Shown here: positions 1 through 64,000 of the stretch, one piece after another
Layout of the letters: each line of letters starts with the position of its first letter
How positions within the stretch are numbered: position 1 is the stretch's first letter
DNA from: Macrostomum hystrix
Lineage: Eukaryota; Animalia; Platyhelminthes
NCBI GenBank assembly: GCA_950097015.1
Contig: CATNEN010000002.1
Coordinates: 8,990,001-9,054,000, forward strand
Direction of reading: 5' to 3'
DNA: 64,000 nt
Made by a program: the position numbers and the translations under genes
Notes under the pieces: generated by a model
Told to the model about the DNA's origin: nothing
What the model saw: only the letters and a program-made list of their open reading frames with translations
The model's database searches: none

Positions 1-1727
1 GCCTGCTCAGCTGAGTAGCCATATCTGTCACGCGCCAGATCCACAAATGCGGCCAGCTGGGCCTCCGTGGCTGCAGCAGACGGTGGGGGCGACCAGACGC
101 AGAGGGCTCCATCAGGCGAGTCGCAACGGCTGCCCGGCTGACCAATTAGGGCTGGCGTTGCGGCCTGATAGTCACGACCAACTCGCATTTTTGCATCTAG
201 TGAGCGAAGGGTAACAAGGGGAGTGCTAAATCATTTACATTTTAAGGCAAAGTGACAAGACAAGCATTCACTTCCTTTGGCAGAGTGACAACAAGCAGTG
301 CTTAATCCTCAGGTAGAGTGACAAGAAAAGTACACAATCCTTCACTTTTCAAGTTGTGACAAGACAAGTGCAATCTTTCACATTCTTAGGTGGAGTGACA
401 AGAGGAGTGCTCAAACTCTTACATTCTTAGGTGGAGTGACAAGAGTAGTGCTTAATTTTCTACATTCTTAGGTGGAGTGACAAGTGGAGTGCTCAAACTT
501 TTACATTCTTAGGTGGAGTGACAAGTGGAGTGCTCAAACTTTTACATTCTTAGGTGGAGTGACAAAGGGGGTGCTCAATTTTCTACATTCTTAGGTGGAG
601 TGACAAGAGGAGTGCTTAATCTTTTACATTCTTAGGTGGAGTGACAAGAGAAATGCTCAATCTTTCACATTCTTAGGTGGAGTTACAAGAGGAGTGCTCA
701 ATCATTCCTATTCTAAGGTGAAGTGACAAGAGTAGTGCTCAAAATTGTTTCTATCAGGTTTTATCAAATATTTATAAATTATAATAAAACTGTTAGCAAT
801 ACAAAAACTAACATAAATATTGCAAAAACTAAACTATGACAATTTAGTGAACAATAATAATAATAATTTATTACACCTGCCCCAATTGGGTCAGATGTGC
901 AGCCGACAGCACAGCCGCAGCTAATGCGTGGCGCATCTGAAGGCTGCGTACAGCTGTTCAGTCCATGGACTGGGGGGACGCCACACCCACCTTCAATTAT
1001 CCTAGCTGATGCTGGTAGGGCCTACCCATTTAACAGCTGGGTGAACTGAAGCAATGCAGAGTTAAGTGTCTTGCTAAAGGACACAAATTGTTCCAGTGGG
1101 GTCGGGAATCGAACCCCTGACCTTCAAGTTGTGAGTCCAATGCCCTAACCACTAGGCTACAACCTCTTAGTGAACAGCTATGTTCAAAAAGGCTGATTTA
1201 ACTATTTAAGATAAGAATAGGCCTAGTAATAGCAAATATAAAGAGCATCTAAAACTATAAATATATATATAACTGCCTGCACAATTTTTCAATGGTCCAT
1301 AGCTAGGATGCTTTAAAACATATGAATTAGGCCTATTACTATACAATGCTCAAAAAGTTTTAAAAAAGAATTTGCTAGAATTTCAAAAGTTATGTTTTAA
1401 AGACTTAAATTTTAATAAATTACAATAGAAATGACATTTACCTGCATAAGCTCCTCTTTGAATTATTTCATCTGAATCAGAATCATCAGATGTAGAAAAT
1501 GTTGGGGTATTACTCATATAGACATCTACAAATCCTTTGCTATGCTCTTTGACACTTGTATCATCAGATAATCTTCCTCTCAAGTAGTTGACTTTGTGAG
1601 GAAATAAAGTACTCGCTTTGGATGTATTCTCTTTATGAGACTTGGCAACACTCATTGTCATTGGCATGGAACATTTTCTGAAAGATGTTTTGCTTGAATC
1701 CTGTTCCTTTTCAGAACAAATCTCCAT
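1..1727 (-). CDS. RCOR: REST corepressor (CoREST/RCOR family), first two coding exons; gene continues beyond the window start
   Basis: Exon 1727-1442 ends GCAG|gtaaat (phase 1). It joins exon 196-1 (ctag|AT) to give SDDSDSDEIIQRGAYADAKMRVGRDYQAATP...LCVWSPP...QLAAFVDLARDRYGYSAEQA. This matches the CoREST ELM2 pattern (MRVGxxYQA...VWSP...KLDEYIAIAKEKHGYNMEQA). Confidence 0.85.
281..735. repeat. 41-bp minisatellite in RCOR intron (ACATTCTTAGGTGGAGTGACAAG...)
   Basis: ACATTC recurs at 421, 462, 503 and 544 (period 41); copies degenerate at the edges. Confidence 0.9.
850..1165 (-). mobile_element. tRNA-derived SINE with CORE-like central domain
   Basis: Minus strand begins GGTTGTAGCCTAGTGGTTAGGGC (A box) ... 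GGTTCGATTCCC (B box), then TGTGTCCTTTAGCAAGACACTTAACTC...CAGCTGTTAAATGGG (resembles the MIR/CORE consensus), and ends in a (TTA)n tail at ~850-866. Confidence 0.8.
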
Positions 1728-3856
1728 GATGACTAGCTAGCCAGTTAAAATAATTGGTCCAAGACTTATATAGAAATCTTTTTGTTGATCAACTAGCTAC
1801 TGCCTTGGAAGAACACTCAAGGTGTAACAAATAGGCTAGTTAATTAATTTACTAGGTTAGCTAGTTAGTTGCTGCTAGGCTGCTTAGCACAGTTATTTAG
1901 TTTATAATAAAACTGTTTATATAAACACAACAAATTACATTCCAGTGTTCTAAATATTAGGACAAAATAGCTTTAGTAGGTGCCTAACAAAGCCTAGCCT
2001 ATGCCTGTGTACTAGGCCTATAATGAATAGGCCTACAGTCTAAGCAACACACAGGTCAGCTGGTGACAAACTCAATGTTAGTGCACTCTCAAGAATGTTT
2101 GAGTCGAAAATTATATTGGGAGCTGTCCTTTAAAATTTGAATTCAGTTAGCTGTAGTAATATCAAGATGGACCGGTGTAGCTATAGTTCTTCCGTAATTA
2201 AGACTAGGCATAGATCCTATCCTGTTTTAGCAAACTTTCACAGAAAACGATTGATCGCTTACAGTAGCTAGATGAGACTCGGATTTTCAACGTAATTAAT
2301 ATAAAAAACTGTTTCTAAAAAGACCAGTGCATGAATAAAAGCGAACTACATTGAGAGGTGTAGAAAAAATTGCTATAAAGCTTTTTTAAGAGCAAAAGCG
2401 TGACATACAAAAACAATTTGGGCTAGTTCACTTGCCTTGAGCTTGACTTAGAGATGCCGGATTATCTAGTGTACTTAACAAAGCACAAAGTAGTATATAA
2501 AAATAAGTTTGAACAGTATTTTATATTTTACTATTTTCATAGTTTTAAGTTTACGATATATTTTTATAGAAATAAATAATTTGTGTAGTTGAAACCTTGG
2601 TCGCACTTTCAAAGAGCTTTTTTTCCTAGGACCATGACTTCATATCAGGTGATCATCTCGATCTCGATCGAGCGATTTGTAGGCCTACTCTTTAAAATCC
2701 CCTCTGTACTTAACAGTGTGCAAGCAAAGTTTTTTTTCTTAAAAACCCAAACTATTAATTAATGTTCGATTTTCTTACATCGATTATAATATCAAATAAA
2801 CATCGAACTGGCCATACAAGCTGCTTGCCTGATCCAAATATCAAGTACCAGACAGTTGGGTTATTAAAATGAATTATTTCTTTGTTATTGTTCTATTTAG
2901 GGCCTATAAGAGTTAACCTACAAGTATACGTTCCCAATGAAGTAAAAAAATATAAGTAATAAATATATAAGTAAGTAGGTATGTAAGTAAAAGCTTTTAG
3001 ACATTTACACAAAATACCATCCAAATGAATTTTTATTTTGTTTGCTAATTTTAAAAAAATAGGCCTAAGCCCTAAATCGCAATATGGGAATAATTTTAAA
3101 TATATAAGGTGCAAGAGCCTTAGCTGACACATGGGACTGGCATCCCAGATAGGGGGTCAGGGCTCAAACTTAATAACAATAACATATAAGTTTATGTAAA
3201 AGAAAAAATTGCAGGTATCACTTTTTTATCTCTTATCTTGATAAAAAGTTTTTGTCAATGTTAGAAGCAAGTTTACATTTTTTGGCCAGTATTAACAAGA
3301 TAAATGGTACTTCAATATTTAAGTCAAAATACATCTATGGCCTATTTCTGCCAATATTAGACTCTTTTCAGCTCAATTTTCTATTAGTTGAAAGCATTTT
3401 GCAACTGAAACCTTTCTTTAGTAAACTTTCCAGCCCCTTTTTAAATATTTTTATGACTTTAAAGTCAATTTTTTAGTAAATATTAGGCCTACTCAAAGGA
3501 TCTTATTCTTGATGATGACTAAATAGCCTAAATACCTTAGCCCCTATGGCTATAGTTATTCCATAGGCTTAAGTTACATTTTTATACTCTTAATTTTCAT
3601 GTAGTTAGGCATAATTCACACCCAATGGATATAGCTAATTCAGACAAAATGTATAGACAAACAGGATCTTATTTAAGACTTTGTATGATTTAGGAACTGC
3701 TTGTGCAATTAATAGGTTCTGTTATATCTATGGACCAACTCTATCAATATTTTTATGTTATGGAGTTATTAGACCATATACAGAAATATTTGCTTTGATA
3801 AGAGAGTATTGCTAATACTAATATATAGTGGGCGTCTTCTCATTTTTTCTGCAGAC

Positions 3857-6431
3857 ATGAATGGCAAGGATGCCATAGACCGGGCCAGGTCTAAGACCCT
3901 TGGCGTGATGAAGACATCAGATTCTGGTGCAACAGTCAGGCCGAATGGCCAGCAGCTGCAGCAGGCCCAGACCCTCCAACCCAGCGGTCCATCATCCGCC
4001 TACTTCACCCAGGAGAATGTGAATCTGGACTCCACCCAGAAGTACATCAAGATCCTGGAGGAGAAGATTCGCGAGTATCGGAGCAGCCTAGTGGAGGAGC
4101 AGATTCAACGGGAGTCGCAGACTGCGCGCGCTATTGAAGAACTGAACAACTGCGGTCACGACCTGGCCAAGCAGGAGCACACTAAGAAGCGGCTGCAGCG
4201 CGAGCAGGGCGAGTTCACAGTCAGGACTCAAAATATTCAGCGGAATATACAGAAACTCGAGTACAAACTTACCGAGCTGCGGGCGCATGGCATCCCCAAA
4301 CAGGTTTGTAGGTTGGGCCGATTTTGACCAATCAGGATTGATTTTAAGAGATAAGGATTCATTGTGACCAATCATGATCGACTCTAACCTATTGCGATTG
4401 ATTGTGACCATTCTGGATCGATTCTAACAGATAAGGATTCATTGTGACCAATCAGCTTCGACTCTAACAGACTAATATTAATTGTGACCAATCAAGTTCG
4501 ACGCTAACAGATTAGGATTGGTTGTGACCAATTGGAATTGATTTTATTGATTAAGGCAGCGTGGCCAAAGGAAGAACGGAGCGGTACTGATTTGGAAGGT
4601 TGAAAAGGCCTGCGCGCAATATAATATATTTAGACATTAGAAATCAACAACTAGACCTAGACTGGTTTGGGGCAGGCAGTAGACCCGCCAGCCAATCAAA
4701 ACGCGCCACGTGCGCTCGAGGCGACATGCAAGGCGCATATACAACACATGACCCACCGACTGCCCTGTCCCAAACGCGTTTCGCAGGTTGTTCCCGACGA
4801 CTACGTTCGCCAGCTGAAGAAGAAAGACTCGTCCAAGAAGCACCGCGTCGGAATGGGCCTCCTACAGATGCCAAACCTCAACTTGTTGAAGGGTAAGACT
4901 GCCTCCTCTGGCGACCTTCTCGTTGGCGGCGCTACCGCGGGCGGCGGCAGCGGCGGCGGTCCCAGCAGTGTCAGCGGAGTCGCAGCCGCTGTTGGCAGTC
5001 CCCAGAAAAAGTCGCAGTCTCTCGAGCACGGAGCCGTGCCACTGCCGCCGCTGACTTCGCATCACCAGCTGCAACAGCAGCAGCAGCAGCAGCAACAGGC
5101 GAGCGTGGACTCGGACCGCTTGACCGTGTCCTCCTCCGAGCCCAACACTGGCGGCAAGCTGACCAGCCTGTCCGATGAGGACGGCAGCCGGGTGCGCCTC
5201 CCTGTCACCTTCGGCCTCGGCCTTGGCGGCGGAGGTCCCCGGTCAACGGCCAGCCGCTCCAACCGCCCAAAGAGTCGAGCCTCTTCATCCGTCAGCAGCG
5301 AGTCGGCCCGACAGCACGCCTCCGCCGTTGCCGCTTCGTCCAACGAGGCCACTGCGGCCGCGGCGCCCGCATGCGACCCCACCGAGTCGCTGCGGACCCA
5401 CTTTGAGCACCTCCTGGAAGAGCAGCGCCGCGCCCTCACCGCCGATCTCGATGTCGTGCGCAACCGGCTGCAAGACGAGGCCGGCGACATTCACAAACTG
5501 GTCGGCTCAGAGATTCACAAACTGCGATACGACCAACAGGTGGCTGGATTTCCCTGCCTGCTGCTTTCCTGCCTTTCACTCCTTTTCTCCCTGCATTCTC
5601 CTCTCTTGTCTCCCTGCATTTGGCATCCTTCCATCCTTGCCGTGCACTCCCTTCTCGCTCCCTGCCTTACACTCCCTTCTCTCTCCCTGCCTTACACTCC
5701 CTTCTCTCTCCCTGCCTTTCACTCCCTTCTCTCTCCCTGCCTTACACTCCCTTCTCTCTCTGCATTACACTCCCTTCTCTCCCTGCATTACACTACCTTC
5801 TCTCCCTGCATTACACTTTCTTCCCTTCCTGCATTGTCCTATATTTCCCATAATTTTCCTGAAATCCAAGTTCACTCAGTTCTCAGCCCCTAATCCGTCG
5901 CCTCTATCGCCTGTCACCCAGGAGCTGTCGGCCAGCCTAGACGACAACCAGAAGGAGCTGGAGAAGATGAAGGTGTTCCTCACCAACCTGTCCAAGGAGA
6001 TCGGCAAGCTGATGCTGGTTGACCAGCAAATCGACGACATCAACAATAAAATCGCCGTGCTCTCCCGCGACCTCCAGGGCCCCGGCGGCGCCTGCCCGCA
6101 CGGCCGGCCGGACTCGGCTGCCACCACCAGCACCCGCCTGTTGAACCTGCTGGTGGCGCTGCTGTCCTACGGCTTCGTGGCGGCCTCCTGCCTCATCAAC
6201 TTGCTGCTGTGGCTGCTGGGCTTCATGCGCAGCCGGCCGTTTATCATCGTCTGCCTGGCAGCCGCACTCCTGGCACTGCTGTTCCATCAGTGGCCGGCTC
6301 TGGCGCCGCTGCTGACGCCAGACGGTCTGGGCTCGGCGTTGGCGCGCGGCTGTCCGCAGGCGGTTCGCAGATTTCTAGCCGAATTGGCGCTGGCGTTGAA
6401 TCGGACAGCGGATGAGGCATCGGCTGGCTGA
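3857..6431 (+). CDS. TMCC: Transmembrane and coiled-coil domain family protein (TMCC/TEX28/Dementin-like), 3 exons, ~569 aa
   Basis: Exons 3857-4303, 4787-5539 and 5922-6431, all phase 0 with GT-AG. Coiled coil IQKLEYKLTELRAHGIPKQ resembles TMCC KLREVEQNGIPRQ. Two C-terminal hydrophobic segments (LLNLLVALLSYGFVAASCLINLL; FIIVCLAAALLALLFHQW) match the TMCC end. Confidence 0.8.
4321..4545. repeat. 40-bp minisatellite, ~6 copies, TMCC intron 1
   Basis: TGACC recurs at 4325, 4365, 4405, 4445, 4485 and 4525. Confidence 0.9.
5555..5840. repeat. Pyrimidine-rich ~23-bp minisatellite (CTCCCTGCCTTACACTCCCTTCT), TMCC intron 2
   Basis: Visible tandem copies between the donor at 5540 and the acceptor at 5921. 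Confidence 0.85.
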
Positions 6432-6744
6432 TCCCGGAGGCTGTTGGAATGTCCAGAATCAATTGGTCACTGTATAAGTAGCAACTTCAACTGTTCCTGA
6501 TTGCACCCTGCGTCTCCACAGTATGAATTCAATTGTTTCCCTTACTGTTTTAGAACTCGATTGCTTTGATTATTGTTTTTATTTTTGATAAGGCCAATCG
6601 AAAAACTGCTTCCTTTACGAGCTATTCAATACCTTTTTGGCCATCATATCAGCGCTTATATTGTATTGTCATTCTGTTATCTATCTCTAGTTAGCGTATG
6701 CCAAAACGCCTTGTGTCTATGGCTGCTAAACTATGAAATCTTTC

Positions 6745-7740
6745 CAGAACTGTCCTGAGAGAATCGTCCCAGAACTGTCCTGAGAGAATCTTCTCAGAAT
6801 TGTCCTGAGAGAATCTTCCCAGAATTGTCCTGAGAGAATCTTCCCAGAATTGTCCTGAGAGAATCTTCCCAGAACTGTCCTGAGAGAATCTTCCCAGAAC
6901 TGTCCTGAGAGAATCTTCCCAGAATTGTCCTGAGAGAATTTTCCCAGAACTGTTCTCATTGGATAGTACTTGATAGAATCTTCCCAGAACTGTTCTGATT
7001 GGATAGTCCTTGATAGAATCTTCCCAGAACTGTTCTGATTGGATAGTCCTTGATAGAATCTTCCCAGAACTGTTCTCAGTGGATAGTCCTTGATAGAATC
7101 TTCCCAGAACTGTTCTCATTGGATAGTCCTTGATAGAATCTTCCCAGAACTGTTCTCAGTGGATAGTCCTTGATAGAATCTTCCCAGAACTGTTCTCAGT
7201 GGATAGTCCTTGATAGAATCTTCCCAGAACTGTTCTCATTGGATAGTCCTTGATAGAATCTTCCCAGAACTGTTCTCAGTGGATAGTCCTTGATAGAATC
7301 TTCCCAGAACTGTTCTCAGTGGATAGTCCTTGATAGAATCTTCCCAGAACTGTTCTCATTGGATAGTCCTTGATAGAATCTTCCCAGAACTGTTCTGATT
7401 GGATAGTCCCTGATAGAATCTTCCCAGAACTGTTCTCAGTGGATAGTCCTTGATAGAATCTTCCCAGAACTGTTCTCAGTGGATAGTCCTTGATAGAATC
7501 TTCCCAGAACTGTTCTCATTGGATAGTCCTTGATAGAATCTTCCCAGAACTGTTCTGATTGGATAGTCCCTGATAGAATCTTCCCAGAACTGTTCTCATT
7601 GGATAGTCCTTGATAGAATCTTCCCAGAACTGTTCTGATTGGATAGTCCTTGATAGAATCTTCCCAAAACTGTTCTCATTGGATAGTCCTTGATAGTATC
7701 TTCCCAGAACTGTTCTCATTGGATAGTCCTTGATAGAATC
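6745..7740. repeat. Composite minisatellite: 25-bp unit switching to a related 40-bp unit
   Basis: CTTCCCAGAACTGTCCTGAGAGAAT repeats to ~6950, then TTCCCAGAACTGTTCTCAGTGGATAGTCCTTGATAGAATC repeats to 7740. Confidence 0.95.
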
Positions 7741-8231
7741 CTGTTTTCTGTTTTGTACCTACAGGTTCGTGAGCTGTAATTGTTCCACCAATCCTTCTAT
7801 TACACGGGACAAATTTAGATTTTCTTTCCGCTTTGCCTTTCTCATGACATTAGCGACATTAGCCTGACAATGCCGCTCTCTGCATGTACAGATTCGTTCT
7901 AATTTTGCCTCGCTCTGCTGTTACTTGGGCGCAGTAATCCACGTCTTTGTTAATTGTGTCCTGCCTTTTATGCACCACTTTATTGACGATCACTAACAGT
8001 TATATTTATATATTTTATTTCATTTTAAGAATAGTCGCTTAATTGTTAACTGTACATCCAGCTCATTGCATGCTGGTGTTTTGCCGAATGAGTAAATCCT
8101 TATAAAACTTAATAGTGTGACACGCGTTCAACGGATTTCAAGTTCTGAGTATTTCTGCCTTACCTTAACTAACAATCTGTTAGGCTTGGCTGCATCTTTT
8201 CCTTGATCTCTGCTGTGTTCTGCTAGGAAAT

Positions 8232-9272
8232 AGTGGACGGCTGGAGATTGGTAATGAGAGTGACAGTGGACGGCTGGAGATTGGTAATGAGAGTGACAGT
8301 GGACGGCTGGAGATTGGTAATGAGAGTGACAGTGGACGGCTGGAGATTGGTAATGAGAGTGACAGTGGACGGCTGGAGATTGGTAATGAGAGTGACAGTG
8401 GACGGCTGGAGATTGGTAATGAGAGTGACAGTGGACGGCTGGAGATTGGTAATGAGAGTGACAGTGGACGGCTGGAGATTGGTAATGAGAGTGACAGTGG
8501 ACGGCTGGAGATTGGTAATGAGAGTGACAGTGGACGGCTGGAGATTGGTAATGAGACTGACAGTGGGGAGGCAAGGGATTGGTAATGAGAGTGACAGTGG
8601 AAGGCACGGGATTGGTAATGAGAGTGACAGTGGGGAGGCAAGGGATTGGTAATGAGAGTGACAGTGGAAGGCACGGGATTGGTAATGAGAGTGACAGTGG
8701 GGAGGCAAGGGATTGGTAATGAGAGTGACAGTGGAAGGCACGGGATTGGTAATGAGAGTGACAGTGGAAGGCAAGGGATTGGTAATGAGAGTGACAGTGG
8801 GGAGGCAAGGGATTGGTAATGAGAGTGACAGTGGAAGGCAAGGGATTGGTAATGAGAGTGACAGTGGAAGGCAAGGGATTGGTAATGAGAGTGACACTGG
8901 AAGGCAAGGGATTGGTAATGAGAGTGACAGTGGAAGGCAAGGGATTGGTAATGAGAGTGACAGTGGAGAGGCATGGGATTGGTAATGAGAGTGACAGTGG
9001 GGAGGCATGGGATTGGTAATGAGAGTGACAGTGGGGAGGCATGGGATTGGTAATGAGAGTGACAGTGGGGAGGATTGGGATTGGTAATGAGAGTGACAGT
9101 GGGGAGGCATGGGATTGGTAATGAGAGTGACAGTGGAGAGGCATGGGATTGGTAATGAGAGTGACAGTGGGGAGGCATGGGATTGGTAATGAGAGTGACA
9201 GTGGGGAGGCATGGGATTGGTTATGAGAGTGACAGTGGGGAGGATTGGGATTGGTAATGAGAGTGACAGTGG
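8232..9272. repeat. 33/34-bp minisatellite (…GATTGGTAATGAGAGTGACAGTGG…) with two subtypes
   Basis: Homogeneous 33-mer to ~8555, then mixed 33/34-mers. It explains the spurious ORFs at 8128-9212. Confidence 0.95.
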
Positions 9273-9715
9273 GGTGACCAGCTCAGTGTCTTGTCAGATA
9301 TCAAATGAACTCAGTTGTTGATTGCTTTTCTGCTCAGGGATTTATTTGAGTACACTTAAGCACCTCTTCCTGCCTAGCAGGGAAGTATGAAAGCTTGGAG
9401 CAGGAATTCTGCATATTAGAGTCGCAGTTCTTTGCCACAATTCACTCACCGTCTGAGAATGCAGTGCTCAACCTAGTCAAGGCACTTTAAATTGCGGTTC
9501 AGTGTTAGTACAGCTGATCAGGCCACAGTTCTGGAGCACTTTTGCGCTGACAACTCTAGCCAAGCGTTCGTAAGCAGGCAGTGAACTTTATTTTCAGAAA
9601 ATAGGAGTGGACCTACTGGCCATGCAGAGCTGTCACACCATGTGCAGTTACTGAGGCTTTACTGGAAACTACAGGTGGAAACCACCACAAGTAAAAAATT
9701 ACTCAGACACTCACC

Positions 9716-10240
9716 GAACAGCTGCTAATCTGTTAGGCATTCACAGTTGAACAGCTGCTAATCTGTTAGACATCCACAGTTAGAACAGCTGCTAATCTGT
9801 TAGACATCCACAGTTGAACAGATGCCAATCTGTTAGACATCCACAGTTGAACAGCTGCCAATCTGTTAGACATCTACAGTTGAACAGATTCCAATCTGTT
9901 AGACATCCACAGTTGAACAGATGCCAATCTGTTAGACATTCACAGTTAGAACAGCTGCCAATCTGTTAGACATCCACAGTTGAACAGATGCCAATCTGTT
10001 AGACATTCACAGTTAGAACAGCTGCTAATCTGTTAGACATCCACAGTTGAACAGCTGCCAATCTGTTAGACATTCACAGTTAGAACAGCTGCTAATCTGT
10101 TAGACATCCACAGTTAAAATAGCTGCTAATCTATTAGACATCCACAGTTGAACAGCTGCCAATCTGTTAGACATCCACAGTTGAACAGCTGCCAATCTGT
10201 TAGACATCCACAGTTGAACAGCTGCTAATCTGTTCCACAG
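9716..10240. repeat. 33/34-bp minisatellite (GAACAGCTGCTAATCTGTTAGACATCCACAGTT)
   Basis: About 15 visible tandem copies. Confidence 0.95.
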
Positions 10241-10601
10241 GATGATGCGAATTTACGAAGTTAAAAATAGAACCGGGCCCCACCGCTAGTCTGCAGTTTT
10301 GTATTGCAGAAATGTTTAGTTCGGTCTCGCCCATAGATTAAAGGCAGAATCAGTTGCACAAGCAGCAGCTTGAGGTCTAGACGACATCTATTCTAGCGCA
10401 TTGGCCAACCGAGTCCGTATGCTCGGCAGTGCGGAAGCGGTATCGACTCAAGCTCTATAACTCAAAACTCAAAACTCGACTCAAAACTATAAAATAGTAG
10501 GCGGCCCTTGGAGCATGGGCTGACCGGCATTTGGCTCGCCCTGTAATTGCCGAGCCTGCAATTCACAAAAGCTGCTCCGAAGAAGCCACCGACTCACAAG
10601 A

Positions 10602-12122
10602 ATGACGACCTCCGCTGACTGCCAGAACTCCGCCACCGCGATCTTCGACACGACCGCGCCAGCGAACGACTGTGACAGCGTCTGCAGCACACTCTCCGAC
10701 TGCTCCCTCATTCACTGCAGGCGCAGCTTTCACCGGCGTCCACGGGGCAGAAGTCGGCCTGAACCGGCGCCGAAGCCATCCCCGCCGCTGCCACCGCCGC
10801 CCCCGTCTCCGCCAGTGCAGGGAACACCGCCTGAGCAATCCTTCTCGCCGCCGCTGCCGTCACCGCCGCCGTCTGCTTGGTGCCAGGATTCCGACAGTCG
10901 AGTCTTAAAAATCAAAGCCAGCGCGGATGACAACTTAAAAGCAGACGACATCGATTTGGACGCGGTCAGCAGCCTAAGCGGCGCCAGCAGCTTAAGCCGC
11001 CTGTCGGAGGACCGCGCCAGCTACCGCACGACTGTCATGCAGCAGTTTGAGACTGAGCTCAGCAGGCTTGAGCTGGCGGTGGCTCAGCGGATCCGGGCTA
11101 GCGGAGGCCGAGTCATCGCAGGGGACTCCTGCAACCCAGCGGCTGGTGGCAGCGTCTACTCGGTGGTGAAGAGCGGCTGCCTCAGCCTGCTGCTCAGCCG
11201 CGTTCTGCCGCCGATCCTGGAACGCTTCGAGCAACGCCTCATCGGCAGCCTGCTGACCGCGGGTCTCCTGTCCGCTGACCAAGCACAGCGGCCGACTTCT
11301 AGCGCCACCTCGGAAACCACCGTCTCCGGTCCGCAGCCGCCTCCGAAGCCGGCGCCAAGGCGGAAGAGAAACTCGGCGGCTGTCCCGAATATGCCAGTGA
11401 GGACCGATGTCTCGACGGCCGCCTTCAAGCAGCTCCACCAGCCGCAGCTGCCGTGCGCCCTTCAGCACCGCGTTGCCTCGCCCTACTTCGCGGCAGAGTC
11501 AAACCATCGGCTCTTCCACCAGCATCCGCTGACAGTTAGGAACAACTCCAGCCTTTCCAAGACTTCTACGACACCTTCTTTGCCACCGCGGCCGCAGCAG
11601 CCGCCGCCGCCACCGCCCCCGCCGAAGCATCAGCAGCACACTCTAATCTCAGTCTCACCGTCAAAGGCCACCGCCACCGCAGCCCTCCGCGACCCGTTCC
11701 GGAAGTCCCCGCCGCGGTACAGATCGCGCAGCGGACCCGTTGCGAGGTCTGCTGCCACATCCTTGTGCGACATCGTACACGCCTTCTCGGTGCCCGACAG
11801 CCCGGCTCTGCGGCAGATCCTCAGCGACCCGGCGGATCGCAAAGTGAAGAGCATCAGCCAGCGCTACGGCTGCTTCATCGGCGTCTTCCAGCGCTCCAAC
11901 AAGCGGCCCAGCCGCGTCTCCCTGCACCGGGTGGTCGTCCGAGCGCCAGGCGAGAAGGCCCTCCGGATGTGCCTGAACGCTTTGGACAGCGGGCTCGGCT
12001 GGGATCTGAGCTCGCAGTTCATCAAGAAGTCGGGCACGGCCTCGGCTGCGTGCAGCAGCTTCGCAGTGCAGCCGAGGCAGGCGAGTCAGTTGAGTTCAAT
12101 CAAAAATGTCGAATATTCTTGA
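10602..12122 (+). CDS. Single-exon Pro/Ser-rich protein (506 aa) with C-terminal degenerate KH-like domain
   Basis: Long GC-rich ORF with the local exon codon style. The C-terminus HAFSVP-DSPALRQIL-SDPAD-RKVKSISQRYG-CFIGVF...HRVVVRAP-GEKALRMCLNAL follows type I KH secondary-structure order but lacks GxxG. The ORF is well supported; the KH call is tentative. Confidence 0.7.
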   Translation: MTTSADCQNSATAIFDTTAPANDCDSVCSTLSDCSLIHCRRSFHRRPRGRSRPEPAPKPSPPLPPPPPSPPVQGTPPEQSFSPPLPSPPPSAWCQDSDSRVLKIKASADDNLKADDIDLDAVSSLSGASSLSRLSEDRASYRTTVMQQFETELSRLELAVAQRIRASGGRVIAGDSCNPAAGGSVYSVVKSGCLSLLLSRVLPPILERFEQRLIGSLLTAGLLSADQAQRPTSSATSETTVSGPQPPPKPAPRRKRNSAAVPNMPVRTDVSTAAFKQLHQPQLPCALQHRVASPYFAAESNHRLFHQHPLTVRNNSSLSKTSTTPSLPPRPQQPPPPPPPPKHQQHTLISVSPSKATATAALRDPFRKSPPRYRSRSGPVARSAATSLCDIVHAFSVPDSPALRQILSDPADRKVKSISQRYGCFIGVFQRSNKRPSRVSLHRVVVRAPGEKALRMCLNALDSGLGWDLSSQFIKKSGTASAACSSFAVQPRQASQLSSIKNVEYS

Positions 12123-12574
12123 ATTTCTGCATTGCATTTTTTGTGTGTCGTCGTGCGTCGCTGTTGAAGAACAGCAGCTTACTTTAACTGACCGATCTGT
12201 CCTTTGTCCATGCCGCTGTTTTAGTTTGGTACAGTACAGTGCAGGTGCCAAGCGTGCGCGCGAGTTCTGTGACTTAAATGACCAAAAAACTATGACAGTA
12301 GGTCTAGTGACGTCACAAATCCCTAACCGTTTATTCCCCAGCAAGAAAAGCCGACAGCTCCTTGACCAGTTCAGATTTTTGCTTATTTTTAACCCCAATT
12401 TCTATAGCAGTCTTTGTACCTGTTTATTTTGTTTTCACTTCGGTGCCTGATTTGAGTTCCCCGCAGGCAAGGCCCAGGGTTCAGGCTTCTCTTAATTCCA
12501 TTTTGTGCATAGCTTAATCAGTTACATTTGTCATCATCGCCTATAACTGACGCATCAGGTTGAATTTCAACGCG

Positions 12575-13042
12575 TGACAAACCCGAGTGACTCACCTGAG
12601 TGACACACCGGAGTGATAATACCCGAGTGACACACCTGAGTGACACACCTGAGTGATAATACCCGAGTGACACACCTGAGTGACACACCGGAGTGATAAT
12701 ACCCGAGTGACACACCGGAGTGACACACCTGAGTGATAATACCTGAGTGACACACCTGAGTGACACACCGGAGTGATAATACCCGAGTGACACACCGGAG
12801 TGATAATACCCGAGTGACACACCGGAGTGATAATACCCGAGTGACACACCGGAGTGACACACCTGAGTGATAATACCCGAGTGACACACCTGAGTGACAC
12901 ACCTGAGTGACACACCTGAGTGACTCACCTGAGTGACACACCTGAGTGACTCACCCGAGTGACACACCTGAGTGACTCACCCGAGTGACACACCTGAGTG
13001 ACACACCTGAGTGACTCACCTGAGTGACACACCTGAGTGACG
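12575..13042. repeat. 13/14-bp mixed minisatellite (GAGTGACACACCT / GAGTGATAATACCC)
   Basis: Visible tandem copies. Confidence 0.9.
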
Positions 13043-13900
13043 CCCCATTGTTCCCTCTCTGCAAGAAGCAAAGAAAGGCCAGCAGTCTTGAAAGCAAAGC
13101 GTAGCAACATGTCTAGTCTTTCTTCAATAAGTTTTTTGTTTCGTAGCGGCAGTGTGAAAGTGCACGAGCTGAAGGCGCTGAAGGCGAGCATTTTGCAACG
13201 AAAACAATTTTTCTCGGTTGAAATTTGTTTACAAACGAAAAATAAACTCTACAGGCTCAAGACCTAGTCGATTAGTTACTTCGCCTATACATGAACTGAA
13301 CAAACCTCTCGAGTGCTTTGCTAATTTCGCATTTTTTTAACCAGAAACATAACACAAACTAAGTGCACTCTAATTTAAGGGTCTGCGAGTTTGACCAAAG
13401 AAAAATAAATTTGAAACAAAGCAGAACAAATTTCGAAAACGCAACCAGTGAATTTGATCAGAGTTCAGTTAAACAAAAATGCAAATTTTTGTGCTTGAAT
13501 TCAAATAAACAGTTTCTTTAAAAAGGGTCACTTTAGAACCCCAGCAACAGTAGTGGCTGTTGGATACCAAAGATACTCTCAGACACTACTCCACACACTA
13601 CTCACAGTAGAAATGCTTGCTTTGATCAGGACATTCAGGAATCCATTAACTTTTTTATAACGAGCTTTGCTTTTCTGTACCAAATAAGAAATTAGTGGCA
13701 TCCGTGGCAAACACTTTTGTTGCTAAGGGCACCTTGTACGGCAAGACGTCAAAGACCAGAATAATAAAACAGAGTTTTTTGCGAATGCATCAACCAATTC
13801 AAGTATAATTTAATGTTCGAACAACAAAATAACGAAGCCGACTGGTAAATAATGAAATCTGGGCCCCGTAACCACGGAAAACACACGCGTTGCTAGGCAT

Positions 13901-16900
13901 CTAGGACGCGCTTCCTCTACCACCGTTGCCAGGCGACCGGCAGGCGGCTGCAACGGAAGATGCCGGGGTCACCGCACTTGAATTTGTCGAGTTTGCTGAG
14001 CTAGTCGTCGCTGTGGTCGGAGTCGCCGAAATCGCCGGTGAGACGGAGGCGACGTTGCCGATGACAGCTGCGGAGCTGCATCCGGGCGCTGAGGCGAGGA
14101 GTGCGGCCATGAGCTGCGCCTGCTGATCCGGCCGGGCCTTCTCCAGCGCTCCGGCGGCGGTGCGAAACGCGCGCAGGGCGGGCAGCAGGCGCGGCTGATT
14201 CTCCAGACGGGCCACGACCTCTGCGGATGGGGCGGGCGGAGCTGCTGTCACTGCTACTATGACTCAACATATGGTGGAATAAATTTGAGGGCTCAAGCCT
14301 TTTTATTATCGTTTCTCATTGTCCACAGTCCTCCACCTGACAGTTTTCAAAACCCACAGACTTCGAACTGACATTTTCCATGACTTGAAATCATTAGTAA
14401 TTTTTTAGAGTTAAAGCTTTCGCATAACCGCTTCTGTAACTTACTACTGCAAGTATGACTCAACTTATGATTCGACTTGTAAAGTTTTTCGCATGGCATT
14501 TCTGCATAACGTCAGGTCGTGTGACCCAGTCCTAAATCTAGTTCTAGTCTCCACCTGAAAAGCAACTGTCTAATTAGTTTGTTGCTATCCAAGTTTTCCA
14601 AGTGTTTTCTGCCTGTCTCTCTTCTATGCTTCTAAATTCCTAAGTGTTCTCAGGCATTGTGCCATGGCATTGCCGCCACCACCACCTCCCCAAACAGCCT
14701 CCTGCACGTGTCTGAGAAATCTGTCCACTGATCTTCTGCACGTTTCATTGCGGCCAACAGCTGAGTGCGCTGTGAGTCGGGCCCCTCACGCAATGACCCT
14801 CGACAGCAGTCAGTATCACATTGGAGCTGTCTAGGACAATGGCAGGGACGAACCCTGCCTTCTCTGAGTTAGATTATTTGTGCAACTGTCTATACCCGGC
14901 GCATTGTGCTGCATCTGAGTGAAGGAGCTTTTATCATTGTCACGGGTCGCATAACTACCCGATCCGAAACTCTGAATACCGACTCAAACTCATCAGCCCC
15001 AGCTCAGTATTCTCAGGCACTGGCCATTGTGCTTTGGCCATTGTGCTATTCTCAGGCACTGGCCATTGTGCTTTGGCCATTGTGCTAAGGCGAGACACGC
15101 GAAAAAAACTGATGGGTCAGAAATTCGAATGACAAAAACATTTTATCTAAACTGATGCTGGTGCGAATGATCTCATGACTCATAATTGAGTGCTCAAATA
15201 GTCACTTACGATCCTCAGAGTGGCTGCTGAGCAGGAAGATGAAGTCGCTGATCACATCCTTGCGCGAGTTGAAGACCACATCAAGAATGACGGAACAGAA
15301 TTCGGCCATTTCGGCAACCAGATTGTCTGCGAGATTCAGCATGGTGGTTTTTACCGTGAATCTGCTCATAGAATCTCACTGGTCATAGAATCTCACTGCT
15401 CATAGAATCTCACTGGTCATAGAATCTCACTGCTCATAGAATCTCACTGCTCATAGAATCTCACTGCTCATAGAATCTCACTGGTCATAGAATCTCACTG
15501 CTCATAGAATCTCACTGCTCATAGAATCTCACTGCTCATAGAATCTCACTGCTCATAGAATTCACTGCTCATAGAATCTCACTGCTCATAGAATCTCACT
15601 GCTCATAGAATCTCACTGCTCATAGAATTCGCTGCTCATAGAATCTCATTGGTCATAGAAGAATCTCACTGCTCATAGAATTCGCTGCTCATAGAATCTC
15701 ATTGGTCATAGAAGAATCTCACTGCTCATAGAATCTCACTGGTCATAGAATCTCACTGCTCATAGAATCTCACTGCTCATAGAATCTCACTGGTCATAGA
15801 ATCTCATTGGTCATAGAATCTCACTGGTCATAGAATCTCACTGCTCATAGAATCTCACTGCTCATAGAATCTCACTGCTCATAGAATCTTACTGCTCATA
15901 GAATTCACTTCTCATAGAATCTCACTGCTCATAGAATCTCACTGCTCATAGAATCTCACTGCTCATAGAATTCGCTGCTCATAGAATCTCATTGGTCATA
16001 GAAGAATCTCACTGCTCATAGAATTCGCTGCTCATAGAATCTCATTGGTCATAGAAGAATCTCACTGCTCATAGAATCTCACTGGTCATAGAATCTCACT
16101 GCTCATAGAATCTCACTGCTCATAGAATCTCACTGGTCATAGAATCTCACTGGTCATAGAATCTCACTGCTCATGGAATCTCACTGCTCATAGAATCTCA
16201 CTGCTCATGGAATCTCACTGCTCATAGAATCTCACTGCTCATGGAATCTCACTGGTCATAATCCTACTCTCATCAGCCTGTCATCTCCGTTGATCCCGGT
16301 ACTCACTCATCCTTCCGTCGCAGTCGGCGATGTCCTGCCTTCTGTCAGCCGAGCATCGTCTGAGTCGACAGCCCAGCTCGAAGGCCAGGTGGCTCATTGA
16401 ACTGGTTCCGGCCTGGCGCAGAGTCTGCGAGCTCAGCAGGAACTGGCGAGTCAGCGACAGCAGCAGGATGTGCTTCCAGTTGGCGAATGCGGCACCGCTG
16501 TTACCGACGTCACTGTCCCGGCTCCAGCGCAGGATGCACATCAGGCAGACCTTCTCCAGCTCCGTCACGCAGCTCGCCGGGTCGTCAGACTTGTCCATGG
16601 CCTCGCGCACCAGCTCCAAGCTGATTGGCAGCGAGTGAGACATGCCGCTGGATAAAAGGCGCAGCGCCAACGAAGGATCGGAGCAATCGTTGAGCAGCTG
16701 CTGCTGATGGGGTTGAGGATGCGCTGAATATGGCTGCTGCTGCTGCTGCTGCTGCAGAATTCCTCCAGCAAAGTGAGGCCGCAGCATGCCGCCGTTCATC
16801 ATGGGTGGAGGCGGCGGAGGAGAGTAGTACAGTGCAGCGCAGGAGCCCGCGGCCGACGGCGGCTGCGCCTGCGGCGGCGGTCGCAGCGGTGGCGGCGGCA

Positions 16901-19265
16901 GCTGCGGCAGAATCCGGCCATTGGGCGCGGGACTCCCAGACGCTGTTGAAGTGTAGCCAAGGAGACCTGGCGGCAGCGGCAGCGGTGGCTGTTGTGGCGA
17001 AGGCGGCTGCTGGAAGTAGCGATGACTGGCGGTTGCCGCTGCCATGAACGCAGCGTCTGGCACACCGAGACTGGAGGGCAGGCGCGGTGGCTGCAGGGGA
17101 CCGCGAAGGCCGTAGGCAGGGTCCCTATGTGGTGGCGGCGGCGGCGGCGGCGGCAGCGGCTGCCGATATGCGAAGCCGGCCGCCGTAGCGAAATTGCTCG
17201 GAAACGGCGGTCCGACGGAGCTCGCCGCGGCGGCTGCCACAGCGGCGGCTGCAGCGGCGGCGGCTGATCTTTTCACTGCGGCTGTCGAGGCGCTCTCGGC
17301 GGGTCCGGCTGCCATCTGCCTGGCTGTCTTGTGGATTCGCGCTGACCCGGTTGAGGTCCTCGACTGATGCGGCTGCAGCATCGCCGGCTGCGACGGCTGC
17401 TGCCTCAGCTGCTGAAAGTCCTTCTTTGTCAAAGAATCCTCCTTGGACTGCACCGCAGTCTGGTGGTGTCTTGCGGCGTCTCCGCAGGCCTCAGATCGAG
17501 GATGCTTCGCTGATTGGCTCTGCGGTTGCTATGGCAACGGAAGTTGCGAGTAGCGAGTTAGATTTAGCAGCATCGGTAAGCTTTTGTCCAGAAAGTGCTT
17601 AGCGATTTCAGTCTCGGGATGAGGATTCGAGTTTCTGATTGAGGATTCGTGGATTCTAGATAGGGATTTCTGTTTCCAAATAAGGTTTTGAATTTTTAGA
17701 TCGGGATTAAGGGCTCTGGATGGGGATTGAACTTTCTAGGATCAGAATTTCGCTCTGAGCCTCAATAGTGATTACCTGTTTGAAACCGCTAACTGCAGTC
17801 GCAGAGTTTTCACTTACGCCGAACTTTCCGTAGACCGACTTTGAGTTCCGTCCGCCGGGCATGTGGTTCTCGCGCACGGCTGCAATGAACGGATATTATT
17901 TTATGAAGCCTGCCTCGCCTCAGCTGCTCAAAATCCCGTGAAGATTTGCTTCCCGACTCTCACCTTCAACAACCATGCCGGTTTCCAGGCACTTCCTGAA
18001 GCGGCAGAACTGGCAGTTGTTCCGCCGCTGCAGCTGGACGTCGCAGATCCGGTCGAAGGAGCACTCATAAATGCGGCGGTTCTGAACTGTGCGCTTGAAG
18101 AAGCCCTTGCAGCTGCGGGCGGCACAGGAGGGTTGATGGAGCAGGGATCAGGGATTGATGGAGCTGGGATCAGGGATTGATGGAGCTGGGATCAGGGATT
18201 GATGGAGCTGGGATCAGGGATTGATGGAGCTGGGATCAGGGATTGATGGAGCTGGGATCAGCAATGGGTCACAAGCGGCTCTCACCCCTCGCACGTCATA
18301 ACGCCATAGTGCAGGCCGGTGGCGCGGTCCTCGCACACCGCGCACGGCTCCCCTGAAGCCACCGCCGCGGCTGCTACTGCGGCCGACGCGCCAGAAGTCG
18401 AAGCCAGAGAAGCTTCGCCAGCCTCGGTGGAAGCAGCCGAGTCCTTCAGGCTCGCTGCGTCGTCGTTCAGCGTGCTGGCTGTGGACATTGTCTCCACCAG
18501 GGCGTCACCGAGCTCCTCCATGGCTCCGCCGAGTTCGCCGCCGGCGCCTCCGCCGCTGTAGAACCTGACGAAGTTGTTCAGCGACAAACCCGGAGCCTCC
18601 AGCTTCCGCTTGCGGTTCGCGTTGGCGAATTTCTCGTGGAATTTTTTTGTGTAGTACAGCGATGCATCCGAGCTGTCGCCGCTGCTGCCTTCGCCCGATG
18701 CCGCAGCGGCGGCGGAAGCAGCGGCCGCGGCGGCCGCCACAGCAGCCGACTCCGACTGGCGCTGCTCGTCGTTGCTATCCAGCGGCGGCAGCAGCTGCTG
18801 GGAGCAGAGCTTTAGTCCGCAGGTGGCCAGGCGGCAGCTGGAGTTGTCGCGCACGAAGGACACGCCGAACTCGTTGAGGATGCGGTTGAGCAGCTGGCTG
18901 GGGTTGCTCACCTCCGAATCGTCGGAGTTGTCGCTGACGTCGCCGGTGGTCGGCACCTTGTCTGAGTCGTCGGTGCCGCTCTTGGCGTCCGGCTCCTGCT
19001 TGGCTTCCTCCAGGTCGTCTGAGTTGGCAGCGAGGTGCAGCTTCAGCTTCATGTGTTTGAAGGCGCTGCTGCTCCTGCCGCAGCCGCCGCTGCCGCTTCC
19101 GTGGCCGCTACTGCTGCTGCTGTGGCCAGCCCGACTGCCTCCGCCGCCGCCTCCGCTGCTGCTGCTGCTGCTGCTTCCACCGCCGACGCTAGCGGCTTCT
19201 TCGTCACACATGATTTCCTTCGGCGGGCTGCTGGCGGCTTCTGCTCGGAGATTGGATGTTTGCAT
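13901..19265 (-). CDS. NR6A1: Nuclear receptor subfamily 6 (GCNF/HR4-like), 7 coding exons, ~977 aa
   Basis: Exons 19265-18286, 18112-17964, 17879-17818, ~17528-16307 (acceptor uncertain), 15326-15210, 14769-14686 and 14220-13901; phases are consistent and the total is 2934 nt. DBD [86 protein letters not shown] closely matches HR4/GCNF. The last exon RTAAGALEKARPDQQAQLMAALLAS aligns with the GCNF C-terminus. Confidence 0.9.
15360..16262. repeat. 17-bp minisatellite (CATAGAATCTCACTGCT) in nuclear receptor intron
   Basis: About 50 tandem copies between exons at 15326 and 16307. Confidence 0.95.
18128..18262. repeat. 22-bp minisatellite (GGGATTGATGGAGCTGGGATCA) filling the intron inside the first zinc finger
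   Basis: About 6 copies in the 173-bp intron 18113-18285. Confidence 0.9.
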
Positions 19266-19864
19266 TAGCTACTGTGAGGTGGCCTGTGCTCAAACTCTGC
19301 TCAAGCGGTGGCCAAAATAGCTGGAGAGTTTTTGGGGCCACACGGGCGCTCCGCCCGCTGACATTGATAAAGACCGAGAGAATAGGGACGGAGAGAAAGA
19401 CAACAAAAGGGAGAGAATGGTTGGACGGCCCCCTACAGAAGCAGGCAGCACTCGAATGGGCCGTGAGGCACAATGGACGGCGGGCTGCAGCTCGAAGGGC
19501 AGCTCCGCTGGCTCGGCTGAGAAGCGGGCTGCCTGTGCTCAGACACGAGCAATATTTCACAATGGGCTATGACCCTAGGAGTCTGCAGCCAACTCGAGTC
19601 TGGAGGGCTTCAGAACAATGGACTACGCTCGGAGATCTGGGGTCCCATGGCACACAGCTGCCAGACAAAAAACCTGCGTAAACAGGTCTGCCCTGCGGAC
19701 ACTGCAAGGCCAGGTGAATACGACCCATGGCTTCGAGGGCCTCGATAGCGGTAAGGTTTGCTTCTATGCAGAAAATAGAAGAAGAATTTAATTTTTGGCG
19801 ATGTTTTGGGTGCAACAGGAAGTGGCTGCCTGAGCTTGGAGTTAGGAGGCTAATGAGGGCAAGG

Positions 19865-20315
19865 CGTGTGGGGTGGCGGGTGGGGTCTAGGAGTGAGGTG
19901 GTGGTGTTGGACAGGGATTGAGGTGGTGGGTGGGGTCTAGGAGTTGGTGGTGGGTGGGGTATAAGAGTGAGGTGGTGGGGTCTATAAGTGAGGGGGTCGG
20001 TGGGGTCTAGGAGTGAGGTGGTGGTGTTGGACAGGGATTGAGGTGGTGGGTGGGGTCTAGGAGTTGGTGGTGGGTGGGGTATAGGAGTTGGTGGTGGGTG
20101 GGGTATAGGAGTTGGTGGTGGGTGGGGTCTAGGAGTTGGTGGTGGGTGAGGTCTAGGAGTTGGTGGTGGGTGGGGTATAGGAGTGAGGTGGGTGGGGTCT
20201 ATAAGTGAGGGGGTCGGTGGGGTCTAGGAGTTGGTGGTGGGTGGGGTCTAGGAGTGAAGTGGTGTTTGGGGTCTAGGATTGAGGTGGGGGCGGGAAGTGA
20301 GGTGGTGGGTGTGGG
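19865..20315. repeat. G-rich ~24-bp degenerate repeat (GGTGGTGGGTGGGGTCTAGGAGTT), G-quadruplex potential
   Basis: Dense GGG/GGGG runs on the + strand, upstream of the nuclear receptor ATG. Confidence 0.85.
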
Positions 20316-20835
20316 TTGTCTCACTGCAGATAAGTGTCACAAGGATGTTAGGCCGCATGATTTGGGAACATTTCAAAGCGAATTAAAGTTTTTTATTGAA
20401 ATGTGATAAACCAAAAAACAACAAGTGCTGAGTATTTTCCGCGGACAAAAAGTTCTAAACAGCATTCAGCTGTCACTCCCAGAATTGGATCAAGTGAATC
20501 AGGTGACCGCCCACGCAAGTTTTATTCATCGGAAAAATTTGTTGAATGAGAGCCCGGCTGCAAGCAATGGGAAACCTGATCCAGTGCCTGAATGAGTGAG
20601 CTATAATCCTAAGGATTATCTGCTGAGCGGCAGTTTGTGGTGGGGTGGCTGTTAACTATTGAGCTGTCAAATTTCTGACGTCGGTGACGATAGCGATTCC
20701 GGATTAGAGGACGCTGAGAGAATGAGAGAAAAATCAAATGGAAATTTGTCCGCATTTTTCAGGACTCGAGAATTTGTAAACCGCTCACGTCACACATTGG
20801 CGGGCCTGCGAGGACCAGCTCACATTTATCTCATT

Positions 20836-21050
20836 GTCTCTGTCTCACTGTCTCTGTCTCACTGTCTCACTGTCTCACTGTCTCACTGTCTCTGTCTCAC
20901 TGTCTCTGTCTCACTGTCTCTGTCTCACTGTCTCTGTCTCACTGTCTCTGTCTCACTGTCTCTGTCTCACTGTCTCTGTCTCACTGTCTCTGTCTCACTG
21001 TCTCTGTCTCACTGTCTCTGTCTCACTGTCTCTGTCTATTCTCTGTCTTT
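20836..21050. repeat. (CTGTCT/CTGTCTCA)n simple repeat
   Basis: Visible tandem copies. Confidence 0.9.
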
Positions 21051-21404
21051 CTAGTCTCTACTTTTCTCAGCTCCAGGATTTTCACTAGCTGTGGCAGGCA
21101 CTGCTTACTCACGAGGATTGGCATAAATTTCCAGGATTTGAGCAACCGGTCTTGCGTGGTTGTGTGAGAATAGATTTGAGACTGAAAGCAAAAACAGAGG
21201 CTGGCCCGCCGGGGCTTGGCACGCAAGTACATACCAGAGAGCAATGGCCGGGTTAAACTCACTTAGTGCGACGCATCTGAAAAGAGCATTGTTGAGGGCT
21301 GCGGAAAAAATGACAGTTCCATTTTCTGTTCTTAATTCCAGTGGCAATGCTGCAGTGCGGGATGCTAGAACTTAGTATTAGGGTGAAACAGTTGATTAAA
21401 GTTG

Positions 21405-22810
21405 TCTAGACTAGCAATCAATGGATTATAGACAAGCAATCCATTGGCTATAGACTAGCAATCCATAGGCTATAGACTAGCAATCCATCGGCTATAGACT
21501 AGCAATCCATTGTCTATTGACAAACAATCCATCAATTATAGACTAGCAATCCATCGGCTATAGACTAGCAATCCATCAGCTATAGACTAGCAATCCATCG
21601 GCTATAGACTAGCAATCCATTGGCTATAGACTAGCAATCCATCGGCTATAGACTAGCAATCCATCAGCTATAGACTAGCAATCCATCGGCTATAGACTAG
21701 CAATCCATTGGCTATAGACTAGCAATCCATCGGCTATAGACTAGCAATCCATCGGCTATAGACTAGCAATCCATCGGCTATAGACTAGCAATCCATCGGC
21801 TATAGACTAGCAATCCATCGGCTATAGACTAGCAATCCATCGGCTATAGACTAGCAATCCATCGGCTATAGACTAGCAATCCATCGGCTATAGACTAGCA
21901 ATCCATCGGCTATAGACTAGCAATCCATCGGCTATAGACTAGCAATCCATCGGCTATAGACTAGCAATCCATCGGCTATAGACTAGCAATCCATCGGCTA
22001 TAGACTAGCAATCCATTATCTATTGATAAGCAATCCATCGGCTATAGACTAGCAATCCATTGGCTATAGACTAGCAATCCATTGGCTATAGACAAGCAAT
22101 CCATTGGCTATAGACTAGCAATCCATTGGCTATATACTAGCAATCCATTGGCTATAGACTAGCAATCCATCGGCTATAGACTAGCAATCCATTGGCTATA
22201 GACTAGCAATCCATCGGCTATAGACAAGCAATCCATTGGCTATAGACTAGCAATCCATTGACTATAGACTAGCAATCCATCGGCTATAGACTAGCAATCC
22301 ATAGGCTATAGACTAGCAATCCATCGGCTATAGACTAGCAATCCATTATCTATTGATAAGCAATCCATCGGCTATAGACTAGCAATCCATCGGCTATAAG
22401 ACTAGCAATCCATTGAGTATAGACTAGCAATCCATTGGCTATAGACTAGCAATCCATCGGCTATAGACTAGCAATCCATTGAGTATAGACAAGCAATCCA
22501 TCGGCTATAGACTAGCAATCCATTGACTATAGACTAGCAATCCATTGGCTATAGACTAGCAATCCATAGGCTATAGACTAGCAATCCATCGGCTATAGAC
22601 TAGCAATCCATCGGCTATAGACTAGCAATCCATCGGCTATAGACTAGCAATCCATTGAGTATAGACTAGCAATCCATCGGCTATAGACTAGCAATCCATT
22701 GGCTATAGACTAGCAATCCATTGGCTATAGACTAGCAATCCATTGAGTATAGACTAGCAATTTATTGAGTATAGACTAGCAATCCATTGACTATAGACTA
22801 GCAATCCCTT
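21405..22810. repeat. 22-bp minisatellite (GGCTATAGACTAGCAATCCATC)
   Basis: About 60 tandem copies. Confidence 0.95.
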
Positions 22811-23599
22811 GACCAGACTACAAAATCCATCTGAGGATAACTTTGAAACCTCAGAAGCAATTCCAAAGCAATTGCGAGCTCCACCCGGTCAAGCAGGCGC
22901 AGGGGGCGGCAGCCGCACATTTTCAGTTGGTCCCAGAAACGCTTACTCAACTGCTGCTGCTTGCGTCGCCAGGCCAGTCTGCTGCGCGCGCCGATTTCTG
23001 CAGATTCGAACTCCGTACCTCAGCCGGGATGGATGGGTTATTGGCCCGGGGTTTTGTTCAGGTGTTGAATACTTGGCTGAGTTGCATATTCTCAACCGGC
23101 TGCGGTATTTATGGGAAAACCTGCTGACGGTTGAATGGCGAGAGTTGAGCCGCTGATACAAAATCCCATTTCCAACCAGCCGCTCGCGTGCGGGGGCGGC
23201 GCCGATTGTCGGGGGCGGTGGATTTGTTGTTCGGGGGGAGGATGGGGGGCTTGTAGTTTTTTGTCGGCCTCTCAATTTTCTTCGAAATCTGCCAAACTAG
23301 GCGATCAATTTGTGAATGGAGAGCAGCCGGCTCATGGCCCCTTCTCTCACGTTTGAGAAGATTAAAAGATTTTCGCAAGATTGTCCTGATAGTTCGACAT
23401 TCCACAGATTATCAGCCAGCTGATTATCTCACGGCTGTATTTGAGGATTTTATAGGCGACAAAGCAGCCTCGCTGCCTGAGTGACAGGTGGCCTGCTACT
23501 AGGAGATAAACAATTCCTCAGTGACGCCTGAGCACTTGGACAGCTGACAATGCTGGCTAAAATAGGAATTTCATTGATTCGCTTGACTAAGAGAAAGAC

Positions 23600-23940
23600 C
23601 CGGTGTCTAACAGGTATACCGGGTGTCTAACAGGTATACCCGGTGTCTAACAGGGTAGCTCAGTGTCTAACAGGTATACCCGGTGTCTAACAGGTATACC
23701 CGGTGCCTAACAGGCTAGCTCGGTGTCTAACAGGTATACCTGGTGTCTAACAGGTATACCCAGTGTCAAAACAGGTATACCGGGTGTCTAACAGGTATAC
23801 TCGGTCTCTAACAGGTATACCATGTGTCTAACAGGTATACCCGGTGTCAAAACAGGGTGGCTCGGTGTCTAAGAGGTTTATTAAGTGTCCAACAGGTATA
23901 CCCGACGGTCCAACAGGTATATATCATTGCCTAACAGGTG
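23600..23940. repeat. 20-bp minisatellite (GTGTCTAACAGGTATACCCG)
   Basis: About 16 copies, degenerating at the 3' end. Confidence 0.9.
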
Positions 23941-24565
23941 TCTCACAGAGCTACATGTAAATTGGGAACTGCAGATATCTAAAAACAAGTGAGTTTCGCT
24001 TAGCACATTCGCTTCCCTCAAGTATCTCCTTACGATTGAATAATGGACATACCTGCCTATCTACCGATGTCCATTTTGTCAGTAGCATCTAACGCACATA
24101 AGCACTAAATTACTGTCTAGAAGGTTTATATATTTATTTATTCTGCAAAGGTGGGATGAGCACACACGCACACAGCTCTCACCTGCAAGTTCAGCTACAG
24201 ACAATTTCCTGTTGACAAGCTCAGCTAAACACTAGCTTATGAATGAAATCTTAGAGAAAAATGAAATGTTTCATCTCACAATGAGATCTGAGAATAATTA
24301 GCGTGGGCATTAACTAATTCACTGTGGGCTCAAATTGAGTCCATTCCTTCTCTCCGCCTTCTCTAAATTTTATTCTCTGATTTGCTCAGCTAGCTGCTTC
24401 TCTTTCCTTGGCTGCTCAACTGAGTAGGCTCGGGGTGTGAGAAGGCTGGCTGCTCCATTGAGAACAAACAAGAAGGCTGGCATCGGTGCTAGCACAATGG
24501 CCCCGAGTAGCACAAATTGTCAAAGAGTTCGCTCACCATCTGTTAGCTCAACCTGGCATGCCGTG

Positions 24566-24574
24566 ATGGAGGCC

Positions 24575-24610
<36 letters not shown>

Positions 24611-26092
24611 CCGGAGTCCACTGGTTGGCTTCTACCCGTCAAGTGTCGACTTGAAGAGGCCGGTAGAAGCGAGACCCGCCTCCTGCTGCTGCGCCGCCCG
24701 CACTTGGAAGAGCTGCACTGCAAACTGGGCTGGCTGTTTGACCTGCGGGGCCACTACCTGCTCAAATACCTGGGTGGGTGAGCATGCTTATTGGGGATCT
24801 TCATTTTTGTACGAGCTGTTCGGGGATCTCGATACGAGTATGACATATCGCCGGGTGGGGTAAGTGTGGCGCATGCTTCAACCAAATCGATCCCATTACG
24901 GATCAGGGATTGATGGATCAGATTCGGGATAGCTTCAGAATTCCTGAAGGATCAGATTCGGGATAGCTTCAGAACTCCTGAAGGATCAGATTAAGGATAG
25001 CTTCAGAACTCCTGAAGGATCAGATTAAGGATAGCTTCAGAACTCCTGAAGGATCAGATTAAGGATAGCTTCAGAACTCCTGAAGGATCAGATTAAGGAT
25101 AGCTTCAGAACTCCTGAAGGATCAGATTCGGGATAGCTTCAGAACTCCTGAAGGATCAGATTCGGGATAGCTTCAGAACTCCTGAAGGATCAGATTCGGA
25201 ATAGCTTCAGAACTCCTGAAGGATCAGATTCGGAATAGCTTCAGAACTCCTGAAGGATCAGATGCAGGATAGCTTCAGAACTCCTGAAGGATCAGATTCG
25301 GGATAGCTTCAGAACTCCTGAAGGATCAGGCAAAACACCCCTGAAGTGGCAAGCTCGGCGTCCGCGTCCGCAGACAAATTCGGCGATCTCATCACCTTCT
25401 CGTCGGACGAGGAGTTCCAGCTGGCCCTGGGCAACTTCCGGCCGCCCGAGTTCCGCATTCTTGTCACCCCGGCTGACGAGGCCACCGTCGGCTCCGGGGA
25501 CTGCTTCAATGTGCGGTCAGGCCGCAGTCAGTGGACAGCCACGCGGTCTTTGAGTTCAACGACAGCGACGAAAGACATCCAACCGGCTGCGACGCCGCCG
25601 CCACCGCCCACGGCCGTCATCATCTCGCCGCCAGCTCCGAGCGTTGACAGAGTACCGCAGACTCCCATCAGAGACGCTCCTTCGAAAGCCTCAACAGCCG
25701 AGAGGCCACCAGCTCGGCATCGGGTGAGCCGTCAAGCCGTCGTCACCTCCGAGGTGCCGCTCAGTCCCAGAGAGCGCGGCGCCATCTTCCATCCCGACTA
25801 CCTGCGGCCGCGCACCGCCAACCAGCGGAAAACCGGCGGCAGAGCCGGGTACTCCGTCCAGGCCTCGCTGGCTGGCTATCGGCAGGACCTGGCCGCGGCC
25901 GCGCCGACGCACAGCTCGACAAAGAGCGCCGCCGACTCGAAGTTCGTCCACTTCGGCATCGAGTGCAGCCGATGCTGCGCGGATCCTGTGATTGGCTGGC
26001 GGTTCAAGTGCTCCCTCTGCCCCAACTACAACCTGTGCGAGCCCTGCTTCCACTGCTACTCTCACGGCCACGGCTTCTACCGGCTGCCGTGA
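24566..26092 (+). CDS. PB1 + ZZ zinc-finger protein (p62/SQSTM1-like N-terminal architecture), 2 exons, ~308 aa
   Basis: Exon 24566-24773 (G|gtgggt) joins 25374-26092 (cag|AC) to give HYLLKYLDKFGDLITFSSDEEFQLAL, a PB1 OPCA-type motif. The C-terminal VHFGIECSRCCADPVIGWRFKCSLCPNYNLCEPCFHCYSHGH is a ZZ finger. Confidence 0.85.
24905..25328. repeat. 34-bp minisatellite in the PB1-ZZ intron (GAAGGATCAGATTCGGGATAGCTTCAGAACTCCT)
   Basis: About 12 tandem copies. Confidence 0.95.
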
Positions 26093-26239
26093 GCGGCACA
26101 AGCAGGCTTTAACACGGCTGACATTTCTTTTGTGTTTTTTGGAGGCTAAGTTTTTTGCTAAGTTACTCTCGGACCCAATGGAATGTGAACTGCGTATCCT
26201 AGCTGGAATAATAGCTAAAATTAGAGACAGAACCGAAGC

Positions 26240-26888
26240 TCGAATCTCAGCTGGAATCGTAGCTGGAATCGTAGCTGGAATCGTAGCTGGAATCGTAGCT
26301 GGAATCGCAGCTGGAATCGTAGCTAGAATCGTAGCTGGAATCGTAGATAGAATCGTAGCTGGAATCGTAGCTGGAATCGTAGCTGGAATCGTATCTGGAA
26401 TCGTAGCTGGAATCGCAGCTGGAATCGTAGCTGGAATCGTAGATAGAATCGTAGCTGGAATCGTAGCTAGAATCGTAGCTGGAATCGTAGCTGGAATCGT
26501 AGCTGGAATCGTAGCTAGAATCGTAGCTGGAATCGTAGCTGGAATCGCAGCTGGAATCGTAGCTGGAATCGTAGCTGGAATCGTAGCTAGAATCGTAGCT
26601 GGAATTGTAGATAGAATCGTAGCTGGAATCGTAGATAGAATCGTAGCTGGAATCGTAGCTGGAATCGTAGCTGGAATCGTATCTGGAATCGTAGCTGGAA
26701 TCGCACCTGGAATCGTAGCTGGAATCGTAGCTGGAATCGTAGCTAGAATCGTAGCTGGAATTGTAGATAGAATCGTAGCTGGAATCGTAGATAGAATCGT
26801 AGCTGGAATCGTAGCTGGAATCGTAGCTGGAATCGTAGCTGGAATCGTAGCTGGAATCGCAGCTGGAATCGTAGCTAGAATCGTAGCA
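26240..26888. repeat. 12-bp minisatellite (AGCTGGAATCGT)
   Basis: About 54 copies; explains the (AGIV)n ORF tail. Confidence 0.95.
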
Positions 26889-27534
26889 TGGATTATAACA
26901 TAAGAGCTATTTAGAACCGATGCACTAGCTCCGGTATAATCTGATTGATGTTATACAATCCTGGGAAGTTTTGTATTGACAAAAAACGGCCTTCTAATGT
27001 TTTTTCCTCGAAATGAAAGATGCGGCAGCCTATATGTTGGAGGTAAATTGACTGACAGCCTATTTTTAGCACTAAGAAAAGAGCTTTTTTGCTTGCGAAA
27101 TTTTGTATTAGCTATCAAAAGACTTAGGCTCCTTTGATTTCATAACGAGAATTAATCTGAAAACAACTTTTACTTTCTCAAGCGTAAAATGAGTAAATTT
27201 TAAAAGTGCATGTTTGAAAGTAAAAAAATGAAAAAAAATTTTACTTAATATCTTACTTTATGATATTGTTTAGGATTTAGCAAATATTTCGTCATCAAAA
27301 TCCAAAAAATTATCTGACATTAAGGTTTAGAAGATTTTAACAAACCATTTGTACAATACAATGCGACAGTAATAGCTTCTGCCCTCTATTAAGTTTAACA
27401 GTCCATTATATATTTTTTCATCTATAAAAATATTAGGTGTATTTTTCAATAAACTCAATTCATTTGTGATATTTTTGTTTATTAATTTAATCAGTTATTT
27501 CATCTGCACTTTAAGGCATATGCTTATTCTACAC

Positions 27535-30500
27535 GTAGAATCGCAGCAATAGCATTAGCTAGAATCGCAGCAAGAACATTAGCTAGAATCGCAGCAAGAG
27601 CATTAGCTAGAACAACAGCAAGAGCATTAGCTAGAATCGCAGCAAGAGCATTAGCTAGAATCGCAGCAAGAGCATTGGCTAGAATCGCAGCAAGAGCATT
27701 AGCTAGAATCGCAGCAAGACCATTAGCTAGAATCGCAGCAAGACCATTAGCTAGAATCGCAGCAAGAGCATTAGCTAGAATCGCAGCAAGACCATTAGCT
27801 AGAATCACAGCAAAAGCATTAGCTAGAATCGCAGCAAGAGCATTAGCTAGAACCGCAGCAAGAGCATTAGCTAGAATCGCAGCAAGAGCATTAGCTAGAA
27901 TCGGAGCAAGAGCATTAGCTAGAATCGCAGCAAGAGCATTAGCTAGAATCGCAGCAAGAGCATTAGCTAGAATCGCAGCAAGAGCATTAGCTAGAATCGG
28001 AGCAAGAGTATTGGCTAGAATCGGAGCAAGAGTATTAGCTAGAATCGCAGCAAGAGCATTAGCTAGAATCGCAGCAAGAGCATTAGCTAGAATCGCAGCA
28101 AGAGCATTAGCTAGAATCGCAGCAAGAGCATTACCTAGAACCGCAGCAAGAGCATTAGCTAGAATCGCAGCAAAAGCATTAGCTAGAATCGCAGCAAGAC
28201 CATTAGCTAGAATCGCAGCAAGACCATTAGCTAGAATCGCAGCAAGAGCATTAGCTAGAATCGCAGCAAGACCATTAGCTATAATCGCAGCAAGAGCATT
28301 AGCTAGAATCGCAGCAAGAGCATTAGCTAGAATCGCAGCAAGAGCATTGGCTAGAATCGCAGCAAGTGCATTAGCTAGAATCGCAGCAAGAGCATTAGCT
28401 AGAATCGCAGCAAGAGCATTAGCTAGAATCGCAGCAAAAGCATTAGCTAGAATAGCAGCAAGAGCATTAGCTAGAATCGCAGCAAGAGCATTGGCTAGAA
28501 TCGCAGCAAGAGCATTAGCTAGAATCGCAGCAAGAGCATTACCTAGAACCGCAGCAAGAGCATTAGCTAGAATCGCAGCAAAAGCATTAGCTAGAATCGC
28601 AGCAAGAGCATTAGCTAGAACCGCAGCAAGAGCATTAGCTAGAATCGCAGCAAGAGCATTAGCTAGAATCGGAGCAAGAGCATTAGCTAGAATCGCAGCA
28701 AGAGCATTAGCTAGAATCGCAGCAAGAGCATTAGCTAGAATCGCAGCAAGAGCATTAGCTAGAATCGCAGCAAGAGCATTGGCTAGAATCGCAGCAAGTG
28801 CATTAGCTAGAATCGCAGCAAGAGCATTAGCTAGAATCGTAGCAAAGCATTAGCTAGAATCGGAGCAAGAGTATTAGCTAGAATCGCAGCAAGAGCATTA
28901 GCTAGAATCGGAGCAAGAGTATTAGCTAGAATCGCAGCAAGAGCATTAGCTAGAATCGGAGCAAGAGTATTAGCTAGAATCGCAGCAAGAGCATTAGCTA
29001 GAATCGGAGCAAGAGCATTAGCTAGAATCGCAGCAAGAGCATTAGCTAGAATCGCAGCAAGAGCATTAGCTAGAATCGCAGCAAGAGCATTAGCTAGAAT
29101 CGCAGCAAGAGCATTGGCTAGAATCGCAGCAAGAGCATTAGCTAGAATCGGGGCAACAGCATTGGCTAGAATCGCAGCAAGAGCATTAGCTAGAATCGCA
29201 GCAAGAGCATTAGCTAGAATCGCAGCAAGACCATTAGCTAGAATCACAGCAAAAGCATTAGCTAGAACCGCAGCAAGAGCATTAGCTAGAATCGCAGCAA
29301 GAGCATTAGCTAGAATCGCAGCAAAAGCATTAGCTAGAATAGCAGCAAGAGCATTAGCTAGAATCGGAGCAACAGCATTGGCTAGAATCGGAGCAAGAGC
29401 ATTAGCTAGAATCGCAGCAAGAGCATTAGCTAGAATCGGAGCAAGAGTATTAGCTAGAATCGCAGCAAGAGCATTAGCTAGAATCGGAGCAAGAGCATTA
29501 GCTAGAATCGGAGCAAGAGTATTGGCTAGAATCGCAGCAAGAGCATTAGCTAGAATCGCAGCAAGAGCATTAGCTAGAATCGCAGCAAGACCATTAGCTA
29601 GAATCACAGCAAAAGCATTAGCTAGAACCGCAGCAAGAGCATTAGCTAGAATCGCAGCAAGAGCATTAGCTAGAATCGCAGCAAAAGCATTAGCTAGAAT
29701 AACAGCAAGAGCATTAGCTAGAATCGGAGCAACAGCATTGGCTAGAATCGGAGCAAGAGCATTAGCTAGAATCGCAGCAAGAGCATTATCTAGAATCGCA
29801 GAAAAAGCATTAGCTAGAATCGCAGCAAGAGCATTAGCTAGAATCGCAGCAAGAGCATTAGCTAGAATCTCAGCAAGAGCATTAGCTAGAATCGGAGCAA
29901 CAGCATTGGCTAGAATCGGAGCAACAGCATTGGCTAGAATCGAAGCAAGAGCATTAGCTAGAATCGGAGCAAGAGCAGTAACTAGAATCGAAGCAAGAGC
30001 ATTAGCTAGAATCGCAGCAAGAGCATTGGCTAGAATCGCAGAAAAAGCATTAGCTAGAATCGCAGAAAGAGCATTAGCTAGAATCGCAGCAAGAGCATTA
30101 GCTAGAATCGCAGCAAGAGCATTAGCTAGAATCGCAGCAAGAGCATTAGCTAGAATCTCAGCAAGAGCATTAGCTAGAATCGGAGCAACAGCATTGGCTA
30201 GAATCGGAGCAACAGCATTGGCTAGAATCGAAGCAAGAGCATTAGCTAGAATCGGAGCAAGAGCAGTAACTAGAATCGAAGCAAGAGCATTAGCTAGAAT
30301 CGCAGCAAGAGCATTGGCTAGAATCGCAGAAAAAGCATTAGCTAGAATCGCAGAAAGAGCATTAGCTAGAATCGTAGCAAAGCATTAGCTAGAATCGGGG
30401 CAACAGCATTGGCTAGAATCGCAGCAAGAGCATTAGCTAGAATCGCAGCAAGAGCATTAGCTAGAATCGCAGCAAGACCATTAGCTAGAATCACAGCAAA

Positions 30501-33500
30501 AGCATTAGCTAGAACCGCAGCAAGAGCATTAGCTAGAATCGCAGCAAGAGCATTAGCTAGAATCGCAGCAAAAGCATTAGCTAGAATCGCAGCAAGAGCA
30601 TTAGCTAGAATCGCAGCAAAAGCATTAGCTAGAATAACAGCAAGAGCATTAGCTAGAATCGGAGCAACAGCATTGGCTAGAATCGAAGCAAGAGCATTAG
30701 CTAGAATCGCAGCAAGAGCATTAGCTAGAATCGCAGCAAGAGCATTAGCTAGAATCGCAGCAAGAGCATTAGCTAGAATCGGAGCAACAGCATTGGCTAG
30801 AATCGGAGCAAGAGCATTAGCTAGAATCGAAGCAAGAGCATTAGCTAGAATCGCAGCAAGGGCATTAGCTAGAATCGCAGCAAGAGCATTAGCTAGAATC
30901 GCAGCAAAAGCATTAGCTAGAATCGGAGCAAGAGCATTAGCTAGAATCGCAGCAAGAGCATTAGCTAGAATCGCAGCAAGAGCATTAGCTAGAATCGCAG
31001 AAAAAGCATTAGCTAGAATCGCAGCAAGAGCATTACCTAGAATAGGGGCAACAGCATTGGCTAGAATCGCAGCAAGAGAATCAGCTAGAATCGGAGCAAG
31101 AGCATTAGCTAGAATCGCAGCAAGAGAATTAGCTAGAATCTCAGCAAGAGCATTAGCTAGAATCGGAGCAACAGCATTGGCTAGAATCGGAGCAACAGCA
31201 TTGGCTAGAATCGAAGCAAGAGCATTAGCTAGAATCGGAGCAAGAGCAGTAACTAGAATCGAAGCAAGAGCATTAGCTAGAATCGCAGCAAGAGCATTGG
31301 CTAGAATCGCAGAAAAAGCATTAGCTAGAATCGCAGAAAGAGCATTAGCTAGAATCGCAGCAAGAGCATTAGCTAGAATCGCAGCAAGAGCATTAGCTAG
31401 AATCGCAGCAAGAGCATTAGCTAGAATCTCAGCAAGAGCATTAGCTAGAATCGGAGCAACAGCATTGGCTAGAATCGGAGCAACAGCATTGGCTAGAATC
31501 GAAGCAAGAGCATTAGCTAGAATCGGAGCAAGAGCAGTAACTAGAATCGAAGCAAGAGCATTAGCTAGAATCGCAGCAAGAGCATTGGCTAGAATCGCAG
31601 AAAAAGCATTAGCTAGAATCGCAGAAAGAGCATTAGCTAGAATCGTAGCAAAGCATTAGCTAGAATCGGGGCAACAGCATTGGCTAGAATCGCAGCAAGA
31701 GCATTAGCTAGAATCGCAGCAAGAGCATTAGCTAGAATCGCAGCAAGACCATTAGCTAGAATCACAGCAAAAGCATTAGCTAGAACCGCAGCAAGAGCAT
31801 TAGCTAGAATCGCAGCAAGAGCATTAGCTAGAATCGCAGCAAAAGCATTAGCTAGAATAACAGCAAGAGCATTAGCTAGAATCGGAGCAACAGCATTGGC
31901 TAGAATCGAAGCAAGAGCATTAGCTAGAATCGCAGCAAGAGCATTAGCTAGAATCGCAGCAAGAGCATTAGCTAGAATCGCAGCAAGAGCATTAGCTAGA
32001 ATCGGAGCAACAGCATTGGCTAGAATCGGAGCAAGAGCATTAGCTAGAATCGAAGCAAGAGCATTAGCTAGAATCGCAGCAAGGGCATTAGCTAGAATCG
32101 CAGCAAGAGCATTAGCTAGAATCGCAGCAAAAGCATTAGCTAGAATCGGAGCAAGAGCATTAGCTAGAATCGCAGCAAGAGCATTAGCTAGAATCGCAGC
32201 AAGAGCATTAGCTAGAATCGCAGAAAAAGCATTAGCTAGAATCGCAGCAAGAGCATTACCTAGAATAGGGGCAACAGCATTGGCTAGAATCGCAGCAAGA
32301 GAATCAGCTAGAATCGGAGCAAGAGCATTAGCTAGAATCGCAGCAAGAGAATTAGCTAGAATCTCAGCAAGAGCATTAGCTAGAATCGGAGCAACAGCAT
32401 TGGCTAGAATCGGAGCAACAGCATTGGCTAGAATCGAAGCAAGAGCATTAGCTAGAATCGGAGCAAGAGCAGTAACTAGAATCGAAGCAAGAGCATTAGC
32501 TAGAATCGCAGCAAGAGCATTGGCTAGAATCGCAGAAAAAGCATTAGCTAGAATCGCAGAAAGAGCATTAGCTAGAATCGCAGCAAGAGCATTAGCTAGA
32601 ATCGCAGCAAGAGCATTAGCTAGAATCGCAGCAAGAGCATTAGCTAGAATCTCAGCAAGAGCATTAGCTAGAATCGGAGCAACAGCATTGGCTAGAATCG
32701 GAGCAACAGCATTGGCTAGAATCGAAGCAAGAGCATTAGCTAGAATCGGAGCAAGAGCAGTAACTAGAATCGAAGCAAGAGCATTAGCTAGAATCGCAGC
32801 AAGAGCATTGGCTAGAATCGCAGAAAAAGCATTAGCTAGAATCGCAGAAAGAGCATTAGCTAGAATCGTAGCAAAGCATTAGCTAGAATCGGGGCAACAG
32901 CATTGGCTAGAATCGCAGCAAGAGCATTAGCTAGAATCGCAGCAAGAGCATTAGCTAGAATCGCAGCAAGACCATTAGCTAGAATCACAGCAAAAGCATT
33001 AGCTAGAACCGCAGCAAGAGCATTAGCTAGAATCGCAGCAAGAGCATTAGCTAGAATCGCAGCAAAAGCATTAGCTAGAATAACAGCAAGAGCATTAGCT
33101 AGAATCGGAGCAACAGCATTGGCTAGAATCGAAGCAAGAGCATTAGCTAGAATCGCAGCAAGAGCATTAGCTAGAATCGCAGCAAGAGCATTAGCTAGAA
33201 TCGCAGCAAGAGCATTAGCTAGAATCGGAGCAACAGCATTGGCTAGAATCGGAGCAAGAGCATTAGCTAGAATCGGAGCAACAGCATTGGCTAGAATCGG
33301 AGCAAGAGCATTAGCTAGAATCGAAGCAAGAGCATTAGCTAGAATCGCAGCAAGGGCATTAGCTAGAATCGCAGCAAGAGCATTAGCTAGAATCGCAGCA
33401 AGTGCATTAGCTAGAATCGCAGCAAGAGCATTAGCTAGAATCGCAGCAAGTGCATTAGCTAGAATCGCAGCAAGAGCATTAGCTAGAATCGCAGCAAGAG

Positions 33501-33750
33501 CATTAGCTAGAATCGCAGCAAGAGCATTAGCTAGAATCGAAGCAAGAGCATTAGCTAGAATCGCAGCAAGGGCATTAGCTAGAATCGCAGCAAGAGCATT
33601 AGCTAGAATCGCAGCAAGAGCATTAGCTAGAATCGCAGCAAGTGCATTAGCTAGAATCGCAGCAAGAGCATTAGCTAGAATCGCAGCAAGAGCATTAGCT
33701 AGAATCGCAGCAAGAGCATTAGCTAGAATCGCAGCAAAGCTTTAGCTAGG
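27535..33750. repeat. 6.2-kb 24-bp satellite (GCATTAGCTAGAATCGCAGCAAGA) with higher-order repeats
   Basis: About 260 monomers. A 23-bp deletion variant ATCGTAGCAAAGC occurs at 28836, 30371, 31642 and 32865. Confidence 0.97.
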
Positions 33751-34351
33751 ATATTGTATTGGGGCAGAATCGTAGCATGAGTTCTCAGATAGATAAGAGC
33801 AGTTTGTCCAGCATCACATTATAGTTTTTCAGCTTGAGCTCTGCTTGGGGAGAATCAGCGCTGCTGCGAAGTGGCTGACGGCAAAGTTTATTTCGTCAAA
33901 TTCTGATTGATGATCCCATCAGCTGAAAGCCAGAAATTTCAATCCTTGGAGATCAAATCAACCGGAGATGGAAGACATTCGATCGAGCCAGACAGACGGA
34001 CAGAACTGGTTCCTGATCTAATGGGGTAGTCAGCAGGGCTGGCTCAGAACAAAAAGTTCGTTCATTTGATTGATTTGAGTACATCCGAGTTTCGGCAGAG
34101 CTGCGACTCAAGAGAGTCTGGGATCTTGAGGAAGATCGAGATGAAGATTGTGACCTTTCATGCCGGAGGGCATGTTGGTATTTCTGACGCGGTCAGAACT
34201 AACTCATTAAAGTGGAGCATTGTCGAGTTTTTCAAAGCCCATTCGCGTGTTTTCGAGAAATTCATAGTTGGATGATCATTTCGATGAGGGAGAGCGTGCT
34301 GGATGGCTTGCTTCAAACACATTTATGATCCTCATGGATCATGCGACTTAT

Positions 34352-34400
34352 GACTCTTACCAACTTACGAAGGTCGGTGGTTCGATTCCCGACCCCACTG
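34352..34400 (+). mobile_element. Fragment of the same tRNA-derived SINE head
   Basis: GACTC...CAACTT..GAAGGTC.G.GGTTCGATTCCCGACCCCACTG is nearly identical to the B-box region of the SINE at 1093-1135 (minus strand). Confidence 0.55.
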
Positions 34401-35316
34401 ACTTTATCATAATTCTATTCGGCTTTTCAAGAAACTTTTACATAGACACTAAGTTAATAAAAAAGTAATTCCTTTTCATAAATTATTTATTTTGTAATAT
34501 GGACGTACGTTTCGGGTATAAAAGGAAATAGTTTTCAGGACTATCATTTAATTATATATTTAATACTGTAACACATTACTGCATACAATACTACATCTGC
34601 CCCTATGAGCTATAGAATACGTAAAATAGGAAAATAGTCTTAAGTCATTGTACAGCTTCCTAAAAATAAAATAAAATTGAAAGTCCATGTAATGATACTA
34701 TATTTTTGTTTTATTTATTTTTGAGTTTAAAATTCAAATAATAGGCGACATTAATTGGTTGCAGCCAATAATTAAGAACAAATATTTTAAGCGCAAAATA
34801 ACTATTTTCACAAAAGTCATAGATTGTACATCTTGCAATTGTTAGTGCAAATATCAAGTAAGTGTTTCGATAGAATAACTTGTGACCGAATTATTTAGAG
34901 CGAGACTGATAATTAGACTGATAAATAGACTGATAAATAGACTGATAAATAGACTGTCGGAACATCAGCAGAATAAGCAATTATTCTGCAGTTATACTCA
35001 ATCCGTTCTGTTTTTGCCAGTACATTGATGCTTTGAAACTTGTGTCGCGAAATTAAGTTACATAAATATTTTATTACTACTGTATCAATCAAACTATTTA
35101 TTATACATGTACAGTTTTTATTTAAATATGTTATGTTGTATGAATTATTGATATGTAAAAACTATCGAATACATAATATAGTTCATTGTGTGCATTTCAG
35201 TATATTCATATGTTAATTATTCAATCAATATAAGCAGGAATGACATCTAGAGTTGTGACAGGATTGCTGTTTATAATGCAGTTGCGTTGAATTAGAAGCG
35301 TCTGACTCCGCCCGTG

Positions 35317-36414
35317 CTAGTCGGTTGAATAACGCACCTGGCGGCCGTAGATCAGGACAACCCGGTTGCTGTCCGCGCACACGTACAGGACCATGGGAAA
35401 ATACGCCTGCTGCTGCTGTTGCTGTTGCTGCTGCTGGCGCTGCTGGCGCTGCTGCTGGAGGAACTGCAGCTGCTGGAGCTGCTGCTGTCCGGCCAGCCTG
35501 TCGCGCAGGCCGCTGAGCGAGCGCTGCAGCTGGTCGCCGAGTTCGGCGTCTTCCACGTCGACATTGACGCGACTGCGTAGCTCCAGGCAGCCGGCGTTGC
35601 GCAGAATCGAGCGCACGTCCACCGTGCCGCTGACCACGCAGCAGCCGTCGCGGCTGTGGTAGGCCGCCTTCGTCACCACAAGGGCCACCCCGATACGCTG
35701 GCAGCGGCTGCGCAGATCTTCCACCAGACGGTCGACTAGCTCGCTGGCCTGATGCTCCTGCTGCTGCTGCTGCTGCTGCTGCGCGGTTGACGAAGACGAA
35801 GAGGACGACAGAGAGGAGAGTCCGCTGTCTCTGCTGGCCATGTCTGCGAAGACTGTCGACGCTTGCTGCTGCTGCTGTTGCAGCATCGATGGATCCTGAG
35901 CTGGGGTCACGTGATCGAGCTGGAAGTGCAGCTTCACGAAGTCACGGTACAGAATGGCGTTCTTGTCACTCTCGTCGCCGTAGTTCAGGTGCACCGACCA
36001 GCGGCTCTCTGGCGATGGTCGCGGACCAGAGCCCAAGCCGTTGCCAGCGTTGACGCAGAACTCGTCGCTGTCCTGAGCTTCAGGATCATCGGCAAAGCTG
36101 ACCTGGCTTAGCCCAGTCTGTTCGAGCAGCACGTGCCGCAGCAGCCGCTTTTGCTCCGCGTTTGGCAGGACTCGCTCCAGGAACTTGCTCACCCGAACCC
36201 ATTCGCGCCAAGCGAACGCGATGCGACAGGCCTCGCCATTGCCGCCGCCGCCCTCCGGGCCGCTGTCACCGACTTCGCAGGCGCCACAGTGGCCGACGGC
36301 CTCCGAGGTGGTCACGTGACTTTCGCTGACCTGGCTGTCAGTGGTGTTCAACTCGCAGATGAGCTTCTGGATGGTGGTGAGGCAGTAGGACTCGCTGCTC
36401 AGCTGTTGACCCAT
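35317..36414 (-). CDS. Uncharacterised protein (~365 aa) with MGQQLS N-terminus and polyQ tracts
   Basis: GC-rich ORF with local exon codon style; ATG at 36414 preceded by cacttttag; AT-rich 3' flank. No family recognised. Confidence 0.7.
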   Translation of the reverse strand: MGQQLSSESYCLTTIQKLICELNTTDSQVSESHVTTSEAVGHCGACEVGDSGPEGGGGNGEACRIAFAWREWVRVSKFLERVLPNAEQKRLLRHVLLEQTGLSQVSFADDPEAQDSDEFCVNAGNGLGSGPRPSPESRWSVHLNYGDESDKNAILYRDFVKLHFQLDHVTPAQDPSMLQQQQQQASTVFADMASRDSGLSSLSSSSSSSTAQQQQQQQQEHQASELVDRLVEDLRSRCQRIGVALVVTKAAYHSRDGCCVVSGTVDVRSILRNAGCLELRSRVNVDVEDAELGDQLQRSLSGLRDRLAGQQQLQQLQFLQQQRQQRQQQQQQQQQQAYFPMVLYVCADSNRVVLIYGRQVRYSTD

Positions 36415-36874
36415 TGGGCTAAAAGTGCACTCTGGGATCGGTGTTATTGTCTTCTTGCCTCTCACCGACTGAATTCCCTTGAGTTGGCGAACTGGTTTTT
36501 CTCGGGGACAGACCGGGTGCCAAGGGATTTGGCCAGAGCTGAGGAATAAAAGCTTTTCTTTTGTGGGCGGACCGCGGAGCGGGGGTGGGTGAGAAGGAGA
36601 TCCCCAAAGCATTAGCCCTCCCCATCCTCCCCAGCCCATGTTTCATGTGTCCACACTCCTCACTCCCCATTGGCGCGCATATATTTTCACTCCCTGCCCA
36701 TGCAGAGTTGCCATCTGGAATCTCGCCTCCACTGGAGCTGCACCGCTGAGCTGTGCTCAAACGGCCGCAACCGTAGGGCTTCCAAAACTCCTTCTTCCCA
36801 CTTTCCTAGATCCTCTCCGTCAGCCCCAAAACTCCGCCTGATGAAACCCTCCCAACATAAGCCTCAGGACTTCC

Positions 36875-39800
36875 TCACTCTCCCATCCATCCATCCAGTG
36901 TCTCACTCTCCCATCCATCCAGTGTCTCACTCTCCCATCCATCCAGTGTCTCACTCTCCCATCCATCCAGTGTCTCACTCTCCCATCCATCCAGTGTCTC
37001 ACTCTCCCATCCATCCAGTGTCTCACTCTCCCATCCATCCATCCAGTGTCTCACTCTCCCATCCATCCAGTGTCTCACTCTCCCATCCATCCAGTGTCTC
37101 ACTCTCCCATCCATCCAGTGTCTCACTCTCCCATCCATCCAGTGTCTCACTCTCCCATCCATCCAGTGTCTCACTCTCCCATCCATCCAGTGTCTCACTC
37201 TCCCACCCATCCATCCAGTGTCTCACTCTCCCATCCATCCAGTGTCTCACTCTCCCATCCATCCAGTGTCTCACTCTCCCACCCATCCATCCAGTGTCTC
37301 ACTCTCCCATCCATCCAGTGTCTCACTCTCCCATCCATCCAGTGTCTCACTCTCCCATCCATCCATCCAGTGTCTCACTCTCCCATCCATCCAGTGTCTC
37401 ACTCTCCCACCCATCCATCCAGTGTCTCACTCTCCCATCCATCCAGTGTCTCACTCTCCCATCCATCCAGTGTCTCACTCTCCCATCCATCCAGTGTCTC
37501 ACTCTCCCATCCATCCATCCAGTGTCTCACTCTCCCATCCATCCATCCAGTGTCTCACTCTCCCATCCATCCAGTGTCTCACTCTCCCATCCATCCATCC
37601 AGTGTCTCACTCTCCCATCCATCCATCCAGTGTCTCACTCTCCCATCCATCCATCCAGTGTCTCACTCTCCCATCCATCCATCCAGTGTCTCACTCTCCC
37701 ATCCATCCAGTGTCTCACTCTCCCATCCATCCAGTGTCTCACTCTCCCATCCATCCAGTGTCTCACTCTCCCATCCATCCAGTGTCTCACTCTCCCATCC
37801 ATCCATCCAGTGTCTCACTCTCCCATCCATCCAGTGTCTCACTCTCCCATCCATCCATCCAGTGTCTCACTCTCCCATCCATCCAGTGTCTCACTCTCCC
37901 ATCCATCCAGTGTCTCACTCTCCCATCCATCCATCCAGTGTCTCACTCTCCCATCCATCCATCCAGTGTCTCACTCTCCCATCCATCCATCCAGTGTCTC
38001 ACTCTCCCATCCATCCAGTGTCTCACTCTCCCATCCATCCATCCAGTGTCTCACTCTCCCATCCATCCAGTGTCTCACTCTCCCATCCATCCATCCAGTG
38101 TCTCACTCTCCCATCCATCCAGTGTCTCACTCTCCCATCCATCCAGTGTCTCACTCTCCCATCCATCCAGTGTCTCACTCTCCCATCCATCCAGTGTCTC
38201 ACTCTCCCATCCATCCATCCAGTGTCTCACTCTCCCATCCATCCAGTGTCTCACTCTCCCATCCATCCAGTGTCTCACTCTCCCATCCATCCAGTGTCTC
38301 ACTCTCCCATCCATCCAGTGTCTCACTCTCCCATCCATCCAGTGTCTCACTCTCCCATCCATCCAGTGTCTCACTCTCCCATCCATCCATCCAGTGTCTC
38401 ACTCTCCCATCCATCCAGTGTCTCACTCTCCCATCCATCCAGTGTCTCACTCACCCATCCATCCAGTGTCTCACTCTCCCATCCATCCAGTGTCTCACTC
38501 TCCCATCCATCCAGTGTCTCACTCTCCCATCCATCCATCCAGTGTCTCACTCTCCCATCCATCCAGTGTCTCACTCTCCCATCCATCCAGTGTCTCACTC
38601 TCCCATCCATCCAGTGTCTCACTCTCCCATCCATCCAGTGTCTCACTCTCCCATCCATCCAGTGTCTCACTCTCCCATCCATCCATCCAGTGTCTCACTC
38701 TCCCATCCATCCAGTGTCTCACTCTCCCATCCATCCATCCAGTGTCTCACTCTCCCATCCATCCAGTGTCTCACTCTCCCATCCATCCAGTGTCTCACTC
38801 TCCCATCCATCCATCCAGTGTCTCACTCTCCCATCCATCCATCCAGTGTCTCACTCTCCCATCCATCCATCCAGTGTCTCACTCTCCCATCCATCCAGTG
38901 TCTCACTCTCCCATCCATCCATCCAGTGTCTCACTCTCCCATCCATCCAGTGTCTCACTCTCCCATCCATCCATCCAGTGTCTCACTCTCCCATCCATCC
39001 AGTGTCTCACTCTCCCATCCATCCAGTGTCTCACTCTCCCATCCATCCATCCAGTGTCTCACTCTCCCATCCATCCATCCAGTGTCTCACTCTCCCATCC
39101 ATCCATCCAGTGTCTCACTCTCCCATCCATCCAGTGTCTCACTCTCCCATCCATCCATCCAGTGTCTCACTCTCCCATCCATCCATCCAGTGTCTCACTC
39201 TCCCATCCATCCAGTGTCTCACTCTCCCATCCATCCAGTGTCTCACTCTCCCATCCATCCAGTGTCTCACTCTCCCATCCATCCAGTGTCTCACTCTCCC
39301 ATCCATCCAGTGTCTCACTCTCCCATCCATCCAGTGTCTCACTCTCCCATCCATCCAGTGTCTCACTCTCCCATCCATCCAGTGTCTCACTCTCCCATCC
39401 ATCCAGTGTCTCACTCTCCCATCCATCCAGTGTCTCACTCTCCCATCCATCCAGTGTCTCACTCTCCCATCCATCCAGTGTCTCACTCTCCCATCCATCC
39501 AGTGTCTCACTCTCCCATCCATCCAGTGTCTCACTCTCCCATCTATTTAGTGTCTCACTCTCCCATCCATCCAGTGTCTCACTCTCCCATCTATTTAGTG
39601 TCTCACTCTCCCATCCATCCAGTGTCTCACTCTCCCATCCATCCAGTGTCTCACTCTCCCATCCATCCAGTGTCTCACTCTCCCATCCATCCAGTGTCTC
39701 ACTCCCATCCATCCAGTGTCTCACTCTCCCATCCATCCATCCAGTGTCTCACTCTCCCATCCATCCAGTGTCTCACTCTCCCATCCATCCATCCAGTGTC

Positions 39801-42800
39801 TCACTCTCCCATCCATCCAGTGTCTCACTCTCCCATCCATCCATCCAGTGTCTCACTCTCCCATCCATCCAGTGTCTCACTCTCCCATCCATCCAGTGTC
39901 TCACTCTCCCATCCATCCATCCAGTGTCTCACTCTCCCATCCATCCATCCAGTGTCTCACTCTCCCATCCATCCATCCAGTGTCTCACTCTCCCATCCAT
40001 CCAGTGTCTCACTCTCCCATCCATCCATCCAGTGTCTCACTCTCCCATCCATCCAGTGTCTCACTCTCCCATCCATCCATCCAGTGTCTCACTCTCCCAT
40101 CCATCCAGTGTCTCACTCTCCCATCCATCCAGTGTCTCACTCTCCCATCCATCCAGTGTCTCACTCTCCCATCCATCCAGTGTCTCACTCTCCCATCCAT
40201 CCAGTGTCTCACTCTCCCATCCATCCAGTGTCTCACTCTCCCATCTATTTAGTGTCTCACTCTCCCATCCATCCAGTGTCTCACTCTCCCATCTATTTAG
40301 TGTCTCACTCTCCCATCCATCCAGTGTCTCACTCTCCCATCTATTTAGTGTCTCACTCTCCCATCCATCCAGTGTCTCACTCTCCCATCCATCCAGTGTC
40401 TCACTCTCCCATCCATCCAGTGTCTCACTCTCCCATCCATCCAGTGTCTCACTCTCCCATCCATCCAGTGTCTCACTCTCCCATCCATCCAGTGTCTCAC
40501 TCTCCCATCCATCCAGTGTCTCACTCTCCCATCCATCCAGTGTCTCACTCTCCCATCCATCCAGTGTCTCACTCTCCCATCCATCCAGTGTCTCACTCTC
40601 CCATCCATCCAGTGTCTCACTCTCCCATCCATCCAGTGTCTCACTCTCCCATCCATCCAGTGTCTCACTCTCCCATCCATCCAGTGTCTCACTCTCCCAT
40701 CCATCCAGTGTCTCACTCTCCCATCCATCCAGTGTCTCACTCTCCCATCTATTTAGTGTCTCACTCTCCCATCCATCCAGTGTCTCACTCTCCCATCTAT
40801 TTAGTGTCTCACTCTCCCATCCATCCAGTGTCTCACTCTCCCATCTATTTAGTGTCTCACTCTCCCATCTATCCAGTGTCTCACTCTCCCATCCATCCAG
40901 TGTCTCACTCTCCCATCCATCCAGTGTCTCACTCTCCCATCCATCCAGTGTCTCACTCCCATCCATCCAGTGTCTCACTCTCCCATCCATCCATCCAGTG
41001 TCTCACTCTCCCATCCATCCAGTGTCTCACTCTCCCATCCATCCATCCAGTGTCTCACTCTCCCATCCATCCAGTGTCTCACTCTCCCATCCATCCATCC
41101 AGTGTCTCACTCTCCCATCCATCCAGTGTCTCACTCTCCCATCCATCCAGTGTCTCACTCTCCCATCCATCCATCCAGTGTCTCACTCTCCCATCCATCC
41201 ATCCAGTGTCTCACTCTCCCATCCATCCATCCAGTGTCTCACTCTCCCATCCATCCAGTGTCTCACTCTCCCATCCATCCATCCAGTGTCTCACTCTCCC
41301 ATCCATCCAGTGTCTCACTCTCCCATCCATCCATCCAGTGTCTCACTCTCCCATCCATCCAGTGTCTCACTCTCCCATCCATCCAGTGTCTCACTCTCCC
41401 ATCCATCCAGTGTCTCACTCTCCCATCCATCCAGTGTCTCACTCTCCCATCCATCCAGTGTCTCACTCTCCCATCCATCCAGTGTCTCACTCTCCCATCT
41501 ATTTAGTGTCTCACTCTCCCATCCATCCAGTGTCTCACTCTCCCATCTATTTAGTGTCTCACTCTCCCATCCATCCAGTGTCTCACTCTCCCATCCATCC
41601 AGTGTCTCACTCTCCCATCCATCCAGTGTCTCACTCTCCCATCCATCCAGTGTCTCACTCTCCCATCCATCCAGTGTCTCACTCTCCCATCCATCCAGTG
41701 TCTCACTCTCCCATCCATCCAGTGTCTCACTCTCCCATCCATCCAGTGTCTCACTCTCCCATCCATCCAGTGTCTCACTCTCCCATCCATCCAGTGTCTC
41801 ACTCTCCCATCTATTTAGTGTCTCACTCTCCCATCCATCCAGTGTCTCACTCTCCCATCCATCCAGTGTCTCACTCTCCCATCCATCCAGTGTCTCACTC
41901 TCCCATCCATCCATCCAGTGTCTCACTCTCCCATCCATCCATCCAGTGTCTCACTCTCCCATCCATCCATCCAGTGTCTCACTCTCCCATCCATCCAGTG
42001 TCTCACTCTCCCATCCATCCATCCAGTGTCTCACTCTCCCATCCATCCAGTGTCTCACTCTCCCATCCATCCATCCAGTGTCTCACTCTCCCATCCATCC
42101 AGTGTCTCACTCTCCCATCCATCCAGTGTCTCACTCTCCCATCCATCCAGTGTCTCACTCTCCCATCCATCCATCCAGTGTCTCACTCTCCCATCCATCC
42201 AGTGTCTCACTCTCCCATCCATCCATCCAGTGTCTCACTCTCCCATCCATCCAGTGTCTCACTCTCCCATCCATCCAGTGTCTCACTCTCCCATCCATCC
42301 ATCCAGTGTCTCACTCTCCCATCCATCCATCCAGTGTCTCACTCTCCCATCCATCCATCCAGTGTCTCACTCTCCCATCCATCCAGTGTCTCACTCTCCC
42401 ATCCATCCATCCAGTGTCTCACTCTCCCATCCATCCAGTGTCTCACTCTCCCATCCATCCATCCAGTGTCTCACTCTCCCATCCATCCAGTGTCTCACTC
42501 TCCCATCCATCCAGTGTCTCACTCTCCCATCCATCCAGTGTCTCACTCTCCCATCCATCCATCCAGTGTCTCACTCTCCCATCCATCCATCCAGTGTCTC
42601 ACTCTCCCATCCATCCATCCAGTGTCTCACTCTCCCATCCATCCAGTGTCTCACTCTCCCATCCATCCATCCAGTGTCTCACTCTCCCATCCATCCAGTG
42701 TCTCACTCTCCCATCCATCCAGTGTCTCACTCTCCCATCCATCCAGTGTCTCACTCTCCCATCCATCCAGTGTCTCACTCTCCCATCCATCCAGTGTCTC

Positions 42801-43085
42801 ACTCTCCCATCCATCCAGTGTCTCACTCTCCCATCCATCCAGTGTCTCACTCTCCCATCCATCCAGTGTCTCACTCTCCCATCCATCCAGTGTCTCACTC
42901 TCCCATCCATCCAGTGTCTCACTCTCCCATCCATCCAGTGTCTCACTCTCCCATCCATCCAGTGTCTCACTCTCCCATCCATCCAGTGTCTCACTCCCAT
43001 CCATCCAGTGTCTCACTCTCCCATCCATCCAGTGTCTCACTCCCATCTATTTAGTGTCTCACTCTCATCTATTTAGTGTCTCACA
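36875..43085. repeat. 6.2-kb 24/28-bp satellite (AGTGTCTCACTCTCCCATCCATCC[ATCC])
   Basis: About 245 monomers; variants with ATCTATTTAG and 22-bp deletions. Source of the 2162-aa and 1952-aa pseudo-ORFs. Confidence 0.97.
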
Positions 43086-44754
43086 GGTAAATACGGGAGG
43101 GCAACCTGGCGCCAGCATGCCCCAATGGTGCTCTCAAAAATTTCTGTTAGATTTTTAGGATACCTGTCACCTTGGGGATCGGGAATGGGAAGAAGGTGAT
43201 TGAATAATTTATCCCCACTCCTGAAGTCTGTAAGCAACGCTGGGCACTTCCCAATGAGTTGAGTTGAGACAGCTGCAAAACCCTGATAGCTCCCCCAGCT
43301 GCGGATGTGACACGGAGAGGACAAAAGTTATAGGAAATGCAGCTATCAATCTGTGTCCCTGTGCACTGTAGATTGTCTATGGTGAGATTCGCCAGGGCGG
43401 GACCGCCTCGCGCCGCACTGCACTGGTGGCGAGACAACTGGCACGATCAATAAAGCAAGCAGTTAAAATGTAACCTAGTTACTATTATTCTTTGAATTAG
43501 CTCAATAACCAATAGAGTGAATCCGTATATTAACTGGTACATTCCAATGCTAGGCAAAGCTTAGAGTTAACAGTAGAATGAGCACGGCGGTATTTCAAAT
43601 ATCAATACTTCTGGTTCTCCCATCGAGATATTCAACGATTCTCGTGGGGTGCCTGAAGATGAAAGCCACCAACATAGGCGCAGGTTATCAGCTCAAAAAG
43701 TTTCATCACGCGACCATGTCGTTTATTATTGTTGATCATTCAGTTAGCAATGGTGGACTTTCACGAAAATCGGTCGCTCGGTTTGGGAGCTGTCGTGAAG
43801 TGGGAAGTGGGTATTTGAAATAGCCCGTGGTCTATCTACTGTTGGGAACTATTGGGAGCACTCAGTGGCGCAGAACACGCTGCTCAAAATCCCCCCCCCA
43901 ACTCTCAAAGCTGTCATTGAGCTTGGCCAAATTGATGACGCATATCCAGCAGCTGAGAATAGAATTGGCGAACTCCGACTGAGTTTGCCTGTCCGATCGA
44001 TTTCAAGAGAACTAAGTCTCAGAGATTTCGAATTGGAAATTGGATAACTACTTAGGTAGCCAAGAGTGGGATGTGACACTTGTCTGTTGCACCTTGTAAG
44101 CTTTGGCAGAAATACCGTCTCTTGAAAGCCCAGGTGCATCAGTTCCCCCACTTGCCTCCTGCCAATACTTCTTAACTCATTCATGAAACAAATCGATTTT
44201 GTGCCCAAGATATACTCTCTCTTTCCCATCATCTCCCATTCCCATATTCTGCCCTAACCGTTTTCTCCCCATCATCTTCTGCGCTCTAATATCTGGCCAT
44301 TTTTCTGCATTCTGCCTTCTTTTGAAAAGTTCCTTTAACCAAAGAGTTTGTAACTTTTCGACGCCACAACCGAAGCATCTTCAAGCCATTCCAGATTTCC
44401 ATAATTCCTGAGTTCCCCAAATTCAGCAGGCGAGACACTCGTTGATGCTAAATTTAGCCGCATGCCCAGAAGCCCCGCCCCCGCAAGCCCAACCTTCCTT
44501 AAACTCCTATAGACGCCTCTGGCCGGACAAGCACCCACCCCACCTACCGGAGGGAGGTGGGTGCTGCTGCAGTCAGCAAAATCGATTTTTTCAGCAAATG
44601 AAGCTGACAAACTGACTCACTGCATCCGAGACCAAATAAAGCACTCAGTGTCATTAGAGAATGAGTGAGAACAGATTTAAGAATGAGACGTAATTTCTGT
44701 GTAAGCCTGTACTTCACCGCGTATTTAGGCCAGTCTTGTCCATCAAAATTCCGA

Positions 44755-45477
44755 ATAGAATACAATAGAAAAGAATAGAATATCACAGAATGGAATAGAA
44801 TTTAATAGATTGGAATAGAATAGAATGGAATAGAATATAATGGAATAGAATAGAATGGAATAGAATAGAATGGAATAGAATAGAATGGAATAGAATATCA
44901 CAGAATAGAATAGAATAGAATAGAATGGGATAGAATGGAATAGAATGGGATAGAATGGAATAGAATGAAATAGAATGAGATAGAATGGAATAGAATGGGA
45001 CAGAATGGAATAGAATAGAATAGAATGCAATGGAATGGAAAGACTGGAATAGAATGAAATAGAATGGGACAGAATGGAATAGAATAGAATAGAATGCAAT
45101 GGAATGGAAAGAATGGAATAGAATGGGATAGAATGGGATAGAATGGAGTAGAATAGAATAGAATGCAATGGAATGGAAAGAATGGAATAGAATGGGATAG
45201 AATGGAGTAGAATAGAATAGAATGCAATGGAATGGAAAGAATGGAATAGAATGGGATAGAATGGAGTAGAATAGAATAGAATGCAATGGAATGGAAAGAA
45301 TGGAATAGAATGGGATAGAATGGGATAGAATGGAGTAGAATAGAATAGAATGCAATGGAATGGAAAGAATGGAATAGAATGGGATAGAATGGAGTAGAAT
45401 AGAATAGAATGCAATGGAATGGAAAGAATGGAATAGAATGGGATAGAATGGGATAGAATGGGATAGAATGGAATAGC
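44755..45477. repeat. Pentameric (GAATA/GAATG/GGAAT)n satellite with ~60-70-bp super-period
   Basis: AATGCAATGGAATGGAAAGAATGG block recurs about 7 times within the pentamer array. Confidence 0.9.
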
Positions 45478-45579
45478 TCAAGAAGGAGTGAAATTAAACA
45501 ATGAAATCGTCGCAGAATGAGATAAAATGGATTGCACAGAACGGCACTGAGCCACAGTCCAGACACGCTGGCTGCTCAT

Positions 45580-45657
45580 AGTCCAGGCAGGGTGCAGCTG
45601 CTCATAGTCCAGGCAGGGTGCAGCTGCTCATAGTCCAGGCAGGGTGCAGCTGCTCAT
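45580..45657. repeat. 26-bp unit x3 (GCTGCTCATAGTCCAGGCAGGGTGCA)
   Basis: Three perfect copies. Confidence 0.85.
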
Positions 45658-46364
45658 TGTTAAATCCGGGAGCACCAGCCAAATCGATGCCAAACAGGCT
45701 AAAAATAGCTCCCCCCATCACTGGGCCGAATTGATTGCGAATGCCTGTCCGGCACACTGTCCCAGCAATGCCTCCCACTTCAAGCCGGCTGCGTGTTCTG
45801 GCATTTCCCCGGCAACACAGCCCCCTCTCTGCCGTCTCGATTCCCAATCCAATCCTCATGCGCGGGACTAAATTTGGAAATGCCTCTGTTCTGAATTCCC
45901 GAGGGGACTTGAGTTGTTCCGCGCCGTCTCGCCTGGCTGATGGTTTCTCGCAATATACCAACTGCCGCTGTGTGCTCAACTGCTCAAATTTATCCCCCAA
46001 GCTGAATTCTGGGGTTCCTCACCCGCCTAAATTGTCTGTTTCTCCCCATTCCGATGTCTGACCAACCAGACCGCCTGCGTGTGTCTTGTCCGGCATTTGA
46101 GCACATTTTTGAGCAGTAAAAGTTTGTCGGCCTGTCTGAGCGAGCTTGGTTTCAATAAAATTCCGTGCGAGTTGCCGCACCTTGAACGGCTGCCTTCTGC
46201 AAATTGCCATGAGGGCTGTAATTATGCCCCACAAAGTAACTCTAAAATACAGCTGTAACCCAAACACAGCCTCTAGTGCAAACTATTTGCGACCCAGTTA
46301 ATATCTCGCTATAGCCCAGATACAATCTACGTGATTACAACGCAGTAAAAATCTAGTCATAATC

Positions 46365-47010
46365 CAGTTGCAACCCAGTTACAACCCAGTTGCAATCCAG
46401 TTACAAACCAGTTACAACCCAGTTGCAACCCAGTTACAACCCAGTTATAACCTAGTTACAACCCAGTTACAACCCAGTTACAACCTAGTTACAACCCAGT
46501 TGCAACCCAGTTACAACCCAGTTATAACCCACTTAAAACCGAGTTACAACCTAGTTACAACCCAGTTACAACCCAGTTACAACCCAGTTACAACCCAGTT
46601 ACAACCTAGTTACAACCCAGTTACAACCCAGTTACAACCTAGCTACAACCCAGTTACAACCCAGTTGCAACCCAGTTACAACCCAGTTACAACCCAGTTA
46701 CAACCCACTTACAACCCAGTTATAACCCAGTTACAACCCAGTTATAACCGAGTTACAATCCAGTTAGAAACCAGTTACAACCCAGTTACAACCCAGTTAC
46801 AACCCAGTTACAACCTAGTTACAACCCAGTTACAACCCAGTTACAACCCAGTTATAACCCAGTTACAACCCAGTTACAACCCAGTTACAACCCAGTTACA
46901 ACCCACTTACAACCCACTTTTACAACCCAGTTACAACCCAGTTACAACCCAGTTACAACCCAGTTACAACCCAGTTACAACCCACTTACAACCCAGTTAC
47001 AAACCAGTTT
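46365..47010. repeat. 11-bp minisatellite (TTACAACCCAG)
   Basis: About 58 copies. Confidence 0.95.
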
Positions 47011-47659
47011 CAATCCTTCCAGTTTTTGAGTATAGAAGGTTGAGTCGATAAATAACGGAAGGCACTGAATTAAGGGAACATTTCTAGTCGTTTTTCCAAA
47101 TTCGTACTTATTCAGCTTCAGTACTTAACGAAGGCCATGCGTCCCGAATGACTAATGATCTCGACAAAAAAGCAACAGCAAGAGAGGCAGGGCAGGTGAA
47201 AGCGGAGAGGTGCGTGGGAGAATATCCATATACTTATCCGTGTTCATCAAGAAGTGGATGAGCCCCTCCCCTGAAACTCACCTGAGGTGCTCGGATCGCG
47301 CAACGGATAATGAGGCGAAAAAGCAAAGTTCCTTTTGCTCCAGAGGAAGAATTTATCAATTCTTTGCTTACTTTTAAATACTTTTTATTACTTTTTATAG
47401 TTCACTGCTTACAACCTACTTGCTGAAGGCAGTTCTTAAAGGTGACATTGTGTGCCCTCTACTGTCATTTTTAACCAATTGATTAACTAGTCTATTGGAA
47501 ATACGGAAAACAGTCAGTCATAGGTTTAAAAGTGCATTTAGGGCTACTGCAAGTAGTCTTTGATCTGACGTTCTCTGACAGTCATATCAGGTGACATTTG
47601 AATATCTTCGATTTCAGGGGACAAAATAAAAGGCTGGACAAATAATGAAATGGTACTGC

Positions 47660-48195
47660 ATGGAGATGGGACTGACGATGGGGCTGAGGATGAGACCTTG
47701 GGACTGGGTATGGGGCTGAGGATGGGGCTGAGGATGGGACTGGAGATGGGACTGGGGATGGGGCTGAGGATGGGGCTGAGGATGGGACTGGAGATGGGAC
47801 TGGGGATGGGACTGAGGATGGGACTGGGATAGGATTGAGTATGGGACTGGGAATGAGACTTAGGATGGGACAGGGGGTTGGACTGAGAATTGGACTGGGG
47901 ATGGGGCTGAGGATGGGACTGGGAATGACACTTAGGATGGGACTGAGGATGGGACTGGAGATGGGACTGAGTATGGGACTGGGAATGAGACTTACGATGG
48001 GACAGGGGGTTGGACTGAGAATGGACTGGGGATGGGGCTGAGGATGGGGCTGCGGATAGTATAGGGGATGGACTGAGGATGGGTCTGGGGATGGGACTGG
48101 GGATGGGGCTGGGGATGTGGCTTGGGACGGGAGTCGTGATGGGACTGGAGATGGGACAGAGGATGGGCCGATGGATGGGACTGAGTATGGGACTT
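47660..48195. repeat. 12-bp-based G-rich minisatellite (GATGGGACTGAG / GATGGGACTGGG)
   Basis: Visible tandem copies. Confidence 0.9.
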
Positions 48196-48797
48196 GGGGT
48201 GGACAGGAACTTATTAAAGAGCTGTTTACTTAAGCAATGTCTGCTGTGGCATTGTGCGGCGTCCGATAGATAGATATAATGCATTAGCGAGTCTGGCAGA
48301 GCTCAAAGCAAAATTCTCTCGCAAATTGTCTCATTGTAAATTTTAAAGGATGTGCTAGCTAGAAAAATCTAAAAAATGCTCCGTCTACGGCTCGTAAAAC
48401 AAGTGGCAAAGGACCTTGCAGCCTTAGCTGTTTGCAGTTGTGATTACCCCAGTGTCTATTGTTCCGCAGCAGTCAAGCTTCGCCGCTGGCACCTCTGAAC
48501 TAAGCTGGCGTGTCATTAATCATATTAAAGTTTTCCAAACTAATACTATTCATCTTGACTCGTGAGAGCCTTGCGATAGAAGCTGAGATAAATGCTTTTA
48601 TCGCGAACTTTCGTATGGTGCATACCGAGCCTTCTCAAACGTTTCAACACTATATTAGACACTTTAAAGTTAGAGCAGACACAGAAACCAGTGGATAGTG
48701 TGCTACAGAGTCCTCATCGAAATAGCAGAAAATATTGCTGCAAAATCCTGTCGTTGCGTTAACTAGGCACTTATACGAGCTACAAATTCCAGCAGCC

Positions 48798-51556
48798 ATG
48801 GCCAGCAACACCTACGAACTGATCCACATCTGCACGGAGATCTACCACAGGGACTGGCAGACTGGCCCGCTCAGTAGGCCCTGGATGGGCACAATGCTGA
48901 TCTTCTGCCTGCTGGCCTCACTGGTGGATGTTGTGTACATTTTCTGCGCCTACTCGGTCATTGACGTCCTGATTAAATTCGTGAGTCCTTGGTTCTGACT
49001 TGGGATTCGAATTATTGCGCTAAGATTACGATCAATAAATCAAGATTCGGATCGATAAATCAAGATTCGGATCGATAAATCAAGATTCCGATCGATAAAT
49101 CAAGATTCCGATCGATAAACCAAGATTCCGATCGATAAATCAAGATTCCGATCGATAAATCAAGATTCCGATCGATAAATCAAGATTCCGATCGATAAAT
49201 AAAGATTCCGATCGATAAATCAAGATTCCGATCGATAAATCAAGATTCCGATCGATAAATCAAGATTCCGATCGATAAATCAAGATTCCGATCGATAAAT
49301 CAAGATTCCGATCGATAAATAAAGATTCCGATCGATAAATCAAGATTCCGATCGATAAATCAAGATTCCGATCGATAAACTAAGATTCCAATCGATAAAT
49401 CAAGATTCCAATCGATAAATCAAGATTCCGATCGATAAACTAAGATTCCGATCGATAAATCAAGATTCCGATCGATAAATCAAGATTCCAATCGATAAAC
49501 CAAAAAAATCCGATCAATACAATAAGATTCCGATCGATAAAAACTATTCCGATAAATAAAAAAATTCAAATCGATAATAGCGATTCTAATCAATAAGGCA
49601 CGATAATACGAACGTATTTTACCAAAGGAAGGGTTTCAGATTAAAATAAGCTTTTTATCTGTCTCTTGGACATCTTATTCGGACAATTTTTCATGAATGA
49701 TAATTCAATAAACCAACGTCGTCGCAGGGCCGAAGTAACGTCTATATCGGGGCGGCCCGAATCGCGTGGGGCATCGTCATCACTGATTGGTTCATCGAAG
49801 TGGCCGTCGGGTTCGGCACGGCCATCGGACGGCGAGGCAAAGTGACCATCGTGGCCGCCATCGGCTTCACCAACTTTCTATTCACCGCCGTACAGTACGG
49901 CGCCCTGCCGATAACCACCTACATCACCTTACTAAGCATGCCCGCTTCGAATATCTCCGTTGCGATCTTCGAGTGAGGCTTGCGGGACAGGGTTGGGGGT
50001 AGGACAGGGTTGGGGGTAGGACAGGGTTGGGGGTAGGACAGGGTTGGGGGTAGGACAGGGTTGGGGGTAGGACAGGGTTGGGGGTAGGACAGGGTTGGGG
50101 GTAGGACAGGGTTGGGGGTAGGACAGGGTTGGGGGTAGGACAGGGTTGGGGGTAGGACAGGGTTGGGGGTAGGACAGGGTTGGGGGTAGGACAGGGTTGG
50201 GGGTAGGACAGGGTTGGGGGTAGGACAGTGTTGGGGGTAGGGCAGGGTTGGGGGTAGGACAGGGTTGGGGGTAGGACAGGGTTGGTGGTAGGACAGGGTT
50301 GGGGATAGGACAGGGTTGGGGTAGGACAGGGTTGGGGGTAGGACAGGGTTGGGGGTAGGACAGGGTTGGGGGTAGGACAGGGTTGGGGGTAGGACAGGGT
50401 TGGGGGTAGGACAGGGTTGGGGGTAGGACAGGGTTGGGGGTAGGACAGTGTTGGGGGTAGGGCAGGGTTGGGGGTAGGACAGGGTTGGGGGTAGGACAGG
50501 GTTGGTGGTAGGACAGGGTTGGGGATAGGACAGGGTTGGGGTAGGACAGGGTTGGGGGTAGGACAGGGTTGGGGGTAGGACAGGGTTGGGGATAGGACAG
50601 GGTTGGGGGTAGGACAGGGTTGGGGGTAGGACAGGGTTGGGGGTAGGACAGGGTTGGGGTAGGACAGGGTTGGGGTAGGACAGGGTTGGGGTAGGACAGG
50701 GTTGGGGATAGGACAGGGTTGGGGGTAGGACAGGGTTGGGGGTAGGACAGGGTTGGGGGTAGGACAGGGTTGGGGTAGGACAGGGTTGGGGATAGGACAG
50801 GGTTGGGGGTAGGACAGGGTTGGGGATAGGACAGGGTTGGGGGTAGGACAGGGTTGGGGGTAGGACAGGGTTGGGGGTAGGGCAGGGTTGGGGTAGGACA
50901 GTGTTGGGGGTTGGGCAGGGTTTAGGCCATGGGAGGTCGAAAGAAAATCGATACAAAACAAGACATGCAACCTGATATTGAAAACCCTCGCGTGTCGCAG
51001 GAACCCGCCCGTTCGCTGCTTCATCTACCTGTCCATGATCCAGGGCATCTCGTACGGCCTGTCCTCCTACGTGATGGTGATCTGGTGCCAGAACGAGTTC
51101 GTCCGCGGTGGCAACCTCTTCCTCTCTGTGCTGGGCATTCCCTACGCCTGCACCGTCGATGCCTACATGAAGCGGGACAAGATCAAGAAGAACTGGCGGG
51201 TCATTGTGGTGCGCACTCTGGTGTACGTCTTTATTGTCGGCTTGCTGTTCGCCACGGCAGTGCTGTTGATCGGCTACTTTGCACTGGTGCCGACCCTGGA
51301 GATTTACCTGTACTATGTCTTCTTCGGCTTCATCAGCCTGGCTGGCCTGCCGATGGTGGTGGCTGGCACAATGGTCTTCTGGCTTTGCTGCTGCCTCTAC
51401 TGCTGCGCAGCTACCACGGCAGCCACCAGCAGGCCAGTTCGTGGCGGCTTCAACCCGCTAAAGCTTGCTGGCCAGCTGGAGGATATTAGTGACGGCTTGG
51501 GTGACCTGCAGGACGGCCTTGGCGATTGGGGAGACATGGGCGACATCGGCTTTTGA
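48798..51556 (+). CDS. Orphan multi-pass membrane protein (~7 TM, 327 aa), 3 exons
   Basis: Exons 48798-48980 (|gtgagt), 49728-49972 (|gtgagg, phase 2) and 51001-51556; 984 nt in total. About seven hydrophobic stretches, then CCCLYCC and an acidic Gly-Asp tail. Confidence 0.75.
49035..49540. repeat. 20-bp minisatellite (AATCAAGATTCCGATCGATA), intron 1 of the 7-TM gene
   Basis: About 24 copies. Confidence 0.95.
49984..50925. repeat. 16/17-bp G-rich minisatellite (GGGTTGGGGGTAGGACA), intron 2 of the 7-TM gene
   Basis: About 55 copies filling almost the whole intron. Confidence 0.95.
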
Positions 51557-51604
51557 ACTTCTACCAAATATGTAGGTGAGGAGTGGGTGGGAAAAATATT
51601 GTCG

Positions 51605-51905
51605 CTGATTGGATGAGGAGTGAGATGGGGCAGGAAAGGCGCCGCTGTTTGGGTGAGGAGGGAGATGGGACAGGAAAGGCGCCGCTGATTGGGTGAGGAG
51701 TGAAATGGGGCAGGAAAGGCGCCGCTGATTGGGTGAGGAGTGGGATGGGGCAGGAAAGGCGCCGCTGATTGGGTGAGGAGTGAGATGGGACAGGAAAGGC
51801 GCCGCTGATTGGGTGAGGAGTGAGATGGGGCAGGAAAGGCGCCGCTGATTGGGTGAGGAGTGAGATGGGACAGGAAAGGCACCGCTGATTGGGTGAGGAT
51901 GGGGT
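51605..51905. repeat. 40-bp minisatellite (GGGTGAGGAGTGAGATGGGGCAGGAAAGGCGCCGCTGATT)
   Basis: CAGGAAAGGC recurs with period 40; about 7 copies. Confidence 0.9.
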
Positions 51906-52547
51906 AAGGAGAAGGGTCACTCATTAAATAAAAGTTAAAATGAGATCCCCATTTCGTTCGAACTTTTCAATGAAAAGTTAACTTTTTACAACGAACTATG
52001 AAAGTAGTTCTAATTTATTTATAGAAGAGTAGAAAATCCTTAATTTCAAGTATTATATTTTTTATTTGCTACAACTTTGAAACTTTTATTATAACCAAAG
52101 TTACTAGTTTTTGTATCATTTATATTAGCACTTTGGAATATTTTTAGTAGAATTTCCATCATCTTTAAATAAAGAAATGCAAAGCGTGATTGCACCTTGA
52201 TCCGACCTATTTTTTAATCTCTGTTGATTTTAAATTGTGTAATTGTAAATTCGATACACTCGACTGCCCCACAAGCTCACTCAGGAACAATGGCAGTGCT
52301 CTGCATTAGTCTAATTATGAGTAATGAAAAAATTTTCTAGCGTCAACAGGAATTGCGGTCGTTTTCAATGCGGGAATCCTTGATGATCTCAAATTAGTGC
52401 GAGCCCACTCAAAGTAAAAGTCTAAGTTGCTGAGTTATAAAAAATATAAATACAATCTGCCGAGCGGTCAGAAAAAAAATTTGGCAACAGAAGACCAAAA
52501 CTTTATTCAGGCAGAATTGAAAATCGACTTAAAATTTAGCAGCGTCT

Positions 52548-53325
52548 TAGCAACAGCCCAGCAACAGCCAAGCAACAACCCAGCAACAGCCCAGCAACAG
52601 CCCAGCAACAGTCTAGCAACATCTCAGCAACAGCCCAGCAACAACCCAGCAACAACCAAGCAACAACCCAGCAACAACCCAGCAACAACTCAGCAACAAC
52701 CCAGCAACAACCAAGCAACAACCCAGCAACAGTCTAGCAACATCTCAGCAACAGCCCAGCAACAACCCAGCAACAGCCCAGCAACAGTCTAGCAACATCT
52801 CAGCAACAGCCCAGCAACAACCCAGCAACAGCCCAGCAACAGTCTAGCAACATCTCAGCAACAGTCTAGCAACATCTCAGCAACAGCCCAGCAACAACCC
52901 AGCAACAACCAAGCAACAACCCAGCAACAACCCAGCAACAACTCAGCAACAACCCAGCAACAACCCAGCAACAACTCAGCAACAACCCAGCAACAACCCA
53001 GCAACAACCCAGCAACAACCCAGCAACAACCAAGCAACAACCCAGCAACAGTCTAGCAACATCTCAGCAACAGCCCAGCAACAGCCCAGCAACAACCCAG
53101 CAACAGCCCAGCAACAGCCCAGCAACAGTCTAGCAAAATCTCAGCAACAGCCCAGCAACAACCCAGCAACAGCCAAGCAACAGTCTAGCAACATCTCAGC
53201 AACAGCAGCAACAACCAAGCAACAACCCAGCAACAACCCAGCAACAACCCAGCAACAACCCAGCAACAACCCAGCAACAACCCAGCAACAACCCAGCAAC
53301 AGCCCAGCAACAACCCAGCAACAGC
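52548..53325. repeat. 11-bp minisatellite (CCAGCAACAAC and variants)
   Basis: About 70 copies. Confidence 0.95.
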
Positions 53326-54149
53326 AGAAAATTCTGGCCATAAATTGTCACGGATGCAGCTGTGCAGACTCGACTTCGCTGAAAAAAGGTGAAAACAAAG
53401 CCAAAGACAAAGCTCTGTGCGCTTCTGCAATACCTCTTGCTAAAATTTAGTCTCGTGCACGCAGTGTTCGAGCACAGTCAGTCAAACGGAGCTTTTTCTT
53501 AGTTTAGTAGACACAATGGGCTCCACTGAAATAAAAAACTTGCATTGTGTTATACTGTTTCAAATCAAACAATACGAAATTGAAAACGCCTTCGCGCTAG
53601 AAATGAACTAAATCGTGGAAAGGTCTGCTAATGAACTTGGCATTAAATAAAAAAAATGCCTATTACAGAAAAGCTAGCGCCAACTGGTAGCCGCAAATGT
53701 GCAAATATTTACGACTCACACTGACCGCACGTAATAAAGTGTGCATGCACTGATTTCGCATATTTAACTGTTAGACTGTTCACTCTGCGCGACTCTGGGC
53801 TTGGCGCGCTTCACTGTACGTTGCGTTATGATTTGCTGGCTATGTACGTGTTATCGCTCTCAGTCCTGCTGTGCGCGTGCTATCGTTATATTGCTTATCT
53901 TATCTTGCATGTACATGGCAGCTCCAGTGTGTTATTGAGCCACAATATATTGACTATCGCATCGCTATCGCCTGGCTTTTCTCAACTGGTTTTCGTCACA
54001 TCGCAAACTCTCGCCTTGGCTTGCCTCGACTAACATTAACAATACGATTGCCAACGCCCACCCAACCCACGTGGTTATCCAACTCATAAAACCCCATTGT
54101 TTGTCTAGAGCTGCCAGCGACTCAATTCGTCTACACCAATCATATGCCC

Positions 54150-55030
54150 ATGCAACCGACACCCACCCCATTCTGCTGCCACTAGCACCCACCCCATTCC
54201 GCTGCCACCGACACCCACCTCATTCCTCTGCCACCGACACCCACCCCATTCCTCTGCCACCCCACCCACTACATTCTTCTGCTACTGACACCCACCCCAT
54301 TCCGCTGCCACTGACACCCACCCCATTTCTCTGCCACAGACACCCACCCCATTCTTCTGACTGACACCCACCCTATTCCGCTGCCACTGACACCCACCCC
54401 ATTCCTCTGCCACTGACACCCACCCTATTCCGCTGCCACTGACACCCACCCCATTTCTCTGCCACAGACACCCACCCCATTCTTCTGACTGACACCCACC
54501 CCATTCCTCTGCCACTGACACCCACCCCATTCTTCTGACTGACACCCACCCCATTCCTCTGCCACTGACACCCACCCCATTCTTCTGACTGACACCCACC
54601 CCATTCCTCTGCCACAGACACCCACTCCATTCTTCTGACTGACACCCACCCCATTACTCTGCCTCTGACACCCACCCCATTCTTCTGACTGACATCCACC
54701 CCATTCCTCTGCCTCTGACACCCACCCCATTTCTCTGCCACAGACACCCACCCCATTCTTCTGACTGACACCCACCCCATTCCTCTGCCACTGACACCCA
54801 CCCCATTCTTCTGACTGACACCCACCCTATTCCGCTGCCACTGACACCCACCCCATTCTTCTGACTGACACCCACCCCATTCCTCTGCCACTGACACCCA
54901 CCCCATTCTTCTGACTGACACCCACCCCATTCCTCTGCCACTGACACCCACCCCATTCTTCTGACTGACACCCACCCCATTCTTCTGACTGACACCCACC
55001 ATATTCCGCTGCCACTGACACCCACCCCAT
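54150..55030. repeat. Mixed 23/26-bp minisatellite (CTGACACCCACCCCATTC...)
   Basis: Alternating TTCTGA and CTCTGCCA variants. Confidence 0.9.
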
Positions 55031-55540
55031 ACCTTAACTGTAGACATTTTTGTAACTTATAATAAACCAGGTTCGTTTATTTTTTTACAATCTAAACAAT
55101 ATAGTCTTTACTAACAATAAACTGAGTCAAATAATATTTTCAGAGCAGAATTGCAATCATTCGCAGGCCTCAAACCACAAGCTCTGGTCCGGAGAACAGA
55201 CAACCCGCATTCTTGAGGTTGAGCTCTAGTTGACTCAGAAAAAAAGGACCCTGCCGATTATAGTATTAGGCAGTTAATCTATTGTCGTCATCTACTTGCT
55301 ATCTAAGCTTGTCTGACTGAAGCAGGGAATCTGACCTATCAATGAATCGGAGAAATATCAATCAAGAAGAGAGGTAGGAGACAGCGCAAGCACAACTCAA
55401 TCCAGGTAAAAATAAAATTGCTAATCAAGCAGTAAGAAAAACTCGTCGAAATTTGGTGGGTGTAATGAATATCCCAGTCCATGGACAGACTAGCTGTACA
55501 CAGTCTTTAGAAGCGCTACACAAATATTCAATACAAACAG

Positions 55541-56605
55541 TTGCGGCTATGCCACACGCTGTACATCTGGCCAGACGGTTTAATGCGTAATTTCTATGTG
55601 CCAAACGTAGGTGAAAATGATGAAATTTCAGGTTTCTGTCTGCTCATTGTCCTCAGCTTCGCCCAGCTGGCCCGCTGTGGCAGTGAGGCCAAATGGCTCA
55701 GAGTGGAGACGTCGCGGTGTCTGCCCGACGCTCTGGCTCTGCAGACCAGGCGAGTGACGAGCAAGCTAGTGTGCGTCGGCATTGCGAGCACAATGAGCGG
55801 TCTGTTGGTGGCCCAGTTCGACTCTGACACTCGCCAGTGCTCGCTGTTCAAGTACATTGTCGTGTGCCACCTCATCGATGCACAAATCAGCAATGGGATC
55901 AACAGGATGCACAGCTGTGCTGCATTCGCCAATGCGAGAGCCGTCAACTTCATGACGCTGAGCAGGAAGCTGATGAGCAGTGTGGGCTCGAAGCTGCGTG
56001 GAGCCTGGGTGATGAGCGAAGCCAGCAAGAGCAACTTGGTGTGCGGCGAGACGCAGCAGTGGCAGTCGGAGTCAGTGGAGTTCAGCAGCGATGGAGCCGA
56101 GTTCAACGGAGTTTCATCCAAGATGTGGCTGGACAATGTCGATTTCGGGGAAATGCAGCAGGGCCTCACGTGGCTGACCAGGTTCAGGCAAACCAATGCT
56201 GGTGCTTCCATCGTTTGCAGGGAAGGTTTTTAAAAAAGCGGCCTAGTTAGTGACTTTAAGCCTTTCCGAATCCCAAGCTTCATTCAGAACTTTACAGTCA
56301 GCTTCGCCGTACTTTGGCCTTCAAGTACCAGCGATGCCGGTTTGTTCATCGATGTCGCTGCTATTTCTCCATCGCATAATTCAAGCCACTTCGAGTTCAT
56401 GTACAGTTCAAGAAAGGTTTCGCAATCTTTGCACAAAATGTATCCCATCGCAAACGGATCTGTGCACAATGGCAGGTCATGTCTGAATATCGGATTCACC
56501 AAATCGGCAGATATCGTGCTGAATGGCACGGTGCGCGCAGCAGACGTCGCAAACGACTCTCTGACTGAGGCTGAGGTCAGCGACTTCTTCAACTCGGTGC
56601 GCTGA
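55541..56605 (+). CDS. Putative secreted glycoprotein with degenerate PAN/apple-like segment; reading frame interrupted by one TAA at 56231-56233
   Basis: Hydrophobic FCLLIVLSFAQLARCG near the start; VTSKLVC...AQFDSDTRQCSL resembles PAN domains. The frame continues for 123 codons after the TAA, with five N-glycosylation sequons. Start and exon structure are uncertain. Confidence 0.5.
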
Positions 56606-57024
56606 CCGGACAGCTGCGGCGACAATGCACTTACCACGTGCTGCCAAGCTAATTTTGCCTGCTGGTAGACTAAATAGGAAAATAGAAAGCGAAAGACTGA
56701 CTACGTAGGTGGATAATTGTACGTATCCACCTGGAATAAATGGAACCAATGCAAATAGTTCATCTTGGCTTGTCAATCATTGTGCCCAAATGTTTTTTGG
56801 TCGTTTTTGCAATCTCGTCACAACTATTATTGATCTAATGATCGAAATGAGAGTAAAAATATTCATTACGCCTAAAATGTAAATTTCAATATGACTTTTT
56901 GCCCTGCGACAGCACACTGAAAGCGACATTCTGTGTACTGAGTAACTGACACGAGAGACAATGCGATTTGCTAAATTTCTTCAATCCCTTATTGGACCGA
57001 AAATTTATTGACATGTACTTGCGT

Positions 57025-57395
57025 CAGGACCGTAGCCAGGGGGGCAGGGGGGGCGATCCACATTAACTCACCGTTATCTTCGGTGGCGCTCCCAAATGCC
57101 CAGTGGTGACCCCCTCAAATCCACTGTGACGCTCCCAAATACCCAGTGGAGCTAACTCAAATCCAAGGTGGCGCTCCCATACCCAGTGGGGCTAACTCAA
57201 ATCCAAGGTGGCGCTCCCATACCCAGTGGGGCTAACTCAAATTCACGGAGGTGTTCCCAAATACCCAGTGGCAACCCCTCTCTAATCCACGTTGGCGATT
57301 CCTCCTGGCGCTCCCAGATCTCAAACGGTAACCCCCAACCCTTAAATGTCACCCCCTAAGACGGGTGGTGCCCTCCCCCGCTCGAAAATCCAGAC
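57025..57395. other. Possible MITE-like remnant with an internal ~40-bp repeat
   Basis: Begins CAGGACCGTAGCCAGGGGGGGCAGGGGGGGCGATC, a style typical of non-autonomous element ends. Internal CTAACTCAAATCC...TACCCAGTGG repeats 3-4 times. No matching right-hand inverted repeat was found. Confidence 0.3.
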
Positions 57396-58127
57396 CACCT
57401 CGATATTTAATTTCTTAGCTATTCAATCTGCAGGTAGAGCGATAATGTTCGCATGTATGCATAAACAGTAGGAGAATAAGAATAAATATAAATAAATGGT
57501 AAATATGAGTACTTCATCCATAAAAAGGTTACGAAACCTGACACCGAAATGGTCTCACAATGGGATTCCGACTGAGATTAAATAGGGGCTTCAACAAAAT
57601 AAAAGTAAAATAAGTGGCGAATTAATGGTGATGTTAAAACAAATCGCAGGTCTAATGTTCTTTGCGCGAAAATGATCAAGATTTGCTAAAATAGCTCGTA
57701 TTTTGGCAAGAAACAAAGTTACTAAAACTTCCTGTGTAAAGGTGTATAGATTAGATCGGAGTATTTAGACCGTTGAATAACAGTGCAGCAAAAGTATTAA
57801 TATTTTTTTTAATTTATCGTCTGCTCCCCCAATGGAGTATAGAGGCGTCAAGCAATGTCAATGCTAGTTGAATTTAGATCTTGTCAATCATAATGAAGAA
57901 AAATTACAGCAAGAGTTAACAAGAGGGGGCGCTGAAGTTTATCACAAAAATGTAAAAATAGAAAAAACGTTGATAAAACATTTATCTCGTCAACGAGTTA
58001 AGTCATGGCTTAAGAATAAAGACGTTCTAAAACAAAGACTCTCTGGGGATAGAAAGGAATAAGCGGAGCATTTTTGTTTGTCATCTGTAGCATTGTCAAA
58101 GGCACGCTGCGACACTGTCTTCAAATA

Positions 58128-61100
58128 TTAATACCTCGAAGACCTCAGCAGCTGGAGCAAACCAGCAGCGTCTTCTAGTTCGCCGCTCCACCTGACAGTC
58201 TTGACAAACCGGTGATTTCTGCAGTGCTCCTCCAAGCCTCGTCCGAACTCCTCCAGGATGTCGTCGACCTGCTGCGGGCTGATCAGTCCGGCGAAGCCCC
58301 AGTTCAGCTGCTCGCGCAGGTAAGAAAACTGGCCGGGAATTTCGAAGGCCAGTCTTGAATGCTGCCAGTGCCAGACTTGATAATTGTAGGGCCTGCCATT
58401 GGATCCCATGAAGCTTTCGTTATTTTTTTGGGCTTCGAGGTCGGCCAGGCCCTGCTCCAGAGCGCTCTGCTCAGGGAAGCGATTGCTTGCAGGCAGGACC
58501 ATGAAGTACGGCTTGTCGAACGGCAAAGCTGCCAGCTGACTTTCGTCAGCAGAGTCGTCCCGCATGTCTGCAAAAGTAAGAGTTCGTTTCGTTTCCTACA
58601 CAACGCACGTTTTTCCGTTGATTTGCATCTCAATCAGCCACATGACTCGTACAGTAGAACTTCTGCGACTAATCGAGGCCCAACCTTAGCGTGAAGTCGT
58701 TTGACTGTCGAATCCATCCTATAAAATTTAATTCATGGAACTCCGCATCATTGCAGTTACTTCGCTTTCAAATCGATCGCAAAAGAAAATTTTTTTTCCT
58801 TCACTTGGGATAATCTTCGATGTGCGATTCGATCAGGTTTCCATTAAACCAGAAAGAAACTTACATTCCTCCATCTTGTCGACAAAGCCGCAGCAAATGT
58901 TCGCGGTCAGGACACGGGCCATTGACATCAGCGGAAAAACATCCTTAACTTCGAGGCAGTGGACCTCTGCAAGACCTGAAATTTAGTCACAGCAAATTTG
59001 AATGGAGAGTGATAAATGACAAGATTCTAAACAATTTGTCTAGAGTAAGAGAGCGCAGGTGTTTATAAATGGTGAACAAAATAACAAATATTTACGACAA
59101 TCAGTTACTTCAACTTACGAAGGCCATCGATGACGTCAGCAAGAGTGCGCAGCTGCTGTCCGAAGGGCAGCCTGCCTTCAACGTTGTCGCCAGTCAGAGT
59201 TCGCACGCCTGCCACGCAGCAGTAGGGCAGGCATCTCAGCCGATCCGGCAGGACGTCGTGGACAGCTTCAATGCCAACTCCGAAGTCTCCCACAATGATG
59301 ACGGAAACGCAGCACTCGCCAGTCATGCTCATCTGAAATGAAAGCACAAGATATTGATGCATTTTTATCTGGCATTGAGAAGTTGACAGGTGCATACAGA
59401 ACCCAGAAGATACTCAACCAGTGGCACAGCCGCATCTTTTGTGGTGCATTCAAATGCAGCGTACGGCTCTATGGACAGGAGGCGCTGGCACATCCCCTAA
59501 GCTCTATCTACACCAGCTAGTTCTCGTTCCCATTTCACAGCTGCAGGGCGAAATATCTTGTTTCGAACTCCTGAATTTTCGGTTAGAAGTTCGGCGATCT
59601 AGACTGAAGTCTCTCAACGTGAATTTGCGTAGCCGAGCCAGAATGGGGTGTGGGCGCTGGTCATCTGATTGGCTGGTGCGGGTGTCCACCCAGTGCTTGC
59701 ACCGCTTTGCCAAACCCTTACAGTTAGCATTGAACAGACTCACCTTTTCAGCAGCAGCGGTGACTTTATTATTCTCGGTGCCTCTCAAGTCCTCCGGACT
59801 CAGCACAAGAAGAATTCTCCGGAAGTGTTGCAAATGCTCAAATTGCAAATCGTTAACTGCCGAAAGTTCGTACCTGCCAGGTAGTCTGGAATCCAGTGCC
59901 ATCTTAAGTGCGTCCGTCTGATTGCTAAGGGAGCTGCTCATTGCTACGAGCACATGCGGATCTGCGCATTCCATAGAAAACTTTGACCCAAACGCCATTC
60001 CACCTAAACTCGCATTCTTCGCCTGGGGTTGGGCAACAAAGCTCCTGCTTTCATTGTTCATGCACATTTTCAGACTCTCTTTGCTGGCCACCTCAACCAG
60101 CGCCACCTTTGAGCTCTGCTCAGTGCTGATGTGGCTCTCTGGATTGCTGAAAAGCAGCCTTGGAAAGTAAGGATGGTAGATGATGATTTTCAGCGCCTCC
60201 TTGAACTGACTGAACATTTCCTCTCGAACTTCAGCAATGTCCAGTGCTTGCGATGCCTCAACGCTCATGTCTCGCATGGCGAAGATCGGGGAGGCCCAGT
60301 CGGCGAAGATGACAGCGTGCGTCTCTCCTGAAGGTGTTCTTTGATCCAGCTCCATCAAGTAGATGAACACTTTTCTTTGATAGCCAAGGCCATCGAAATA
60401 CAAAATCCCAGTTTTCACGCAACCAGGGAACAGGACGTCCGGACTGACGTCTTGACCCAGTTTGTCCGGAACAAGAACGAAATACTTTTTGAGCACCAGA
60501 ATCTTTTCAGGTAGCAGTTGAATTCCCACGCTACTCAGCTTGCTCTCACTGAGATGATCGCCAACATAGAGAGCTTCTGTGATCCGAGTCTCCAGGTTGG
60601 GCACAATGAGACGCAGGAAGGTTGTGGCGAAGTTCCAGGCGAAAGCTTCTCCGGTGCTCGCATTGCTCTTTTGCACTGCAATGATTTTTTACTTGATTTG
60701 AAGTTTCTTGGTCGATAACCACCCATTTTTCAGCTAGGTTGAGGTTGTGTAAATACTAGCTGCTAGTATTTATGTACGTAATTACGCTCGTAACAGTGAC
60801 TCTCACCTTGAGGTTGCATGAGACCAAGGATCACTGTTCTTGCCAAGTGTCCGAGCTGGCTGAGATCATCCTCTCCCGTCAGCTTGACCACAGACTGAAA
60901 CTGGTCTCGAATTCTCGGGTGCTGCAGAAGGTCTTGCGTGGTCAATTCCCCTGAATCAGCTCGGGAAGTCCAGTTGTCCACAAGATGCAGCGGTACGTGT
61001 TTATTGGCCATGCGCTGAAATATATGGCAACGATTTTCATGTGGAGAAAGCACAGCGTATTAAGAATGTGCCAGAAAAGCTGTCGAATTTAGCTTTGAAA

Positions 61101-61755
61101 GTCAACAGGAAAGCAGTTAAAATCATTTAAAGCTTGTTAAGACTTAAAGCCCGTCCTCTGCTGTTGTAGATGGTATACTCGCATTAAAAAATTTTGCAGT
61201 TATAAGTGAAGTTACCTGCTTCATCGTCAGCAGCAGGAGTGGCCGAATGTACACCATTGGTTTCTTGTTGAACATAAGCACAATGGCATCAGAGCTGTAC
61301 ACCAGCTGCACGATGCTTGTCCAGTCCTCCAGGTTGTCATATATTCTGACCACAACTCTGGCCTCACCCTGTGCGTCCCTTTCGGTGAGAAATCCTTTCA
61401 GGGCTGTCGTCATGTCCTCCTGTAGAGCTCTGCTGGCGTCGTTAGCTTTTCCGACCACAAGCAAAGCCACCGTGACGTGATGCGTCTCATCTATCATAAA
61501 ATGCGGTTGTGCTTGCATGCATGTGTTATTTTATCCTAGGGTATATGTACACGCTGAAAAGGGTGCACAGGTGAAATCGAAGGTCATGCTGTCACATAAT
61601 TTTTAACGATTTTGAGTTTGAGTAGAACTAGTTTCAGCTTTCATTTTGAGTAAAACCTGTTTAACAAAATTACTAGCTCTCATCTTACCGAGCGAAGCAC
61701 GGAACAAAACCCCGCTGGCTTCTCGCATGAAGTAGTCAGATGTTTCGAGTGCCAT
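58128..61755 (-). CDS. TIR-STING-TIR-STING tandem-domain protein, 7 exons, 748 aa, no transmembrane segment
   Basis: Exons 61755-61689, 61490-61216, 61014-60807, 60675-59744, 59332-59119, 58975-58865 and 58567-58128; all GT-AG, phase-matched, 2247 nt. STING1: AFAWNFATTFLRLIVPNLETRI / YFVLVP / GYQRKVF / ADWASP. STING2: ARVLTANICCGFV / YFMVLP / GRPYNY / AFEIPG / AGLISPQQ...EEFGRGLEE. TIR2: HVLVAMS...RRILLVLSPEDL...VSVII...VLPDRLRCL. TIR1 is more divergent (IVQLVYSSDAIVLMF...HVPLHLV). Confidence 0.82.
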
Positions 61756-63501
61756 TCTGTGAGTTTTCAAAACTGAGTGACAAAACTGGATAGAAAATGG
61801 CAGTTTAGCTAACGTTAATTGTTTAAGCTCTGACTTCAAAAGAAAAATCAGTTTTTTTTCTTTAAACAGTTTAAAAAATTAAGTCAGACTTCGTGAGTGA
61901 ATGTGTAATGGATAAAAATAGAAATTCTAGCAGATAAGTAGTTCAGGCTGTCTAAATGTACGCAGGAGGCCGTAGAACGTACATTCTTTTTCCCCGCGTC
62001 TATTAAACTGCACTGTCATGCTGAACATGGAACTCATGATGGAATTTCCATGGAAATACCGGCCGCGATATACGAAAAACGCAGGTCTAGAACGTACCTT
62101 GTGACTGGGCAAGTTTAAACTGCGAGATTGTAATTGAAGTTTGCTTTGTGATTGGACTAAAAAGGCACTGCTGAAAAAGAAGCTCGTTTTCGCTATTGTG
62201 ATTAATGTTTTCTCGTACGTACTTAATAAACGTTCCCCCCGCCTGAGTTTTTTATTTCAATTGCTCGCCAAATGTCATAACTTTGCTTAAGCGCAGCAAA
62301 TTAGAAAAATGTATGAACATGTTGGAAACATGTGTGACAATTTTTCTTTCAGAGCCTATTGAATAAAAATCTAATATTTATTTTGCGCTGACTTGAACGT
62401 TTATTCAATTAATAATATCGTGTTTATATCACAAATCGATGCAAATTCAAATAAAAAATGTCAGCGCTGAGATCAAATCAAATCAAAATCTAAGCGAGAA
62501 GATTCAAGGCTGATATAAGAATTTCATTGTTAATTAAAGTTACTTTTACTGAAACTTGTAGCTTGTTGTAAAACAAAAAAGTTTTGTCTTTTTGTGAAAA
62601 AAATACATTGCAAGAATACTCGAATATTGACAGTCTGGCATTATAGATTGTTAATATTGGCGGCATCCATTTCTAAAAAATTTGGCAAAACCATATTTAT
62701 TACATTACGAAGTTTTCTTTATTTGGCATATAATGTTCTCTACGAGTCATTACAAACTGGCGCCATTGAAATAATGAAGTCGGTTGCTAAAGTAACTATC
62801 TTACTTTAGTTCCGAAGTCCATGACTGACTACAGAGAGTGGTAAAAAATATGAATTTATAGTTAATTAAAATCTACTCATTCCATATAACTAATTAAGAA
62901 AGTAGACTAAATTTAATTTTAAAAAAGGCAAGAGCGGATAAAGATATAAAAATGTGAAAGAGCACACCCCTAATTCATGTACCAGCTATCTCTATTGTCT
63001 GTAGGAAAATTGCGAGAACACAAGGACTGCTCGAGTAATGTAGAAACCTTATAAGTTCTTTGCGTTGTCCTCGCGAGAAAATGTCCAATCAGGGCTTGAA
63101 AATCGACACTTTGAAGGCGCTAATCAGTAGGAGGTAAAAAAACATGAGCAGGGCATTGTAATTGGACACTTTAGTATTGTCTCTGCAGCATCACTCAGAT
63201 CAAAGAGAAAATTGTAAAAGGCCACATTAGAAGGTTAGTAAGATTCAAACTTATCGAATCAGCTAGAACGATTGAGGAAAATTGAGGAAACTAGCTATTT
63301 TTTAGATAAACTACACCAAAATTTACTAGATTATATCACAAAGATAGACCAACCGAAACGCGTCAATATGATAAGTCATGGCTCGAAAATCATGATAATC
63401 TAAAACACAGACTCTCTGGGGATAGAAAGGAATGAGTGGAGAATTTTTATTCGTTATCCTGTAGAGTTGTCAAAGGCACGCTGCGACAGTGTCTTCAAAT
63501 A

Positions 63502-63932
63502 TTAATACCTCGAAGACCTCAGTAGCTGGAGCAAACCAGCAGCGCCTTCTTGTTCATAGCTCCACCTGACAGTCTTGACAAACCGGTGATTTCTGCAGTG
63601 CTCCACCAAGCCTCGTCCGAACTCCTCCAGGATGTCGTCGACCTGCTGCGGGCTGATCAGTCCGGCGAAGCCCCAGTTCAGCTGCTCGCGCAGGTAAGAA
63701 AACTGGCCGGGAATTTCGAAGGCCAGTCTTGAATGCTGCCAGTGCCAGACTTGATAATTGTAGGGCCTGCCATTGGATCCCATGAAGCTTTCGTTATTTT
63801 TTTGGGCTCCGTGGTCGGCCAGGCCCTGCTCCAGAGCGCTCTGCTCAGGGAAGCGATTGCTTGCAGGCAGGACAATGAAGTACGGCTTGTCGAACGGCAA
63901 AGCACTCCCTTGACTGGACTCGTTCTGCATGT
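63502..63932 (-). CDS. Terminal exon (STING ligand-binding domain, C-terminal part) of a tandem paralog; rest of gene lies beyond the window end
   Basis: Acceptor ttgtag|AC in the same phase as 58567. 63502-63903 is near-identical to 58128-58529, and the 3' flank is also duplicated. Confidence 0.85.
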
Positions 63933-64000
63933 CTACAAGATTGAGGATGCATTTCGTTTCTAGACATTCTGTTTCTTGATGTTGTCATTGTTGTCTTTCA

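What the first reader, a model, noticed from the sequence alone, without database searches (positions are those of the whole stretch)
58128..61755. Soluble TIR-STING-TIR-STING protein: a doubled TIR-STING module in one animal polypeptide
Seen: seven phase-matched exons assemble into a 748-aa ORF with two STING-like ligand-binding domains. STING1 AFAWNFATTFLRLIVP keeps the register of human GLAWSYYIGYLRLILP. STING2 has RPY and xxE motifs at the positions of human RVY (R238/Y240) and VLEYATP. Splicing AAG|GTGAGT (59744) to cag|ATG (59332) completes a SARM1-like TIR pattern (RRILLVLSPEDL...VSVII...VLPDRL versus RNFVLVLSPGAL...IVPII...VLPEDM), which independently supports the exon model. Established: single TIR-STING fusions are bacterial CBASS effectors (cyclic-dinucleotide-gated NADases) and also occur in some invertebrates such as oyster; canonical animal STING is a TM protein. 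Inference: an internally duplicated, TM-less TIR-STING repeat is an architecture I do not recall being described. It may be a cytosolic nucleotide-second-messenger receptor in an animal innate immune pathway.
Basis: partly seen in the sequence, partly recalled or inferred. Interest (0 to 1): 0.95.

Follow-up and report, generated by a model that had tools for sequence, protein, structure and literature searches.

The report
Flatworm soluble double-STING receptor gene
This is a real, intact seven-exon animal gene for a membrane-free immune-sensor protein with two STING ligand-binding domains and at least one TIR-like domain. It belongs to a very diverged Macrostomum-type flatworm family, and the domain layout has already been noted in oysters, so it is interesting but not unprecedented.

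Summary
The exon model holds. Seven GT-AG exons on the minus strand (61755 to 58128) join into a 748-aa ORF. All six introns match Macrostomum lignano homologues in position and phase.

- **STING1 (aa 184-385)** is a STING ligand-binding domain (LBD) by sequence: Pfam E 3.4e-5, and hhalign 97%.
- **STING2 (aa 566-748)** is not detected by HMMER. The equivalent part of homologue P0007 folds as a STING LBD (Z 13 to human STING 154-337). R661, Y663 and E678 sit where human R238, Y240 and E260 do.
- **The middle domain** is TIR-like by fold only. The top whole-module match is oyster TIR-STING 6wt7, and TIR domains score Z 8-10.
- **The N-terminal domain** is a generic alpha/beta fold, so its TIR identity is unproven.
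- **No transmembrane (TM) segment** was found.

The two halves show no detectable sequence similarity to each other.

The claim that the layout is undescribed fails. [quoted passage not shown]

My reading is a cytosolic cyclic-dinucleotide receptor whose unequal LBDs may pair. Ligand binding, pairing and NADase activity are untested.

The parts
61689..61755 (-). Exon 1 (aa 1-22 plus 1 nt): start codon and short N-terminal leader
   Evidence: ATG at 61755 and a donor CG|gtaag in phase 1. An intron of the same phase lies before the aligned Asp codon in the M. lignano P0002 gene. Which upstream exon is actually used has no transcript support.
61216..61490 (-). Exon 2 (aa 23-114): first part of the N-terminal alpha/beta domain ('TIR1')
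   Evidence: Acceptor tag|AT and donor CAG|gtaac in phase 0. The phase-0 intron is at the aligned position in the P0002 gene. It aligns with the N-termini of P0002, P0003 and P0007. There is no TIR Pfam hit.
60807..61014 (-). Exon 3 (aa 115-183 plus 1 nt): second part of the N-terminal alpha/beta domain
   Evidence: GT-AG borders. A phase-1 intron lies at the same aligned codon in the P0002 gene. The fold of the homologous P0002:1-155 is a generic three-layer alpha/beta. The best match is Z 6.0, and TIRs score 5.1-5.6.
60071..60675 (-). STING1 ligand-binding domain (aa 184-385), in the 5' part of exon 4
   Evidence: Pfam STING_LBD E 3.4e-5, 23.7 bits, below the cut-off of 27. All 32 PDB phmmer hits are STING. 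hhalign of the family against canonical LBDs gives probability 97%, E 6e-11.
59960..60070 (-). Linker (aa 386-422) inside exon 4
   Evidence: Poorly conserved in the family alignment. Low pLDDT in the homologue model.
59744..59959 (-). Middle TIR-like domain ('TIR2'), N-terminal half (aa 423-494), at the end of exon 4
   Evidence: It is continuous in frame with STING1. The homologous P0007 375-531 matches TIR domains at Z 8-10, and 6wt7 TIR-STING across 371-712. The candidate Glu E493 is the codon before the last of the exon.
59119..59332 (-). Exon 5 (aa 495-565 plus 1 nt): C-terminal half of the middle TIR-like domain
   Evidence: cag|ATG acceptor in phase 0. The same position and phase occur in the P0007 gene (aa 449/450). 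The alignment to P0007 and P0003 is colinear.
58865..58975 (-). Exon 6 (aa 566-602 plus 1 nt): first helix of STING2
   Evidence: Phase-1 introns on both sides match the P0007 gene (521.33 and 557.33). The motif LxSMxxxxxANxxxGF is conserved in all family members.
58128..58567 (-). Exon 7 (aa 603-748 and the TAA stop): body of STING2
   Evidence: hhalign puts GRPY on RxY and AFEIP on EYATP. The homologous P0007 532-712 matches human STING 151-337 at Z 13.1, rmsd 3.5, 162 residues.
63505..63900 (-). Last exon of the next paralogue upstream (the rest lies beyond the window)
   Evidence: tblastn gives about 95% aa identity to exon 7 over the last 130 residues. Over the 121 aligned codons (120 residues plus the stop) there are 6 non-synonymous and 1 synonymous differences. 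Identity falls off sharply on both sides.

Best explanation
The locus is an intact gene of a flatworm of the Macrostomum type. It encodes a soluble 748-aa STING-family receptor with this order of domains: N-terminal alpha/beta domain, STING LBD 1, linker, TIR-like domain, STING LBD 2.

**Shown here**
- The gene structure.
- The STING nature of both LBDs.
- The lack of a membrane anchor.
- Membership of a tandemly expanded, fast-diverging flatworm family.

**Inferred**
- The protein senses a cyclic (di)nucleotide second messenger in the cytosol.
- Its two unequal LBDs together build the binding site that two identical chains build in canonical STING. Pairing within one chain is the most economical reading.
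- STING2 would supply the conserved Arg/aromatic/Glu triad (R661, Y663, E678). STING1 would supply the conserved helix-1 aromatic (W197, F203) and a basic residue (R284/K285).
- Ligand-driven rearrangement or oligomerisation is passed on through the TIR-like domain, as in oyster and bacterial TIR-STING. The output could be scaffolding or NAD+ cleavage.
For: **Gene model**
- Seven in-phase GT-AG exons.
- STING1, the linker and half of the middle domain lie in one exon.
- One 566-residue BLASTP alignment runs from model aa 187 to 729 against P0007, E 9e-55.
- All six introns are conserved in position and phase.

**STING1**
-.

**STING2**
- The fold of homologue residues 532-712 matches human STING at Z 13, covering 154-337. 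It also matches coral, oyster, Drosophila and bacterial STINGs at Z 9-12.
- R661, aromatic 663, E678 and P680 are invariant or conservative in 8 of 8 sequences.

**TIR-like output domain**
- The best Foldseek hit of the whole model is oyster TIR-STING 6wt7 (E 2e-8, 372 columns), followed by bacterial TIR-STING filaments.
- VIA aligns P0007 371-712 to 6wt7 residues 23-357. It also aligns 375-531 to Cat1, RPS4, TRIF, SIGIRR, MyD88 and SEFIR domains at Z 8-10.

**No TM segment**
- The highest 19-residue hydropathy is 1.68, in a strand that carries Asp and Glu. A canonical STING control has four windows of 1.5-1.95.

**Immune-type evolution**
- Tandem paralogues occur here and in M. lignano.
- Between the paralogue exons there are 6 non-synonymous changes and 1 synonymous change.
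Against: - There is no transcript evidence, and exon 1 is only one plausible choice.
- The fold evidence for STING2 and the TIR-like domain comes from a 28%-identical homologue. That model has low overall confidence (mean pLDDT 50) and is 70-83 only over residues 379-712.
- I could not fold the spliced protein of the window, and I could not inspect domain packing. Pairing of the two LBDs is therefore pure inference.
- STING1 has lost canonical contacts. The position of R232 is Gly. E260 is Asp here and Gly in M. lignano. Y240 is Phe here and Pro or Thr in M. lignano.
- TIR matches are interleaved with CheY receivers (Z 8.8), flavodoxin (8.2) and GTPases (8.0).
- No TIR or SEFIR profile hit exists.
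- The candidate catalytic Glu (E493) is Thr in P0003.
- The P0002 subtype lacks the middle domain altogether, so that domain is not essential to the family.
Confidence: 0.6

Rival explanations
1. The protein is the same, but with conventional pairing. Each LBD dimerises with its own kind on a second chain (STING1 with STING1, STING2 with STING2). This gives two symmetric pockets per dimer or a daisy-chained polymer, rather than an intramolecular pseudo-dimer.
For: All solved STINGs, including oyster TIR-STING 6wt7, are homodimers (established knowledge; matches). Each LBD keeps a long first helix, which is the dimer interface.
Against: The two LBDs keep different, complementary subsets of contact residues across the family. 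That is unexpected if each had to form a complete symmetric pocket alone. In STING1 of M. lignano the position of E260 is Gly and the position of Y240 is Pro or Thr.
Confidence: 0.2
2. One LBD, most likely STING1, or the whole protein is a degenerate non-signalling form. It would act as a decoy, sponge or regulator of another STING pathway component, or be a gene drifting towards loss.
For: The family is extremely diverged. Pfam finds nothing in the full-length M. lignano members. An HMMER scan of 1.84 billion representative proteins gave only five hits. Paralogue differences are mostly amino-acid changing, which also fits relaxed constraint.
Against: All seven exons are open, and all six introns are kept across species. 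The key STING2 residues are invariant and the first-helix motifs of both LBDs are conserved. This argues for purifying selection on both domains.
Confidence: 0.12
3. It is a gene-model artefact: two neighbouring genes, or a gene plus a pseudogene fragment, wrongly joined.
For: There is no RNA evidence. The family is tandemly arrayed, which invites merged predictions. The double-STING hit from Paramuricea (P0004) is a partial model that may be such a merger.
Against: The STING1 to middle-domain link lies inside a single uninterrupted exon. Junctions 4/5, 5/6 and 6/7 fall inside domains, not between them. They are conserved in position and phase in M. lignano. There is no stop codon or frame problem, and only one terminal stop.
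Confidence: 0.05
4. The non-STING domains are not TIRs but another flavodoxin-like module, for example receiver-like. In that case the protein is a double STING with unrelated accessory domains and is not a TIR-STING.
For: No TIR or SEFIR sequence signal was found. The N-terminal domain has a best Z of 6.0 to a CARF domain, with TIRs at 5.1-5.6 among many Rossmann-like folds. For the middle domain, receiver, flavodoxin and GTPase folds score within 1-2 Z units of the TIRs.
Against: For the middle domain most of the top matches are TIR or SEFIR. The two-domain unit superposes on oyster and bacterial TIR-STING in the same order and size. One M. lignano member is named a SEFIR-domain protein by UniRef.
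Confidence: 0.25

Closest known systems
Oyster (Crassostrea gigas) TIR-STING, PDB 6WT6 and 6WT7
   Same: It is a soluble animal STING with a TIR domain directly N-terminal to the LBD and no TM helices. It is the best structural match of the homologue model (E 2e-8; residues 371-712 onto 23-357). It comes from a lophotrochozoan with an expanded STING repertoire.
   Different: The solved oyster protein has one TIR and one LBD, and both are recognisable by Pfam-level sequence searches. Here there are two LBDs. The second LBD and the TIR-like domains escape sequence profiles.
[quoted passage not shown]
   Same: The stated domain content is the same (2 x TIR-type, 2 x STING, no TM), again as one of several STING paralogues.
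   Different: It is known only as an annotation-level remark. I could not retrieve these proteins. Whether the domain order, the asymmetry of the LBDs or the origin of the duplication are shared is therefore untested.
Macrostomum lignano uncharacterised proteins (PAA63807.1, PAA82216.1, PAA82218.1; UniRef A0A1I8HHQ4, A0A267G8B1)
   Same: They are true homologues, colinear over 540-650 residues (E 1e-27 to 1e-54). They have identical intron positions and phases and are tandemly arrayed.
   Different: Identity is only 25-39%. One subtype (P0002, P0009, P0010) lacks the middle TIR-like domain, and P0003 has an extra N-terminal alpha/beta domain. None is characterised.
Bacterial TIR-STING CBASS effectors (SfSTING 7UN8, 9LMQ)
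   Same: The TIR then STING order is the same, and they give significant Foldseek matches over both domains. They supply the working model of ligand-induced filament formation activating the TIR.
   Different: They are homodimeric single-module proteins with a compact LBD that binds c-di-GMP and a proven NADase Glu. Here the LBDs are of the metazoan type and no NADase signature could be shown.
Canonical metazoan TM-STING (human, Nematostella, coral)
   Same: The LBD fold and the first-helix motif are shared.
   Different: Canonical STING has four TM helices and one LBD, and it signals from ER and Golgi membranes. This protein has no TM segment and has two LBDs.

Membership tests
STING ligand-binding domain family (Pfam PF15009), domain 1 | Significant match to the STING_LBD profile, or to canonical LBDs, over most of the domain | tested here: met
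   Pfam E 3.4e-5 but 23.7 bits, below the gathering score of 27. A local LBD HMM gives 24.6 bits over aa 190-349. Profile-profile probability is 97%, E 6e-11, over 143 columns. All PDB hits are STING.
STING ligand-binding domain family, domain 2 | STING LBD fold covering the whole domain | tested here: met
   It is met only through homologue P0007, whose residues 532-712 match human STING 151-337 at Z 13.1, rmsd 3.5. Sequence profiles alone fail or are weak (hhalign probability 21%). The window's own spliced sequence was not folded.
STING ligand-binding domain family | Cyclic-dinucleotide contact residues (human Y167, R238, Y240, E260, T263) | tested here: inconclusive
   STING2 has R661, Y663 and E678 conserved in 8 of 8 sequences, but the position of T263 is variable. 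STING1 has F203 (for Y167) and R284/K285 conserved, while the positions of E260 and Y240 are not conserved in the family. Neither domain has the full set.
STING ligand-binding domain family | Binding of a cyclic dinucleotide, and dimeric pocket formation | not testable with these tools
   This needs recombinant protein or a multimer or full-length structure prediction with coordinates.
Metazoan/bacterial TIR-STING fusion | TIR-fold domain immediately N-terminal to a STING LBD in the same chain | tested here: inconclusive
   Middle domain: the top whole-module hit is 6wt7, and TIR or SEFIR domains score Z 8-10. Receiver, flavodoxin and GTPase folds score Z 8-8.8 in the same list. N-terminal domain: the best Z is 6.0, and the match is not specific.
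Metazoan/bacterial TIR-STING fusion | Match to TIR sequence profiles (Pfam TIR, TIR_2 or SEFIR) | tested here: not met
   No hit for the exon pieces at E<=1. No hit for nine full-length family members at E<=10. Family profiles give no hit for the middle domain and no TIR hit for the N-terminal domain against PDB sequences. The window's middle domain could only be tested in two pieces.
Metazoan/bacterial TIR-STING fusion | Catalytic Glu of NADase TIRs | tested here: inconclusive
   E493 lies in the helix after strand C and is conserved in the P0007 group, but it is Thr in P0003. No residue-level structural alignment was available. The N-terminal domain of the window has no Glu in that stretch.
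Soluble (TM-less) STING | Absence of transmembrane helices and of room for upstream TM exons | tested here: met
   Hydropathy. The neighbouring paralogue ends 1.75 kb upstream of the start codon.

The most novel reading that the evidence does not exclude
The two unequal LBDs of one chain fold back on each other into a single-chain STING pseudo-heterodimer with one intrinsically asymmetric pocket. STING2 gives the Arg/aromatic/Glu triad, and STING1 gives the helix-1 aromatic and a basic residue. Such a pocket could be tuned to an asymmetric or non-canonical nucleotide signal. This would be a form of STING not yet characterised in any organism. It would sit in a phylum whose planarian model is reported to lack STING and cGAS (PMC13563047).
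Probability: 0.3. Interest if true: 0.75.

Novelty: new member of a known kind. Interest (0 to 1): 0.45.

Why it matters
Most animal genomes encode a single membrane-bound STING (88% in the survey read). Soluble TIR-STINGs are rare, and the role of their TIR domain is unknown.

A conserved flatworm family with two very unequal LBDs in one chain offers a natural test. It could show whether STING can work as a single-chain pseudo-dimer, and what a TIR-like domain does downstream of an animal STING.

It also shows that STING persists in macrostomid flatworms, in a form so diverged that routine Pfam annotation misses most of it. That matters for claims that flatworms lack the pathway.

The finding does not establish a new architecture. 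Oysters have been reported to carry the same domain content.

Tried and rejected
**Sequence searches**
1. Pfam on each exon found only STING1; there was no TIR and no STING2.
2. Pfam at E<=10 on nine M. lignano homologues found almost nothing.
3. Family profiles of both alpha/beta domains against PDB sequences gave no TIR.
4. A local HMM of canonical LBDs against the spliced protein found STING1 only.
5. hhalign of STING2 against STING1, and of TIR1 against TIR2, gave no signal. An internal duplication cannot be shown by sequence.

**Attempts to retrieve oyster double TIR-STING proteins**
   - P0004 returned only canonical TM-STINGs.
   - Alignments A1 and A5 returned only P0001.
   - The comparison with oyster therefore rests on the literature alone.
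7. Paramuricea P0004, with two STING stretches, is a partial model. All its relatives are single TM-STINGs, so I do not count it as an independent double STING.

**Alternative gene models**
8. I considered an alternative start at ATG 61518, reading through the intron-1 acceptor (MQAQPHFMID...). I rejected it in favour of a spliced exon 1, because M. lignano P0002 has a phase-1 intron at exactly this codon.
9. The apparent intron-less alignment of the upstream paralogue across exons 6-7 is a gapped chance extension, not evidence for the junction.

**Not done**
Full report
**1. The observation**

The exons are 61755-61689, 61490-61216, 61014-60807, 60675-59744, 59332-59119, 58975-58865 and 58567-58128. 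Every intron starts with GT and ends with AG. The phases fit, and the joined CDS of 2,247 nt reads as 748 codons plus TAA.

Exon 4 is a single 932-nt exon. Its 310 in-frame codons run from the first STING domain, through a linker, into the first half of the middle domain. The central claim is that STING1 is physically fused to what follows, and this does not depend on any predicted splice.

**2. Independent support for the splices**

An HMMER scan of 1.84 billion representative proteins with exon 4 gave only five hits. The best three are from the flatworm Macrostomum lignano.

- The spliced model aligns in one 566-residue BLASTP segment (aa 187-729) to P0007, P0008 and P0001 (E about 1e-54).
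- It aligns from aa 75 to 729 to P0003.
- It aligns in two segments (aa 22-380 and 575-697) to P0002 and P0010.
- The multiple alignment is continuous across every exon junction.

I fetched the two M. lignano loci and mapped their introns.

| Window intron | M. lignano gene | Position and phase |
|---|---|---|
| 1-3 | P0002 | Same aligned codons; phases 1, 0, 1 |
| 4 | P0007 | aa 449/450, phase 0 |
| 5 | P0007 | aa 521.33, phase 1 |
| 6 | P0007 | aa 557.33, phase 1 |

These correspond exactly to the window's junctions at aa 494/495, 565/566 and 602/603. The doubted 59744>59332 junction is therefore a conserved intron. No transcript data were available, and the choice of exon 1 remains the least certain part.

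**3. STING1**

- Exon 4 hits Pfam STING_LBD at E 3.4e-5. The score of 23.7 bits is below the curated 27.
- All 32 PDB sequence hits are STINGs, with the AFAWNFATTFLRLIVP helix aligned to GLAWSYYIGYLRLILP.
- A profile of the flatworm family against 26 canonical LBDs gives hhalign probability 97%, E 6e-11.

This domain is a diverged but clear STING LBD.

**4. STING2**

Pfam and a local canonical-LBD HMM do not see it. hhalign is weak (probability 21%, P 1e-3).

I could not submit the spliced protein itself. I therefore folded the colinear homologue P0007, using a family alignment that includes the window's exons.

- Overall confidence is low (mean pLDDT 50), but residues 379-712 reach 70-83.
- Residues 532-712 superpose on human STING 151-337 with Z 13.1, rmsd 3.5 A and 162 residues.
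- They also superpose on coral, oyster, choanoflagellate, Drosophila and bacterial STINGs at Z 9-12.
- R661, the aromatic at 663, E678 and P680 are invariant or conservative in all eight family sequences.

STING2 is a STING LBD by fold.

**5. The 'TIR' domains**

There is no sequence-profile support.

- Pfam gives no TIR, TIR_2 or SEFIR hit for the exon pieces.
- It gives none for nine full-length homologues at E<=10.
- Family profiles give no hit for the middle domain and no TIR hit for the N-terminal domain among PDB sequences.

*Middle domain.* By structure, the best Foldseek hit of the P0007 model is the oyster TIR-STING 6wt7 (E 1.9e-8, 372 columns), followed by bacterial TIR-STING complexes. 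The wide VIA search aligns 371-712 to 6wt7 residues 23-357. For the middle domain alone (375-531) it lists:

| Match | Z |
|---|---|
| Cat1 | 9.8 |
| RPS4 TIR | 9.3 |
| TRIF TIR | 8.8 |
| AtTIR | 8.7 |
| IL-1RAcPb TIR | 8.6 |
| SIGIRR TIR | 8.6 |
| Prokaryotic SEFIR | 8.4 |
| PdTIR | 8.3 |
| MyD88 TIR | 8.3 |

These are interleaved with a CheY-type receiver (8.8), flavodoxin (8.2) and GTPases (about 8). I read the middle domain as TIR-like, but not proven.

*N-terminal domain.* I folded it from P0002:1-155. It gave pLDDT 58.6 and only generic alpha/beta matches. The best is Z 6.0 to a CARF domain, and TIRs score 5.1-5.6. Its identity is open.

*Catalytic residue.* A Glu (E493) lies in the helix after strand C of the middle domain and is shared with the P0007 group, but it is Thr in P0003. 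The SARM1-style NADase inference is therefore not supported by anything beyond resemblance.

*Internal duplication.* The two halves of the protein show no detectable similarity to each other. An internal duplication is possible, but it is ancient or obscured.

**6. No membrane anchor**

The most hydrophobic 19-residue window scores 1.68 and contains Asp and Glu. A canonical STING control has four windows of 1.5-1.95. The preceding paralogue ends only 1.75 kb upstream, which leaves little room for missing TM exons.

**7. Family context**

- The last exon of a second paralogue lies at 63505-63900. It differs from exon 7 by six non-synonymous changes and one synonymous change, and its high identity stops abruptly on both sides.
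- Earlier notes of this scan mention further TIR-STING genes beyond the window.
- In M. lignano, P0002 and P0009 are adjacent, and P0003 is on the same contig.
- The P0002 subtype lacks the middle domain.

**8. How it probably works**

Canonical STING binds its ligand between two identical LBDs. Here the two LBDs of one chain keep complementary subsets of the contact positions.

- STING2 keeps the equivalents of R238, Y240 and E260 without exception.
- STING1 keeps W197, F203 (the Y167 position) and a basic residue.
- In the family, STING1 has lost the E260 and Y240 equivalents.

The simplest reading is a cytosolic nucleotide receptor in which the two LBDs pair, within or between chains, with output through the TIR-like domain as in TIR-STINGs. 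Only the folds and residues are shown. Pairing, ligand binding and output are inference.

**9. Comparison and novelty**

- TIR-STING fusions in oysters are established, with structures 6WT6 and 6WT7.
- The M. lignano homologues are already public, and some are automatically named STING or SEFIR-domain proteins.
- The architecture is therefore not new.

Three things are worth noting.

- The family is so diverged that standard annotation misses three of its four domains.
- It exists in flatworms, although the planarian model is reported to lack STING and cGAS (PMC13563047).
- No double-LBD STING has been characterised, as far as the papers I could search show.

I could not retrieve the oyster double proteins for a direct comparison.

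**10. Verdict**

This is a real gene, and a real double STING without a TM anchor. One domain is TIR-like, and one alpha/beta domain is unassigned. It is a new member, in a new phylum, of a known but uncharacterised kind. Interest is moderate.

Noticed in passing
window 63505-63900 (-): This is the last exon of a tandem paralogue. Over the 121 aligned codons (120 residues plus the stop) it differs from exon 7 by 6 non-synonymous changes and 1 synonymous change. Near-identity stops about 30 nt past the stop codon and about 30-60 nt upstream of aa 629. That looks like a short gene-conversion tract or very recent partial duplication.
   Followed up: partly
window 27536-33749 and 36887-43084: These are two very large 24-bp minisatellite arrays, of 259 and 248 copies with 92-93% matches. 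They explain the extreme GC and AT skew and the spurious ORFs of up to 2,162 aa there.
   Followed up: partly
window 18285-19265 (-) and 25346-26089 (+): These are open frames with a C4 nuclear-receptor zinc finger (E 2e-6) and a ZZ zinc finger (E 4e-9). They are probably exons of unrelated neighbouring genes.
   Followed up: no
L001 10001-25298 (M. lignano NIVC01000486.1): Two 96%-identical family members (P0002, P0009) lie head to tail about 5.7 kb apart. Both lack the middle TIR-like domain, so the order is alpha/beta domain, STING1, short linker, STING2. A third member (P0003) on the same contig has an extra N-terminal alpha/beta domain.
   Followed up: partly
P0004 (Paramuricea clavata CAB4035226.1): This is an octocoral 'partial' protein with two STING_LBD stretches. 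All its close relatives are ordinary single TM-STINGs, so it may be a merged prediction of tandem genes rather than a true double STING.
   Followed up: no

Follow-up and report, generated by a model that had tools for sequence, protein, structure and literature searches.

Two unlike STING-type domains in one predicted chain of the flatworm Macrostomum hystrix, and their possible pairing within the molecule

Introduction

The closest described systems are mollusc proteins with a doubled TIR-STING architecture. Three oyster annotations with two STING and two TIR domains have already been catalogued (PMC11103948), and the scallop Mizuhopecten yessoensis protein XP_021348888 (P0007) carries the order TIR, STING, TIR, STING with clear Pfam matches. 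A single-module form is found in the oyster Crassostrea gigas (PDB 6WT7; PMC10732462) and in bacterial CBASS, where the TIR-STING/Cap12 proteins form filaments (PMC9402430); here a cytosolic STING domain is joined to an alpha/beta domain of the effector type at its N-terminal side, and the protein is not anchored in a membrane. These single-module proteins have one STING domain per chain and assemble as symmetric homodimers. Canonical animal STING, as in human (4KSY, 6S26) and Nematostella (5CFQ), is a membrane-anchored homodimer.

Homodimer symmetry limits the reading of asymmetric ligands (2'3'-cGAMP, 3'2'-cGAMP, cUA). The classical ligand contacts of STING are Y167, R238, Y240, E260 and T263, and to our knowledge every STING that has been solved or characterised is a symmetric homodimer. 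If two unlike STING domains do pair naturally within one chain, they would reveal how an asymmetric pocket can evolve from a dimer that was duplicated and fused, and the protein would offer a monomeric scaffold for ligand-specificity work. Our literature search returned neither a paper that deals with the pairing of two STING domains of one chain nor one on STING in Macrostomum.

The locus described here belongs to M. hystrix (assembly GCA_950097015.1) and lies in a stretch of 64,000 nucleotides (contig CATNEN010000002.1, hereafter contig 2, positions 8,990,001 to 9,054,000), which is referred to below as the window. A first-pass annotation had read two STING domains with complementary, non-identical pocket residues at 58131-60665 of the window and had proposed that they form an intramolecular pseudo-heterodimer. 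This stretch proved to lie inside a spliced double-STING gene on the minus strand. Like the mollusc doubled proteins (the oyster annotations and XP_021348888), the product is soluble, has the same four-domain order in one chain and has no membrane segment, and in both cases the two STING domains of one protein differ at pocket positions. On the other hand, the mollusc STING and TIR domains pass Pfam easily (STING_LBD E 5e-52, TIR_2 E 3e-12), whereas the first flatworm domain (STING1) falls under the cut-off and Pfam detects neither the second (STING2) nor either of the alpha/beta domains; in addition, some flatworm members of the family are without the middle alpha/beta domain. Four profile comparisons of the flatworm halves with the mollusc halves gave no clear pattern and lend no support to common descent. 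The flatworm protein differs from single-module TIR-STING in its two unlike STING domains per chain and in that a TIR/NADase function is putative; it differs from canonical STING in its tandem arrangement, in having no transmembrane segment and no C-terminal TBK1-type tail that we could see, and in an identity of 12-19%. We regard the window gene as a divergent variant of the doubled TIR-STING architecture already catalogued in molluscs, and should its two STING domains turn out not to pair, what is left is one more divergent representative of that mollusc-listed group.

Two further cases of paired STING domains were seen. The octocoral Paramuricea clavata protein CAB4035226.1 (P0004) has two Pfam-clear, near-identical STING domains in one chain, and may be two fused gene models. 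Two metagenome proteins of 645 and 760 residues (P0006 and P0016) have two Pfam-clear STING domains with a long spacer between them.

Structure and expression of the double-STING gene

The double-STING gene is spliced and expressed. It occupies positions 61755-58128 on the minus strand and has seven exons with 2247 coding bases (748 codons). The exons were first derived from open frames and GT-AG sites and were then checked against RNA-derived contigs of public runs. All six introns are GT-AG, all phases fit, and no stop occurs inside the exons. RNA contigs from three runs of one 2020 study lack precisely the introns 58568-58864, 58976-59118, 59333-59743, 60676-60806 and 61015-61215; the sixth intron, 61491-61688, is also skipped, which places the start of the gene at the ATG at 61755. 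Single RNA contigs span exons E, D and C, and three of the same joints recur, at ~96% identity, in a contig whose run carries the label of another organism. The RNA contigs also contain a non-canonical joint, 60861/61218 (GA..CT), with merely 21 letters on one side, which may originate from a chimeric contig between paralogs, and they show low-depth retention of two introns (58559-58770 and 59504-59748).

All exons lie on the minus strand. Exon 0 (61689-61755) holds the start codon at 61755 and comprises 22 codons and one base; its frame and GT donor were checked, and the RNA joint 61689/61490 connects it to exon A. The N-terminal alpha/beta ("TIR1-like") domain is divided between exon A (61216-61490), which carries its first half, has the joints 61490/61689 and 61014/61216, is conserved in six paralogs and has no Pfam TIR match, and exon B (60807-61014), which carries the second half and has the joints 61014/61216 and 60675/60807 with fitting phases. 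Exon C (59744-60675) carries STING1 and the start of the middle alpha/beta ("TIR2-like") domain. Its first ~205 codons (60059-60675) form the STING1 ligand-binding domain; its end (59744-59956) is the N-terminal half of the middle domain, which was recognised by paralog alignment as an insertion relative to the family members without it and has no TIR or SEFIR match. The C-terminal half of the middle domain follows in exon D (59119-59332; joints 59332/59744 and 58975/59119), which is 100% identical in two neighbouring paralogs. Exon E (58865-58975), bounded by RNA joints, encodes helix alpha-1 of STING2 (P-L-M-S-M-A..A-N-I-C-C-G-F), a motif conserved in the paralogs, and exon F (58128-58567) encodes the STING2 core with R-P-Y and F-E-I-P-G-Q and ends in a TAA stop. 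The order in the encoded protein is alpha/beta domain, STING1, alpha/beta domain, STING2; no typical hydrophobic 19-mer that could be a membrane helix was found in the 748-residue product, which is predicted to be soluble. At 63505-63924, also on the minus strand, the window contains the last exon (STING2 core) of the next paralog of the array, 91% identical to exon F; the remainder of this gene lies past the window edge (full locus L018).

Two diverged STING folds

STING1 matches the Pfam domain STING_LBD (PF15009) at E 6e-5 with 22.9 bits, under the 27-bit cut-off. When a profile of 12 STING1 paralogs was run against the PDB, the matches were all STING entries (best E 4e-4) and were due mostly to helix alpha-1; a word-index protein search with exon C gave no matches. 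The phmmer alignment of STING1 to mouse STING reproduces the first-pass register exactly, with a 2-residue insertion after position 240. In this register the motif A-W-N-F-A-T-T-F provides W161, N162, F163 and F167, G-Y-Q-R-K-V-F places K-V-F at 238-240, and F-A-D-W-A-S-P places D-W-A-S-P at 260-264.

STING2 has no Pfam match by sequence, and a profile of 12 STING2 paralogs finds nothing in the PDB. Its sole in-register sequence match is a weak one, to scallop STING (E 0.0019), and an ESM Atlas feature search with exon F gave no usable lead. When STING2 was compared with STING1 by hhalign, the probability was 0.5%, with no significant similarity; consequently, an internal duplication is not demonstrable by sequence, and the case for it is carried entirely by the fold. 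The fold of STING2 was modelled on the contiguous STING2 of the M. lignano protein PAA82216.1 (P0001:400-582), whose identity to exons E and F of the window gene is 34-43%, and the window exons were among the alignment rows. The resulting model (pLDDT 83.6, pTM 0.81) has the STING order of helices and strands, and the top 50 Foldseek matches are STING only (E 2e-6, probability 1.0, TM 0.55-0.65, 12-15% identity). Model residues 9-183 align to human 154-336, so that N falls at position 162 and F at 167; strand beta-3 begins with R-x-Y, and the E is the last residue of strand beta-4, directly ahead of helix alpha-3. For the window gene, this structural register assigns N162, I163, G166 and F167 to A-N-I-C-C-G-F of exon E (58975-58865), and it places R-P-Y at 238-240 (G-R-P-Y) and E-I-P-G-Q at 260-264 (F-E-I-P-G-Q) in exon F (58567-58128).

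The predicted models of STING1 and of STING2 have STING structures as their only structural matches, and in each case the whole-domain STING fold was found. Judged from these models, both ligand-binding domains have the STING fold, well beyond chance, and STING2 is a genuine but extremely diverged STING ligand-binding fold.

The alpha/beta domains

The label "TIR2", which the first-pass annotation had given to the middle domain, found no confirmation in any sequence test (Pfam, PDB profile or hhalign). No TIR or SEFIR match was obtained for the window exons or the corresponding domains of their relatives (Pfam TIR and TIR_2, E up to 10), a profile search of the PDB with the alpha/beta domain returned nothing, and the hhalign probability of the alpha/beta domain against the scallop TIR was 0.1%. 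In a low-confidence ESM Atlas model (pLDDT 0.40) of the M. lignano protein PAA63807.1, residues 375-525 resemble flavodoxin and receiver domains (TM 0.6). This predicted flavodoxin-like look is compatible with TIR and not specific to TIR, and the TIR identity of both alpha/beta domains is unproven.

The double-STING family in M. hystrix and M. lignano

The genome contains at least 12 double-STING loci, and searches with exon C and with exon F return the same places. Seven loci, among them the neighbouring gene at the window edge, are arrayed in tandem on contig 2 at 8.967-9.105 Mb; four loci lie on contig 39, and contigs 7 and 38 have one each. Every intact locus has STING1 followed by STING2, and the two are never apart; a frameshifted STING1 fragment is present within the contig 2 cluster (8967282-8967879). 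Identity between paralogs ranges from 94% down to 28%. The contig 39 type and PAA82216.1 are without the middle alpha/beta domain, so that the last helix of STING1 is followed by ~27 residues and then by helix alpha-1 of STING2; in the other types, including the window gene, this linker is the exact site at which a domain of ~170 residues has been inserted.

Between old paralogs, dN/dS is 0.17-0.29 for STING1 and 0.20-0.39 for STING2, while between recent copies it is 0.4-1.0 or more. Purifying selection (omega ~0.2-0.3 in both domains) has maintained STING1 and STING2 from a time that precedes the divergence of the paralog subfamilies. Divergence within the contig 2 array is a mosaic: against two neighbours, dS is 0.06-0.10 in STING1 and 0.45-0.71 in the linker and middle domain, which points to gene conversion or recombination between array copies. 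In the contig 7 paralog (L020 5149-5771), an 89-bp unit is repeated seven times at 99% identity just downstream of exon A, and each unit carries the last 15 codons of that exon.

Among 1.84 billion representative proteins, the only strong matches are three M. lignano clusters (E 1e-53 to 2e-65), all of which carry both STING domains; a word-index search with PAA63807.1 returned its own cluster only. The M. lignano proteins PAA82216.1 (582 aa), PAA63807.1 (712 aa) and PAA82218.1 (927 aa) belong to the same family, have the same order of STING1 then STING2, and share 29-42% identity with the window protein over the STING domains; the middle domain is missing from one type, while one carries an additional domain at the N-terminus. 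They are unannotated or have automatic names only. Lower-bound searches of the genome with PF15009 and with a scallop STING domain found no ordinary STING elsewhere. The double-STING family extends STING to free-living flatworms, in a form missed by standard domain searches. RNAi and transgenesis exist for M. lignano, so that the function of the family is testable there.

Residues of the predicted binding pocket

The pocket residues listed in the first-pass annotation are all present in STING1 (register by phmmer) and in STING2 (register by structural alignment), and they are indeed non-identical between the domains, which gives two near-complete, unlike half-sites. At positions 167, 238, 240, 260 and 263, STING1 has F, K, F, D and S, and STING2 has F, R, Y, E and G; these residues are conservative replacements of, or identical to, the classical contacts. 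Each domain of the window gene carries an aromatic residue at 167, a basic residue at 238, an aromatic residue at 240 and an acid at 260. The term "complementary" is therefore wrong for the window gene alone, because both half-sites look nearly complete.

The comparison was extended to a residue table of 17 STING1 and 17 STING2 sequences of the family. In STING2, N162 and R238 are invariant, position 240 is always Y or F, and E260 is found in all but one copy. In STING1, the corresponding positions vary: 238 is K, R, T, Q, Y or M, 240 is F, T, P or Q, and 260 is mostly G, with D only in the subfamily of the window gene. STING1 has an invariant set of its own, which consists of A160, W161, K/R237, an aromatic residue at 261, A262 and P264, and F167 is invariant in both domains. 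These alignments show a real, family-wide division, in which STING2 holds the residues of the classical phosphate and base contacts and STING1 holds the classical helix alpha-1 and a helix-cap motif. Such asymmetric conservation across the family fits an asymmetric pocket. In addition, T166/C165 in the window clade, as opposed to G166/F165 in the others, is a possible size-compensating pair at the alpha-1 helices, for which there is a single evolutionary event to go by.

Pairing of the two STING domains

The arrangement of the two domains was modelled with AlphaFold2 for M. lignano PAA82216.1 (P0001:155-582; STING1, linker and STING2, 428 residues), the same relative that served for the fold model, which is 30-40% identical to the window protein. 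The model comes from this one method and from a shallow alignment of 31 rows, 8 of which span both domains; it has a mean pLDDT of 78 and a pTM of 0.80, and residues 229-252, a 24-residue linker, are disordered. The pTM score averages the predicted error across all residue pairs, and by our own estimate two freely hinged, well-folded domains of that size would give a pTM of ~0.47. At 0.80, therefore, the model fixes STING1 and STING2 against each other. A two-chain complex prediction of STING1 with STING2 of PAA82216.1 scored 0.00; alignments were unused and the fold of the partner was uncertain, and this score speaks neither for nor against pairing. When the two-domain model was compared with the ESM Atlas in search of tandems with the same arrangement, only a one-domain match was returned, the best match of STING2 being a bacterial Cap12 cluster (TM 0.38 by row, 151 residues). 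Judged from the general structure of STING, a linker of 27 residues should be long enough to span the dimer. The concern raised with the first-pass proposal, that the middle domain as a linker might block pairing, is not borne out, since that domain is inserted exactly at the flexible linker of the short-linker members.

Based on the results presented above, the intramolecular pairing of STING1 and STING2 is the best-supported reading, and the chance that it is right is about even. The constant co-occurrence of the two domains, purifying selection, the short disordered linker of some paralogs, the pTM of 0.80 on a relative and the asymmetric conservation all support this part of the first-pass proposal; the two domains would presumably meet at the canonical alpha-1/alpha-1 interface. 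In the fullest form of this reading, which in our judgement could equally well be right or wrong, two TIR-STING-type sensor-plus-effector modules have been fused, and their STING domains pair within the chain to make one asymmetric pocket. STING1 and STING2 would pack like the subunits of an ordinary STING dimer and enclose a single nucleotide-binding cleft. STING2 would contribute the classical contacts N162, F167, R238, Y240 and E260, and STING1 would contribute its alpha-1 helix (A160, W161 and F167), a basic residue at 237/238 and the aromatic-A-x-P helix cap, with its positions 238, 240 and 260 free to drift between paralogs. With such unlike contributions, the pocket would be intrinsically asymmetric, and one ligand would be bound per chain. 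By analogy with TIR-STING of bacteria and oysters, ligand binding would then most likely trigger assembly, with both alpha/beta domains providing the output; this output step is conjectural and unsupported, because the alpha/beta domains give no TIR signal. More tentatively, and less likely than not in our view, such a single-chain asymmetric receptor, with one ligand per chain, might distinguish between nucleotide signals that are asymmetric, or be proof against symmetric decoys, as no homodimeric STING could, and the dozen fast-evolving paralogs might form a panel of differing specificity in an animal without ordinary STING.

An alternative that we consider unlikely is that the domains pair between molecules, STING1 with STING1 and STING2 with STING2, to form either a dimer of tandems or an open-ended chain or filament; there would then be two symmetric pockets, each with its own specificity. 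All of the STING structures matched by our models are symmetric homodimer entries, and bacterial TIR-STING works as a filament (PMC9402430). The linkers point in two directions: in the window gene a whole domain separates STING1 from STING2, which favours pairing between molecules, whereas the short linker of 27 residues in other members speaks for pairing inside the chain. Moreover, a STING1 homodimer in most paralogs would have G260 and P, T or Q at 240 on both sides, which implies a poor pocket; the monomer model predicts that the two domains pack together, and intact genes never have one domain apart from the other.

It is also rather improbable, in our view, that only STING2 senses a ligand and STING1 is a degenerate structural partner or decoy without specific ligand contacts, or that the whole family is a non-binding adaptor. 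In favour of this are the variation of STING1 at 238, 240 and 260, where STING2 keeps R, Y/F and E, and an omega of 0.5-1.0 among recent paralogs. However, STING1 keeps A160, W161, F167, K/R237, the aromatic residue at 261, A262 and P264 without exception, and it is under purifying selection between old paralogs (omega ~0.2). In the STING1 of the window subfamily, each of the classical contacts is replaced conservatively (K238, F240, D260 and S263). The last alternative, that the tandem is an artefact in which two neighbouring genes or a decaying pseudogene are read as one, found no direct support beyond the existence of the frameshifted STING1 fragment elsewhere in the cluster, and it was rejected as scarcely credible on the RNA contigs, single ones of which cross exons E, D and C, on the fitting phases and stop-free exons, and on the independent M. 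lignano proteins with the same domain order in one chain.

Candidate nucleotidyltransferases and genomic surroundings

The Mab-21 C-terminal domain exceeds the Pfam cut-off at no fewer than 103 loci genome-wide; most of these are 400-600 codons long and consist of one ORF (e.g., L028 889-2382, minus strand). The Mab-21 nucleotidyltransferase domain has one clear locus, on contig 24 (4852916-4853761), and one sampled ORF with the C-terminal domain is without the G[SG]..[DE]x[DE] motif. That the nucleotidyltransferase domain, as a putative source of ligand, has a single clear locus counts against the ligand-binding reading given above. With the nucleotidyltransferase domain at one locus and the motif absent from the sampled ORF, an expansion of cGAS-like receptors is not claimed.

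The double-STING gene cluster lies ~0.3-0.4 Mb from the end of its 9.41-Mb contig. Elsewhere in the window, positions 25000-55034 form a 30-kb minisatellite field with many arrays of 5-50 bp units, including a 24-bp unit repeated 259 times at 27536-33749 and another 24-bp unit repeated 248 times at 36887-43084. This minisatellite field accounts for long ORFs in several frames and for an extreme GC skew.
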